Source of the DNA: Octopus bimaculoides
Taxonomy: Eukaryota
Length of the DNA: 61,684 nucleotides
Assembly: GCF_001194135.2 (NCBI RefSeq)
Contig: NC_069001.1
Location: forward strand, 37,788,616-37,850,299
Reading direction: 5' to 3'
A model generated the notes under the pieces. That model was not told the DNA's origin. It ran no database searches and saw only the letters and a program-made list of their open reading frames with translations. Shown here piece after piece: positions 1 through 61,684 of the stretch. A program made the translations under genes and the position numbers. The first letter of the stretch is position 1. Each line of letters opens with the position of its first letter.

Positions 1-1418
1 TTTTAAAAAAATCCCATGTATCATGGTGAGAGAAACAAATTCATAAATACAGTGTTGAATATGGTTTCACTATGGAAAAAAATAGTTAAGGGCAATTTAG
101 CTGTTATTTTTAGCATATCTCCAGCGTTGGGATCTTTTTTGAAATCTTTTTCTATTACTCAAACGAAAATTAAATGAATCTAAAAAATTTTTTAAAAACT
201 TTTTTCCATTACACTCAAACAAAAAAATTTATAAATTTCTTTTTCTTCGGAAAAAAGTTCCCCCACAAATTTCTTTATAATCGTAATCTATGCTGCTTGA
301 AAGGTATTTATTTGAAATTTCATTAAAAGATATCCATTTTCCTAAAAGTTATGAGGGAAAAAATCGGATCTCGGGAATTTTCCAAAAGTTCTCTCGCCAC
401 AAATCTTTGTTTTCATATTCGTTTAATACACATTTTTTACACCTATTACACTTGTTTATTTTGTTTCCTTGACCGGGAATTGAAAACGACTCTCTCCTTC
501 TCAATTCATGTCTCTTTGCTACTCTGTCCCTTTTATTTCCTGACAGATGACCACTGATCGATAGAATGGATCTCTTTCACAAACAGAATCCAACACCCCA
601 AGGGTTTGCAACTTGTAATTTCTGATTCAAAAAAGTAACCAGTCATATATTTATATTCTCCCAAAACCTGTCCAGTCAAAATTAATCTTTTAATATGTAA
701 AACACAAGCAGCTGTGATGTTACAGCCATTCAGGATGTATTCTTTACAGAAAACAAAATCCAAGGGCAAATACTGAATAATTTTGTGAACTATGTAAGAT
801 AACTGCCAGTATGTTTCAGTCTCATTACAATCTCATCAGGTGGGTGTAGTAAGTATCTGGTGTATCTGGTACTGCTGTAGTGGTGGTCACAGACTGGAGG
901 GGATAAACGAAGTATTTCTTGATAACCTTTTTCATAAACATGTCTAATTTGCCACTTATATGTTGCTCTGTTGTTTGTTCAAGATATCATAAATAACAAT
1001 GTGTCACACATGGAAATTTTGATACTACAATATGGTATCAGATTGAAACAGTGTCAATGATTGGGAAATCGATTTTCTTTAGACTACCTGTCACTTGGCT
1101 ACCATCAACCTCTTGGTTACATCACATCTTTACGACATAACCACCATCATTAGCATTTAATGTATAAAGTTATCTTATCGTTCATCTCTCATTCACTTCA
1201 TCATAACCTATAATATCTAATATTTATTATCAAATAATGTCAACAAATTATATAAATACAAAGTAAACAGCTTTGAAGATCAGTTTGGAAAATGTGTAAC
1301 TTTTATCAGACATTGATCGAGTCTGTGAATTCTGTAGTTTATGGTTGTATCAGGACAAGTTTTGGTTAAATGTTCTACATTTAGAATAACAGGAGAATAA
1401 TTGAAGAGCAAAACCACA

Positions 1419-1424
1419 TTTATT
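1419..1424 (-). promoter_or_regulatory. Candidate poly(A) signal of ZNF-1 in the shared ZNF 3' flank
   Basis: AATAAA followed by a GT/T-rich stretch. The same context lies downstream of ZNF-2 (9987-9992 +), ZNF-3 (15867-15872 +) and ZNF-7 (47567-47572 -). Confidence 0.55.
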
Positions 1425-1831
1425 TCAATTTCAAGTAATTAAGAATATTTACAAAGCTTTATTAAACGTATCACAGAGGAAAGTTACCTTACACAAAAAA
1501 GATATTTATGTAACTATACAAAATATAATGTGATATCTTCTTGGAGACATGAATACATATTTATAGTTTTATCATGCACAATTTTTCATTCGATGAATCT
1601 TGATAGTTTTCAAAAACACAATGCAGTAAATATGTTGTTTTCAATTTTTGATGAGTAAATTTGTCTTTTCTTGTTTGTTTCTCCAGTAAGTTTTCTGAAT
1701 ATTAGGAAATATTCAGAAAATTATTCATTGAAGAAATTGAAAAAGTGAGAAAAATTCATTTGATCATCATGAAAAAATATTCTACATCATGCACTGCATT
1801 TATCATAAACTCAATTCTGATAATGAGCTCG

Positions 1832-2764
1832 TTACTGTGGTGTATGAATACGCATGTGTTTATTTAAGTAACCTTTTTGAGAGAATGATTTTCCACAGAT
1901 ATCACAGAGATACGGCTTCTCTCCTGTATGAGTACGTTTATGACGAATTAATTCACTACTTTCAAGGAATGATTTACTGCAGATGTCACATTGAAATGGT
2001 TTCTCTCCTGTATGAATACGTTTGTGAGCAGTTAAATGACTGTTTTGGGAGAAGAATTTTCCACAGACATCACAGCGATGTGGTTTATACCCTGTATGAA
2101 TACGTACATGAATCATTAAGTGATGCTTCACAGAAAATGATTTACCACAGATATCGCACTCGTAAGGTTTCTCTCCTGTGTGAACACGTTTGTGTTTAAC
2201 TAAGATACTTGGTGAAGGGAATGATTTACTACAGATATCACAGTGATATGGTTTCTCTCCTGTATGAACACGTTTGTGAATAGTTAAGATTCTTGGTGCA
2301 GGGAATGATTTACCACAGATATCACAATGATATGGCCTCTCACGTGTATGAATATGTTTGTGTCTGGATAAACTAGAACTGTCTGAAAATGATTTCCCAC
2401 AGATATCACAGTGATAGGGTTTTTCTCCTGTATGAATACGTTTGTGTTTAGTTAGGTTACCATTTTCAGAGAATGATTTACCACAGATATCACAGTGATA
2501 TGGTTTATCCTTTGTATGAATGTGTTTGTGACTAATGAGGCTGCTTTTATGAGAGAGTGATTTATCAGAGATGTCAGAATTATACAGTTTCCCTCTTGTA
2601 TGAATGTGTTTGTGAGTTAAGCCACACTTTTGAGACAATGATTTATTACAGATATCACACTGATAGAATGTCTTTCCTTTCTCTTTCTGTATATCCTCGG
2701 GGAAATCAATAATTTCAGACTCTGCTTCACATTTAATCTTTTTCTCACACAATTCGTCTTCCAT
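1832..2764 (-). CDS. C2H2 zinc-finger protein ZNF-1 (10 finger repeats, first two degenerate)
   Basis: Tandem CxxC-x12-HxxxH repeats with TGEKPY linkers. First in-frame ATG is at 2764 ([13 protein letters not shown]); the ORF track start is a TTG. Acceptor AG at 3141-3140. Confidence 0.9.
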   Translation of the reverse strand: MEDELCEKKIKCEAESEIIDFPEDIQKEKGKTFYQCDICNKSLSQKCGLTHKHIHTRGKLYNSDISDKSLSHKSSLISHKHIHTKDKPYHCDICGKSFSENGNLTKHKRIHTGEKPYHCDICGKSFSDSSSLSRHKHIHTRERPYHCDICGKSFPAPRILTIHKRVHTGEKPYHCDICSKSFPSPSILVKHKRVHTGEKPYECDICGKSFSVKHHLMIHVRIHTGYKPHRCDVCGKFFSQNSHLTAHKRIHTGEKPFQCDICSKSFLESSELIRHKRTHTGEKPYLCDICGKSFSQKGYLNKHMRIHTPQ

Positions 2765-3254
2765 TCTTGTTTCTCTCTCACCACAATAAATATAAAAGTT
2801 CTTCTTCCCTTTATTTATATATTTTATTCCTATTTCTTCGGCTATATTTCTATCAACTGTGATTTTTGTCAATATTTGAAGATGCTGCAAATTCCTTTGT
2901 AAATCAGCTTTAATTTCGATATCAAATCATTATAACACAAATTCCAGTCTGTGAATTGGAGAGCATTTTGTATAAAATTTCTGTTCAGAGCCAATATTCC
3001 ACAGTAATTCTACATTAAGTGTATATAATGAGGGTTTATATCTGCTCTCTATGGCATCTTCCATTTGTCTTGAAAAGATGATGAATATTGAAGCATCTCA
3101 GGTACATAATATTCTTTTATACCAATGTCATCTGATATTCTGAAAGAAAAGAGAACAAAATAGAAAATATCGAGGATACTTAAACCAAAGACATTCAACG
3201 ATCGACATTTTACAACAATTCTTCTATAGTGAGAAATTGTAGATATAAACCTTT

Positions 3255-4400
3255 ACCATGATGTGCAAAGCAACCAGCATTCAGGCAAGAAAGGCCATGG
3301 AGGCCTGTGGAGTTGAGGGGCCTGCCACGACAGATCAAACCTGTGCTTATGTCAGCTCCCAGTCTGAGGGCAATGGAGACACGAAGTTCATCCAGGCTGA
3401 GTAGACAACCACCATTAACCACAGGGATGGCATCAATCCAGTTACTTGTGTATTTGGCACTAGCAGACAGTAAGTGGCACCTTGAAAACTGGTCAAACTG
3501 GATGAAGAGGGAATCCGAGGTGGCCTTCGAAATTATGTTGTCCCAAGCTCTCTGACTCCGACAGTCCTCCACCTTCTCAAGAGCAGACAAGCCCAATTCC
3601 CTCCAGTGTTGGAGAGCTTCATCCAAGTCGATGTTGGAGATGACAGAATGTTGCTCACCAGGTTGGAGCAGGTGTGGGTGGAGGAAAGGAAGCAGGGGAG
3701 AGAGAGGGATGAGCACATACAAAGACCAAGACCTCCAAATTGCTTGGGCAATGCAGCCTGTTTGCCGGACATTGAAGAGAGTCTGACATTGACTAAGCAT
3801 TCGAGGCTCTCAAACATTGAGTTGTCAAAGCGTTGGAGGCACAATGGGAATCGGTAAGATGAACTGACTCTGAGTAAATATAAAAGCTTAGGGATTGAGA
3901 GGTAATTCCTAGGTATGAAAAATCCTTGATGGGGTTCGATAGCTTCAATATTTTTCAACAATTGCTCAAGGGCAGCCAGTGATTGGGGCTCCTAGAGAGC
4001 ACCAAGCTGATGGGGGAGGAGCTGAAATGGAAGGGAAGGACTCTGCAAAAAGATCAATAATTGGTTGATGTTGAGAAGCTGGGTGGTTGAGGATCCAGAG
4101 CTCACATTTGGAGCTGTTTACTTGGAGACTCCAGTGACCAAGCACCCCAATCATCATGTTTGCAACAGCATGAACCCTGTCTGGAGGTCTCCACAAATAA
4201 GCATCGTTGAAATGCCAGACATTGAGGTCTAGGCCCCCCCCCCCAGTTATGTTATTAATGCTCAGTGTGAAAAGAGCAGGGGGCCTGAATGGATCACCCA
4301 GTTGGACTCTTGAGTTAGAGATGATGATTTGATCACCTAATTGCGAGATTCCTGTCTTCACTCGTAACTCACCTTGCAGAGGTCATTAGTGAAGTTCGTC
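3255..4400 (-). mobile_element. Decayed CRE-clade-like non-LTR retrotransposon (RT plus C-terminal region) in the ZNF-1 intron
   Basis: Frameshifted pieces read RVQLGDPF (QQGDPL motif), WHFND (YLDD motif), QAALPKQFGGLGL and WIDAIP..LSLDELRVSIALRLG..GLHGLSCLNAG, typical of RLE-encoding CRE-like elements. Confidence 0.75.
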
Positions 4401-4659
4401 AGGGCGCTTGGCTGTTCCTGCGAATCACCCTCGCCATCACCCATAGCAACGCTACAAGCATGCTGGCGTGCCTCAATAGCCATTTATGAGGTTTCCCAGT
4501 GACCCCAAATTTTCAACCCACGGTGGTGAATTGTTATGTTTTTTTCTTCTTTTTCTCTTTAATTTTTTTCAATTGCGTTCTTTGTTTTGTCCGATTTTTA
4601 AATTTAATTTTGTAAAACGGTAAACACTGTGAAGGCAATAAAAACATATAAATATTATA

Positions 4660-5870
4660 TTAAAAAAAACATTCTATTGCTTGTTTCTCGTATATCATAG
4701 TAGATTGTATCTTTATTCATGAGGAATCTACAACTGTCCCATAGAGATTACAGGATTTGCTGTTTGTGAATATAACACTAAAATATATTGGAGTGGAACA
4801 GCTTAGTACTTCAAACAGAAGTTTGGGGAAAGTTTTATTAGCAATTTTAATAGCTTTTTTTTTTTAATTGGGAATCAATTTTGTTCTCTGTAATTATCAG
4901 CTAGACTATCGATAATTATCATCGATCTTTGAGTATCAACATCAAAATCGCTTTAAATTTGAGATGTTGCATAAAAGTTGTCAAATTTATTTGTTAAGAA
5001 TAAAGATAAACGGTGACTAAACAATGTCTAGAAGTGACAATAAGAAATACAGACTTTCTTTTTGTATTAATATTAAGATATGGGGGAATAACGATAATTG
5101 AAATGCAGAGTGGGAAGAAAATCAGTGTAAATANNNNNNNNNNNNNNNNNNNNNNNNNNNNNNNNNNNNNNNNNNNNNNNNNNNNNNNNNNNNNNNNNNN
5201 NNNNNNNNNNNNNNNNNNNNNNNNNNNNNNNNNNNNNNNNNNNNNNNNNNNNNNNNNNNNNNNNNNNNNNNNNNNNNNNNNNNNNNNNNNNNNNNNNNNN
5301 NNNNNNNNNNNNNNNNNNNNNNNNNNNNNNNNNNNNNNNNNNNNNNNNNNNNNNNNNNNNNNNNNNNNNNNNNNNNNNNNNNNNNNNNNNNNNNNNNNNN
5401 NNNNNNNNNNNNNNNNNNNNNNNNNNNNNNNNNNNNNNNNNNNNNNNNNNNNNNNNNNNNNNNNNNNNNNNNNNNNNNNNNNNNNNNNNNNNNNNNNNNN
5501 NNNNNNNNNNNATTTCTTTCCGCCGTTAATTAGCAACCATCTATTAATTAACCTCTATATTTAATTAATTTGTTCAGTTGGCAGAATCGTTGAGCAGCGA
5601 AGAAAATTCTCCGCAATATTACTTCCGTCTCTTCATTTTCAAATCCAAACCAGATCAGTTTTGTCTTTCTTCCTTTCAGAATAGATAAAAATCTAGTTCC
5701 AGTAAAGTGCTGGAGTCGGTATGATCCAATAATGACCTTCCCTAATATTTCAGGTTTTGCGTTTTTATTAGGAATAATAACACTGAGCACCGTGAGGAAG
5801 GTACCTATTATTTCTTTACACCGCTGAAATAATTAGTACCATCCTTGCATTGGTGTGCTTATAATTATGT
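4660..5870 (-). repeat. Inverted paralogous copy of the ZNF-3 upstream region
   Basis: 4680-4975 is the reverse complement of about 12819-13085, and 5708-5865 of about 12080-12237. Both copies contain an N-gap at the equivalent position. Confidence 0.85.
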
Positions 5871-7979
5871 TCAGTTGACGTTAAAACGATTATGGTAATT
5901 AAGACGATCTTATACAAACATACACACACATATATGATATGTACACGGGGTCATAATTGAACCCGCGTCCTCTTGATTCTTTACTGATTCTGTCTCTGAA
6001 GCGTTTGTAATTGGAGATATCTTCCAATCTCTTTTCTCTTATTTTGATACATACGTACGTAACATACATGGCAGAAAAAGAGGGATTAAAATATCCAGGC
6101 AGATATCAATAAATTGCCCATTTTTAAACGAATTTGGTGAATTATATCATATGATTTCCGAACTCAAAACTACAATCACTGTCCAATTCCCTGGAGTATC
6201 GTGCTGTAAGGTAGTCTGCTATGAAGGTGCAAACATTAACACTTGACATTTCATTAAACCACATACCTATGAAATCAGACATAGGGACTATTATTAAGAA
6301 GATCATTGATCTTCTTACTAATAATTCCAATATCTAAATTTAGATTAGCCCTGTGGTCAGATACCCAGATATAAACAAGAAATAAAGAATTATAGGGAAT
6401 ATATTGGTGGTTAAAGATTTAGTGGTTGTGAGGGCAAACATGAAGGAATGTCTACGAAGGCAGGGGGAAGTTAGGGAATAATGCAGGTGTGTTGTTATTT
6501 ATATTCTGAGAATAGGTTGCGTAATCTGTGTCTGCGTATATTATTTTTACGTGGAGACACGAACACGAGTCGCAACGAATGGGGTGAAATATATAAAAAA
6601 AAAATATGTCGATGCAAAAAATGTTTGCTTGAAATACCGAAACGAAATCGAATTATTCATTTAGTAAATGCATATTGTTTGGAATTGTTTGCTGACTCTT
6701 AAACGTCATTGTGTCCTATTAATTTACACTTTAAATCTTGTAATTAAGTCAATAGGGAGATTTCTTCTTTTATTTCTAACTTAAAAGTTTTTTAAATGAA
6801 TGTATCGCTGGCGTTTAACATATTAAAATTAGTGTATTTATGTTGTTCCTTTACTGATGTTTCTAATTAAATAATAATTAATTGTTTAAATGTTTCTTTT
6901 CTCTCATGGCAAAACACATGCTTTTATAACAAAAGTAATTTTTCTCATTGCAGTAATCAAAAAAAAATTATAAAATTCGTTTCAGTATTTCAAGTAAACC
7001 ATGGTGCTTCTATATAATCCCCATTCTACCGAATTCTGTCGCGATACCCGCCATTTACTGACGTTGTGGCTATTGATTGTTCCATGCCTTTCTTTTCTTA
7101 TTTTACCAAATACATATTTAAAGTGGAGAGGAATTATATAAGAGAAGTATAAGCAGCATCGCAGGTGAGATACATTATTTTGACGCAGCTGAAGTAAAAG
7201 ATTACCTTGTTTGTATAAAGTAGAATAAGATATGAAGTAACCGAAAGTATTTAATAGAGAAGACGAAGAATGATCGATTCTAGGTCTTTTAGAAGATGGA
7301 AAATATAAAGTAGACCAAGATATATTTAAAGATTTGTGTCGAAGCTAGAGATGAGTTAGTTGTTCTGATAGTTTATTGTTAGAAATTGCGAAATAATTCT
7401 GTTGGTTCTCTGCTGTTGTTGAATAAACATCTTTTGACTCAAGAATATTCAGAGAAAAGGTGTAACTGTGACAAATGACATCTTCATTATTTTGTGGTGA
7501 AAAAGACATGACTGAACAGCTAGACTGAGGGATAAAAATGGAAGAGAATGACAGCCTTGGTGGGAATTTATTTATAGTTCTGTTATGGTTAGGTTTGGGA
7601 TTGCGTATTCATTTCGTATTGTGATGCACTCCACACACACACACCTGTATGTGTATCTTGGTGTTCTTGTTTGGTTCACTAATTCCTGTCAAGACATCCA
7701 AACCATTGTGGTGGACAACAGAGCATTTTAGAGATGTTCAATGTTAGTAAAATATAAAAAAGTTGATGCTTCCACTGGCCTAAAGATATTGATGCATGTT
7801 TTGTCAGCAGAAAAGAAAAACAAAAAGAACAGGTGGATGAGTTCCATTGTCCTGGTAAAAGTTTCTATCTACAGTTTATCAATTTAGAAGGAATTTAATA
7901 AAATGTCCATTGTTGAATGTCTTTGGTTTAAGTATCCTCAATATTTTATATTTTATTCTCTTTTCTTTCAGAATATCAG

Positions 7980-7994
7980 ATGACATTGGCATAA
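7980..7994 (+). promoter_or_regulatory. 4-codon uORF (MTLA*) just after the conserved splice acceptor of ZNF-2
   Basis: ttttctttcAG|aatatcagATGACATTGGCATAA. Equivalent uORFs at 3131-3117, 13967-13981, 19148-19156, 37057-37071, 50288-50274, 56088-56102 and 60698-60712. Confidence 0.6.
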
Positions 7995-8343
7995 AAGAAT
8001 ATCATTTACCTGAGATCCATCAATATTTATCATCTTTTCAAGACAAACAGATATCATACACAACAGATGTGAACCCTCATTATATAAATCCATCGTAGAA
8101 TTACTGTGGAATATTGGCTTTGAACAGAATTTTTATACAAAATGCTCTCCAATTCACAGACTGGAATTTGTGTTATAATAATTTGATATTGAAATTAAAG
8201 CTGATTTACAAAGGAATTTGCAGCATCTTCAAATATTGACAAAAATCACAGTTGATAGAAATATAGCCGAAGAAATCGGAATAAAATATATAAATAAAGG
8301 GAAGAAGAACTTTTATATTTATTGTGGTGAGAGAGAAACAAGA

Positions 8344-9459
8344 ATGGAAGACGAATTGTGTGAGAAAAAGATTAAATGTGAAGCAGAGTCTAAAATTATT
8401 GATTTCCCTGAGGATATACAGAAAGAGAAAGGAAAGACATTCTATCAGTGTGATAGCTGTAATAAATCATTCTCTCTAAAGTGTAACTTAACTACTCACA
8501 AACGCATTCATACAGGAGAGAAACCATATCGCTGTGATATCTGTGATAAATCATTTTGCCAGAAAGCCCACCTAATTGGTCACAAACACATTCATACAAA
8601 AGATAAGCCATATCAGTGTGACATCTGTGGTAAATCCTTTCCTCAGAGTTGTAACTTAACTACTCACATACGTACTCATACAGGGGAGAAGCCATATCAC
8701 TGTGATTTCTGTGGTAAATCATTCGCTCATAAAGGCAGCCTAGTTACTCACAAACACATTCATACAAAAGATAAGCCATATCAGTGTGACATCTGTGATA
8801 AATCATTTCCTCGGAGTTGTGACTTAACTACTCACATACGCATTCATACAGGAGAGAAGCCATATCATTGTGATATCTGTGGTAAATCATTCTCTGAAGA
8901 TAGTAACCTAACTAAACACAAACGTATTCATACAGGTGAAAAGCCATATCACTGTGATATCTGTGGTAAATCATTCTCTGAGAGTTCTAGCTTATCTAGG
9001 CACAAACATATTCATACGGGTGAGAGGCCATATCACTGTGACATCTGTGGTAAGTCGTTTCCTGCAACAAGAATCCTAAATATACACAAACGTGTTCATA
9101 CAGGAGAGAAGCCGTACCACTGTGATATTTGTGGTAAATCATTCCCTGCACCGAGTGTCTTAACTATACATAAACGTGTTCATACAGGAGAGAAACCATA
9201 CGAGTGCGATATCTGTGGTAAATCGTTTTCTGTGAAGCATCACTTAATGATTCACAAGCGTATTCATACTGAAGATAAACCATATCACTGTGATGTCTGT
9301 GGAGCATTCTTCTCTCAAAACAGTCGCTTAACTGCTCACAAGTATATTCATACAGGAGAGAAACCATTTCAATGTGATATCTGCAGTAAATCATTCTTTG
9401 AAAGTAGTGAATTAAGTCGTCATAAACGTACTCATACTCGAGAAAAGCCATGTCACTGA
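8344..9459 (+). CDS. C2H2 zinc-finger protein ZNF-2 (12 fingers)
   Basis: Open frame of 12 canonical fingers with ATG at 8344; acceptor AG at 7970-7971. Confidence 0.92.
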
Positions 9460-9954
9460 CTCCTCAACTAAACATAGAGGTATTAATGCATATTGAAAAC
9501 TAGCTCGTTATCAACATTGAAGTGGTATATGCAGGATATGATGTGTGTTATGTTTTTTCTGATGCTCAAATGAATTTTCCCAATGTTGTCAATTTCTTCC
9601 ATCTAATAATTTTCTAAATACTTCCTGCTTTAAATGTTATTATGGATGTATCCCACCAAGGGACCAATTCTGATGTTGGTTTTCATTTCTACAGTTTTAT
9701 CATTTCTTTTATTTCTAGTATGATTCCTTCATGACTTGAGGGTTAAACTGAATGTCTATTTGCAAGTATGAATGAAACCTTAAACTTGATATAAATGCAA
9801 AATGAATGACGTAATTTCTGAATCATCATCATAGTCATCAGTGTTTTAATGTCCATTCTACAGGCTGGTATGGGTTTGATATGTCTGTTACACAAGATGT
9901 CAGCACATTTTCTCAATTGTGAGGCCCAGGATCTTGGGTTCTGACCTCGTTATT

Positions 9955-10700
9955 CTTTGTAAATATTCTTAATTACTTGAAATTGAAATAAATCTGGTTT
10001 TGCTCTTCAATTATTCTCCTGTTATTCTAAATGTAGAACATTTAACCAAAACTTGTCCTGACACAACCATAAACTACAGAATTCACAGACTTGATCAATG
10101 TCTGATAAAAGTTACACATTTTCCAAACTGATCTTCAAAGCTGTTTACTTTGTATTTATATAATTTGTTGACATTATTTGATAATAAATATTAGATATTA
10201 TAGGTTATGATGAAGTGAATGAGAGATGAACGATAAGATAACTTTATACATTAAATGCTAATGATGGTGGTTATGTCGTAAAGATGTGATGTAACCAAGA
10301 GGTTGATGGTAGCCAAGTGAGAGGTAGTCTAAAGAAAATCAATTTCCCAATCATTGATACTGTTTCAATCTGATACCATATTGTAGTATCAAAATTTCTA
10401 TGTGTGACACATTGTTATTTATGATATCTAGAGCAACATATAAGTGGCAAATTAGACATGTTTAGAAATATCTCGTTTATCCTCTCCAGTCTGTCACCTT
10501 CCTTTGTGACCACCACTACAGCAGAACCAGATCCACCAGAGACTTACTACACCACCCACCTTATGTCTAACATGGGAATATCCAGACTAAGACATTGTGT
10601 TTTGTAATGGCAAATGAATTAACATGTCTGTGTGTCTTTATAAATATTTGGTAAATCACCATTACATTGTGAAATATGGTAATGTTTATGGTTTGCTAAT
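9955..10700 (+). repeat. Shared 3' flank of the ZNF paralogs
   Basis: Matches the reverse complement of about 830-1430 and 46900-47580. Partial direct copies at 15795-15950 and 40903-41219. Confidence 0.85.
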
Positions 10701-10702
10701 CA

Positions 10703-10930
10703 TCATCATCATGCTGGCATGGTTGGATGGTTTGATTGGGCTAGTACACTGGAAGGCTGCACCAGGATCCAGTCTGATTTGGCATGGTTTTCTATGGCTG
10801 GACACCTTTTCTAATACCAACCACTCCGAGAGTGTAATGGTGCTTTTACATGCCATTTGCATGACACTGGTATCTGCTGTGACTGCGATTTTGCTTGGTT
10901 TGATGGGTCTTCTTCTCAAGCACGACATAA
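10703..10930. repeat. (CAT)n-tailed interspersed repeat related to RTE LINE 3' ends
   Basis: catcatcatc..atgctggcatgg..ggctgcaccagg..agtctgatttggc..ccaaccactccgagagtgt, shared with 45059-45240; related pieces near 22780-22930 and 35920-36190. Confidence 0.6.
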
Positions 10931-10989
10931 TGCCAAAGGCCTTGGTCACTGCCTCTGTGAGGTCAATCTTCTCTTGGAGCAATAAAGTG

Positions 10990-11460
10990 GATACATTGAA
11001 TATCAATGCTTTTTATGTATGGATAGCAGAGCCAGGGAAAAACATTCAGTGATCAAAGAATGGCCACAGCGAACATCAGTTCCAGGGACTTTTAAAGTGG
11101 TTGAAGAGCCTTTTAGTTCAACTGAGAAAAAAAATCCTCTTACCTCCACATCATAGTATGAAGCAGTTTGTTAAATCTGTGGATAAAGATGGACCATGCT
11201 TTCACTATATCAGCAACACGTTTTGTTATATGCGCAGTGAATTAGAAAAAAATCTATCTCAACATCACTCATTCCTTTGGAATGAACCAATTGTAATCTT
11301 CGAAATATATGTCAGAAATAAAAGAAATCATTTAACACATGCATATAACTCCATTTATTTAATCTTATATTTATTCAAAATACCTCAAACTAACAGGGAG
11401 TTTCTACCTCGTAAACAGGAGTTACACCAAAATTATTTTGTGAACTTTGCTACCCTGGTA
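10990..11460 (+). mobile_element. Decayed DNA-transposon fragment, Chapaev3-like
   Basis: Translation IKEWPQRTSVPG..KILLPPHH..MKQFVKSVDKDGPCFHYI resembles the LLPPLHIKLGLMKQFVKALDK motif of Chapaev3-type transposases (recognised from memory). Confidence 0.5.
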
Positions 11461-11556
11461 ACTATTAACCAATTTATTTTGTCAGAGTTAATTGTTAACT
11501 AAGAGAAAATAAATTCATATAATTATATATAAATGTATATATATATATATATATGT

Positions 11557-11900
11557 ACGTGAAGTATATTTGCCACTTAAATGTGGCTAAACCCTAAGGG
11601 TGAATGTTACTGTTGCATTTAGCCCCAGGAGAACATCTCTTCCAGCTGGCTATTGACACACGTGTCCTGTCTATATTTGCAAAGGGAAGTCGTATGCTGA
11701 GGACGGGTAAATACCCAGAAACTCGAGTCCATACGTATCACAGATCAAGATAGGAAGGATGACTTCCCTTTGCAAATACAGACAGGGCACAGAAAGTGTG
11801 TCAATAGACAGCTGGAGGAGATGTTCTCCTGGGGCTAAAAGCAACAGTAACATTCACCCTTAGGGTTTAGCCACATTTAAGTGGCAAATATACTTCACGT
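11557..11900. mobile_element. Foldback/MITE-like element with ~135-bp inverted arms
   Basis: ACGTGAAGTATATTTGCCACTTAAATGTGGCTAAACCCTAAGGGTGAATG.. at 11557 is mirrored to ..CATTCACCCTTAGGGTTTAGCCACATTTAAGTGGCAAATATACTTCACGT at 11900; adjacent to (TA)n. Confidence 0.85.
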
Positions 11901-11946
11901 TCACGTGCAGTTACTGTTAATACCTCGTTCAGAGATTTAACATTGG

Positions 11947-11990
<44 letters not shown>

Positions 11991-13439
11991 GTGTGCAGGT
12001 ATGTGTATGTATGTATATGATCGACCTAAAATTGGAGATCATCTTAATTATCATGATTATTTTTACGTCAAATGGAAATAATTATAAGCACACCAATGCA
12101 AGGATGGTACTAATTATTTAAGCGGTGAAAAGAAATAATAGGTACCTTCCTCACGGTGCTCAGTGTTATTATTCCTAATAAAAACGCAAAACCTGAAATA
12201 TTAGGGAAGGTCATTATTGGATCATACCGACTCCAGCNNNNNNNNNNNNNNNNNNNNNNNNNNNNNNNNNNNNNNNNNNNNNNNNNNNNNNNNNNNNNNN
12301 NNNNNNNNNNNNNNNNNNNNNNNNNNNNNNNNNNNNNNNNNNNNNNNNNNNNNNNNNNNNNNNNNNNNNNNNNNNNNNNNNNNNNNNNNNNNNNNNNNNN
12401 NNNNNNNNNNNNNNNNNNNNNNNNNNNNNNNNNNNNNNNNNNNNNNNNNNNNNNNNNNNNNNNNNNNNNNNNNNNNNNNNNNNNNNNNNNNNNNNNNNNN
12501 NNNNNNNNNNNNNNNNNNNNNNNNNNNNNNNNNNNNNNNNNNNNNNNNNNNNNNNNNNNNNNNNNNNNNNNNNNNNNNNNNNNNNNNNNNNNNNNNNNNN
12601 NNNNNNNNNNNNNNNNNNNNNNNNNNNNNNNNNNNNNNNNNNNNNNNNNNNNNNNNNNNNNNNNNNNNNNNNNNNNNNNNNNNNNNNNNNNNNNNNNNNN
12701 NNNNNNNNNNNNNNNNNNNNNNNNNNNNNNNNNNNNNNNNNNNNNNNNNNNNNNNNNNNNNNNNNNNNNNNNNNNNNNNNNNNNNNNNNNNNNNNNNNNN
12801 NNNNNNNNNNNNNNNNNNGATGTTGATACTCAAAGATCGATGATAATTATCGATAGTCCAGCTGATAATTACAGCGAACAAAATTGATTCCCAATTAAAA
12901 AAAAAAAGCTATTAAAATTGCTAATAAAACTTTCCCCAAACTTCTGTTTGAAGTACTAAGCTGTTCCATTCCAATATATTTTAGTGTTTTATTCACAAAC
13001 AGCAAATCCTGTAATCTCTATGGGACAGTTGTAGATTCCTCGTGGATAAAGATACAATCTATTATGATATACGAGAAACAAGCAACAGAAATGTCATGTG
13101 AAACACTAACAAATTGACTAAACATCAACTTTTTACATTGATTCTTGTTTTTATTTGTGATTTCGTATTTGTTTTCTCAGACTTTGATATTATATTTACT
13201 TTGTGTTACGTTGATTTCCTTTTGAGGAAGTGAAGGATGTCTTCGCAACTTGGGTATTCAGTACGATTATCTACATTCTCCACTGGGCAAAGAAAAATCG
13301 GTGTTACTATAGTATGATATCCACCTTGCTTGTTGCACCTATCGTAAGGCACTCTACCAAACAACCCATTGACGGCCTTCAGCCCTTAATTCCAGCCCAT
13401 TTAGTTGTTCACACTAGCACCATGCTAGCCAGAGACTTT

Positions 13440-13760
13440 TACAAAATGATCTTAAGTGAAGATGAAGCAGTGTTCTTTTTGAGAGAGCACAATCTTTTTG
13501 ACCAGGTAGGAAATGTACCTCCTCGTCATAAATGCAGAACATGAATGCAAGATGGATAGAACGGGAGAATTCCGGCCAATATTGGGATGTCCGAAAAAAG
13601 GGTGCCAAGCATATTGATCAGTTCTGGAAGGAAGTTTTTCCACTAATCCGATTTAAATGAGAAGATTAATAGCAGATTAAGTGTGTGTGGAATTTTAGAA
13701 TATGTGTCATGCAGTTTGTAGCGTGATAATATCACACCAAACAAGGTGTCAAATGATTGG
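13440..13760 (+). mobile_element. Possible Merlin (IS1595/ISXO2-like) transposase N-terminal remnant in the ZNF-3 intron
   Basis: EAVFFLREHNLF..HKCRT and, in a shifted frame, CPKKGCQAY*SVLEGSF resemble the zinc-ribbon region also seen in the 40-kb Merlin copy. Confidence 0.4.
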
Positions 13761-14330
13761 CACACAGGAAAATTCTATACAGATTGACTAAGGTCGGTTT
13801 GCTGGTCGTCGTAAATATAACCATGGTTGATTGTTGACTGGTGATCAACCTCCGAACTCAGAGGGTTTTGTGCAGAACTTATAAATAAAATGTCCATTGT
13901 TGAATGTCTTCACTTTAAATATCCTTGATATTTTATATTTTGTTCTCTTTTCTTTCAGAATATCAAATGACATTGGTATAAAAGAATATTATTTGCCTGA
14001 GATCCATCAATATTTATCATCTTTTAGAGACAAAAAGACGTCATACACAACAGATATAAACCTTCATCATCTAAATCAATGGTAGAATTACTGTGAAATA
14101 TTGGCTTTGAACAGAAATTTTATACAAAATGCTCTCCAATTCACAGACTGGAATTTGTATTATAATAATTTGATATTGAAATTAAAGCTGATTTACAAAG
14201 GATTTTGCAGCATCTTCAAATATTGACAAAAATCACAGTTGATAGAAATATAGCCAAAGAAATAGGAATAAAATATATAAATAAAGGGAAGAAGAACTTT
14301 TATATTTATTGTGGTAAGAGAGAAACAAGA

Positions 14331-15431
14331 ATGGAAGACGAATTGTGTGAGAAAAAGATTAAATGTGAAGCAGAGTCTGAAATTATTGATTTCCCTGAGG
14401 ATATACAGGAAGAGAAAGGAAAGACATTCTATCAGTGTGATATCTGTCAGAAGTCATTCTCTCAAAAGTGTAACTTAACTACTCACAAACGCATTCATAC
14501 AGGAGAGAAACCATATCAATGTGATATCTGTAGTAAATCATTTTCTCTAAAGCATCACCTAATTACACACAAACTTTTTCATACGGGAGAGAAACCATTT
14601 CACTGTGAAATCTGTGGTAAATCATTCTCTCAGAAAGGTAACCTAGCTAGACATACACGCTTTCACACAGGAGAGAAACCATATCAGTGTGATGTCTGTG
14701 GTAAATCATTCTCTCTAAATAATCTCTTAGCTACACACAAGCAAATTCACACTGGAGAAAAACCATTTCACTGTGTTATTTGTGGTAAGTCATTTTCTCA
14801 AAGTGGTAACTTAACTACCCACATACGTACTCATACCGGAGAAAAGCCATATCACTGTGAAATTTGTGGTGAATCATTTTCTCAAAATGGCAACTTAATT
14901 ACTCACAAACACATTCATACAAGAGATAAAATCTATAATTGTGATATTTGTGGTAAACTATTTTCTGGACATGGTGAGTTAATGGAGCACAAGCATATTC
15001 ATAGAGGAGAGAAACCATTTCATTGTGATATCTGTGGTAAATCATTCTCTCTGAAGCATCACTTAGCTGCACACAACGTCTATCATACAGGAAAGAAGCC
15101 ATATCATTGTGATATCTGTGATAAATCATTCTCTCAAAAAGGTTACCTCACTAGACACAGACGCTTTCACACAGGACAGAGACCATTTCACTGTGATGTC
15201 TGTGGTAAGTCCTTCTCTGCAAATCATCACTTAAGTACACACAAACAAATTCACACAGGAGAAAAACCTTATCTGTGTGAAATCTGTGGTAAATCATTTC
15301 CTCAAAATGTTAACTTAACAATTCACATACGCACACATACGGGAAAGAAGCCATATCACTGTGATATCTGTGGTAAATCATTTGCTCAGCAAGGCAACTT
15401 GATTACTCACAAACAATCACACAAGAGATAA
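14331..15431 (+). CDS. C2H2 zinc-finger protein ZNF-3 (12 fingers, ends at a frameshift)
   Basis: ATG at 14331, 12 fingers, acceptor AG at 13957-13958. Confidence 0.92.
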
Positions 15432-15765
15432 ACCACATCACTGTGTCTGGTAAATCATTCTCTCAGCCATGAAAGTCTCTTAACTAGTCACAAATGCATT
15501 CATAATGGATGCAAGCTAAATCTGTGTGATACCTGTGGAAAATTCTTTTCTCAAAACAGTCACTCAACTGTCATAAACATGTTCATACAGGAGTAAGTTA
15601 ACTGAACACAAACTCTTTCATCATCATTGTTCCATGCTGGCATAGGTTGGACAGTTTGATAGGAACTCGTAAATCAGAGGACCGCATGAAGTTTATGTAG
15701 GCACAAAAGTCTTCATACAGGAGCAAAACGATATTACTGCAATATCTGTGGTGAAGCGTTGTCAT
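15432..15765 (+). pseudogene. Degenerate finger remnants 3' of the ZNF-3 stop
   Basis: Out-of-frame tgtgatacctgtggaaaattc..catacaggag and tactgcaatatctgtggtg motifs, interrupted by a short repeat at about 15620-15690. Confidence 0.75.
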
Positions 15766-16019
15766 TATATTATCCTTTACCTACATACAAACTCAATTGT
15801 GGGGCCCAGGATCTTGAGATCTGACCTTGTTATTCTTTGTAAATATTCTTAATTACCTGAAATTGAAATAAATGTGGTTTTGCTCTTAAATTATTCTCCT
15901 GTTATTCTAAATGTACAACATTTAACCAAAACTTGTCCTGACACAACCAAGGGTTCAACGAATTTACATCCTCAACTACAAAATCTACTGCAAGGCTGTG
16001 TACACTAAGATACTGTACT

Positions 16020-16455
16020 AGAATGGATGGTCAAAAGAAGAACCCAGTCAGGGGTGCTGTAACTGGTAACTATCATCTGACTGCTTGCTTATCGATGATG
16101 CGGGTGCTTGTAACTGGGATAACAGGAAAGAAATTGTATGACCATATTGAAAGAAATGAACTGCTAGATGAACAGAAAGGCTGCAGGAAGGGATCACGAG
16201 AAACAAAGGATTTGTTACTAATAGAAAAGACAATTTTGAGGAACTGTTGGAGAAGTTTGACAAGCTTATCAATGGCTTGAATTGACTACAAGAAGATATA
16301 TGATATGGTTCCTCACTCATGGATTCTAAAATGCCTAGAGATGGCTTGGGCAGCTAAAAATATGTTCTTCATATTCAAAAACAGTATGAGGAACTGGAAG
16401 ATAGTTTTGAGAGCAGGTGGGAGGAAAGTTGGACAAGTTGACATCAAGAGGGGAT
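16020..16455 (+). mobile_element. Dong/R4 (HERO-like) non-LTR reverse transcriptase fragment
   Basis: NYHLTACL..LYDHIERNELLDEQKGCRKGSRETKDLLLIEK..SMA*IDYKKIYDMVPHSWILKCLE..VDIKRG matches the RT of R4/Dong-type LINEs. Confidence 0.8.
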
Positions 16456-16600
16456 TATTTACATTTGACGGATATTTGTCCTCATCTTGTTTGTTGTTAA
16501 CACAATGTTTCGGCTGATATACCCTCCAGCCTTCATCAAGTGTCTTGGGGAAATTTCAAACCTGGGTTCTCATTCCTAAGGTATATTTCAATATTATTAT
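16456..16600 (-). mobile_element. Penelope-like terminal-repeat fragment with a degenerate hammerhead motif
   Basis: Reverse strand reads GACAC-TTGATGA-A-GGCTG-loop-CAGCC-GAAAC-ATT-GTGTT. A second copy lies at about 46730-46880 (+). Confidence 0.55.
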
Positions 16601-17550
16601 TATTATTCCCCCTTTGGGAGTTCTATTTATTTATTTATCTATTTATTTGTTATATCTTTCTCTGTTTTCTTCCTCTGTTTAGACGAACGTTTCTACCTTT
16701 TCGGACAAAACCTTTTGTAACCTTCGTCCTTACATGTTTTTAATTGATATTAGCCCTTGTGGCCAATAAAACGAATTAATTATTATTATTATTATTCAGG
16801 TCACTGCTTGGAATCGAACTCGGAATCTAGGGGTTAGTAGCCCGTGCTCTTTTCCTTTTCCTGTGTAGGAACAGTAGCGGTGGTGAGGGCGAGGAAGTTT
16901 TCGTTGAACTGGCTGTTCAACCTCCCGCTCTCACTCGCCATTTTTCTTTATCTCGAAAAATTTTCGAATACAATGTGAATTTAGCCCCCAAAAGGATGGG
17001 TTTTCCAACAAAAATTAACTCCCAAGGAGGGCAGTTTCCTTAGAAACTGAATTTAATAACAAAAACGGGAGTTCAACAAATTTTTTACGACAAAACGGCT
17101 AACACGAATTACTCACGGAGCTAAAAGAAAAAAAAAGGTCTCAACACGTCGACAATAATAATAATAATAATAATTTATTCTCTTATTTGCCGCAAATGCT
17201 TAGGTAAAACCAACATAGAGGGACGAAAAATATCAGTTATTTACTTCCTTATAACAGGTTGCAGTAATCCGAGACTGTGGCTAATTTTCAGTCGATCAAT
17301 TTCATTACTTCAGCAAAAATAAAAATCAATATATACTCCCCGTACATCGGCGAGTTTTCCATTTTACGCAAAAAACGAATTATTTTTGTGTTGTTTGTTG
17401 ACGAATATTTGTGTCTGTAATTCTTCATTGAAATATCCAAAATCCTCGATTGTTTAACGATTGCAGATATATTGGGAGACGTGAACGAAATTGTATGAAA
17501 TAAGGATTCATTAACTGAAGAAGACTTTACAGAGAAATATTCTTCACAAG

Positions 17551-17695
17551 GCCCGAAATTTGTGGGGTGGGGGAGTGGAGCCAGTCGATTAGGTCGACCG
17601 CAGTACGCGACTGGTACTTAATTTATCGATCCCGAAAGGATGAAAGGCAAAGTCAACCTCGGCGGAATTTGAACTCAGAACGTGAAATATTTCTA
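17551..17695. mobile_element. SINE fragment
   Basis: cagtacgcgactggtacttaatttatcga(t/c)cccgaaaggatgaaaggcaaagt..gaactc, repeated at 21190-21310 with further degenerate copies at 20810-21150. Confidence 0.7.
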
Positions 17696-18172
17696 CCCGA
17701 CGGATAACATTAGAATTTCTAGCAGTCATTTAATATTTATGTTAAAGGTTGATTTATTTTTAGTTTCATAATTGAAACTGAATTCGAAATTAAAAACGGA
17801 CGGAAATAATTCTAGAAATATAAACACCAGCTAAATACATTTTTTTTTTTAGGCTGCTGAAATCGAAAAATATGGTATTTGGTGAAGGACGAACAGAGGG
17901 AGGATTAAGAATTAATCAAATCCACATCTTTTAGAAGATAAAATCTATTTGAAGGAAACGTGGATGTATTTAAAGACTTAACACTTCCAAAATAATTTAT
18001 TGCTAATTAACTGCGGAAAGAAATCGCTACAACATTCTTTACGACGATATGAAAATCTAAATGAAGATTTGTTATAAAATATAGAAGTTGTGTTGAAGCT
18101 GTCATTGTCCATTCTGAGTTGTGACTACTTGAATCTATCGTGACATCTTCGGCATTGGCTCTGTATTAATAT

Positions 18173-18178
18173 GTAAGT
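18173..18178 (+). promoter_or_regulatory. Conserved splice donor ending the non-coding first exon (ZNF-4)
   Basis: aatat|GTAAGTattattaa context. Paralogous donors at 23924 (+), 25739 (-), 29708 (+), 39500 (+), 51304 (-), 53562 (+) and 58538 (+). Confidence 0.65.
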
Positions 18179-19398
18179 ATTATTAACAGATACAACAACA
18201 TCTACATTGTATAAGTTGTGTCCTCTTTCTACTACATCTGTTTGTTTGGATAAAAACGTGAAGTAAAGGAGAACTTTTCCTAAAGCAACGATGTTGTCTT
18301 CATCCTCATCCGGTAGGTTGTCACATATGTAATCGGAGTTGAAAAACTTGCTTTACCTGACATGAACTATTGTTGTCTTAATACTTCCACTATTTTCCTT
18401 TCCACACTCCGTTTCAATGATCGTTACCCCCCCCCCCATATCTTATCAACGCAAAGTGCTTTATGTATTTTGTCCATTCCGGTTTTCAGTAATGCTGACA
18501 ATTTTGAAGGTGTAAAAGAAAAAAAAAACAGGTTATAATTTATGTCCCCTAATTCCTTGGATTCTTTTTTTTTTTTAATTATTTGGAATTCCCTTTTTAA
18601 AAAGCAAAGATTATGAGTACCGTAACTACAGATTTCGGTTAATATCTAGATGTGGATCTAGATAATAACCCAGATTTCTACCCCCCCCCCCCCNNNNNNN
18701 NNNNNNNNNNNNNNNNNNNNNNNNNNNNNNNNNNNNNNNNNNNNNNNNNNNNNCATCTACTTTGGATGATCATAACTTTCAGAAAAATGGATATTTTTTA
18801 ACGAAATGTTTCTCCGAATATGTGTTATATCATGTAGATTCCGAATATACAAAAATTTTTTGGGAAAGGGTTTTAGGACGGGGTGGGGTTAGGAATTTCG
18901 GAAAATTCAGCGGCGTCCACTTCAATTCATCTTAACTTTCAAGAAAGTGGATATTTTTTTTTATGAAATTCTCTACAAATATACTTCGAACTATGTAGAT
19001 TCTGAGGACATAGGAAATTTTTTTGGTAAACAATTGGGGTTTATTTTTGCGAACCGTTCCCCACTCGGGGTTGTCCAATATCGAATGTCTGCTTCTTAAG
19101 ATTCCTCTATATTTTCTATTTTGTTCTCTTTTCTTTCAGAATATCAGATGACATAGGCCCAAGAGAGATTGTTTCACGTCGGACCCATCAATATTTATCA
19201 TTTTTAAGACTCAAGAACTGCCATACACAACAACAATAAATCTTCAGCTGAATTACTGTGAAATATTTGCACTGAGATTATTGGTAAAATTTCCCCACTT
19301 AACTATATATAATAGGATGATTGTGGATTCTAAATAATTAAAAAAGAGTTTGCAGCCTCTACAAATATTGACAGAGAACAATGTTTATGGAAGCATAG

Positions 19399-20469
<1,071 letters not shown>

Positions 20470-20809
20470 TTCTATCAATATCAAAATTCATGTCGAAGTA
20501 AATATAGTGCAGCCTACATACTACTGAATTTTGGTTGATATATATATACATACTACTAAATTTTCTTTGTTGATATAACTAGTGGTTATAAAGGCAATTA
20601 GCTGGCAGAATCATAACTGGACCAAAAATGCTTGGCAGAGTTTCTTCCAGTTCTATGTTCTGATGCCAATATAAGATAACTTTTCTGTTTGGTAATTTAG
20701 TAATCTTCTCAATGGGCCGTAAATATGCCCCACAGGAAATTCTAAACTGTCATAAACATCGATACTTAGCATTGCTTGACTTGGTGATATTTTATTCATA
20801 GATATTGAT

Positions 20810-21380
20810 TTCAAATATTGGCACAAGGCCAGAAAGTTTGGGGGAGGGGTAAGTGGATTACATTTCAATTGGTAACTAGTTTGACCCCCCCACCTCCCAA
20901 ACAGGATAAAAGACACAGTTGACCTCGATGATATTTGAACTCGGAATGTAAAGATGGCCAAAATGACACTAAACATTTTGCCAGCTCACCCTTGTAATTT
21001 TTATTCATAAATATTGGTTTCAAATTTTGACACAAGGCCAGCAAGTTCAGGGGAGGGGTAAGTTCATTGCATTCACCCAGTACATGACTGGTACTTACTA
21101 TATTGACCCTGAAAGGACGAAATGTAAGGTCGATGTTAGTGGAATTTGAACTGAGAACAATTTTTATTCATAACTATTCTTTTCTATTCTTGGCACAAGG
21201 CCTGAAATTTTGGGGGAGGGGGCCCAGGCGATTAGAACGACCCAGTATGCGACTGGTACTTAATTTATCGACCCCGAAAGGATGAAAGGCAAAGTTGAAC
21301 TCCGAATGTAAAGACGGATGAAATGCCACTAAACATTTGGCCCAGCGTGCCAACAGCTCTGCCAGCTCACTGCCTTTTAT
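20810..21380. mobile_element. Cluster of about three SINE fragments
   Basis: Repeated ggcacaaggcc..gggg(a/g)ggg..ccagta..actggtact..gaaagga..gaact blocks of the same family as 17551-17695. Confidence 0.65.
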
Positions 21381-22079
21381 TCATAAATATTGCTAAATAA
21401 TTTTTTTGTTCTTTTTCTCTTTAACAATCTTGTAATTGTGTGAATAAACCTACTTTGCAATATTCTTAAAATTTGTAAAAATAACTGAGAAAATAGTTAA
21501 ACATTGATTTTGTGTTACATGTTCCATCAAATGTTTATTGTGTGTGTATTGCATCCATTCGTGACTTGGTTATACATTGCTTTGTGCATTTTACATATAT
21601 TCTGGTTTAAATGTTAAGTCTTGATTGGATTCATACATTTAGACATAAACTTTTATATGAAATGGACAAGTTGGCTTAAGCAGAAGGTCAAAAATATATT
21701 CTTCCTTGACCATTAAGAAATTAGTATCAAAATTGTTCAGAAAAATGAAAATTCAACTACATACATGAATAAATATTATTACAATCATGGAAATAAACTT
21801 GTCGATTTGTCATGTTGTAATTGTTTCAATTAGATCATTTGCTAATTTCAAACTTTGTTGTTTATTATAGTTACCAGGTTTTATGCGTTTTCATTATTTA
21901 AACATGAGTTTAAGCCGTGTATACAGGGCTTAAGTGTATTACAACTTGTTGGAAAAGGGTAGAAAAAGGGTCCAGAGAATAGCAACAGTCGGGTAAAGAC
22001 AGACAGCAATGACAATCGAAGCCCAAAGAGACAAAAATGAACAGTAAGAGTGGTAAGGAGGAAAGAGTGCTTGGACATG

Positions 22080-22330
22080 TGAAGAGTAGTGATGACAAAT
22101 TTCAGGAATTTTCGAAGGATACGCTGTCCTGATAGCTAACAACCTACACGGGTAGTTTATTCATGGCTTTGACATTTCTGTAGGTGATCCCTATTTAAAG
22201 TTGATAAAGCAGTGTTGTCTACATTTTTACGATTGTGTCTTTGATGGACTGTGTCTGTATACCTAACAGATATTTGTTTTATGTTGCTGTAACCTGTCCA
22301 TCTACCAGGTAAAATGTGACTCTCGTCTAA
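22080..22330 (-). mobile_element. Possible Penelope-like GIY-YIG endonuclease remnant
   Basis: VHQRHNRKNVDNTALSTLNRDH loosely resembles the EH..R..N.TALS.H..DH segment of Penelope-like endonucleases. Weak match. Confidence 0.3.
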
Positions 22331-22342
22331 AATTAATGGACA

Positions 22343-22670
22343 GGTATGGCTGTGTGGTAAGAAGCTTGCTTCCCAACCACATGGTTCTTTGTTCAGTCCT
22401 ATTGCAGGCCACCTTGGGCAAGTATCTTCTTCTATAGCCTCAGACTGACCAAGAACCTTGTGAGTGGATTTGGTAGATGGAAACTGAAAGAAGCCCATGT
22501 ATATATCTATATGCTTGTGTTTGTCCCCCGCCCATCTATGTCCCAGTAACTTAGCGGTTCAGCACAAGGAACCGGTACAATAAGTACTAGGCTTAAAAAA
22601 TAAGTCCTGGGTTTGATTTGTTTGACTAAAATCCTTCAAGGCAGTGCTCCAGCATGGCCACAATAAAAGA
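22343..22670 (+). mobile_element. tRNA-derived SINE
   Basis: A-box-like TGGCTGTGTGGTAAG and B-box-like GTTCAGTCC followed by a non-tRNA body; no cloverleaf 3' half. Confidence 0.7.
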
Positions 22671-23586
22671 ATAAACTCATTGCTGTAGCAACAGCAATAG
22701 TGGTCGTAATTTAGTCACCATATCAGTCCTGATCAAGCAGGTCTGTGGTCAAAGTGTTCCAGGCTTGACCATCATCGACATTGTCGTTGTTTAACATCTG
22801 CTTTCCTCGCTGATGTGGGTAGGACGGTATCACTGAGGGCTGCACCAGGTTCCAATCTGATCTGGCAAAATTTCTACAGCTGGATGCCCTTCCAACCACA
22901 CCACCAACTGTGCCACCCATGAGTGACCCACCTACTTCACTACTGTAAAGGATGAAATCTACAAAATGACACTCACTTGCTCTACATGCAACAAACTCGA
23001 GTGGAAACCTATCCATCACTTTCGGACAGGACAAAAAAATGTCCTTGGTGCCTGTTCGGCCAGTGGTAGATCGTGCGACCGAGAATTAGATTCGGTTTCG
23101 AATCTCAGCCCGCAAAATAACAGGTAGTTTCCACAATTGTATCAACAAAGAAACGAAGCTCACAGTCCGACACCTGAAATCACAGACAGATTAACAACTG
23201 GCAAAGAGTATCTGAACGGAATAATACAGGTAAGAAAACTTGCGAAAAATACCTGATCGAGAATAATACGCATGAGAAAACATCTATTATTCAAGGACGA
23301 AAAGAGACGAGAACACTAAGATCAGGATGAATAATTAAGACACCTTTTTTATCTAAAGGTCTATAGGTTTTGAATGCACCGTGTTAACTTTGCATTCAGC
23401 AGATATGACTGTTATGAATTATAATATCCTCAGATTAATTCCTTTCTACAATAGTAAATAATAAATATCTTCTTTTGTATTGAGTACGAAAATGCGGCTT
23501 AGAGTCGAATGACGTTCATAGATGGATGCTGTCTTTACTTAATATAAAAAGACGCGTTTTAATCTTTGGTCGTCAATGATGAACGG

Positions 23587-24374
23587 ATTCGATGGCGAGC
23601 AGAAAGAAAGTCTGAATAAAAGCCTTCTTTGAACTGGTTTATGACACACGGCTACTTTATTTTATCGATTTCAGAGCGTGAGAAGCCGGAAGTAATATTG
23701 CAGAGGATTTTTCGCTTCTGCCAACTGACCAAATTAATTAATTAAACACGTTAATTCATACGTGATTGTTAATTAGCCATCGACATCCTTTATTATGTCG
23801 ATGTGAAAATCTAAATGAAGGTTTGTTGTAAAATATAAAAGTTATGTCGAAGCTGAAATTGTCCTGTCTGAGTTGTGATTACTCGAATCTATTGTGACAT
23901 CTTCGTCATTGGATCTATATTATGTAAGTAGCATTAATAGAAACAACATTTACATTGTATAGATCGTGTCATGTTCTGTTTGTTTTGATGTGTTCAAAGA
24001 TAAAGGAAAGACTGAGGAAGAGAAGTAATTTTCCTAAAGTAACGATCTTTTAACTCCCATACGAGTCGGCTGTGACTTATATAAGTGAGTTGATTGCCTA
24101 TCGTTGTCTTAATACTTTCACTGTTTTCCTTTGCATACTTCAGTTCAGTTATCGTTATCTCCCCGTATCTTAATAAATTTGTATTTTTTAAGGTCACTTC
24201 AATTAATTGTATAGTTACAATTTGCGTTTCTTTTTATAATATAACCTTGACCACTTTTGTCGAACATCGCAAATATAAACTGATTTTAATGTTGTCAGTC
24301 AGAAATCGACTTTGATTTTCCATTCCACCAACGTCTGATACATCATCAGTACTTGTGCATGTGAACTTAAACGT
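23587..24374 (+). other. 5' part (promoter, exon 1, donor) of a ZNF unit whose coding exon is not assembled
   Basis: CCGGAAGT at 23686-23693, exon-1 sequence homologous to 18040-18180, GTAAGT at 23924, then intron sequence running into the 100-N gap. Confidence 0.6.
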
Positions 24375-24474
24375 NNNNNNNNNNNNNNNNNNNNNNNNNN
24401 NNNNNNNNNNNNNNNNNNNNNNNNNNNNNNNNNNNNNNNNNNNNNNNNNNNNNNNNNNNNNNNNNNNNNNNNNN

Positions 24475-26040
24475 CCAAATAAATATTTCTTCTGCTAGAT
24501 TTCCATCAACTGTGATCTTTGTTGATATTTGAAGATGTTGCAAAGTCTTTTGTTATCCAATTTTAATTACAATATAAATTCATCTTCCATTCATTTCAGA
24601 GTGAAACAGGGGAATTTCGCTGTTAATCTCAGTTCACAGCAAATATTTCACAGTAATTCTACAACAGACTTAAACAAACAGGATTAAGTCTGTTCTACAT
24701 AATTTATTTTCGGTCTCCAAGCAACGAATTCAAGTAAGTAATTCTTTTATGCCAATGCCACTTGATGTTCTGAAATAGAAGAGAATGAAACAGAATATAG
24801 AGGATACATAAAATGAAGACATTCAACAGTGGACATGTTACTACATTTCTTCTATATTGATAAACGGTAGATGGAAACGTTTACCTGAAGAAGGGAACTC
24901 GTCTAATATAGCCATTACTTTTTAAGACATAAATACATACACACACACACACGTACCCTTTTTCTGAAGATACGATCCAGTAGGGCGAGGAGTTTTGTTC
25001 TTTTAAAGAAAATTAGACGCGTTTCAGAAGGGAATGACAAAGCATAACGAAAAAAAACAAAACTAAAACAAATCATATTATTGGCGGTTGTCTGTTAATA
25101 GACATGGTGGGAGGAGGGGGAACTGACGTTTGAAATACAGAATATAACAAAACAAAACAAAAAACACCGAAAGATGAGAAAAATCTCGACGAAAACAGAG
25201 CCAGCAAATCGGAAAGTCCGTCCAAAACCTGCGGAGTGAGACATGAGGGAGATTTAGGATTAAAAGACGGTGAAGGTTGGATCGCTTTCAAAAACAAACT
25301 GGGTGGGCATGATTGGGACGTTTTAAAATGACATGATGGTCGTGTTCGGAAAGCTTCGAAAGACAGAAGGGGCGACACACCTTTACAAAAACGTGTTTGC
25401 GAACGTCCGCTAGCAGACATGTGCACAAGCTTCATCAAACATAAATCAGAAAAATTATTTTCCAAGACTACACTTTTGCGTAATTATTCTGTGTAATTCT
25501 TGGAGTATTCTTAGATTTTACATAGAAATCAGAAAGTAAAACAGTGAAAATATTAAGACAACACTATGAAACGTCAGTTAAAGCAAGTTTTTTAACTCAC
25601 TTCTATTACATATGATAAGAGCAACTTTAGTAAAATACCTTCTCTTCTTCATTTCTTTTATCTTTGAACACATCAAAACAAATAGATGTAGCAGAAAAAA
25701 GGAGACATTATAAATGTTGATACTATTAATGATACTTACAAATTAATTAGAGAAGCAAAGGCGAAGATGTCACAACTCAAGACTGGAACAAGGACAGCTT
25801 CAACACTTTCTACATTTGACAACAAACTCTCATTTAGATTTTGACATAAAGAATGTTGTAGCTATTTCTTTCCACAGTTAATTAGCAATCATCTCTAATT
25901 AACTGGATTACCTAAATATCAATACTAAACTACATCTGACCCCGAAATAACAACAAAATTTCGATCAAGTCTCTCCAAGTTGTTGGTGAAATTTAAATTA
26001 GAGTCACTCATACTACTTCCGGTTGTAGTCTTCCGGTTAT
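24475..26040 (-). other. 5' part of a minus-strand ZNF unit truncated by the gap
   Basis: Exon-1 homology at about 25740-25900 with a donor at 25739. Acceptor and exon-2 start at about 24780 down to 24475 (reverse reads ..LQHLQISTKITVDGNLAEEIF, the paralogous leader). No fingers are visible before the gap. Confidence 0.7.
26015..26036 (-). promoter_or_regulatory. Tandem ETS-type motifs (CCGGAAGT, CCGGAAG) between the minus-strand ZNF unit and the Tigger element
   Basis: ACTTCCGG at 26015-26022 and CTTCCGG at 26030-26036. The same motif occurs in ZNF promoter regions at 23686, 52107, 58185 and 58415. Confidence 0.55.
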
Positions 26041-26080
26041 CATAAGTATGGAAATCCATACGTATCCACGCTAATTAATA

Positions 26081-28625
26081 CTTGCAACCTCGTTCATCAC
26101 TGACTCATTCAACACTGATCCTGGATAACACGGCACGCTCAATTGTAAACCGTGTTATGTTTATCAAGGATCGATTTGTGAAAACACAGGTCAGGGATCT
26201 GTCGAAGATTCTGCTGGCATCGCAAAAAAACAAAAAACAACGACACCCTTCCCCTCCAGCAACCATCCCTCTAATGTTCAGCTACCCAGAATGCACTGAT
26301 TATCACTTGTGTTTACACGACCGTGTTGTGAGGCTGCGTATTTTTTAATACGGATCTATATACTTGAACCTATGAAGATGGGACCAACGAAGAGAAATAA
26401 TACGAAAGCACCCGATCTGAACAAACGACGTAGACGTGTGTATTCCTTACAGGAAAAAGTAGAGATGATCAAGAAAATATACGACGGTGCAAGCTTCGCT
26501 GGTGTGGGCCGCGAGTTTGGTGTTAATGAATCTACCATTCGTTCCATTTACAAAGTGCGTGGAGATATAATGAACGCATTCACGGATGCTGCCCCTAGAT
26601 CAGTGAATCGAATAGTCAGAGTACATAAAGATGCTTTTATTCAGCCCATGGAAAAGGGGGTTTATTTGTGGATGCAGGATTGTTACAGTAAGCGGCTTCC
26701 TGTATCAACAAAACGTATCCAGGATCGTGCCAAGCAAATATATAAGAGCTTGGTTGAGCTTAGTGATGTTGTTGATAAGGACAAATATACTTTTCAAGGT
26801 AGCCGTGGTTGGGTACAGAAATTCATTAAACGATATAATTTAGCCAGCAAACTTGTGCCAGGTGATGCAACATCAGATGATACAGAGACTACTCGGCGTT
26901 ATCTGGAAGAATTTTATAAAATGATGAATGAGGGTGGATATTTACCGTGTCAAGTTTTTAATGCAGTTGAAACAGCCCTTTATTGGAAAAAGATGCCCGA
27001 AAAAAGTTACGTAGCCAAAGAGGAGGCCAGGACGACAGGGTTTAAAGATGCTAAAGACCGTGTGTCTCTGTTGTTCTGTTGTAACGGCTCTGGTGATTTC
27101 AAAGCTAAACCACTGCTTATCCATCATTCTGCCCGGCCTAGTCCTTTCCAGAACATTAGCATGTTAACTCTCCCTGTGCACTGGCGTGCTAATAAAAATG
27201 GGTGGATGACTAAAGTGATTTTTGAAGAATGGTTTATGACCCACTTCCGCGCTGAAGTGAAAGAATACTGTGCCAGAAAGAATATTTCTTTTAAAGCAAT
27301 TCTTGTGTTAGACAATTGTCCTGGCTATTCTACAAACTTAAATGACCTTCAAAATGAAATCAAAGTGATTTATCTACCGCCTAACACCCGGACATTGCTG
27401 CAACCTATGAACCAAGAAGTGATGGCCACATTTAAGCTTCTCTATCTTGACCTTACCTTTGAGAATATACACAAGGCACTGGTGGACGATGAGGAACTAA
27501 CTGTTCGGCAATATTTGAAACGATTCAACATTCTACACGGTGTCCGCTTCATTGGCAAGGCTTGGCAAGCTGTAAATCAAGGATGTCTTTTGAATGGATG
27601 GCGCAACTTATTGCCTGACACAACTCCAGACTTCGTTGGGTTTGAAGAGGATAACATGACTCGAGTTCTGAACATGGCAAAAGCATTACCTGGGGATGGT
27701 TTTCAAGAACTCGATGAAACCGACATTTGGGATATGATGGAAGCTCCCGAACGAGAATTAAATGATACAGAGGTGTTGGAATTAGTCGACGAAAGACAAA
27801 ACGACATAGGTACAGAGGACGATGACTGTGTAGAGTCTAGTCCAACATTAACCATGTCAAACCTAAAAAAAATAATGTCCTACTATGAGCAGTTGACTCA
27901 ACTCATACAGGAAGCAGATCCAAGTTTTGAGAGAAAAGAATCTGTAACTGCCATTCTAGATCGTGGCATTGCACCCTACAAGGAAATTTATAGGGAACGA
28001 CAGGCATTAAATAAGCAGTCGATGATAACTCCTCTCTTTGGCAGTTTTTCTGATTCTCCAGCACCGCAAAAAGAGGAACCAGTAGCCAGCCGTTATGGGG
28101 CTCNNNNNNNNNNTCTCCAGCACCGCAAAAAGAGGAACCAGTAGCCAGCCGTTATGGGGCTCTCACCATTAGGTCTTCTACACCTCGTATCCAAGTCAAT
28201 AACATTGACTCTGACTCTAAACCAGACTTCTCGGGCATTCTCTCTCTACCACAATCAGCTCCAACAAATAACAATGACAACACAGAAGATGTAGATAAGA
28301 TGTAGATGTAGCTCCGATCCTCCTACATTACACTAACTCAGTGGAATCCGTAAGTGTTATATTTTTCACGGTTACATTTTCCTTTTGTGATTAAACTTTA
28401 CTGTTTTATTCCAACCATGAAACAAAATTATTGTCTATGTTTAAAGACTGTTTGGAGGTGTTATTTGAGTAAGTTCTGTATACAGTTTGGAGTCTCGGAA
28501 CGAANNNNNNNNNNAGGTGTTATTTGAGTAAGTTCTGTATACAGTTTGGAGTCTCGGAACGAAAAACTATTTTCCCGATGTATTCTATTATTCATTTGTC
28601 ACCGATTCATTCAACACGTTTATCA
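26081..28625 (+). mobile_element. Tigger/pogo-family element, near full length
   Basis: Contains the transposase ORF. Candidate degenerate left TIR TA|CTTGCAACCTCG at 26079-26092; TCATTCAACAC occurs near both ends; the right end falls in the gap 28626-28700. Confidence 0.65.
26372..28305 (+). CDS. Tigger-derived (TIGD1/CENP-B-like) protein of ~624 aa with substituted catalytic residues
   Basis: N-terminal psq-type HTH (RRVYSLQEK..VGREFGVNESTIR), CENP-B/Tc5 HTH (FQGSRGWVQKFIKR) and DDE_1 domain. Collapsing the 48-bp duplicate across the 10-N gap (28104-28113) extends the frame to TAG at 28303-28305. Confidence 0.88.
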
Positions 28626-30533
28626 NNNNNNNNNNNNNNNNNNNNNNNNNNNNNNNNNNNNNNNNNNNNNNNNNNNNNNNNNNNNNNNNNNNNNNNNNNN
28701 GTCTTCCTTCCAAGAAAAGAATGATGGAAATAATTGTAGAAGTATAAACACCAATGTCAGGGAAAAAGCATTTTTTTTTTTTGAGGCAGCCAAAATAAAA
28801 GATTACTCTGTTTGGCGACGAGGACGGTTGTAACAATGAGGAAGAATTACTAAATCTACGTCTTTTAGAAGATAAAATATATGAAAGAGACCCGGATATA
28901 TTTAAAGACTTAGGTTGAATCTAGAGAGAGTTAGTCATTCTGAGAGTTTCTGATTATAATTCTGTTGATTCCCTCTTATTGTTTTATAAACACCTTTATT
29001 ACACGGTCAGATCTTGTTTACAATTCACAATAAGGTGATAAATTAAGAGATGATTGTTGCTAATTAACTGTGGTAAGAAATAGCAACGAACATTCTGGAT
29101 TATGTTAATGTGAAAGTACAAGTTTGCAGTCCTGTAAATTTTTGAACTATTGGCAACTTTTTCCTTCCTAAAACTTTTTCAAAGCCTCTGATTCCACCTA
29201 ATATCAGGGCGGAGTGATTTAGTTCCGGGTACTATTTTGACGCAAGGAACTATATTACTATAAGCAACTATTTAATGATGACACCGCTTCATCTTCATTA
29301 ATGACACAAATCTTCGGATCGGGGTTCCATCCAAACTCTGTTTATTATTGTTGTCGTGATTGCGGGGCAACGTGCAGTTTACTGTAATATTTCTCGTTTT
29401 AAATCATTTTAAACTTAATTCTTTAATAAGAGACAAACCTTTAAAGAAAATCTGTACAGATACATCTCTCACCCCTTATTTCTCTATTTCTGATTGTCCA
29501 CAATACCCCAGTCGTGTTACCGTCCCTTGGGGAAGATATTGATATAAAGGAAGGTTTGTTGTAAAATATAGAAGCTGTCATTGTCCNNNNNNNNNNATTG
29601 ATATAAAGGAAGGTTTGTTGTAAAATATAGAAGCTGTCATTGTCCATTCCGAGTTGTGACTACTTGAATCTATCGTGACATCTTCTTCATCGGCTCTGTA
29701 TTAATATGTAAGTATTATTAACAGAAACAACATCCTCTACANNNNNNNNNNNNNNNNNNNNNNNNNNNNNNNNNNNNNNNNNNNNNNNNNNNNNNNNNNN
29801 NNCTACTTCATCTGTTTGTTTTAATGTGTTCAAAGATAAAGGAAGGAAAATGAAGAAGAGAAGAACTTTTCCTAAAGTAACGATGCTGTCTTAATCCCCA
29901 TTCGGGTTGGCCGTCACATATCTAGTACGGTGAACTGAAAAACTTGCTTTAGCTGACATCACCTATTGTTGTGTGAATACTTTGTTTTCCTTTCCACTCA
30001 CCATTTCAATTATCGTTATTCCCCAATATCTTAATGTTAACTCAAAGAGAAAGTATTTCTTCAGGTGAATATACTGTTTAGTCACCATTTACCAACATCG
30101 GGCCTACTTTCTTCTGTACAGGGTATTGTAGATCCATGACTTACGTTAAAACGTTGACATTTCCTGTTTTTCGTTTATTTCCACGGCAATATTTTCTATA
30201 ATTTATACTGTTTCTCTTGTTTCAGAATATCATACGACATGGCGACGAAAATGCCTACCACCACCACTCAAGCATCTACATCATCTTTTAACGACAAATT
30301 GAAATTGTGATGAAGAGCAGATAAATGCCTCTTTTTATTACTGGAGTAATTAATTACTAATAACAGAGATTATCTGTCAGATTTTCCTACTTTTACCGTA
30401 CAAGATGATTTATATATTTTGATTAAACTTGGATTAGACAGGAGTTTGTGGTAACTTCAAATCTCAACAAGGGTCACAGTTGAGGGAAATATAGCAGAAG
30501 AAATATTTGTTAAGAATATAAAACCCAAACTAA

Positions 30534-31773
<1,240 letters not shown>

Positions 31774-32100
31774 AATTTGTGGTCAATTATTCTTTGACAA
31801 TGGTGACTTAACTACTGACAAATGTTTTAACTCTGGAGAGAAGCCCTACCTCTGTGACATATGTGGTAAATTGTTCTCTCAAAATACTCACTTATGTAGC
31901 TATGTATATATTTATGCAGCACAATGACTTCATGAGTGGCTTAATGTGGCTTGCAGTGAATAAATTTCAATACATGGAATACTTGATTTTTGATGAGCAA
32001 ATTAATGTTTGTGGTAAATCCTTCTCTCAGAAAGGTAACCTCATGACTCACAAACACACTCATACAGCAGATAAACCATACCTGTGATACCTGTGGTAAG
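31774..32100 (+). pseudogene. Degenerate finger remnants 3' of the ZNF-5 stop
   Basis: cactaaaatttgtggt corresponds to a damaged cactgtgaaatttgtggt. Further broken tgtgacatatgtggtaaa and tgtggtaaatccttctctcagaaagg motifs follow. Confidence 0.75.
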
Positions 32101-33759
32101 TTTTTCATTAGGTTCATAAATTTCTGAGTATTGGTACTTTCAGATGCTCAGAAAATTACTCTAATAACCAACAACAAAAAAAAAAGACTAATTTGTTCAA
32201 TGAAATTGTTTAAAACCAATTGCTGCCTTCTATTTTCTACAAACATAAAAAAATCATCGAATGGAAATATCCTATGTGACAAGTGTATTCAACCATGAAA
32301 GAAACTCTAACATTGTAGGTGTATTGGTGTACTTTTGTATACTGATTATGGAAATGAAAATCATTTTTGCCATAAATTAATAAATGAAAAGTTAATAGCT
32401 TTTAAAGTTTGCAAATTTTAGGTAATTTTAACCAATTGAAAACTACATTCATTGGCGTATTTATTACATTGGGGCGTTGGTGTGGCAACACTGTGAAGGG
32501 GCACCCCACAGTGGTGCCACATCAAATGCTATGACATTAGTCTCATTACCTTTTTTACAGACCTTGTATGTGGTGCAGGAGATATGAAAATTTTAATTTA
32601 TTTCACAAACTCCACATTTGAATTTTTGCTACAAAATATGTATTGTCTTCCTGAACTGAACTACAGTTTGTGTTTTTGTAATTTAATGTTCAGTTTCTAT
32701 TTTTGGTAAATTTTCATTAAAAAAAAAACAATAAAAAATTCATAACAGTTCCAACTTTACCCATGACTTTATTCATTAAAACTTCCATCATTGAATGTTT
32801 TGTCATCTTGCATAAAATGCTAGCTTCTAAATCCTGTTTTCTGATTGACTTAAAATAATCAAACTTTAAACATCTGAATAAGAATATTGGATTCAGCATG
32901 AAGAATTACATCCATATACCAAATTTTTAAAGTTTCATGTAATTTTAAATTTTCGAAAAGTGTAAGCCAAACAGAAAACATCTGAGATACATTCTAAAGG
33001 TAAGTGGTCATCTGTCAGGATATAAAAAGGACAGAGTAGCAAAGAGATATGAATTGAGACGGAGAGAGAGTCGTACAAGTTCTACTGATGTATCATTGAG
33101 AAAAAGAAAGAAAAATTGGAGTGCAAAAGAGGCTAAATCGAAGAGAGAAAGTAATGTGTATGAAATTGTGAATAAAGTAATATAAAGTGCATTACGTAAT
33201 CATTGTATTCCAATTTCTTTCACTTTGCAATGTGTAGCAGAGGAGCGAGTATCTTTTCATACAGACACGATGCAGGCTACACTTTCAGATTTAAAACTGA
33301 AGATCTTCTTCATTGCATTCCTTGCTTGTTTTTAGGTAATAATAATAACAGAATTATAACGCACCAGTGTTAGAATGGTAGTAATTATTTCATTGGCGTA
33401 AAGTAGGAACCTCCCTCAAATTGGTCAGTGTTAATATTATTTGTAATAAAAATGTAAAACCAGAAATATTAGACAAGTGATTTCATCACTTTACTGCAAC
33501 TCAATTCTATCCATTCAGGAAAAACAGATGCTGCTGTTCTAGCTTTGGGAGGGATGCTATCATGACAAGGAAGTTCCAGTGGCTTTCTATTTATGGTTCC
33601 TTTCAAAGATAGACAAACGTCGAGAAAGAAATCTGTGCAGTCATAGAATGTTGAAGCAAATAGTGCCACCTAATACACACTTCTCATTACTGCAACATCG
33701 TTACTGATCAACGCACAGTAGCAATTATCTTCAATAAAAATGGTATGTGGAAATTGAAA

Positions 33760-34800
33760 ACTGAAAAACTTATATTCTGGCGTTTGAACCTCTCAGACCC
33801 AAGTTATACAGTTTCTTACAGACCTGCAACTCAAATCAAAGCAGCAGATGCGCTATTGGGATGTGCAACCCCAAGAGATTCCACAACACTTGTAACCCTT
33901 CACAAACAACTGTAGCACCAAAAAGGGAGTCGCCTACTTGACTGCTGTAAAGTATGAACCTGCCAGTCTCCTTCAACGAAATCTGCAAAATGACACTTTT
34001 AAATGCAATGCATGCAAACATCACTTCCACACAACCCTCATGGGTCCGTTAATACAGGCATCAAGTCAATGGGAGTGCCTTTCAATCGACTTTATTGGTC
34101 CTGTGAAATCAACTACACAATACCGCTACTTACTGATAATAGTCGATGAGTACTGAAATCACCCATTCGCATACCCATGCAAAGACATGAGTACCGAAAC
34201 AGTAATTTCCTATCTGCTCACCCTCTTTTCATTGTTGGGATCACCAGGTTTTATCCACTCTAACAGAATTTGATAATAAGAAGCTCCAGGGCTTCCTTCA
34301 CACTAAGGGGACAAAAAAAGCTGGAACATCTCCCTTTTTGACCTGAAGGCAATGGCCAATGTGAAAGGACCAATGGTACCCTCAAGAAGACCTTAAATCT
34401 AGCACTTACTTCACTACAACTAGATAATAGACAATGGTTGACAGTCCTTCCCATGGAACTATGAGCCATGTGAGGGGTTCTCAGTCGAGCTATCAACACA
34501 AACCCTTATGAGTTAATGTTTACATTTTCAAGATCATATAGCTAGTGTTGACACAGAATCTCGACCCAGCAGGACAATCTTTCAATCAAGGGAACAAAGA
34601 TAACACACAGACACAACCAGGGTTAACTACACAAATAGATTTCGATACAGAACAACAAAATCCACAAACAATAAATCAACAAGAAACACATCCCGACAGT
34701 ACACTAACAGAAGCAATGTATTAACAACGCAACGGAGCTCACAGTCCGGCGCCTGAAAATACAGGCAGATTAGCAACTGGCGAAGAGTAACTGAACGACA
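33760..34800 (+). mobile_element. Decayed Ty3/gypsy integrase fragment
   Basis: CNACKHH..WECLSIDFIGPV..YRYLLIIVDEY*..PFAYPCKDMSTETVI and QCERTNGTLKKTL are rve-domain motifs, with stops and frameshifts. Confidence 0.85.
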
Positions 34801-36239
34801 ATAATAATAATAGAGGTAACAAAACTTGTAAACAATACATGAACGAGGAAAATACGCGTTACAAAACGCCTCTAGGACGGGAAAACTAAGATCAGGACGA
34901 ATAATTAAGACCCCTTTTTATGTAAAGGACTATACGTTTCGAATGTACAGTAACTAACTTTTCACTCAGCAGAGATAACTGTTATGACTTATAAATATCC
35001 TGTCATTTATTCCTTTCAACAATAGTAAATAATAGATAAAAATATCGATATCTTCTTTTGTATTGAGTACGAAAATGTGGCATAGAGTCGAATGATGTTC
35101 ATATATGGATGCTGTCTATTTAATCTAAAACGACGCGTCTTAATCTTTGGGCGTCAATGATGAACGGTGAGAAATCGACTTTGATTCTCCATCCCACCAA
35201 CGTCTGATACATCATCAGTACTTGTGCATGTGAACTTAAACGTGTGTGTACATACGCAGAGACAGAGAACGAACTCCGGTAAGATTTACTTCGTTAAACA
35301 TTGGTTAAGAGAGTGACCGTCACTGTGTTAGGGATATATAGTGTGAGGGCGGGAGTTGAAGACTACAGACACACGGAAGATGTTGGACAATTGACATTTT
35401 ACTTGTATGCTTTGTCTAAATTTGAGCGAGTGCTGTTTACAGCCATGTCTGTTTGAAATTTTTTAGTAGGCTTTTGTTTTATGTATTAAATTTGGCTCTA
35501 CTTAAATGTAGAGGTCTCCATGCATCTACGTAACGTATGATTTTATAGCGTACACTCCTTAGGGTTAGTTTTAGGATTATGGTTAGTCAGGGTTAGTTTA
35601 CCGTTAAAGGATCTCTGCATTTCAGTAATACCTTAAATTTTACATTGTGTACCATGGTTATTTGCTGGAAATCGTATCACTGTTTACCAGATGATTCATC
35701 ACCATCAACATTATCATTTGTCGTCCGTTTTCAATAATAGCATGGGTGATACTTTACTTATTTGGTTTGGCTGAATTTGAGCGCGTACTTTTTACTGCCA
35801 CATTTGTTTGAGATTTTTTATGAGACTTTTTTTTATGCATTAAATTTTACGGTGTGTACCATGGTTATTTGCTGGAAATCGTATCACTGTTTACCAGTAG
35901 AAAGTTATGATTCAACACTATCATCATCATCATTTAACGTGTGTTTTCGACACTGGCACGAGTTGGACGGTTCGACAGAGCTGGCCAACCAGATAGCTGC
36001 TCCAGGCTGAAATTGTCCTTCTCGGTATGGTTTACTATGCTTGAATACCCTTCCCTATCGTCGAGCACTTTATAGAGTGTGCTGGGTGCATTTTACATGG
36101 CATCGACACATGCTTGTATGGATGGATGGCCACGATTTCATTCAGCGATGTGACTGTGACATACTGTGTTTTAGTTGTCTTGGTGTCAGAGAGACGTGCA
36201 TAGCTCAATTAACTGCTTCATTAGTATATTTCTTTTGAA

Positions 36240-36586
36240 ATACCCTTCTTTTATTTCAGGTAATTTTGAAAATATGCAAAGACTTAGTGAAACAATTGTG
36301 ACAATATTAGTCTGGGGTTTGGAACATAAATTAACATGAAATTTTGGTGGAAAGTTTCAATTTAGANNNNNNNNNNNNNNNNNNNNNNNNNNNNNNNNNN
36401 NNNNNNNNNNNNNNNNNNNNNNNNNNNNNNNNNNNNNNNNNNNNNNNNNNNNNNNNNNNNNNNNNNTTTGGAACATAAATTAACATGAAATTTTGGTGGA
36501 AAGTTTCAATTTAGATCATTTTAAAGCAGTAAATTTATATCATAGAACCAGGGGCAGTTTTGGGCAGATTTGTGTGAAAAGGGTTA
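36240..36586. repeat. Non-autonomous DNA element end with a piggyBac-like terminus
   Basis: Ends ..gtgtgaaaaGGG|TTAA; interrupted by an N-gap with duplicated flanks. The other end was not identified. Confidence 0.35.
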
Positions 36587-39463
36587 AGGGATTAAGAAAA
36601 AGAAAAGAATGGGAACTTTAGCAGGAATTTAGGTCAGTGGGAGTTGGGTTTTCTCCAGGTTTTATGAGACACAAACTTCAATATTGATGTATATGCTCAT
36701 ACGCGTATGTGTGCAGTCATGCATACATAGGTGTGAACGCATGAACATGTACTTTTTGTACGTTTATATGCAAATTACACATTTGTTTGAAACAAGAAAT
36801 TGCTGTGAAAGTTTCACTCAGTGTCTGTTGAAGCATTTTCATTGTTGCATTAGGCTACTACCTCTTGTGGACAGACTGAAACTGGCATACGAAAGGTTGG
36901 GACTGCCACTGGCTCTAACGTATGGAGAAAGGATTGGGTTCCATTGCCAAGGTAAAAGTTTATATCTACACAGTGTATTAATGTAGAAGAAATGTTCACT
37001 GTTCAATGTCTACTGTTTATTTGCATATTCTTTCTTTCTTATTTCAGAAATATCAGATGACATTGGCATAAAATAATCTGAGTATAGAGTATCTTCAAAT
37101 ATCAACAAAAATTACATTTGTTGAAACTATAGCAACAAAGAATATTTGTTGGGAATAAACATTTAAGAATTAAAAGAAGGAAAACATCTCTGTTGAGGTG
37201 AGAGATGAAACATGATGGAAGACAAACTATGTGAGAACAAAGTTATACGTAAGACACAGTCTACAAGTATGGGATTCTCTGTTGGTGTAAAAAAACAAGA
37301 AGATAAAACATTATATACGGGAGAGGATGTGTATAGCTGTGATACAGGAGAGAAACCATATCATTGTGATATCTGTGGTAAATCATTCTCAAGAAATCAT
37401 CACTTAACAACACACAAACACATTCATTCAGGTGATAAACCATATCACTGTGATATCTGTGGTAAATCATTCTCTAGAAGTCATCATTTAACAACACATA
37501 AACACATTCATACAGGAGATAAACCATATCACTGTGATATCTGTGGTAAATTATTCTCACAGAACAGTCACTTAACTACTCACAAACGTAGTCACACAGG
37601 AGATAAACCATATCACTGTGAAATTTGTGGTAAATCATTCCCTCAAAATGGTGACTTAACTACTCACAAACGTATTCATTTAGGTGAAAAACCATTTCAC
37701 TGTGACATTTGTGGTAAATCATTCTCTCAGAAAGGTAACCTAATTACTCACAGACGTTTTCATACAGGAGAGAAACCATATTGCTGTGAAGTCTGTGGGA
37801 AAACCTTCTCAAGAGGTAGTTACTTCACTGCTCATAAACGTATGCATACAGGGGAGAAGCTATATCACTGTAATATCTGTGGCAAATCATTCTCTGGGAG
37901 TAGTTACTTTAATACTCACAAACGTATTCATACAGGAGAGAAGCCATATCGCTGTGATATCTGCGGTAAATCATTTTCTGGAAGCAGTGATTTAATTAAA
38001 CACAGACGTATTCATACAGGAGAGAAGCCATACCATTGTGATATTTGTGGTAAATCATTCTCTTTCAGTAGTAACTTATCTACTCACAAACATATTCATA
38101 CAGGAGAGAAGCCATATGACTGTAATATCTGTGGTAAATCATTCTCTCAAAAAATTCATTTAACTATACACAATAATATTCATACAGGAGAGGATGTGTA
38201 CAATTGTGATATGTGTGGTAAATCATTCTCAGCGCCAGGTCACTTAACTAATCATAAACGTATTCATACAGGGGAGAAACCATATCAGTGTGATATTTGT
38301 GGTAAATCATTCTCAAGAAATCATCACTTAACAACGCACAAACACATTCATACAGGAGATAAACCATATCACTGTGATATCTGTGGTAAATTATTCTCTC
38401 AGAACAGTCACTTAACTGCTCACAAACGTAGTCACACAGGAGAGAAACCATATCACTGTGACATCTGTAACAAGTCATTCCTTCAAAATGGTGACTTAAC
38501 TACTCACAAACGTATTCATTCAGGAGAGAAACCATTTCCATGTGATATTTGTGGTAAATCATTCTCTCAAAAAGGTAACCTAATTACTCACAAACATTTT
38601 CATACAGGAGAGAAACCATATTGCTGTGACGTCTGTGGGAAAACTTTCTCAGGAGGTAGTTACTTCACTAATCATAAACGTATGCATACTGGGGAGAAAC
38701 CATATTACTGTAATATCTGTGGTAAATCGTTCTCAAGAAATCATCAGTTAACAATACATAAACACATTCATACAGGAGATAAACCATATCACTGTAATAT
38801 CTGTGGTAAATCGTTCTCAAGAAATCATCAGTTAACAACACATAAACACATTCATACAGGAGATAAACTATATCACTGTGATATCTGTGGTAAATCGTTC
38901 TCAAGAAATCATCAGTTAACAACACATAAACACATTCATACAGGAGATAAACCATATCACTGTGATATCTGTGGTAAATCATTCTCACAGAACAGTCACT
39001 TAACTACTCACAAACGTAGTCACACAGGAGATAAACCATATCACTGTGATATTTGTGGTAAATCATTCCCTCAAAATGGTGACTTAACTTCTCACAAATG
39101 TATTCATGCAGAACAATAACTTCATTAGTGATGAAATCTGGCTTGCAGTAAATAAATTTGAATATATGGAATACTTGATTTTTGATCATCAGAATAATGT
39201 TTACATGTTTTAGTTTGTTCATAAATTTATGACTCTATGGTCATGCATTCACACCTATGTATGCATGAATGCACACATACGCGTATGAGCATATACATCA
39301 GTATTGAAGTTTGTGTCTCATAAAACCTGAAAAACAACCCAACTCCCACTGACCTAAATTCCTGCTAAAGTTCCCATTCTCTTCTTTTTCTTAATCCCTT
39401 AACCCTTTTCACACAAATCTGCCCAAAACTGTCCCAGGTTTTATGATATAAATTACTGCTTTA
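36522..39463. repeat. 223-bp inverted repeat (36522-36744 and 39241-39463) bracketing the ZNF-6 exon
   Basis: Arms are reverse complements with few mismatches, for example GGGATTAAGAAAAAGAAAAGAATGGGAACTTTAGCAGG against CCTGCTAAAGTTCCCATTCTCTTCTTTTTCTTAATCCC. Confidence 0.95.
37212..39119 (+). CDS. C2H2 zinc-finger protein ZNF-6 (21 fingers, 635 aa)
   Basis: Ungapped ATG-initiated ORF with 21 canonical fingers; acceptor AG at 37046-37047. Confidence 0.93.
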
Positions 39464-40074
39464 CAAGCCGTCTTTTGATCGGTTTACGACACTTAATATG
39501 TAAGTATCATTAATAGAAAGAACATCTACTCTGGATATGTTGTATCATTTTTCTACTATATCTGTTTGTTTTGATGTGTTCAAAGATAAAGGAGTGGAGT
39601 TATGACATAAGCACTTGCTAAAACCCCTCAAAACTTTTTTTTATTTTGACGAATTTTTACAAAATTTTTTTGATTCTGACTTCTGCATAATGGAATTAAT
39701 ACAATTATGCAAAAAAAAAAAGAATTTTAAAAAAATTCCCCCTCTTCCTTAATTCCAAAACTTTCCTTTGTTTTTCTATTTGTTTTTTTTTACATCATGG
39801 TTTTAAAATACAGAGTCCAAATCTACTGTTCGTTTCTCTTTATAATTTCCAAATAATTTTTTTAAATACTTCAAAATCAAAATTGAAAAAGTTTTAATCT
39901 CTCATGCACATGGCCTAAGAGAAAATAATTTGACCAGTGCAGAATCACGTGTTTGTGTAAGAGAAAATCATTTACTAACAGAAAATGATGTTATTAAAAT
40001 TAATTATTTTTAATATACTTTTAAATAATTGCAGATAAATTTTCACTATGTTCTTTAGAAGTGTCTTGTAGTTC

Positions 40075-40900
40075 TCCCAGGCACTGTCACATTGCATGCC
40101 ATAGTAATCTCTGTACATGGCCTCATCCACATGCATCCAGTGCATGTCTCCACTAGAACCACATATATACTTGAGTCTCCATTTGATTCATGCCCAGTAT
40201 GACTCCATGTTGTTTGTACGCTCACTAGCTATAGGATCTACAAAACGAGATGAGTGGGTCACTGTTTGATGGGTCTATCTCAGTCTGGATAGATTGTTAT
40301 AGCTGGGTCACATATCCGTAAAAATAGTGGAACCTGCTTCAACATTTTCAATAATGACTGCTTCTAATGTCTCTGCTTTTCGGTCAGGAACAAGTAGCAG
40401 GTAACCTTTTTTTTACAGTGTTATCATATGTTCCCAATATCCAAAACTTCTTCACTACTCTTCCAACTTCATTTTTCCTCTTAAAAAGAAAGCTTTCGTT
40501 TACCTGGACGATATGATTCGGGCTACCCAATTTCATCTTTCAACATCTTTTGGGTACATATTTCCCTGCAAAATTTGTACCACTGGATGGCTGCCTATCT
40601 GCTAATATTATTGATGGACATGCAGCTAGTCACTGGCATTTCACATATAAAGTCCAGGGTTATGTGAAAACTGAAGACTGTCAATTGACCTGTTTTTGAT
40701 AATAGTATTTTTCCTTGCAGACGCAGTCTTCTGGCAGTTGCAACAACAACAAATAACACCTTCCATCACGCGTTCAAATGACTGTAAAACCATTTGTCAA
40801 TAACAAATACACTGTTCTCATTCTGCTATAAGTGCGTTTTCCTTCAAAATCTGAAGAAAACAATCTCCCTGCAGTTTATGAAATAGTTCCACTTTCATTG
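40075..40900 (-). mobile_element. Decayed Merlin (IS1595/ISXO2-like) transposase
   Basis: Manual minus-strand translation: LQILKENALI..CCCNCQKTASARK, AAIQWYKFCREIC, LGSPNHIVQVNES, LVPDRKAETL..GSTIFTDM*PSY..HQTVTHSSRFVDP..TNNMESYW..VDEAMYR. Confidence 0.8.
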
Positions 40901-41219
40901 AGGATGTATCAAAGGTAAATTTCAAAACTATTAAAACTCCAACATATAAATATGGCAAATTAGAAAATTTAAGGAAACAGTTGTCAAGAAATACCTCATT
41001 TATCACCTGCAGTCTGTGACCATAAGTATGGCAGAACCAGATCCACCAGAGACTTACTACACTACCCACCTTATGTCTAACATAGGAATATCCAGACTAA
41101 GACTTTGTGTTTTGTAATGGCAAATGAATTAACATGTCTGTGTGTCTTTATAAATATTTGGTGAATCACCATTACATTGTGAAATATGGTAATGTTTATG
41201 GTTTGCTAATGAAGTCATA

Positions 41220-42279
41220 CAACATGGACAAAAAGCAAATTTGCACAATTTTCTTATTCCAGTTCAAGCTAGGCTGTAAAGCTGATGAAACAGCTCACGA
41301 TATCAACAATGTGTTTGGCCCAGGAACCAATGATGAACGTACAGCACAATAAAGTTTCAAGAAATTCCATTGTGATGACGTGAGTCTTGAAGATGATAAG
41401 CATAGTGGTCAGCCATTGGATGTTGACAACAATCAACTAAGAGCCTTAGTGGAAGTCAATCCACGCACAACTGTTCGAGAGCTTGCTTCTGAATTAGACA
41501 TAACGTATACGACAATTTCCAACCACTTGAAAGAGATTGGAAAAACAAAAATACTTGGGAAATGGGTGCCGCACAAATTGAATGACAACCAAAAAAAAAC
41601 GCTGTTTTGAAGTGTCGTCTTTCCTTCTTTTACGCATCAAAAACGACCTGTTTCTCAACCAGATTGTGACTTACGATGGAAAGTGGATTCTTTACAATAA
41701 TCGGCGATGCTCGTCTCAGTGGTTGGACGCTGACAAAGTTCCACGGCATTTCCTGAAGCCAAAGTTGTACCAAAAGAAGGTCATCCATCACTGCTTTTTG
41801 GATCCAGGCGAAACTATTACAGCGGAGAACTACTGTCAAAAAATTGATGAATTGCATAAGAAACTCCGACAACAACAGCCAGCATTAGTCAATAGAAAAG
41901 GACCAATTCTTCTCCACGACAACATTCAGCCGCATGTCGCACAACTGACCCCGCAGAAGTTGAACGAATTTGGCTACAAAACTCTGCCATACTCACCAGA
42001 CCTCTCGCCTACCGACTACCACTTTTTCAAGCATCTCAACGACTTTCTGCATGAGAAATGCTTCAAAAACCAAGATGATGCCAAACACGCCTCCAACAAC
42101 TTCATCGCTACCAGAACACAGGAGTTTTACGATACTGGCATAAATAAACTTGTTTCACGTTGGCAACAGTGTGTTGATTCTGATGGTGTTTATTTCGATT
42201 AATAAAATTTTCTTTGAGCCGAGATATGTGCATCTGAATTTAAAGGTTAAAAACTGCAAGAACTTTCTTGACAACCTAA
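41220..42279 (+). mobile_element. Decayed mariner (Hsmar1-like) transposon, 5' end missing
   Basis: WVPHKL, IVTYDGKWILY, LLHDN and YSPDLSPTDY motifs with a stop and a frameshift; 3' TIR ..AACTTTCTTGACAACCTAA|TA. Confidence 0.9.
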
Positions 42280-43649
42280 TAGCTTCAGTATCACAGTCTT
42301 CCTTCTAAGCATAGTTGAAGCCTATACAAATATTCTTCAGCTGTTGATTCCAAACTGAAATCTCGCATGTACATTAACCAACTAATTTATAGTGTCTAAA
42401 ACACAACCATATTAGTTAGAGACAGTGTCCTTAATGTGACATTGTGTGCCCGGACATGAATTTTTTTTCCCATGCGAGTTCTGGACTCTAGTTTTGAATT
42501 GATTTGCATCCAACCAATTAGAGCTCAACTATCAAGCTAGTCTATGTGCGCATAACAAGTGGTGGCCGATAAGATCAGATCACTTGGGTAAGGAATGACT
42601 ATGCTTTTCTCTTTTCATAATACATGTTCTTGTTAGGCATAATGTGAAAGCTGAATGGCATCTTTTTTTTCACACACTTTTGAAATAATCCTTCAACTCT
42701 TGTGGGAAAAATAATTTATCTGCCCTGATGCTGCATGCAGAATTGTTTTTGGGAGCTGAGTTGTCCCCACAATGGTCGCAGGCTGTTTATGCATAGGTGT
42801 TCACGAGTGATTCACAACTATCGATTGCAAATCGAAATATCACCTGCCAGTATTGTTTTCAAGCACTTCCTTGCCAACCCCCCAACCCCCACCCTTACCA
42901 TGTCATTTCTTTTGTGCAGGTTTCTCTCCTGTGGTGCCATTGAGCATGCCACAGGCTTGATTTATCACATAGATGTAGTTCCTTTGTCTGCTGATTGTAC
43001 AGCATGGTAGCGGCTGCAAAGGATAATATATCCACTATAATGCAAGCATTACATCAATTTAAATACAATGCCATCTTCAGTTGCAAGATATATGGATTTT
43101 CAGCAGACAAGATATATTAATATGTAATTATTCTGAAGTATTTTATCAGAGCTAGAAGATGAAAGAACTTCATGTTGCCACTATTGCAGCAAAAATAAGC
43201 TAAGAGAAGAACTACAATTTTGGTGTGGCATGGAATGGAACAGAGTGGGGTGGGGGTCACAGGATTATAATTAATTTCTTTTATCTATCTTATCCCCAAC
43301 AAAAGATCTGGGGCCAGGAGACTGCTTTTATTGAGAATTGTGAGTTGGCAGTTCAGCACTGGCTGCTGGTCATCAATAAACATTACCAGATGTTTCCCCT
43401 GTTCCTTAATTTCTGACTGCCATAAGGACCCCTCACCACAGAAAGAGAACAAACTTTAGAAGGAGTCAATTCAATAGTAGTAAATGCCCATAAATAATGC
43501 TCGTCATTATTTTCAGTTAAAGGGGCATACACTATGAAGCTTATACTGGGATCTAGGAAAATATTAAGGGCTCAGAGGGAAAAAGTTTGTAAACAAGGTA
43601 TCGCAAAAACTGTAATATTATGTATATCCTTCTTATTGAACATGATTCT

Positions 43650-44800
43650 GATATCTCTTTATAAATTTATTTAAATTTTACTTTTGAATGGCCTCTTGCC
43701 ATTTCTCAAGTATTGGGTTGGTGCATAATTATTGTGGCTTCTTTTCAACAAATTTTATTCAACAAAAACAATAACATGTAACAAAAACATCTTTAAATGA
43801 TTATTCCGGAGCATATTCACCATCTGCTTCGATTACTGCTTCCCATTTGCTTGGCAGACGGTTAGACCATCATTTAAAGATGTTTTTGTTAAATATTATT
43901 ATTGTATTTGTTGATAAAAAGGTGCAATAATTATGCACCAACCCAATAGCTTTTTGATTCTTCTTGAATAAAATTCAGCTGGTTTCGTCATGAAGAAGCT
44001 TTCCACATATGCCTTCACATGATCTTCATGAGAGCAGAAAATATGGAAATCAGTTGATGCAAGGTCTGGGGAATATGGTGGATGGGGTAGAACAGACCAG
44101 CCCAAATCCAACATTTTATCCTGCCCGATTCTTGCTGACTGTGGCCTTGCATTATCATGGAGAAGCCCAACCTGTATCCTATTGACAAGTGCAGGGCATT
44201 TCCTTACAAGATCTTCATCCACACGTTGCAGCTGGTGAGCATATTGGTCGGAATCTAGTGTTTGATTAGGGTTAAAAAACTCAAAATGAACAATATTGCA
44301 TGACCCCCACCATGCACACAACATAACCTGCCTTCCATGCAGCTCAACCTTTGAGGTAGGTTATGAAAGCTTATCCTTGACAATCCACTGCCTTTTGCAT
44401 TGAACATTGTCATAAAAGACCCATTTTCATCACCTGTAATGATATCATTGGGTAATGGGTTATTTCTCTGCCTTCGAAGAAGACTTGCTGCTACTGACAT
44501 GATCTTCCATATTCTTCTCACTAAGAGTATGGGCAACCGAAACATCCCACTTGCTGGCTTTTTCCTATCTTTTCCAGGTGGCAGCAGATGGTGGATTGGG
44601 ACATGTTGAGGTCAGCTGCTAATACCTAAGTACATCTAAATCAAAGTCTGATGAAAGACCTGGTCTGAGTTGATTTCTCAAGTACAAATCTCTGGAATGT
44701 AGGTTTGAAAACCAATTTCATATTTGCCAGTCAGTAATGTTAGCTTGATGACAAACATTGCAGCTTATTCCATTCTTAAACCTCTACATCACATGTCGAA
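43650..44800 (-). mobile_element. Decayed mariner transposon
   Basis: IITGDE, LCAWW, LLHDNARP and HPPYSPDLASTDF motifs. The C-terminus IKKL|LEKWQEAI is split by a nested MITE. Confidence 0.88.
43713..43946. mobile_element. Mariner-derived MITE nested in the mariner
   Basis: TIRs TTGGGTTGGTGCATAATTATTG at both ends with TA duplicated at 43711-43712 and 43947-43948. The interior carries a mariner C-terminus (NRLPSKWEAVIEADGEY). Confidence 0.9.
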
Positions 44801-45058
44801 CATCCATTTAGGGGAGTGAAATTAAACAATGATGTACATGCCTTCAATGCTGAAATACGAATGACAAATGAGGCTCTTGGACTGTACAATATCAACATTT
44901 GCCTCTCATTAGATTAATATTAAGTCTATTTACCCCAAACCAATGTGGTTGCTATCTATTAATCTCTCTCCCTCATCTAATATTCAATACATTCTCTTAT
45001 TACAATACAACCCTAGTCTTTCTTTCTTTCCTATCATGGCAACACATTGCTTCATCAT

Positions 45059-46110
45059 CATCATCATCATCGTTTAACGTCCGCTTTCCATGCTAGCATG
45101 GGTTGGACGATTTGACTGAGGACTGGTGAAACCGGATGGCAACACCAGGCTCCAGTCTGATTTGGCAGAGTTTCTACAGCTGGATGCCCTTCCTAACGCC
45201 AACCACTCAGAGAGTGTAGTGGGTGCTTTTACGTGTCACCCGCACGAAAACGGCCACGCTCGAAATGGTGTCTTTTATGTGCCNNNNNNNNNNNNNNNNN
45301 NNNNNNNNNNNNNNNNNNNNNNNNNNNNNNNNNNNNNNNNNNNNNNNNNNNNNNNNNNNNNNNNNNNNNNNNNNNNNNNNNNNNNNNNNNNNNNNNNNNN
45401 NNNNNNNNNNNNNNNNNNNNNNNNNNNNNNNNNNNNNNNNNNNNNNNNNNNNNNNNNNNNNNNNNNNNNNNNNNNNNNNNNNNNNNNNNNNNNNNNNNNN
45501 NNNNNNNNNNNNNNNNNNNNNNNNNNNNNNNNNNNNNNNNNNNNNNNNNNNNNNNNNNNNNNNNNNNNNNNNNNNNNNNNNNNNNNNNNNNNNNNNNNNN
45601 NNNNNNNNNNNNNNNNNNNNNNNNNNNNNNNNNNNNNNNNNNNNNNNNNNNNNNNNNNNNNNNNNNNNNNNNNNNNNNNNNNNNNNNNNNNNNNNNNNNN
45701 NNNNNNNNNNNNNNNNNNNNNNNNNTACCAGCGCAATCGTCTCTCTTGCACGCCACAACTGATGCTTCTAATGTTCAGCTTTTCTCTCAAGATACTTACA
45801 CTCTGACGGGTATTCACATTGACATTACACATCCAACGGAGCATACTGGCTTCATTCCTTGCGAGCTTACGTATGTCCTCAGCAGTTACAGCCCATGTTT
45901 CACTGCCATGTAGCATGGTTGTTCGTACGCATGCGTCATACAGTCTGCCTTTTACTCTGAGTGAGAGTCCCTTTGTCGCCAGCAGGGGTAAGAGCTCTCT
46001 AAACTTTGCCCAGGCTATTCTTATTCTAGCAGCTACACTTTCAGCGCACCCACCCCCACTACTAACTTGGTCGCCCAGATAGCGGAAGCTATCGACTACC
46101 TCTAGTTTTT
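45059..46110 (-). mobile_element. RTE-clade LINE 3' fragment
   Basis: FRYLGDQV..AWAKFRELLPLL..KGRLYDACVRTTMLHGSETW..MLRWM..RRLRW, ending in an (ATG)n tail at about 45059-45070. Inserted beside the shared flank block (46110-46470 matches 480-800). Confidence 0.88.
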
Positions 46111-47901
46111 CACTTCTCTGTGAATTTAAACTTCCTCTTATTTTTGCTACTTAATCCCTTTTATATCCTGATTGATGACCACTGACCTATAGAATGTATC
46201 TTTCCAAAACAGGATCTATAATCCACAAGGCATTGGAGCTTGTAATTTCTGATTCAAAAGAGTAACCAGTCATATATTTATATTCTTCCAAAACCTGTCC
46301 AGTCAAAATTAATCTTTCATAATGTAAAACACAAGCACTTGAGAAAGACTGATGCTGCAGCCATTCAGGATGTATTCTTCATAAAAAAAAAGAAGAAATC
46401 CAAGGGCAAATACTGTATAATTTTGTCAAGTATGTAAGATAACTGGCAATATGTCTCAGCCTCATTACAACCTCATCAACAAAGCATAGACACCGCTGTA
46501 CATCTCAAAGTAATGATGGGAGAATAGAGAAATGTACAAAAACTGTACACTGGTTACGGTGGAAAATGTAATATTGTTTAAAAAATAAATTACAAAGAGA
46601 CACCATCTGTATGAATGACAAAACAGTTAAGTCAGTATTTGAATATTTAATGAGAAAAGCAAATCATCATGACATAAGAAAATATAACATTAACCACTGA
46701 TTAATATTACATTATTTTAACATTGAAAAATACCTTAGGGATGAGAACCCAGGTTTGAAATTTCCCCAAGACACATGAAGAAGGCTGGAGGGTATATCAG
46801 CTGAAACGTGTTAACAACAAACAAGGTGAGGACAAATATCCGTCAAATGTAAATAATGTACATAATTCCTCATCTCTTCAATATAGAACTGCACTGTGGA
46901 CATGTTTGAGTTTTATGACTTCATTAGCAAACCATAAACATTACCATATTTCACAATGTAATGGTGATTCACCAAATATTTATAAAGACACACAGATATT
47001 TTTAATTCATTTGCCATTACAAAACACAATGTCTTAGTCTGGATGATCTTATGTCAAACATAAGGTGGGTGGTGTAGTAAGTCTCTGGTGGATCTGGTTC
47101 TGCCGTAGTGGTGGTCACAGACTGCAGGTGATAAATGAGGTATTTCTTGACAACTGTTTCATTAAAATGTCTAATTTGTCATATTTATATGTTGGAGTTT
47201 TAATAGTTTTGAAATTTACCTTTGATACATCACATCTTTACGACATAACCACCATCAACCTCTTGGTTACATCACATCTTTACTATATAACCACCATCAT
47301 TAGCATTTAATGTATAAAGTTATCTTATCGTTCATCTCTCATTCACTTCATCATAACCTATAATATCTAATATTTATTATCAAATAATGTCAACAAATTC
47401 TATAAATACAAAGTAAACAGCTTTGAAGATCAGTTTGGAAAATGTGTAACTTTTATCAGACATTGATCAAGTCTGTGAATTCTGTAGTTTATGGTTGTGT
47501 CAGGACAAGTTTTGGTTAAATGTTCTACATTTAAAAAAAACAGGAGAATAATTGAAGAGCAAAACATTTATTTCAATTTCAGATAATTAAGAATGTTTTC
47601 AATGTCTAAATGGTATAAATAAGCAAAAAGGATCCTCAGAACTTCTTCAGAGTCAGTAAAATCAAATATAGAAACAGTTGGAGTATCAAAGAGTGCAAAA
47701 TCCAAGGCAGCTTGGAAACCAGATATCAAATGATGATGATGGTGGTGATGATGACACCAGTCTATGATTTCTAACATTTTAAGTGATGTTATAACAAGAT
47801 TGAAGAGAATACGTGTCTCAGTTATTTACGCATAATGTCAAATACATCAAGTGTATACTTTCTCCCTTCCAAAAATATATCAGATGGAACACATGTATAT
47901 A

Positions 47902-47940
<39 letters not shown>

Positions 47941-48865
47941 GGAGTAAGAAAGCTTTCTTAAATGTATCACAGAGGAAAGTTACCTCACAGTAAAGATATA
48001 TTTATGTAACTATACAAAATATAATGTGATATCTTCTTAGAAAGGGGAATATATTTATAGTTTTANNNNNNNNNNNNNNNNNNNNNNNNNNNNNNNNNNN
48101 NNNNNNNNNNNNNNNNNNNNNNNNNNNNNNNNNNNNNNNNNNNNNNNNNNNNNNNNNNNNNNNNNNNNNNNNNNNNNNNNNNNNNNNNNNNNNNNNNNNN
48201 NNNNNNNNNNNNNNNNNNNNNNNNNNNNNNNNNNNNNNNNNNNNNNNNNNNNNNNNNNNNNNNNNNNNNNNNNNNNNNNNNNNNNNNNNNNNNNNNNNNN
48301 NNNNNNNNNNNNNNNNNNNNNNNNNNNNNNNNNNNNNNNNNNNNNNNNNNNNNNNNNNNNNNNNNNNNNNNNNNNNNNNNNNNNNNNNNNNNNNNNNNNN
48401 NNNNNNNNNNNNNNNNNNNNNNNNNNNNNNNNNNNNNNNNNNNNNNNNNNNNNNNNNNNNNNNNNNNNNNNNNNNNNNNNNNNNNNNNNNNNNNNNNNNN
48501 NNNNNNNNNNNNNNNNNNNNNNNNNNNNNNNNNNNNNNNNNNNNNNNNNNNNNNNNNNNNNNNNNNNNNNNNNNNNNNNNNNNNNNNNNNNNNNNNNNNN
48601 NNNNNNNNNNNNNNNNNNNNNNNNNNNNNNNNNNNNNNNNNNNNNNNNNNNNNNNNNNNNNNNNNNNNNNNNNNNNNNNNNNNNNNNNNNNNNNNNNNNN
48701 NNNNNNNNNNNNNNNNNNNNNNNNNNNNNNNNNNNNNNNNNNNNNNNNNNNNNNNNNNNNNNNNNNNNNNNNNNNNNNNNNNNNNNNNNNNNNNNNNNNN
48801 NNNNNNNNNNNNNNNNNNNNNNNNNNNNNNNNNNNNNNNNNNNNNNNNNNNNNNNNNNNNNNNNN

Positions 48866-49924
48866 CACAGAAAATGATTTACCACACACATCGCACTCGT
48901 ATGGTTTTTCTCCTGTGTGAATACGTTTATGTTTAGTTAAGACACTAGGTGTAGGGAATGATTTACTGCAGACATCACAGTGATACAATTTCACTCTTGT
49001 ATGAAAACGTTTGTGAATAGTTAAGATTCTGGGTGCAGGAAATGATTTACCACAGATATCACAATGATATGGCCTCTCCTTTGTATGAATATGTTTGTGT
49101 CTACATAAGCTAGAACTGCAAGAGAATAATCTACCACAGATATCACAGTGATATGGTTTCTCTCCTGTATGAATGCGTTTGTGGGTATTTAACAGACAAG
49201 TTTGAGCAAACAGTTTACCACAGATCTCACACTGATATGGTCTCTCACCTGTATGAAGGTGTTTGTGAGTAGTGAAGTTAGACTTTTGAGAGAATGATTT
49301 ATTACAGATATCACACTGATATGGTTTCTCTCCTGTATGAATGCGCTTGTGAGCAGTTAATTCACAATTCCTGTGATATGATTTACCACAAATATCACAC
49401 TCATATGGTTTCTCTCCTGTATGAATGCGTTTGTGATTCTTTAGATCACCTTTTTGACAAAAGGACTTATCACAGATATCACACTGATATGGTTTCTCTC
49501 CTGTATGAATGCGTCTGTGAGTAGTTAAGTGACACTTTTGAGAGAATGATTTATTACAGATATCACACTGATATGGTTTCTCTTCTGCGTGAATGTATTT
49601 GTGAGTAATTAAATCACAGTTCCTGTGATATGATTTACCACAAATATCACACTGATATGGTTTCTCTCCTGTATGAATGCGTATGTGAGTAATTAAATCA
49701 CAATTTCCATGAAATGATTTACCACAGATATCACAAACATAAGGTTTCTCTCCTGTATGAATGCGTTTATGTCTAGTTAAGCTGTGATTTCGATTAAATG
49801 ATTTATTACAGATATCACACTGATAGAATGTCTTTCCTTTCTCTTCCTGTATGTCATCAGGTAAATCAATAATTTCAGACTCTGCTTCACATTTAATCTT
49901 TTTCTCACACAATTCGTCTTCCAT
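48866..49924 (-). CDS. C2H2 zinc-finger protein ZNF-7 (11 full fingers plus part of a 12th; 3' end in the gap 48066-48865)
   Basis: ATG at 49924, acceptor at 50298-50297, donor at 51304. Finger order parallels ZNF-8. Confidence 0.88.
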
Positions 49925-50697
49925 TCTTGTTTCTCTCTCACCACAATAAATATAAAAGTTCTTCTTCCCTTTATTTATATATTTTATTCCTATTTCTTCG
50001 GCTATATTTCTATCAACTGTGATTTTCGTCAATATTTGAAGATGCTGCAAATTCCTTTGTAAATCAGCTTTAATTTCGATATCAAATCATTATAATACAA
50101 ATTCCAGTCTTTGAATTGGAGAGCATTTTGTATAAAAATTCTGTTCAGAGCCAATATTCCACAGTAATTCTACCATTAATTTAGATGATGAAGGTTTATA
50201 TCTGTTGTGTATGACATCTATTTGTCTTTAAAAGATGATAAATATTGATGGATCTCAGGTAAATAATATTCTTTTATGCCAATGTCATATGATATTCTGA
50301 AAGAAAAGAGAACGAAATAGAAAATATCGAGGATACTTAAAGTGAAGACATTTTACAACATTTCTTCTATATTGATAAACTGTAGATATAAACCTTTACC
50401 AGGACAATGGATCTTATCCATCTGTGTTTCTTGTGGACAAAACATGCACTGACATCTTTGGGCCGCTGGAAATGCCAACTCTTTCTATATTTTACCAAAT
50501 TTCAACATCTCCAAAGTCTCCTGTCGTCCAAGACAACAGTAAAGCTGTTCTGTTAGACACAGAGTGAGAACTTGATAGCAGCTTCTCACCTGGGACAAAT
50601 ACACAGCTTGCTTATAGAAGAACGAGTGTATGATGTGTGTATTAAGATTGTTAATGGAAGACCAACAGTTGCCCTTGTATACAAGTCTCCCCAGTCC

Positions 50698-53600
50698 AGC
50701 TGAGGGGATACACGTGTGTCGTTATGCCGAGGAATCTGCAACTCTCTCTCATAGATATTACAGTATTTGCTGTTTGTAAAGACAGAACACTGGGAATTCT
50801 TTCGAATGACAAACACGAACTAAAACACATTGGAATGGAACAGTTCGGCATTTTAAACGGAAGTTTGGGGAATGTTTTATTAGTAATCTTTGCATTAAAA
50901 TACGGCGGTGGTGGTGGTGGATAACGATAATTGAAAAGGAGTGTGGAAAGGAAAACAGTGGAAGTATTAAGACAACAATAGTTAATGTCAGGTAAAGCAA
51001 GTTTTTCAACTCACTTCTATTGAATATGTGACAGCCGACCGGATTTTGATNNNNNNNNNNNNNNNNNNNNNNNNNNNNNNNNNNNNNNNNNNNNNNNNNN
51101 NNNNNNNNNNNNNNNNNNNNNNNNNNNNNNNNNNNNNNNNNNNNNNNNNNNNNNNNNNNNNNNNNNNNNNNNNNNATTTTGATTAATAAAAATTTTTCTC
51201 TTCTCTTTCCTTTATCTTTGAACACATCAATACAAAGAAATATAGTCGGAAAAATGACACACGACCTATACAATGTAAATGTCGTTTCTACTAATAATAC
51301 TTACATATTTTCGTAAATCAATTGAAAAGAAGGCTGTTTGTTATTCAAACTTTGTTCTGTTCGCTGTTTTAACTGTTGATCGTCGATGACCAACAAATAA
51401 ACCCAGGCTCTTTTATATTGAGGTAAAAACAACATCCAGTAACAGCATTGGATACTGCGCCGCAATGTCGTACTGAATATAAAATATGATTTCTATATTC
51501 TCGTCTGTAATTTACTCTTGCAGAAAAGAATTGATAGAAAAATGTTGTAGGGATCTTTTATGTTTGGCTTCACTTTGTGAAATTTTAAAATTAAGCAAAA
51601 ATGTTCAAATTTGGTATTTTGGAGGAGTTTGTCACGCTATATCTCTGGGCCCAATCCACTTGTTCAAAAATACTGTTTCTCGCCTAACCAGAAGCCCTTT
51701 CACTGCAGACCAGCTCAGTAATTAGCCTGCAGGCAAGTTCCTGTGTATAGTTGGCCCGTTATCAGTTTTAACAGAGAAACACTAAAATAACATCTGACTT
51801 TTTCAGTGTTTAGGATTATGTGGATCGGACAATTGAAGGCATCATGGAAACCGATTGTCTTGGAACGAGGACACCCTGCCCCCTAAAACAGTCTGTATGT
51901 AACTGTGGTAGTAGAATACTTTATAATGAAATAATTATAGGTACTACTAAAGCAGAGGGGTCCCGAACGCGCAGTCGCTCGTCCGCGCTAGCTAGTCGTT
52001 AGTGGTCGATCCTACAACGCCTGCGCGTGCGCGCATGTGCAATGAATACACGTGTCGATTTGTTTGTTTTTTTTATTTGACGATCTTTCGATACTAGTAC
52101 GCAACAACTTCCGGTCGTGCGTTATTTTTATTCCTTCTACTTATCTACGTTATTTAGAAGGAAAAAAAGGATCTTTTTTAAAACGGGGGCCACATTTTTC
52201 ATTAACGAAACACTTTGAAACTTGGAACACTGGTAGAATGTGTCATATAAAACATCTTTTTCTCTTAGTCTTCTAAAAAAAAAAAAGAAATCCATAAGTT
52301 ATTCCATGTTAAANNNNNNNNNNNNNNNNNNNNNNNNNNNNNNNNNNNNNNNNNNNNNNNNNNNNNNNNNNNNNNNNNNNNNNNNNNNNNNNNNNNNNNN
52401 NNNNNNNNNNNNNNNNNNNNNNNNNNNNNNNNNNNNNNNNNNNNNNNNNNAGTTGTATTTCTGTAATTTCAACCAATCACTGACGTCCATTCAGCCGATA
52501 TACATTAAGTGCCGACTACATAAACAAACGATTCTGAAACAATTAACCCTAACCCTAACCCTAGGGTTAGGGTTAAAGCAAATTTAAAATGAAAAAAGCA
52601 AATAAAACGAAGGTATGGAGATTAAATACGCTTTGCATCGCTTAATCAGCCAAAGGAGTAAATATAAACAACTGAATACTTGTCAGTGATTGGTTGAAAT
52701 TATCGAAATAAGACAATTTTTTACATGAAATAAATTCGAATACAAAAATATTTTTCTGTTCTATAACACAAAATAGATAAGTATACGAAGTTTGAAAGTC
52801 TTTCCGTACCAAAAACACTACGTAAAACATTAATGAAAAAGGTGGCCCCCGTTTTAAAATAGATCCGAAAAAAATTATTTACTAATTTGCATGCGCGCGC
52901 ACACGCACACATGTATTCATTTGCTCACGCGCGCACGCACTTGTAGGATCGACTACTCACGACTAGCTAGCGCGGACGCGCGACTGCGCGTTCGGGACCC
53001 CTCTGCTTTAGTAGTACGATAATTATAATTCCATGTGAATAATTGACAAAGTTCAGAAGGCTTAACAGAACAATAATAATTGCGCGAGGTACAAAAGCAT
53101 GTCTGTATTGGCAGTTGTTTGCAACATGCATATTTGGATCTCAGCCTGGGATCAAACGACACTGTCGATTTGCAGCTATACTCATTCTGTGATTAACTGC
53201 ATTAACTAGGTGCCTCCAACAGGCGCTCTCGGCTGGGTCCGATTGTCAATTATATCATGTAGCACACCCCACCCCACTATTGCTCAATCGAGTTCCTTCG
53301 ACTCAATTGTAAAGGACTCTCGGCATTCACTCTTCCTCTATTGCGTTAACGCTGGTCTCCCTCACACAAGAATATTCTTGGTCCACATGCACCAGCAGAT
53401 TCGACCAAACTCAATACTGTTACTGGATGGATGTTGTGCTTACCTCAATATAAAAGAGCCTGGGTTTATTTGTTGGTCATCGACGATCAACAGTTAAAAC
53501 GGCGAACAGAACAAAGTTTGAATGAAAAACAGCCTTCTTTTCAATTGATTTACGACAATATGTAAGTATTATTAATAGAAACAACATTTACATTGTATAG

Positions 53601-54034
53601 GTCGTGTGTCATTTTCCGACTATATTTCTTTGTATTGATGTGTTCAAAGATAAAGGAAAGAGAAGAGAAAAATTTTTATTAATCAAAATCCGGTCGGCTG
53701 TCACATATTCAATAGAAGTAAATTGAAAAACTTGCTTTACCTGACATTAACTATTGTTGTCTTAATACTTCCACTGTTTTCCTTTCCACACTCCTTTTCA
53801 ATTATCGTTATCCACCACCACCACCGCCGTATCTTAATGCAAAGATTACTAATAAAACATTCCCCAAACTTCCGTTTAAAATGCCGAACTGTTCCATTCC
53901 AATGTGTTTTAGTTCGTGTTTGTCACTCGAAAGAATTCCCAGTGTTCTGTCTTTACAAACAGCAAATACTGTAATATCTATGAGAGAGAGTTGCAGATTC
54001 CTCGGCATAACGACACATGTGTATCCCCTCAGCT
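50698..54034. repeat. Inverted duplication forming the divergent ZNF-7/ZNF-8 promoter region
   Basis: Reverse-complement block pairs: 50698-51050/53680-54034, 51176-51460/53400-53690, 51940-52050/52900-53018 and 52170-52215/52820-52865. Confidence 0.92.
52451..52870. repeat. Interspersed repeat with telomere-like units between the divergent promoters
   Basis: (TAACCC)3 joined to (TAGGGT)2 at 52544-52575. Flanking inverted ATTTCAACCAATCACTGAC at about 52466-52484 and 52682-52700. A related copy lies at 57684-58010. Confidence 0.75.
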
Positions 54035-56454
54035 ACTTTGTTGCCTCATAACTTGCAGAAAAAGGGACACTTCTTTTGTTTACGAAATTTTCAACAAATC
54101 CCGCTTACATGCGATTACTTCAGAGTGTATAAGGATTTGTTGCAAAGAAATTTTCCAAAAGAAAGGGGAGAGGAGTTTCGGAAAATTCACGCGATCCGAC
54201 ATTTTCCCCTCTCATCGCTTTCAGTCAAATGGGTGTCTTTTACTGAATATTCATAGAAATAGCTTTCAAACGGCATAGATTACAATTATAAAGAAATTTG
54301 TAGGAAAAATCATTTCCGAAGAGGTGAGGAGAAGAATTTCAACAGACCGGTGTTTCGGATAAGGACGACAGCATAAATTGTAATTTCTCTGTCTTCACTC
54401 TCACACATGTTGATGTTGTTTCATTATTTTTCTTCTATTAAACATATTTTATGGAATGTAGATATTGAAGTAACACACTTGTGGTTCATTGGCGGTGTGT
54501 ATACGCAAGAATAGAAAACAAAAATGGTTATTTAAATTGTTATGCCCACCTCAATCAAGCGAGGCCGTGTGTGTATGTGTAGGAAAAAGCATTTTGTAAC
54601 AGAAAAGTATGCTATTAAAATGAATTCCCTTTTACATACCACTTTCTTGTTTTTTAATCACTGGATAAATGCCAGCAATGACCTCAGGCTCTCCAGTATT
54701 TTAAATTATAAACAGAAACAATCGGGAGCAGGGAGTGGGGTTGAAAATATCAGACACAGTATAAATGTTTTTCACGGAGAGAAAAATACAGAAAAACATC
54801 GATACATGCGAGAGTGAGAAAGAAACGATGAGGGTTGTCTTGGGATGTGCTAGAAACAACAGCCAAATCTCCCTTAACTCACACACTTTTCCTCTGAAAA
54901 TAATTGCATTTTTTTTTTTTTTGGATACTGAAAATTCCTCTCCCATGGCTTTTAAGTGAAACAAAACAAAACAAAAAAAATAATAAGGAAATAGGCAAAA
55001 ATCGGTCCAGAGTGAGATGGTGAAGACTGATCAAATAAAACTTTGTAAACGTTTTTTCCATAAAAAGAGATGCTTTCCCCTCTGTCTTATCATTTCGATG
55101 GCTGTTGTGACAAAAATATCTGGAAAAATCCCCATCAAAATGGATAAAATCTAAGTTATATAGTCTTCCAGATCCAAAACACCATATTTTCGAAACTTCT
55201 CTCCCTTTGACTGAGGACTGGCGAACCAGATTCGGCAGACTCTCTTTCTCCCATTCATTGTCTTTATTGAGCATCCTTTCATAGTTGCGTCTCCAAACAT
55301 CTCTCTTTGCAGCCTTTCCAGTCTTTCCAAGCCTGTTTTTTTTTTATCTGATAGCCCAGTCATCCACATATTTATGTTGAGCTGAGTTCTATTGAATTTG
55401 TTAGGTTGACTTCATTTTGTTGAGGAAGGGAAAGATCTCTTTGCAGAAAGATTACCTGACTATCTTTTGGTAAATTTTATTTGAGAATATCAGAATAAAA
55501 ATCGGGGAGGGCAATGAAGTTGAAAAAGTGAGTACAACTTACAAGAGAGGAACAACTAAAGATGACCAGCATTTAGGTGACAAGATAGACCCTAAAGACC
55601 TGTGGAGAAAAGGGGCCTACCATGTTGTCCAGCCATTGAAACCATGCCTCCATGGAAGACAGGTTTTAAATGATGATGATAATGATGATATATATACACA
55701 TTGACACATAGAGAAGTGTACGTTGATACACACACGATAAACTCTTTGTGCTTGTATAAAGCAGGCTGCGTATTTATTCCAGATGAGGAGCTGCTATCAA
55801 GTCCTCGCTCGGTGCCTAGTAGAGCGATTTTACTGTAGTGTTGTTGGATGACAGGAGACTTTGGAGATGTTGAAATTAGGTAAAATGTAAGAAGTTGGCA
55901 TTTTCACCGGCTCAAAGATATTGAAGCATGTTTTATGATCAGGAAGAAAAACAGATGCATGAGTTCCTTTGTCCAGGTAAAGGTTTATATCTACAGTTTA
56001 TCAATATAGAAGAAATGTTGTAAAATGTCTACTTTTTAAGTATCCTCAATATTTTATATTTTGTTCTATTCCCTTTCAGAATATCAGATGACATTGGTAT
56101 AAAAGAATATTATGTACCTGAGATGCTTCAATATTCATCATCTTTTCAAGACAAATGGAAGATGCCATAGAGAGCAGACATAAACCCTCATTATATACAC
56201 TTAATGTAGAATTACTGTGGAATATTAGCTTTGAACAGAATTTTTATACAAAATGCTCTCCAATTCACAGACTGGAATTTGTATTATAATGATTTGATAT
56301 CGAAATTAAAGCTGATTTACAAAGGAATTTGCAGCATCTTCAAATATTGACAAAAATCACAGTTGATAGAAATATAGCCGAAGAAATCGGAATAAAATAT
56401 ATAAATAAAGGGAAGAAGAACTTTTATATTTATTGTGGTGAGAGAGAAACAAGA

Positions 56455-57642
56455 ATGGAAGACAAATTGTGTGAGAAAAAGATTAAATGTGAAGCAGAGT
56501 CTGAAATTATTGATTTCCCTAATGATATACAGGAAGAGAAAGGAAAGACATTCTATCAGTGTGATAGCTGTAATAAATCATTTAATCGAAATCACAGCTT
56601 AACTAGACATAAACGCATTCATACAGGAGAGAAACCTTATGTTTGTGATATCTGTGGTAAATCATTTCATGGAAATTGTGATTTAATTACTCACATACGC
56701 ATTCATACAGGAGAGAAACCATATCAGTGTGATATCTGTGATAAGTCCTTTTGTCAAAAAGGTGATCTAAAGAATCACAAACGCATTCATACAGGAGAGA
56801 AACCATATGAGTGTGATATTTGTGGTAAATCATATCACAGGAATTGTGACTTAACTGCTCACAAGCGCATTCATACAGGAGAGAAGCCATATCACTGTGA
56901 GAGCTGTGGTAAATCATTCTCTCAAAAAATTAACCTAGTTACTCACAAACGCATTCATACGGGTGAGAAACCATATCAGTGTGAGATCTGTGGTAAACTA
57001 TTTGCCCAAACTGTTGATTTAAGTAAACATAAACGTATTCATACAGGAGAAAAACCATATCAGTGTGATATCTGTGGAAGATCATTCTCTGATTGCTCTG
57101 TCTTAGCTACACACAAATATATTCATACACAGGAGAGGCCATATCATTGTGATGTCTGTGGTAAATCGTTTCCTGCAACAACAATTTTAAATAGACACAA
57201 ACGTTTTCATACAAGAGAGAAATTGTATCACTGTGATATCTGTAATAAATCATTCCCTTCACCTAGTTTTTTAACTAAACATAAACGTATTCACACGGGA
57301 GAGAAACCATACAAATGCGATGTGTGTGGTAAGGCATTCTCTGTGAAGCATCACTTAACTACACATAAACGTATTCATACTGGAGATAAACCACATCGGT
57401 GTGATGTCTGTGGAAAATTCTTTGCTCAAAACAGCCACTTAACTGCTCACAAACGTACTCATACAGGAGAGAAACCATTCCAGTGTGACATCTGCAATAA
57501 ATCGTTCCTTGCAAGTAGTGAATTAACTTGTCATATACGGACCCATACAGGAGAGAAGCCATATCAATGTGATGTCTGTCATAAATCATTCTCTCAAAAA
57601 GGCCACTTAACTAAACACATACGAATTCATACACAGCAGTAA
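56455..57642 (+). CDS. C2H2 zinc-finger protein ZNF-8 (13 fingers)
   Basis: ATG at 56455, 13 canonical fingers, donor at 53562, acceptor AG at 56078-56079. Confidence 0.93.
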   Translation: MEDKLCEKKIKCEAESEIIDFPNDIQEEKGKTFYQCDSCNKSFNRNHSLTRHKRIHTGEKPYVCDICGKSFHGNCDLITHIRIHTGEKPYQCDICDKSFCQKGDLKNHKRIHTGEKPYECDICGKSYHRNCDLTAHKRIHTGEKPYHCESCGKSFSQKINLVTHKRIHTGEKPYQCEICGKLFAQTVDLSKHKRIHTGEKPYQCDICGRSFSDCSVLATHKYIHTQERPYHCDVCGKSFPATTILNRHKRFHTREKLYHCDICNKSFPSPSFLTKHKRIHTGEKPYKCDVCGKAFSVKHHLTTHKRIHTGDKPHRCDVCGKFFAQNSHLTAHKRTHTGEKPFQCDICNKSFLASSELTCHIRTHTGEKPYQCDVCHKSFSQKGHLTKHIRIHTQQ

Positions 57643-57683
57643 CTAGCTCATTATCAGAATGGAGTTTGTGATAAATGCAGTGC

Positions 57684-58010
57684 AAACGCACGAACGATGT
57701 CATAAATAACAGTACCACTGATAGTTGTTGTTGACAAACAACAGCACAAATTTTATTCAAGAGAAAAGAATCCATTACACCGCCAGAACATGTTGTCAAA
57801 CCACAGCAGTAATTGTTTTCACCTCAATAGACGTCAGTGAGTGGTTGAAATTAACGAAATACGACAATTTTTAACTTGTACTAAATTGGAATATAATATT
57901 TTTTCTCTATTCTATAAGACAAAATATACAAATATACGAAGTTTTAAAGTGTTTCGGTAGAAAACACACTAAATAAAAACTAAACAAAAAATGGTGTCCG
58001 CCAAATCAGA
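57684..58010. repeat. Copy of the 52.5-kb repeat family between the ZNF-8 stop and the ZNF-9 promoter
   Basis: GACGTCAGTGAGTGGTTGAAATTAACGAAATACGACAATTTTT..TATACGAAGTTTTAAAGT matches 52680-52800. Confidence 0.75.
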
Positions 58011-58414
58011 AAGATCCCACATGCGTGTGCAGGGCAGTTAAAACACCTTCCTTGTTCCAAAAACAGTCAACAGTCCTGTGAACGGAGTAGCTATATGTAA
58101 AGCATTGGCCAACTACTGATAACGGGCGAACTGTAGAGAGGGACTTCTCTGCGGGCTAGCTATGACCTGGTCTGTATTGAAGAGACTTCCGGTTAGGCGG
58201 GATTTTTCAAAAGCACAAGTCTGTCGATCGCTTTCACCTTCACTGTATATAACCGAACGTAACAAAATAAATTCCATATCAACACGTGCTAGTAAATTCT
58301 GTTTTCTGAACCTACTATTTCGGTAGAAATGATGAACTTCATACAGTTCTCAAACTTTAAAAGACATAAAACCCCACGAAACGATAATGTAATCAGTACG
58401 CGTGCGCACAACGA

Positions 58415-58422
58415 CCGGAAGT
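58415..58422 (+). promoter_or_regulatory. ETS-type motif in the ZNF-9 promoter region
   Basis: CCGGAAGT 116 nt upstream of the donor at 58538, in a CpG-richer patch; a second motif in reverse at 58185-58192. Confidence 0.55.
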
Positions 58423-58912
58423 TAGGGGATCTTGTACCGAAATCCCGCGTATTAATGTTTGCATAACGATTAAACCGGCGAACAGAAGAAAGTTTGAATG
58501 AATAAAAGCCTTCTTTTCAATTGATTTACGACAATATGTAAGTATTATTAATAGAAACAACATCTACATTGTATAGGTCGTGTCATTTTCCCCACTATAT
58601 CTCTTTGTTTTGATGTGTTGAAAGATAAAGGAAAGAGAAGAAATTTTCCTAAAGTAACGATGTTGTCTTAATCATAATCCGGTCGGCTGTCACATGTGTA
58701 ATAGAAGTGAGTTGAAAAACTTGCTTTTCAAGTGGTTTTAATGTTGATAGTCAAAGACCGATGATAATCATCGATAGTCTAGCTGATAATTACAATCAAT
58801 AAGATAGTCTTTCGATAAAAAATATATTTAAACAGAACTGACGTATTAAAATTGCTAATAAAAAATTCCCCAAACTTCTGTTTAAAATGCCGAAGTGTTC
58901 CATTCCAATATG

Positions 58913-59470
58913 CTGGAAGACAGTTCACTGACAAGTCCCCTTAAGGATTTTGTTTTGTTTGGCTACAGAAGCAGTGACCCTCCCTGAATCCAGGATGTAG
59001 GAGGGCACAATAGAGTAACATACTACGACGTCCTAGATGAGGCACCTACCTCTTATCCAGGACCATAGGGGAAGGCCATCTGGTCTTTCCCCATCAATTC
59101 TGGATAATCCCACCAACTCCAGGACTGAGGGGATATTAACCTGAGTCGTGGCCTGCTTAGTGGTTTAGTTGAGTTTGTTTGGTGTGATGAGAAGACGACC
59201 AGCATTTAGGCGATAAGACACCCTGAAAACCTATCATGAGGACATCTCAGTCCCCTGCAGACATCCACTCCTAGTCTGGGTATGATGGGGAGGCGGAGCT
59301 CATCAAGACTGAGTGGACCCCAAATACTGGCTCCAAGCAGGGCATCAATCCAGTGCCTGGACAATTTTGTAATTGCAGAAATAGGCAACACAGAAAATTG
59401 ATCAGATTGATCGAGGAGGAGAGACTTGAAAGCGGCACCAGAGTGCACATTGCCTCATCATCTCTGCTTC
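58913..59470 (-). mobile_element. Decayed CRE-like retrotransposon C-terminal/RLE fragment in the ZNF-9 intron
   Basis: HWIDALL..LSLDELRLPIIPRLGVDVCRGLRCP followed by NAGR..VNIPSVLELVGLSRIDGERPDGLPLWSWIRGRCLI*D, the RPDG restriction-like endonuclease motif. Confidence 0.8.
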
Positions 59471-59841
59471 CTAAAAGTATTTTGTTCATCAATTCCCATA
59501 GCAAATTTTTATGTCTTTAATTTATTTTCTAGCTGAATCATTTGTGTTTATGTTATTTTTTTGTGTATGTGTTGTGTATGTTTGTATTAGTAGTATGTTT
59601 ATGAATATTTTGTGTATATATGTATGTACGTATGTTAATTTGTGTATGTCAGTATATATATGTGTATTGTGTGTAGGGGGAGTCATTATGCCAATATTAA
59701 TAACCCACACACTAACATAATTCCACTGCTTTATTATTAGTCAATTGGGTGAATATGCAACCAACTTGTTTATGTGCATGTATGTATATTGGTGTATTTA
59801 TGTGTAAACACAAATACACATGTATACAGTACTTGCATAAA

Positions 59842-60160
59842 GGTGCATGGCTCACTGGTTAGAGCATCAAGATCACAGTCATGAGGTGGTGAGTTCGATT
59901 CCCAAACCAGGCTGTGTGTTGTGTTCGTTCATATTATTCCACTTCACTCATCTGTAGACATGAGTTGTGACATCACTGGTGCCAAGCTGTATCAGCCTTT
60001 GCCTTTCCGTTTGATAACAACAGTGGAATGGACTAGGGAGACTTGTATACAAGGGCAACTGGTGGTCCTCCATAAACAAACTTGCCCGGACTTGTAACTT
60101 GGAGGGGAATTATCTCGGTGCAATCCCATAATCATTCAGGCCCGAAGGGAATCTTTACTC
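59842..60160 (+). mobile_element. tRNA-derived SINE
   Basis: A-box TGGCTCACTGGTTAG and B-box GAGTTCGATTCC followed by a non-tRNA body. Confidence 0.72.
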
Positions 60161-61059
60161 TGATGCACTCGGAGAGACACCTATGTGTGTGAATGTATAT
60201 CTTGGCATAGTTGTGCAGTTTGCCAGCTGTTGTCAAGCCATCGAAATCATGCTTCCATGGAAGACAGGTGTTAAATGATGAGGATGATGATGCTGATATA
60301 TATATACACAGTTACAGGTACAGGAGCATGCATTGATACACACACACACACATCATACACTCGTTCTTCTATAAGCAAGCTGTGTATTTGTCCCAGGTGA
60401 GAAGCTGCTATCAAGTTCTCACTCTGTGTCTAACAGAACAGCTTTACTGTTGTCTTGGACGACAGGAGACTTTGGAGATGTTGAAATTTGGTAAAATATA
60501 AAAAGAGTTGGCATTTCCAGCGGCCCAAAGATGTCAGTGCATGTTTTGTCAGCAAGAAACACAGATGGATAAGATCCATTGTCCTGGTAAAGGTTTATAT
60601 CTACAGTTTATCAATATAGAAGAAATGTTGTAAAATGTCTTCACTTTAAGTATCCTCGATATTTTATATTTTGTTCTCTTTTATTTCAGATTATCAGATG
60701 GCGTTCGCATAAAACAATTATTTACTCGAGATCCATCAATATTTATCATCTTTTCAAGACAAACAGAAGTCATACACAACAGATATGAACACTCATTTTA
60801 TAAATCTATGGTAGAATTACTGTGGAATATTGGCTCTGAACAGAATTTTTATACAAAACGCTCTCAAACTTACAGACTGGAATTTGTACTATAATGATTT
60901 GATTTTGAAATTAAAGTTGAATTACATAGGAATTTGCAGCATCTTCCAATATTGACAAAAATCACAGTTGATAGAAATATAGCCGAAGAAATAGGAATAA
61001 AATATATAAATAAAGGGAAGAAGAACTTTTATATTTATTGTGGTGAGAGAGAAACAAGA

Positions 61060-61684
61060 ATGGAAGACGAATTGTGTGAGAAAAAGATTAAATGTGAAGC
61101 AGAGTCTGAAATTATTGATTTCCCTGAGGATATACAGGAAGAGAAAGGAAAGACATTCTATCAGTGTGATATCTGTAATAAATCATTTAATCAAAATCAC
61201 AGCTTAACTAGACATAAACGCATTCACACAGGAGAGAAAAAATATCAATGTGATATCTGTAGTAAATCATTTAATCGAAATCATAGCTTAACTATCCACG
61301 TACGCATTCATACAGGAGACAAACCACATAAGTGTGATATCTGTAATAAATCATTCTCTGATAAACGTACATTAACTGCTCACAAACGCATTCATACAGG
61401 AGAGAAACCTTATGTTTGTGATATCTGTGGTAAATCATTTCATCGAAATTGTAATTTAATTACTCACATACGCATTCATACAGGAGAGAAACCATATCAG
61501 TGTGATATCTGTGATAAGTCCTTTTGTCAAAAAGGTGATCTAAAGAATCACAAACGCATTCATACAGGAGAGAAACCAGATGAGTGTGATATTTGTGGTA
61601 AATCATATCACAGGAATTGTGACTTAACTGCTCACAAGCGCATTCATACAGGAGAGAAGCCATATCACTGTGAGAGCTGTGGTA
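61060..61684 (+). CDS. C2H2 zinc-finger protein ZNF-9 (5' part; 6 full fingers, runs off the window)
   Basis: Manual translation from ATG 61060 gives [13 protein letters not shown].. and an open finger array to the last base. It is absent from the ORF track, presumably because it has no stop in the window. Acceptor AG at 60688-60689. Confidence 0.92.

Follow-up and report, generated by a model that had tools for sequence, protein, structure and literature searches.

A Tigger transposase gene in Octopus, probably kept as a host gene, is spliced onto a neighboring zinc-finger gene

Introduction

Domesticated pogo/Tigger transposases (CENP-B, JRK, the TIGD genes, and POGZ) are well documented in vertebrates and yeast. 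Beyond those groups, most claims of domestication are, to our knowledge, catalogue-level domain counts. The octopus repertoire of C2H2 zinc-finger (ZNF) genes is greatly expanded, and inside it, in Octopus bimaculoides, there is a long Tigger-like open reading frame. Is this frame a transposon relic, or is it a gene that the host has kept?

We analyzed a 61,684-nt stretch of O. bimaculoides DNA (the window; contig NC_069001.1). A preliminary description of the window had proposed the frame as a candidate domesticated gene of the CENP-B/TIGD type. That reading is supported by copy number, synteny, dN/dS, expression, and the lack of terminal inverted repeats (TIRs). We believe that the locus is very probably a Tigger (pogo superfamily) transposase gene that was fixed in an Octopus ancestor and that the host has since retained like any other single-copy gene.

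The gene itself is known: it is annotated by NCBI, and Supplementary file 5 of a 2023 catalogue (Mukherjee & Moroz 2023, PMC10027918) includes XP_014768235/LOC106867769 among the TE-derived transcription factors of O. bimaculoides, under the label 'HTH-PSQ'. The entry in that file gives no triad, selection, synteny, copy-number, or transcript analysis. Our literature search for octopus Tigger domestication or a Tigger-ZNF bicistronic gene found only this catalogue. The conserved link to a ZNF transcript is the new part.

Results

The reading frame and an assembly artifact

The Tigger ORF is the only one in the window and is 100% identical to XP_014768235.1. It is interrupted in the assembly by a short gap.

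26372-28305, plus strand: Tigger-derived ORF, 624 codons and a TAG stop at 28303-28305, with 28104-28162 taken out
28104-28162, no strand: assembly artifact, 10 N (28104-28113) and a second copy of the 49 nt at 28055-28103

The two 49-nt copies (28055-28103 and 28114-28162) are identical, and the 10 N lie between them. In contigs of three RNA runs and of three DNA runs, 28054 is joined straight to 28114, which leaves out 59 nt. Because exact 49-nt duplicates flank the gap and both RNA and DNA contigs read through it, we conclude that 28104-28162 is an artifact and that the 10-N gap is absent from the real molecule. The same duplicate pattern is found at three other gaps in the window (28505-28514, 29587-29596, and 36367-36466). 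The v2 O. bimaculoides assembly still carries these gap artifacts.

With 59 nt removed, 1875 nt (624 codons and TAG) are read in a single frame from the ATG at 26372, and the uninterrupted frame of about 624 codons that had been described was borne out by RNA and DNA contigs alike. The second ATG, at 26378, is probably the start that is conserved: a fourth octopod has ATA at the first ATG, and the newer NCBI model begins MGPTK. Other TE coding sequence had been described as decayed or truncated, and the remainder of the window holds C2H2 ZNF genes and a truncated mariner fragment (41582-42202).

Domains and catalytic triad

The protein has the three domains of a pogo/Tigger transposase, in the order CENP-B_N, HTH_Tnp_Tc5, DDE_1. 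All three exceed the Pfam gathering score, and the nearest named relatives are of the Tigger type.

26423-26569, plus strand: CENP-B_N helix-turn-helix (aa 18-66, PF04218, 8e-9; pLDDT 80-90)
26648-26851, plus strand: HTH_Tnp_Tc5, second DNA-binding domain (aa 93-160, PF03221, 6e-12)
27053-27601, plus strand: DDE_1 RNase-H-like domain, formerly catalytic (aa 228-410, PF03184, 4e-40, profile positions 1-177 of 177)
26966-26968, plus strand: triad position 1, Val199 (GTT) in FNAVET; consensus Asp
27311-27313, plus strand: triad position 2, Asp314 (GAC) in LDN; kept
27410-27412, plus strand: triad position 3, Asn347 (AAC) in QPMNQ; consensus Asp

We read the triad from an alignment with 13 Tigger-type homologues, in which the consensus is FNADET / LDN / QPMDQ. 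Positions 1 and 3 are non-acidic in the octopus protein, unlike the intact DDxD triad of an active Tigger, and the spacing from D314 to N347 is 32 residues, inside the Tigger range of DD29-36D. The codons for V199 and N347 are identical in all five octopod copies. As judged from these alignments, D1 (now V199) and D3 (now N347), two of three catalytic acidic residues, are shown to have been lost before the sampled octopods diverged. By its triad the protein would be catalytically dead; a partial triad alone does not prove that all nuclease activity is gone. The preliminary description had reported both helix-turn-helix domains as kept and the triad as Val, Asp, and Asn with 32-residue spacing, and each of these points was recovered, the domains by Pfam and the residues at the same positions.

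The AlphaFold model places V199 in beta-1 of the RNase-H-like fold, D314 right after a strand, and N347 right before the long helix; in the model these are the canonical triad positions. Foldseek matched the model to the catalytic domains of Mos1, Metnase/SETMAR, and Sleeping Beauty. The predicted structure thus keeps the DDE_1 fold, with a degenerate triad.

Synteny and selection in octopods

The locus is in the same place in three species. Positions 24475-30822 of the window are collinear with loci in O. sinensis (L004) and O. vulgaris (L006), and the order ZNF (minus strand), Tigger (plus), ZNF (plus) is the same in O. bimaculoides, O. sinensis, and O. vulgaris. The conserved position that had been suggested as a check across cephalopods is seen in these octopods, and it is shown within octopods only. 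We found no orthologue in squid, cuttlefish, or Nautilus in a search of database proteins rather than of the genomes directly; in protein databases the gene occurs in Octopus-like octopods and as one lobster gene.

O. vulgaris has a second copy, L005, that is collinear with L006 over about 8.0-14.7 kb of the locus (about 6.6 kb, both ZNF starts included), with a further collinear block near 19.5-20.9 kb. Because the collinearity extends over both flanking ZNF starts, comparison of the two loci indicates a segmental duplication rather than transposition. The fourth octopod (SRR11869390/1) has an intact copy, 89% identical, on a 2.2-kb contig without testable synteny. The gap-free O. sinensis locus encodes a plain 630-aa protein.

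Substitution patterns in these copies show purifying selection. The value of dN/dS was 0.175 between O. bimaculoides and O. sinensis (dS 0.14, Fisher p 2e-15), 0.205 between O. bimaculoides and the fourth octopod (dS 0.28, Fisher p 1e-22), and 0.26 between the O. vulgaris paralogues (Fisher p 5e-7), in keeping with the value well below 1 expected of a domesticated gene. Selection was strongest on the two N-terminal helix-turn-helix domains, with omega of 0.04-0.15 for CENP-B_N and 0.04-0.18 for HTH_Tnp_Tc5. All length differences among the copies were multiples of 3, and the neutral chance of no stop codon along the path from O. bimaculoides to L001 was about 8e-11. Identity was 95.3% in the coding sequence versus 88% in the 5' flank and 80% in the 3' flank. 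Of the measures used by Gao et al. 2020, a conserved position, Ka/Ks below 1, and host-gene transcription were all found here.

Relatives beyond octopods

The closest non-octopod relative was a single gene of the lobster Homarus americanus, which is intact (642 aa), 64% identical over its full length, and has the same domain set. D1 is lost in the lobster protein (FNASKT) and D3 is kept. Synonymous change between the octopus and lobster genes is saturated (dS about 1.7), with dN of 0.25. A weak inverted repeat of 25 nt flanks the lobster ORF and may be a decayed TIR.

All other relatives were more distant. A metagenome protein, P0004, was 46% identical, and a JGI fragment was 42% identical over half of the length. 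Outside its own cluster, the top matches had 34-36% identity and none exceeded 42% in an exhaustive search of 1.84 billion 50%-representatives; among about 15 billion proteins there was no relative above 46% identity in other molluscs, arthropods, or other animals. A profile search with an alignment of the octopus, lobster, and metagenome subfamily added just one partial protein. Because P0004 keeps an intact DDD triad, active members of this Tigger lineage are predicted to exist or to have existed.

We considered whether, instead of an octopod-specific domestication, the octopus and lobster genes might be orthologues, either of an old protostome gene or through an old horizontal transfer shared with decapods, with catalytic loss being ancient. 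Full-length identity of 64%, the shared domains, the loss of D1 in both, and the large drop in identity to every other database protein all fit this. However, the protein searches gave no relative above 46% identity in any other animal. The replacements at D1 also differ (Val, GTT, in octopods; Ser, TCC, in the lobster) and the lobster keeps D3, which fits independent decay. The possible TIR remnant around the lobster ORF and the intact triad of P0004 likewise argue against this reading, which we consider improbable.

The transcript continues into the ZNF gene

We mapped RNA contigs and reads to the locus. The transcript and its neighbor to the left have the following parts.

26282-28349, plus strand: exon 1, with 5' UTR, the whole Tigger ORF, and 44 nt from the stop to the donor; start approximate (26282-26318)
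28350-30225, plus strand: GT..AG intron between the Tigger exon and ZNF exon 2, with two assembly gaps and one further 49-nt-duplicate artifact
30226-32700, plus strand: exon 2, with the C2H2 ZNF ORF and 3' UTR; end approximate
25740-26014, minus strand: 5' exon of the left ZNF gene, spliced to 24769 (RNA contigs)

RNA contigs from runs X1, X2, and X5 began at 26282-26318, and all ended exon 1 at 28349 with the same continuation. The junction from 28349 to 30226 was present in these contigs and in raw reads of X20 and X22, and no other junction into 30226 is supported. The GT donor is 42-44 nt past the stop codon. Other species share this donor and the acceptor, and in the O. vulgaris model CAI9738317.1 the same junction reads ...TLTQWNP|ISYDMATK. 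The ZNF ORF runs from the ATG at 30567 to the stop at 31771-31773 and is broken by an assembly gap (30823-30922). RNA contigs were contiguous over 30226-30676, with further pieces to about 32700. The O. sinensis ZNF orthologue has 336 aa and 10-11 fingers. Because the donor after the Tigger stop is spliced to ZNF exon 2, both ORFs are on one mRNA, with the Tigger ORF ahead of the ZNF ORF.

The left ZNF gene starts about 270 nt from the Tigger transcript start, in the opposite orientation. Because the starts are so close, we conclude that the region between them (26015-26281) is a divergent promoter region common to both genes.

Expression, which had been suggested as a check on domestication, was confirmed by spliced RNA in several independent studies; Tigger sequence was present in 14 RNA-type runs from five studies. 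Variation at 27671 (N434D) and at 27547 may stem from RNA editing or from haplotype differences. The protein had also been suggested to work alongside the ZNF repertoire. It may do so, and the support so far is the spliced transcript that it shares with the adjacent ZNF gene.

The shared transcript raises the question of which ORF is being kept. The Tigger ORF might be only a long leader, or a splicing or promoter module, for the ZNF ORF, which would then be the real gene. This would explain why the only supported junction into ZNF exon 2 starts at the Tigger exon, why donor and acceptor are conserved, and why the ZNF ORF is intact in every species. But if the role were at the RNA level only, there would be no reason to expect synonymous changes to exceed non-synonymous ones, omega as low as 0.04 specifically in the two DNA-binding domains, or a 624-codon frame that is open in five copies. 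A role as leader alone is, we believe, very unlikely. Roles as leader and as protein are not mutually exclusive.

Nor do we find the Tigger protein translated in frame with zinc fingers, as in a host-transposase fusion of the POGZ/POGK type. The newer NCBI model, XP_052831396.1, is such a chimera, ending ...QKEEP| followed by ZNF sequence, and the transcript does run on into the ZNF exon. However, the donor of that model (GT at 28082) is inside the frame-breaking 49-nt artifact duplicate, no RNA read or contig supports the chimeric junction, an in-frame TAG is 44 nt before the real donor, and the gap-free O. sinensis locus gives an unfused protein. We rejected the chimeric model as a workaround for the assembly artifact; no in-frame fusion to a host domain was found, and there is hardly any chance that the gene is of this kind.

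Copy number, terminal repeats, and immobility

The body of the ORF had single-copy k-mer depth in each of three DNA runs, which favors domestication on the copy number check that had been proposed. Multiple dispersed full-length copies were not found, and the only extra copy found is the O. vulgaris segmental duplicate. At the gap-free O. sinensis and O. vulgaris loci, there was no TIR above shuffle level flanking the ORF (seed-8 repeat search and Smith-Waterman against shuffles); an active transposon would be expected to have TIRs with a TA target-site duplication. The gap at 28626-28700, where a right TIR might have been hidden, was bridged by DNA contigs (about 53 nt), and the gap-free orthologues showed no TIR.

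We rejected a long inverted repeat (24500-25893 / 29052-30489) as a pair of long TIRs because each arm consists of the upstream region and first exon of one of two ZNF paralogues that stand head to head. These arms recur at other ZNF genes in the window.

Two short features near the ends of the gene are repeated.

26273-26566, plus strand: two repeated stretches, about 26273-26347 and 26433-26566, with about 20-65 genome copies at 85% identity or more (DNA contig depth and shared breakpoints)
28592-28617, plus strand: 26-nt motif TCATTTGTCACCGATTCATTCAACAC, a direct repeat of 26090-26115 in the 5' flank

Depth and breakpoints, rather than the sequences of the copies, suggest that the 5' stretches probably belong to MITE-like relatives of the same Tigger lineage that have lost internal sequence. 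Sensitive blastn against the compared loci found no extra copy of these segments, and the N-terminal 103 aa, used as a query for repeated HTH-coding fragments, returned no homologues. The 26-nt motif is conserved in O. sinensis and has about five genome copies.

These repeated 5' pieces, and the NCBI name 'tigger transposable element-derived protein 1-like', which multi-copy TE ORFs also bear, are what one would expect of a recent defective insertion that is a neutral relic too young to decay, but this has next to no probability and is refuted, as far as sequence comparison can judge, by synteny and selection: the same collinear locus in three species at dS of 0.14-0.28, dN/dS near 0.2, indels that are all in frame, a no-stop chance of 1e-5 to 1e-11, and a single-copy ORF body with no TIRs.

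Discussion

We infer that a Tigger insertion was immobilized in the ancestor of Octopus species and that the host has retained the gene. The protein would bind DNA at specific sequences without acting as a catalyst, in the manner of TIGD, JRK, and CENP-B, and its dead RNase-H-like domain and C-terminal helical domains might serve as interaction or oligomerization surfaces. Its likely targets would be sequences akin to the ends of the parent transposon, and the genome still seems to hold MITE-like remnants of that lineage. The locus provides a clean invertebrate case that combines the usual marks of domestication: immobility, synteny, purifying selection, expression, and triad loss.

The shared transcript would co-regulate the Tigger gene with the ZNF gene. 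By the 50-55-nt rule for exon junction complex (EJC)-dependent decay, established in mammals, the short distance from the Tigger stop to the junction would spare the mRNA. A bolder proposal is that Tigger and the C2H2 ZNF form a conserved two-ORF, operon-like module in which both proteins are made from one mRNA and act together. Such a module would date from before the split of O. bimaculoides and O. vulgaris, would have been duplicated as a unit in O. vulgaris, and could act on scattered MITE-like remnants of the parent Tigger family. A second twist is that this rare Tigger lineage also came into lobsters, or survived in them, and lost D1 there independently; if true, this would point to an old horizontal transfer between prey and predator followed by parallel taming. 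We regard the module, or the lobster twist, as possible but doubtful. The locus is a tractable system for asking how transposase genes get wired into host transcription units, and a place to test for joint action of cephalopod ZNF clusters and TE-derived DNA binders on transposon remnants.

CENP-B and the fission-yeast proteins Abp1, Cbh1, and Cbh2 are pogo-derived, with paired N-terminal helix-turn-helix domains, a non-functional triad, and roles in chromatin or TE silencing. The N-terminus of the octopus model matches the structure of the CENP-B DNA-binding domain (1hlv); phmmer against PDB sequences did not reach CENP-B, the similarity being too low. SETMAR is an immobilized Hsmar1 copy that is under selection while MITE-like MiHsmar1 and TIR sites remain scattered in the genome, where they could be bound; its transposase part is joined in frame to a SET domain, and some nuclease activity remains (DDN). 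The octopus protein has a similar catalytic fold, as the Metnase matches indicate, and differs in that its MITE-like relatives are putative and its binding sites only candidates.

TIGD2/5/7, JRK, and JRKL derive from complete Tiggers, are stationary, and have Ka/Ks of about 0.06-0.2 (Gao et al. 2020, PMC7386202). The coding part of vertebrate Tigger-derived genes is usually intronless, and several have partly degenerate triads, for example DD30N and DN35D (PMC7386202). The octopus protein and the TIGD/JRK proteins alike keep CENP-B_N, HTH_Tnp_Tc5, and DDE_1. In contrast to these genes, the octopus gene is an independent mollusc event, has lost two of three triad residues, and has its mRNA spliced onto a neighboring ZNF gene. 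We found no orthology to vertebrate CENP-B, TIGD, or JRK; the best non-self matches, at 34-36% identity, come from a wide range of taxa and are generic Tigger-like proteins.

As in POGZ and POGK, a pogo-type transposase is coupled by splicing to a zinc-finger gene. Unlike in those genes, the octopus stop codon precedes the donor, so that two ORFs are on one mRNA, unfused. A transposase exon spliced to a ZNF gene without in-frame fusion is an architecture between a free domesticated transposase and a POGZ-like fusion, and the two-ORF module could represent a stage, before fusion, on the way to POGZ-type genes. POGZ itself derives from the Passer family, not from Tigger (PMC7386202).

A Tigger-derived gene with a substituted catalytic triad

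The reading frame of the Tigger-derived gene is open once assembly artefacts are removed. An exact 49-nt duplicate (28055-28103 and 28114-28162) lies on either side of 10 N at 28104-28113, a signature typical of an un-merged contig overlap, and exact 49-nt copies likewise accompany three more gaps in the window (28505-28514, 29587-29596 and 36367-36466). Contigs from three independent RNA runs, and from three further DNA runs, joined 28054 straight to 28114; DNA contigs of the same three DNA runs bridged the second artefact as 28455 to 28515. Deleting the 59 artefactual letters gave 1875 nt (624 sense codons, ATG at 26372 to TAG at 28303-28305), and the preliminary description of a ~624-codon frame is correct after this removal. 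DNA contigs also closed the 75-N gap at 28626-28700, where the true content is ~53 nt. The v2 chromosome-level assembly (GCA_001194135.2) retains the artefacts, and both duplicate and N run should be stripped before calling ORFs or repeats over such gaps in this Octopus bimaculoides assembly.

The product is 100% identical to O. bimaculoides XP_014768235.1, "tigger transposable element-derived protein 1-like". Its domains and triad codons are as follows.

Domains (Pfam) and catalytic codons of the Tigger-derived protein
aa 18-66, CENP-B_N
aa 93-160, HTH_Tnp_Tc5
aa 228-410, DDE_1, full length
26966-26968 (+), triad position 1, codon GTT (Val199)
27311-27313 (+), triad position 2, codon GAC (Asp314)
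27410-27412 (+), triad position 3, codon AAC (Asn347), 32 residues between positions 2 and 3

Both HTH domains are thus retained, as first described, and the V/D/N triad, codon coordinates and 32-residue spacing read from the sequence alone were exact. An alignment with 13 Tigger-type homologues gave FNADET, LDN and QPMDQ as the family consensus at the catalytic positions; the octopus protein has FNAVET, LDN and QPMNQ. In the AlphaFold model (mean pLDDT 73.5, ~90 in folded domains), V199 belongs to strand 1 of the RNase-H-like sheet, D314 ends a later strand, and N347 directly precedes a long helix; as modeled, the three residues are at the standard triad sites. Foldseek searches against the PDB matched the catalytic domains of Mos1, Metnase/SETMAR and Sleeping Beauty and the DNA-binding domain of CENP-B.

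Two differences from the genome, 27671 A>G (N434D) and 27547 C>T (synonymous), were present in RNA contigs of three studies (runs X1, X2 and X5) and absent from all three DNA contig sets (X26, X29 and X30). Two raw RNA reads of run X20 had the genomic A at 27671. The difference at 27671 could be A-to-I recoding or simply haplotype.

The gene is immobile

The Tigger ORF occurs once within the window, and in DNA contigs of three O. bimaculoides runs the k-mer depth of its body equalled that of unique flanks (e.g., 73 vs 63-70). XP_029649311.1 of O. sinensis and two proteins of O. vulgaris share its 90% protein cluster, and two Logan contigs of a fourth octopod yielded a further copy with 89% identity. 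The region 24475-30822 is collinear with 8172-14215 of the O. sinensis locus (L004) and with one O. vulgaris locus, all with the gene order ZNF (-), Tigger ORF, ZNF (+). The second O. vulgaris copy is 20 Mb from the first on the same chromosome. The two are collinear over both ZNF starts (~6.6 kb) and over a block ~5 kb further on, indicating a segmental duplication of the locus rather than a transposition.

No inverted termini above shuffle level, including a right TIR, were found in the gap-free loci by seed-based and Smith-Waterman searches. The gene is at the center of an imperfect 1.4-kb inverted repeat (~24500-25893 vs 29052-30489; 78-89%). We ruled this out as a TIR pair because each arm consists of the upstream region and first exon of a C2H2 ZNF gene, one of two paralogues placed head to head, and the arm sequences recur at further ZNF genes of the window.

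Other TE fragments in the window had been described as decayed. Consistent with this, a 206-aa ORF at 41582-42202 (+) matches only a partial mariner Transposase_1 domain (9e-14) and is a truncated mariner remnant. In O. sinensis, a LINE remnant (L004 15928-16764, minus strand; 278-aa ORF with reverse-transcriptase-like motifs) lies directly downstream of the right-hand ZNF gene.

The Tigger ORF is under purifying constraint in octopods

The Tigger frame is open over 624-630 codons in each of the five octopod copies, every length difference is a multiple of three, and the GTT (Val) and AAC (Asn) triad codons are identical in all of them. We estimated dN and dS by the Nei-Gojobori method, with significance from Fisher tests. 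The dN/dS was 0.175 between O. bimaculoides and O. sinensis (dS = 0.14, p = 2e-15), 0.205 between O. bimaculoides and the fourth octopod (dS = 0.28, p = 1e-22), and 0.26 between the O. vulgaris paralogues (p = 5e-7). Under neutrality, ~23 stop codons would be expected on the path to the fourth octopod (probability of none ~8e-11). Identity between O. bimaculoides and O. sinensis was 95.3% in the coding sequence, 88% in the 5' flank and 80% in the 3' flank.

Constraint was tightest in both HTH domains (omega 0.04-0.18); comparisons of species also showed it clearly in the DDE_1 fold (0.15-0.25). The DDE_1 value for the O. vulgaris paralogues, 0.81, is based on no more than 3 synonymous and 9 non-synonymous changes. 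The C-terminal third was least constrained, at 0.25-0.4 in comparisons of species and 0.20 for the O. vulgaris paralogues. Because the O. bimaculoides, O. sinensis and O. vulgaris copies are positionally orthologous or segmental duplicates, the constraint is on an immobile host locus rather than on a transposing lineage.

The Tigger ORF is spliced onto the adjoining ZNF gene

Tigger sequence was present in 14 RNA-type runs from five studies, including spliced contigs. RNA contigs start at 26282-26318, span the whole ORF and all stop matching at 28349, where the genome reads GTAAGT and the contigs go on with AATATCATACGACATGGCG. This continuation maps to 30226, directly after a TTTCAG acceptor. 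Contigs from three runs and raw reads from two others contained the 28349-30226 junction (GT..AG). Read depth dropped to zero directly beyond the donor, and no other junction into 30226 was supported by RNA contigs or raw reads. Exon 2 continues uninterrupted into the C2H2 array of the right (plus-strand) ZNF gene, whose ORF (ATG at 30567, stop at 31771-31773) is intact save for an assembly gap; its O. sinensis orthologue has 336 aa and 10-11 fingers. On the mature mRNA the Tigger ORF therefore precedes the ZNF ORF, and the two are not fused in frame.

The donor context CAGTGGAATCC|GTAAGT is identical in four of four other octopod sequences, the acceptor is kept in O. sinensis and both O. vulgaris loci, and the O. 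vulgaris gene model CAI9738317.1 crosses the same junction. The stop codon is 42-44 nt from the junction in every octopod sequence compared, and with so short a distance the mRNA would escape EJC-dependent decay. We rejected the newer NCBI model XP_052831396.1, which ends in a zinc finger: its donor is inside the artefactual duplicate and had no read support.

A short ORF (MATKMPTTTTQASTSSFNDKLKL*) at 30239-30310 opens 13 nt downstream of the exon 2 start, ahead of the ZNF ATG, and may influence translation of the ZNF ORF. In O. sinensis and O. vulgaris this stretch is ~93-95% conserved, with small indels that shift the frame. The 5' exon of the left (minus-strand) ZNF gene (~26014-25740) is spliced to 24769, so the left ZNF and Tigger genes start ~270 nt apart and are divergent.

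Domestication and possible function

Stationary domesticated pogo genes are defined by conserved distribution, high identity and Ka/Ks <1, and they always keep the DDE fold, with a triad that is intact, partial or unrecognizable depending on the gene (Gao et al. 2020, PMC7386202). The Tigger locus has those of these properties that can be tested, and in triad, TIRs and copy number it lacks the features of an active transposon. Based on single-copy depth, octopod synteny, low dN/dS, expression and the absence of TIRs, we conclude that domestication, initially proposed as a candidate, is well supported. The octopus gene differs from vertebrate TIGD, JRK and CENP-B in being an orthologue of none of them, and from POGZ in not being a POGZ-like fusion.

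XP_014768235/LOC106867769 is already among the TE-derived "HTH-PSQ" transcription factors of O. bimaculoides in Mukherjee & Moroz 2023 (PMC10027918), which mentions pogo domestication in the Octopus lineage; the searched passages and table entry of that paper contain no analysis of the locus. New here are the fixation of V199/N347 across octopods, the evidence from selection and synteny, the conserved splice onto the adjoining ZNF gene, and the lone lobster relative.

The gene is immobile, expressed and selectively constrained, and encodes two HTH domains and an RNase-H-like core whose catalytic site is degenerate. By analogy with CENP-B, Abp1/Cbh, JRK/TIGD and SETMAR, its protein would be a sequence-specific DNA binder, with targets plausibly derived from the ends of its own transposon, and would act as a transcriptional or chromatin factor. 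The dead core and conserved C-terminal helices (aa 495-551, pLDDT ~87-92) could serve as interaction surfaces. The shared transcript suggests co-regulation with one ZNF gene.

Possible traces of the parent element and a lobster relative

Parts of the locus recur elsewhere in the O. bimaculoides genome. DNA contigs matching at 85% likeness piled up ~20-fold over 26273-26347, which surrounds the transcript start, and as much as ~65-fold over 26433-26566 (part of the CENP-B_N coding region), and many contigs connected the two. Departure from the locus exactly at 26566 was seen in 27 or 28 contigs, which then continued into sequence resembling a 3'-flank motif (28586-28617) that is itself ~5-fold repeated with sharp edges. 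A 26-nt motif at 28592-28617 has a direct-repeat partner at 26090-26115, conserved in O. sinensis. Most simply, these repeats would be MITE-like members of the same Tigger lineage that have lost internal sequence and persist in the genome.

Sequence searches, word-indexed and by exhaustive HMMER against 1.84 billion representatives (50%-representative), show the octopod protein as an isolated lineage. Beyond the octopod cluster, the nearest relative was one Homarus americanus protein (64% identity, full length), followed by one contig from a metagenome, with an intact triad (46%), and a partial protein from JGI (42%). In the exhaustive search no protein was >42% identical, and the next matches reached just 34-36%.

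The lobster gene has an intact 642-codon ORF with the same domain set; relative to octopus, dS is saturated (~1.7) and dN is 0.25. Lobster D1 is also lost, replaced by Ser (TCC) followed by Lys, and D3 is kept. The lobster gene is bracketed by a weak 25-nt inverted repeat (76%; L003, JAHLQT010039062.1, 9682-9706 / 12187-12211), possibly a decayed TIR, beginning TACATGTAT. Its relation to the octopus gene may be that of an old shared gene, may reflect an old horizontal transfer with parallel decay, or may be that of a lingering transposon copy in lobster.

On the opposite strand, 6 kb upstream of the lobster gene, lies another Tigger-like remnant that is unrelated to it (40% identity; L003 2774-4175, minus strand). 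In a chimeric NCBI lobster protein model (P0018), a portion of the Tigger ORF is coupled with a Harbinger-type DDE_Tnp_4 domain.
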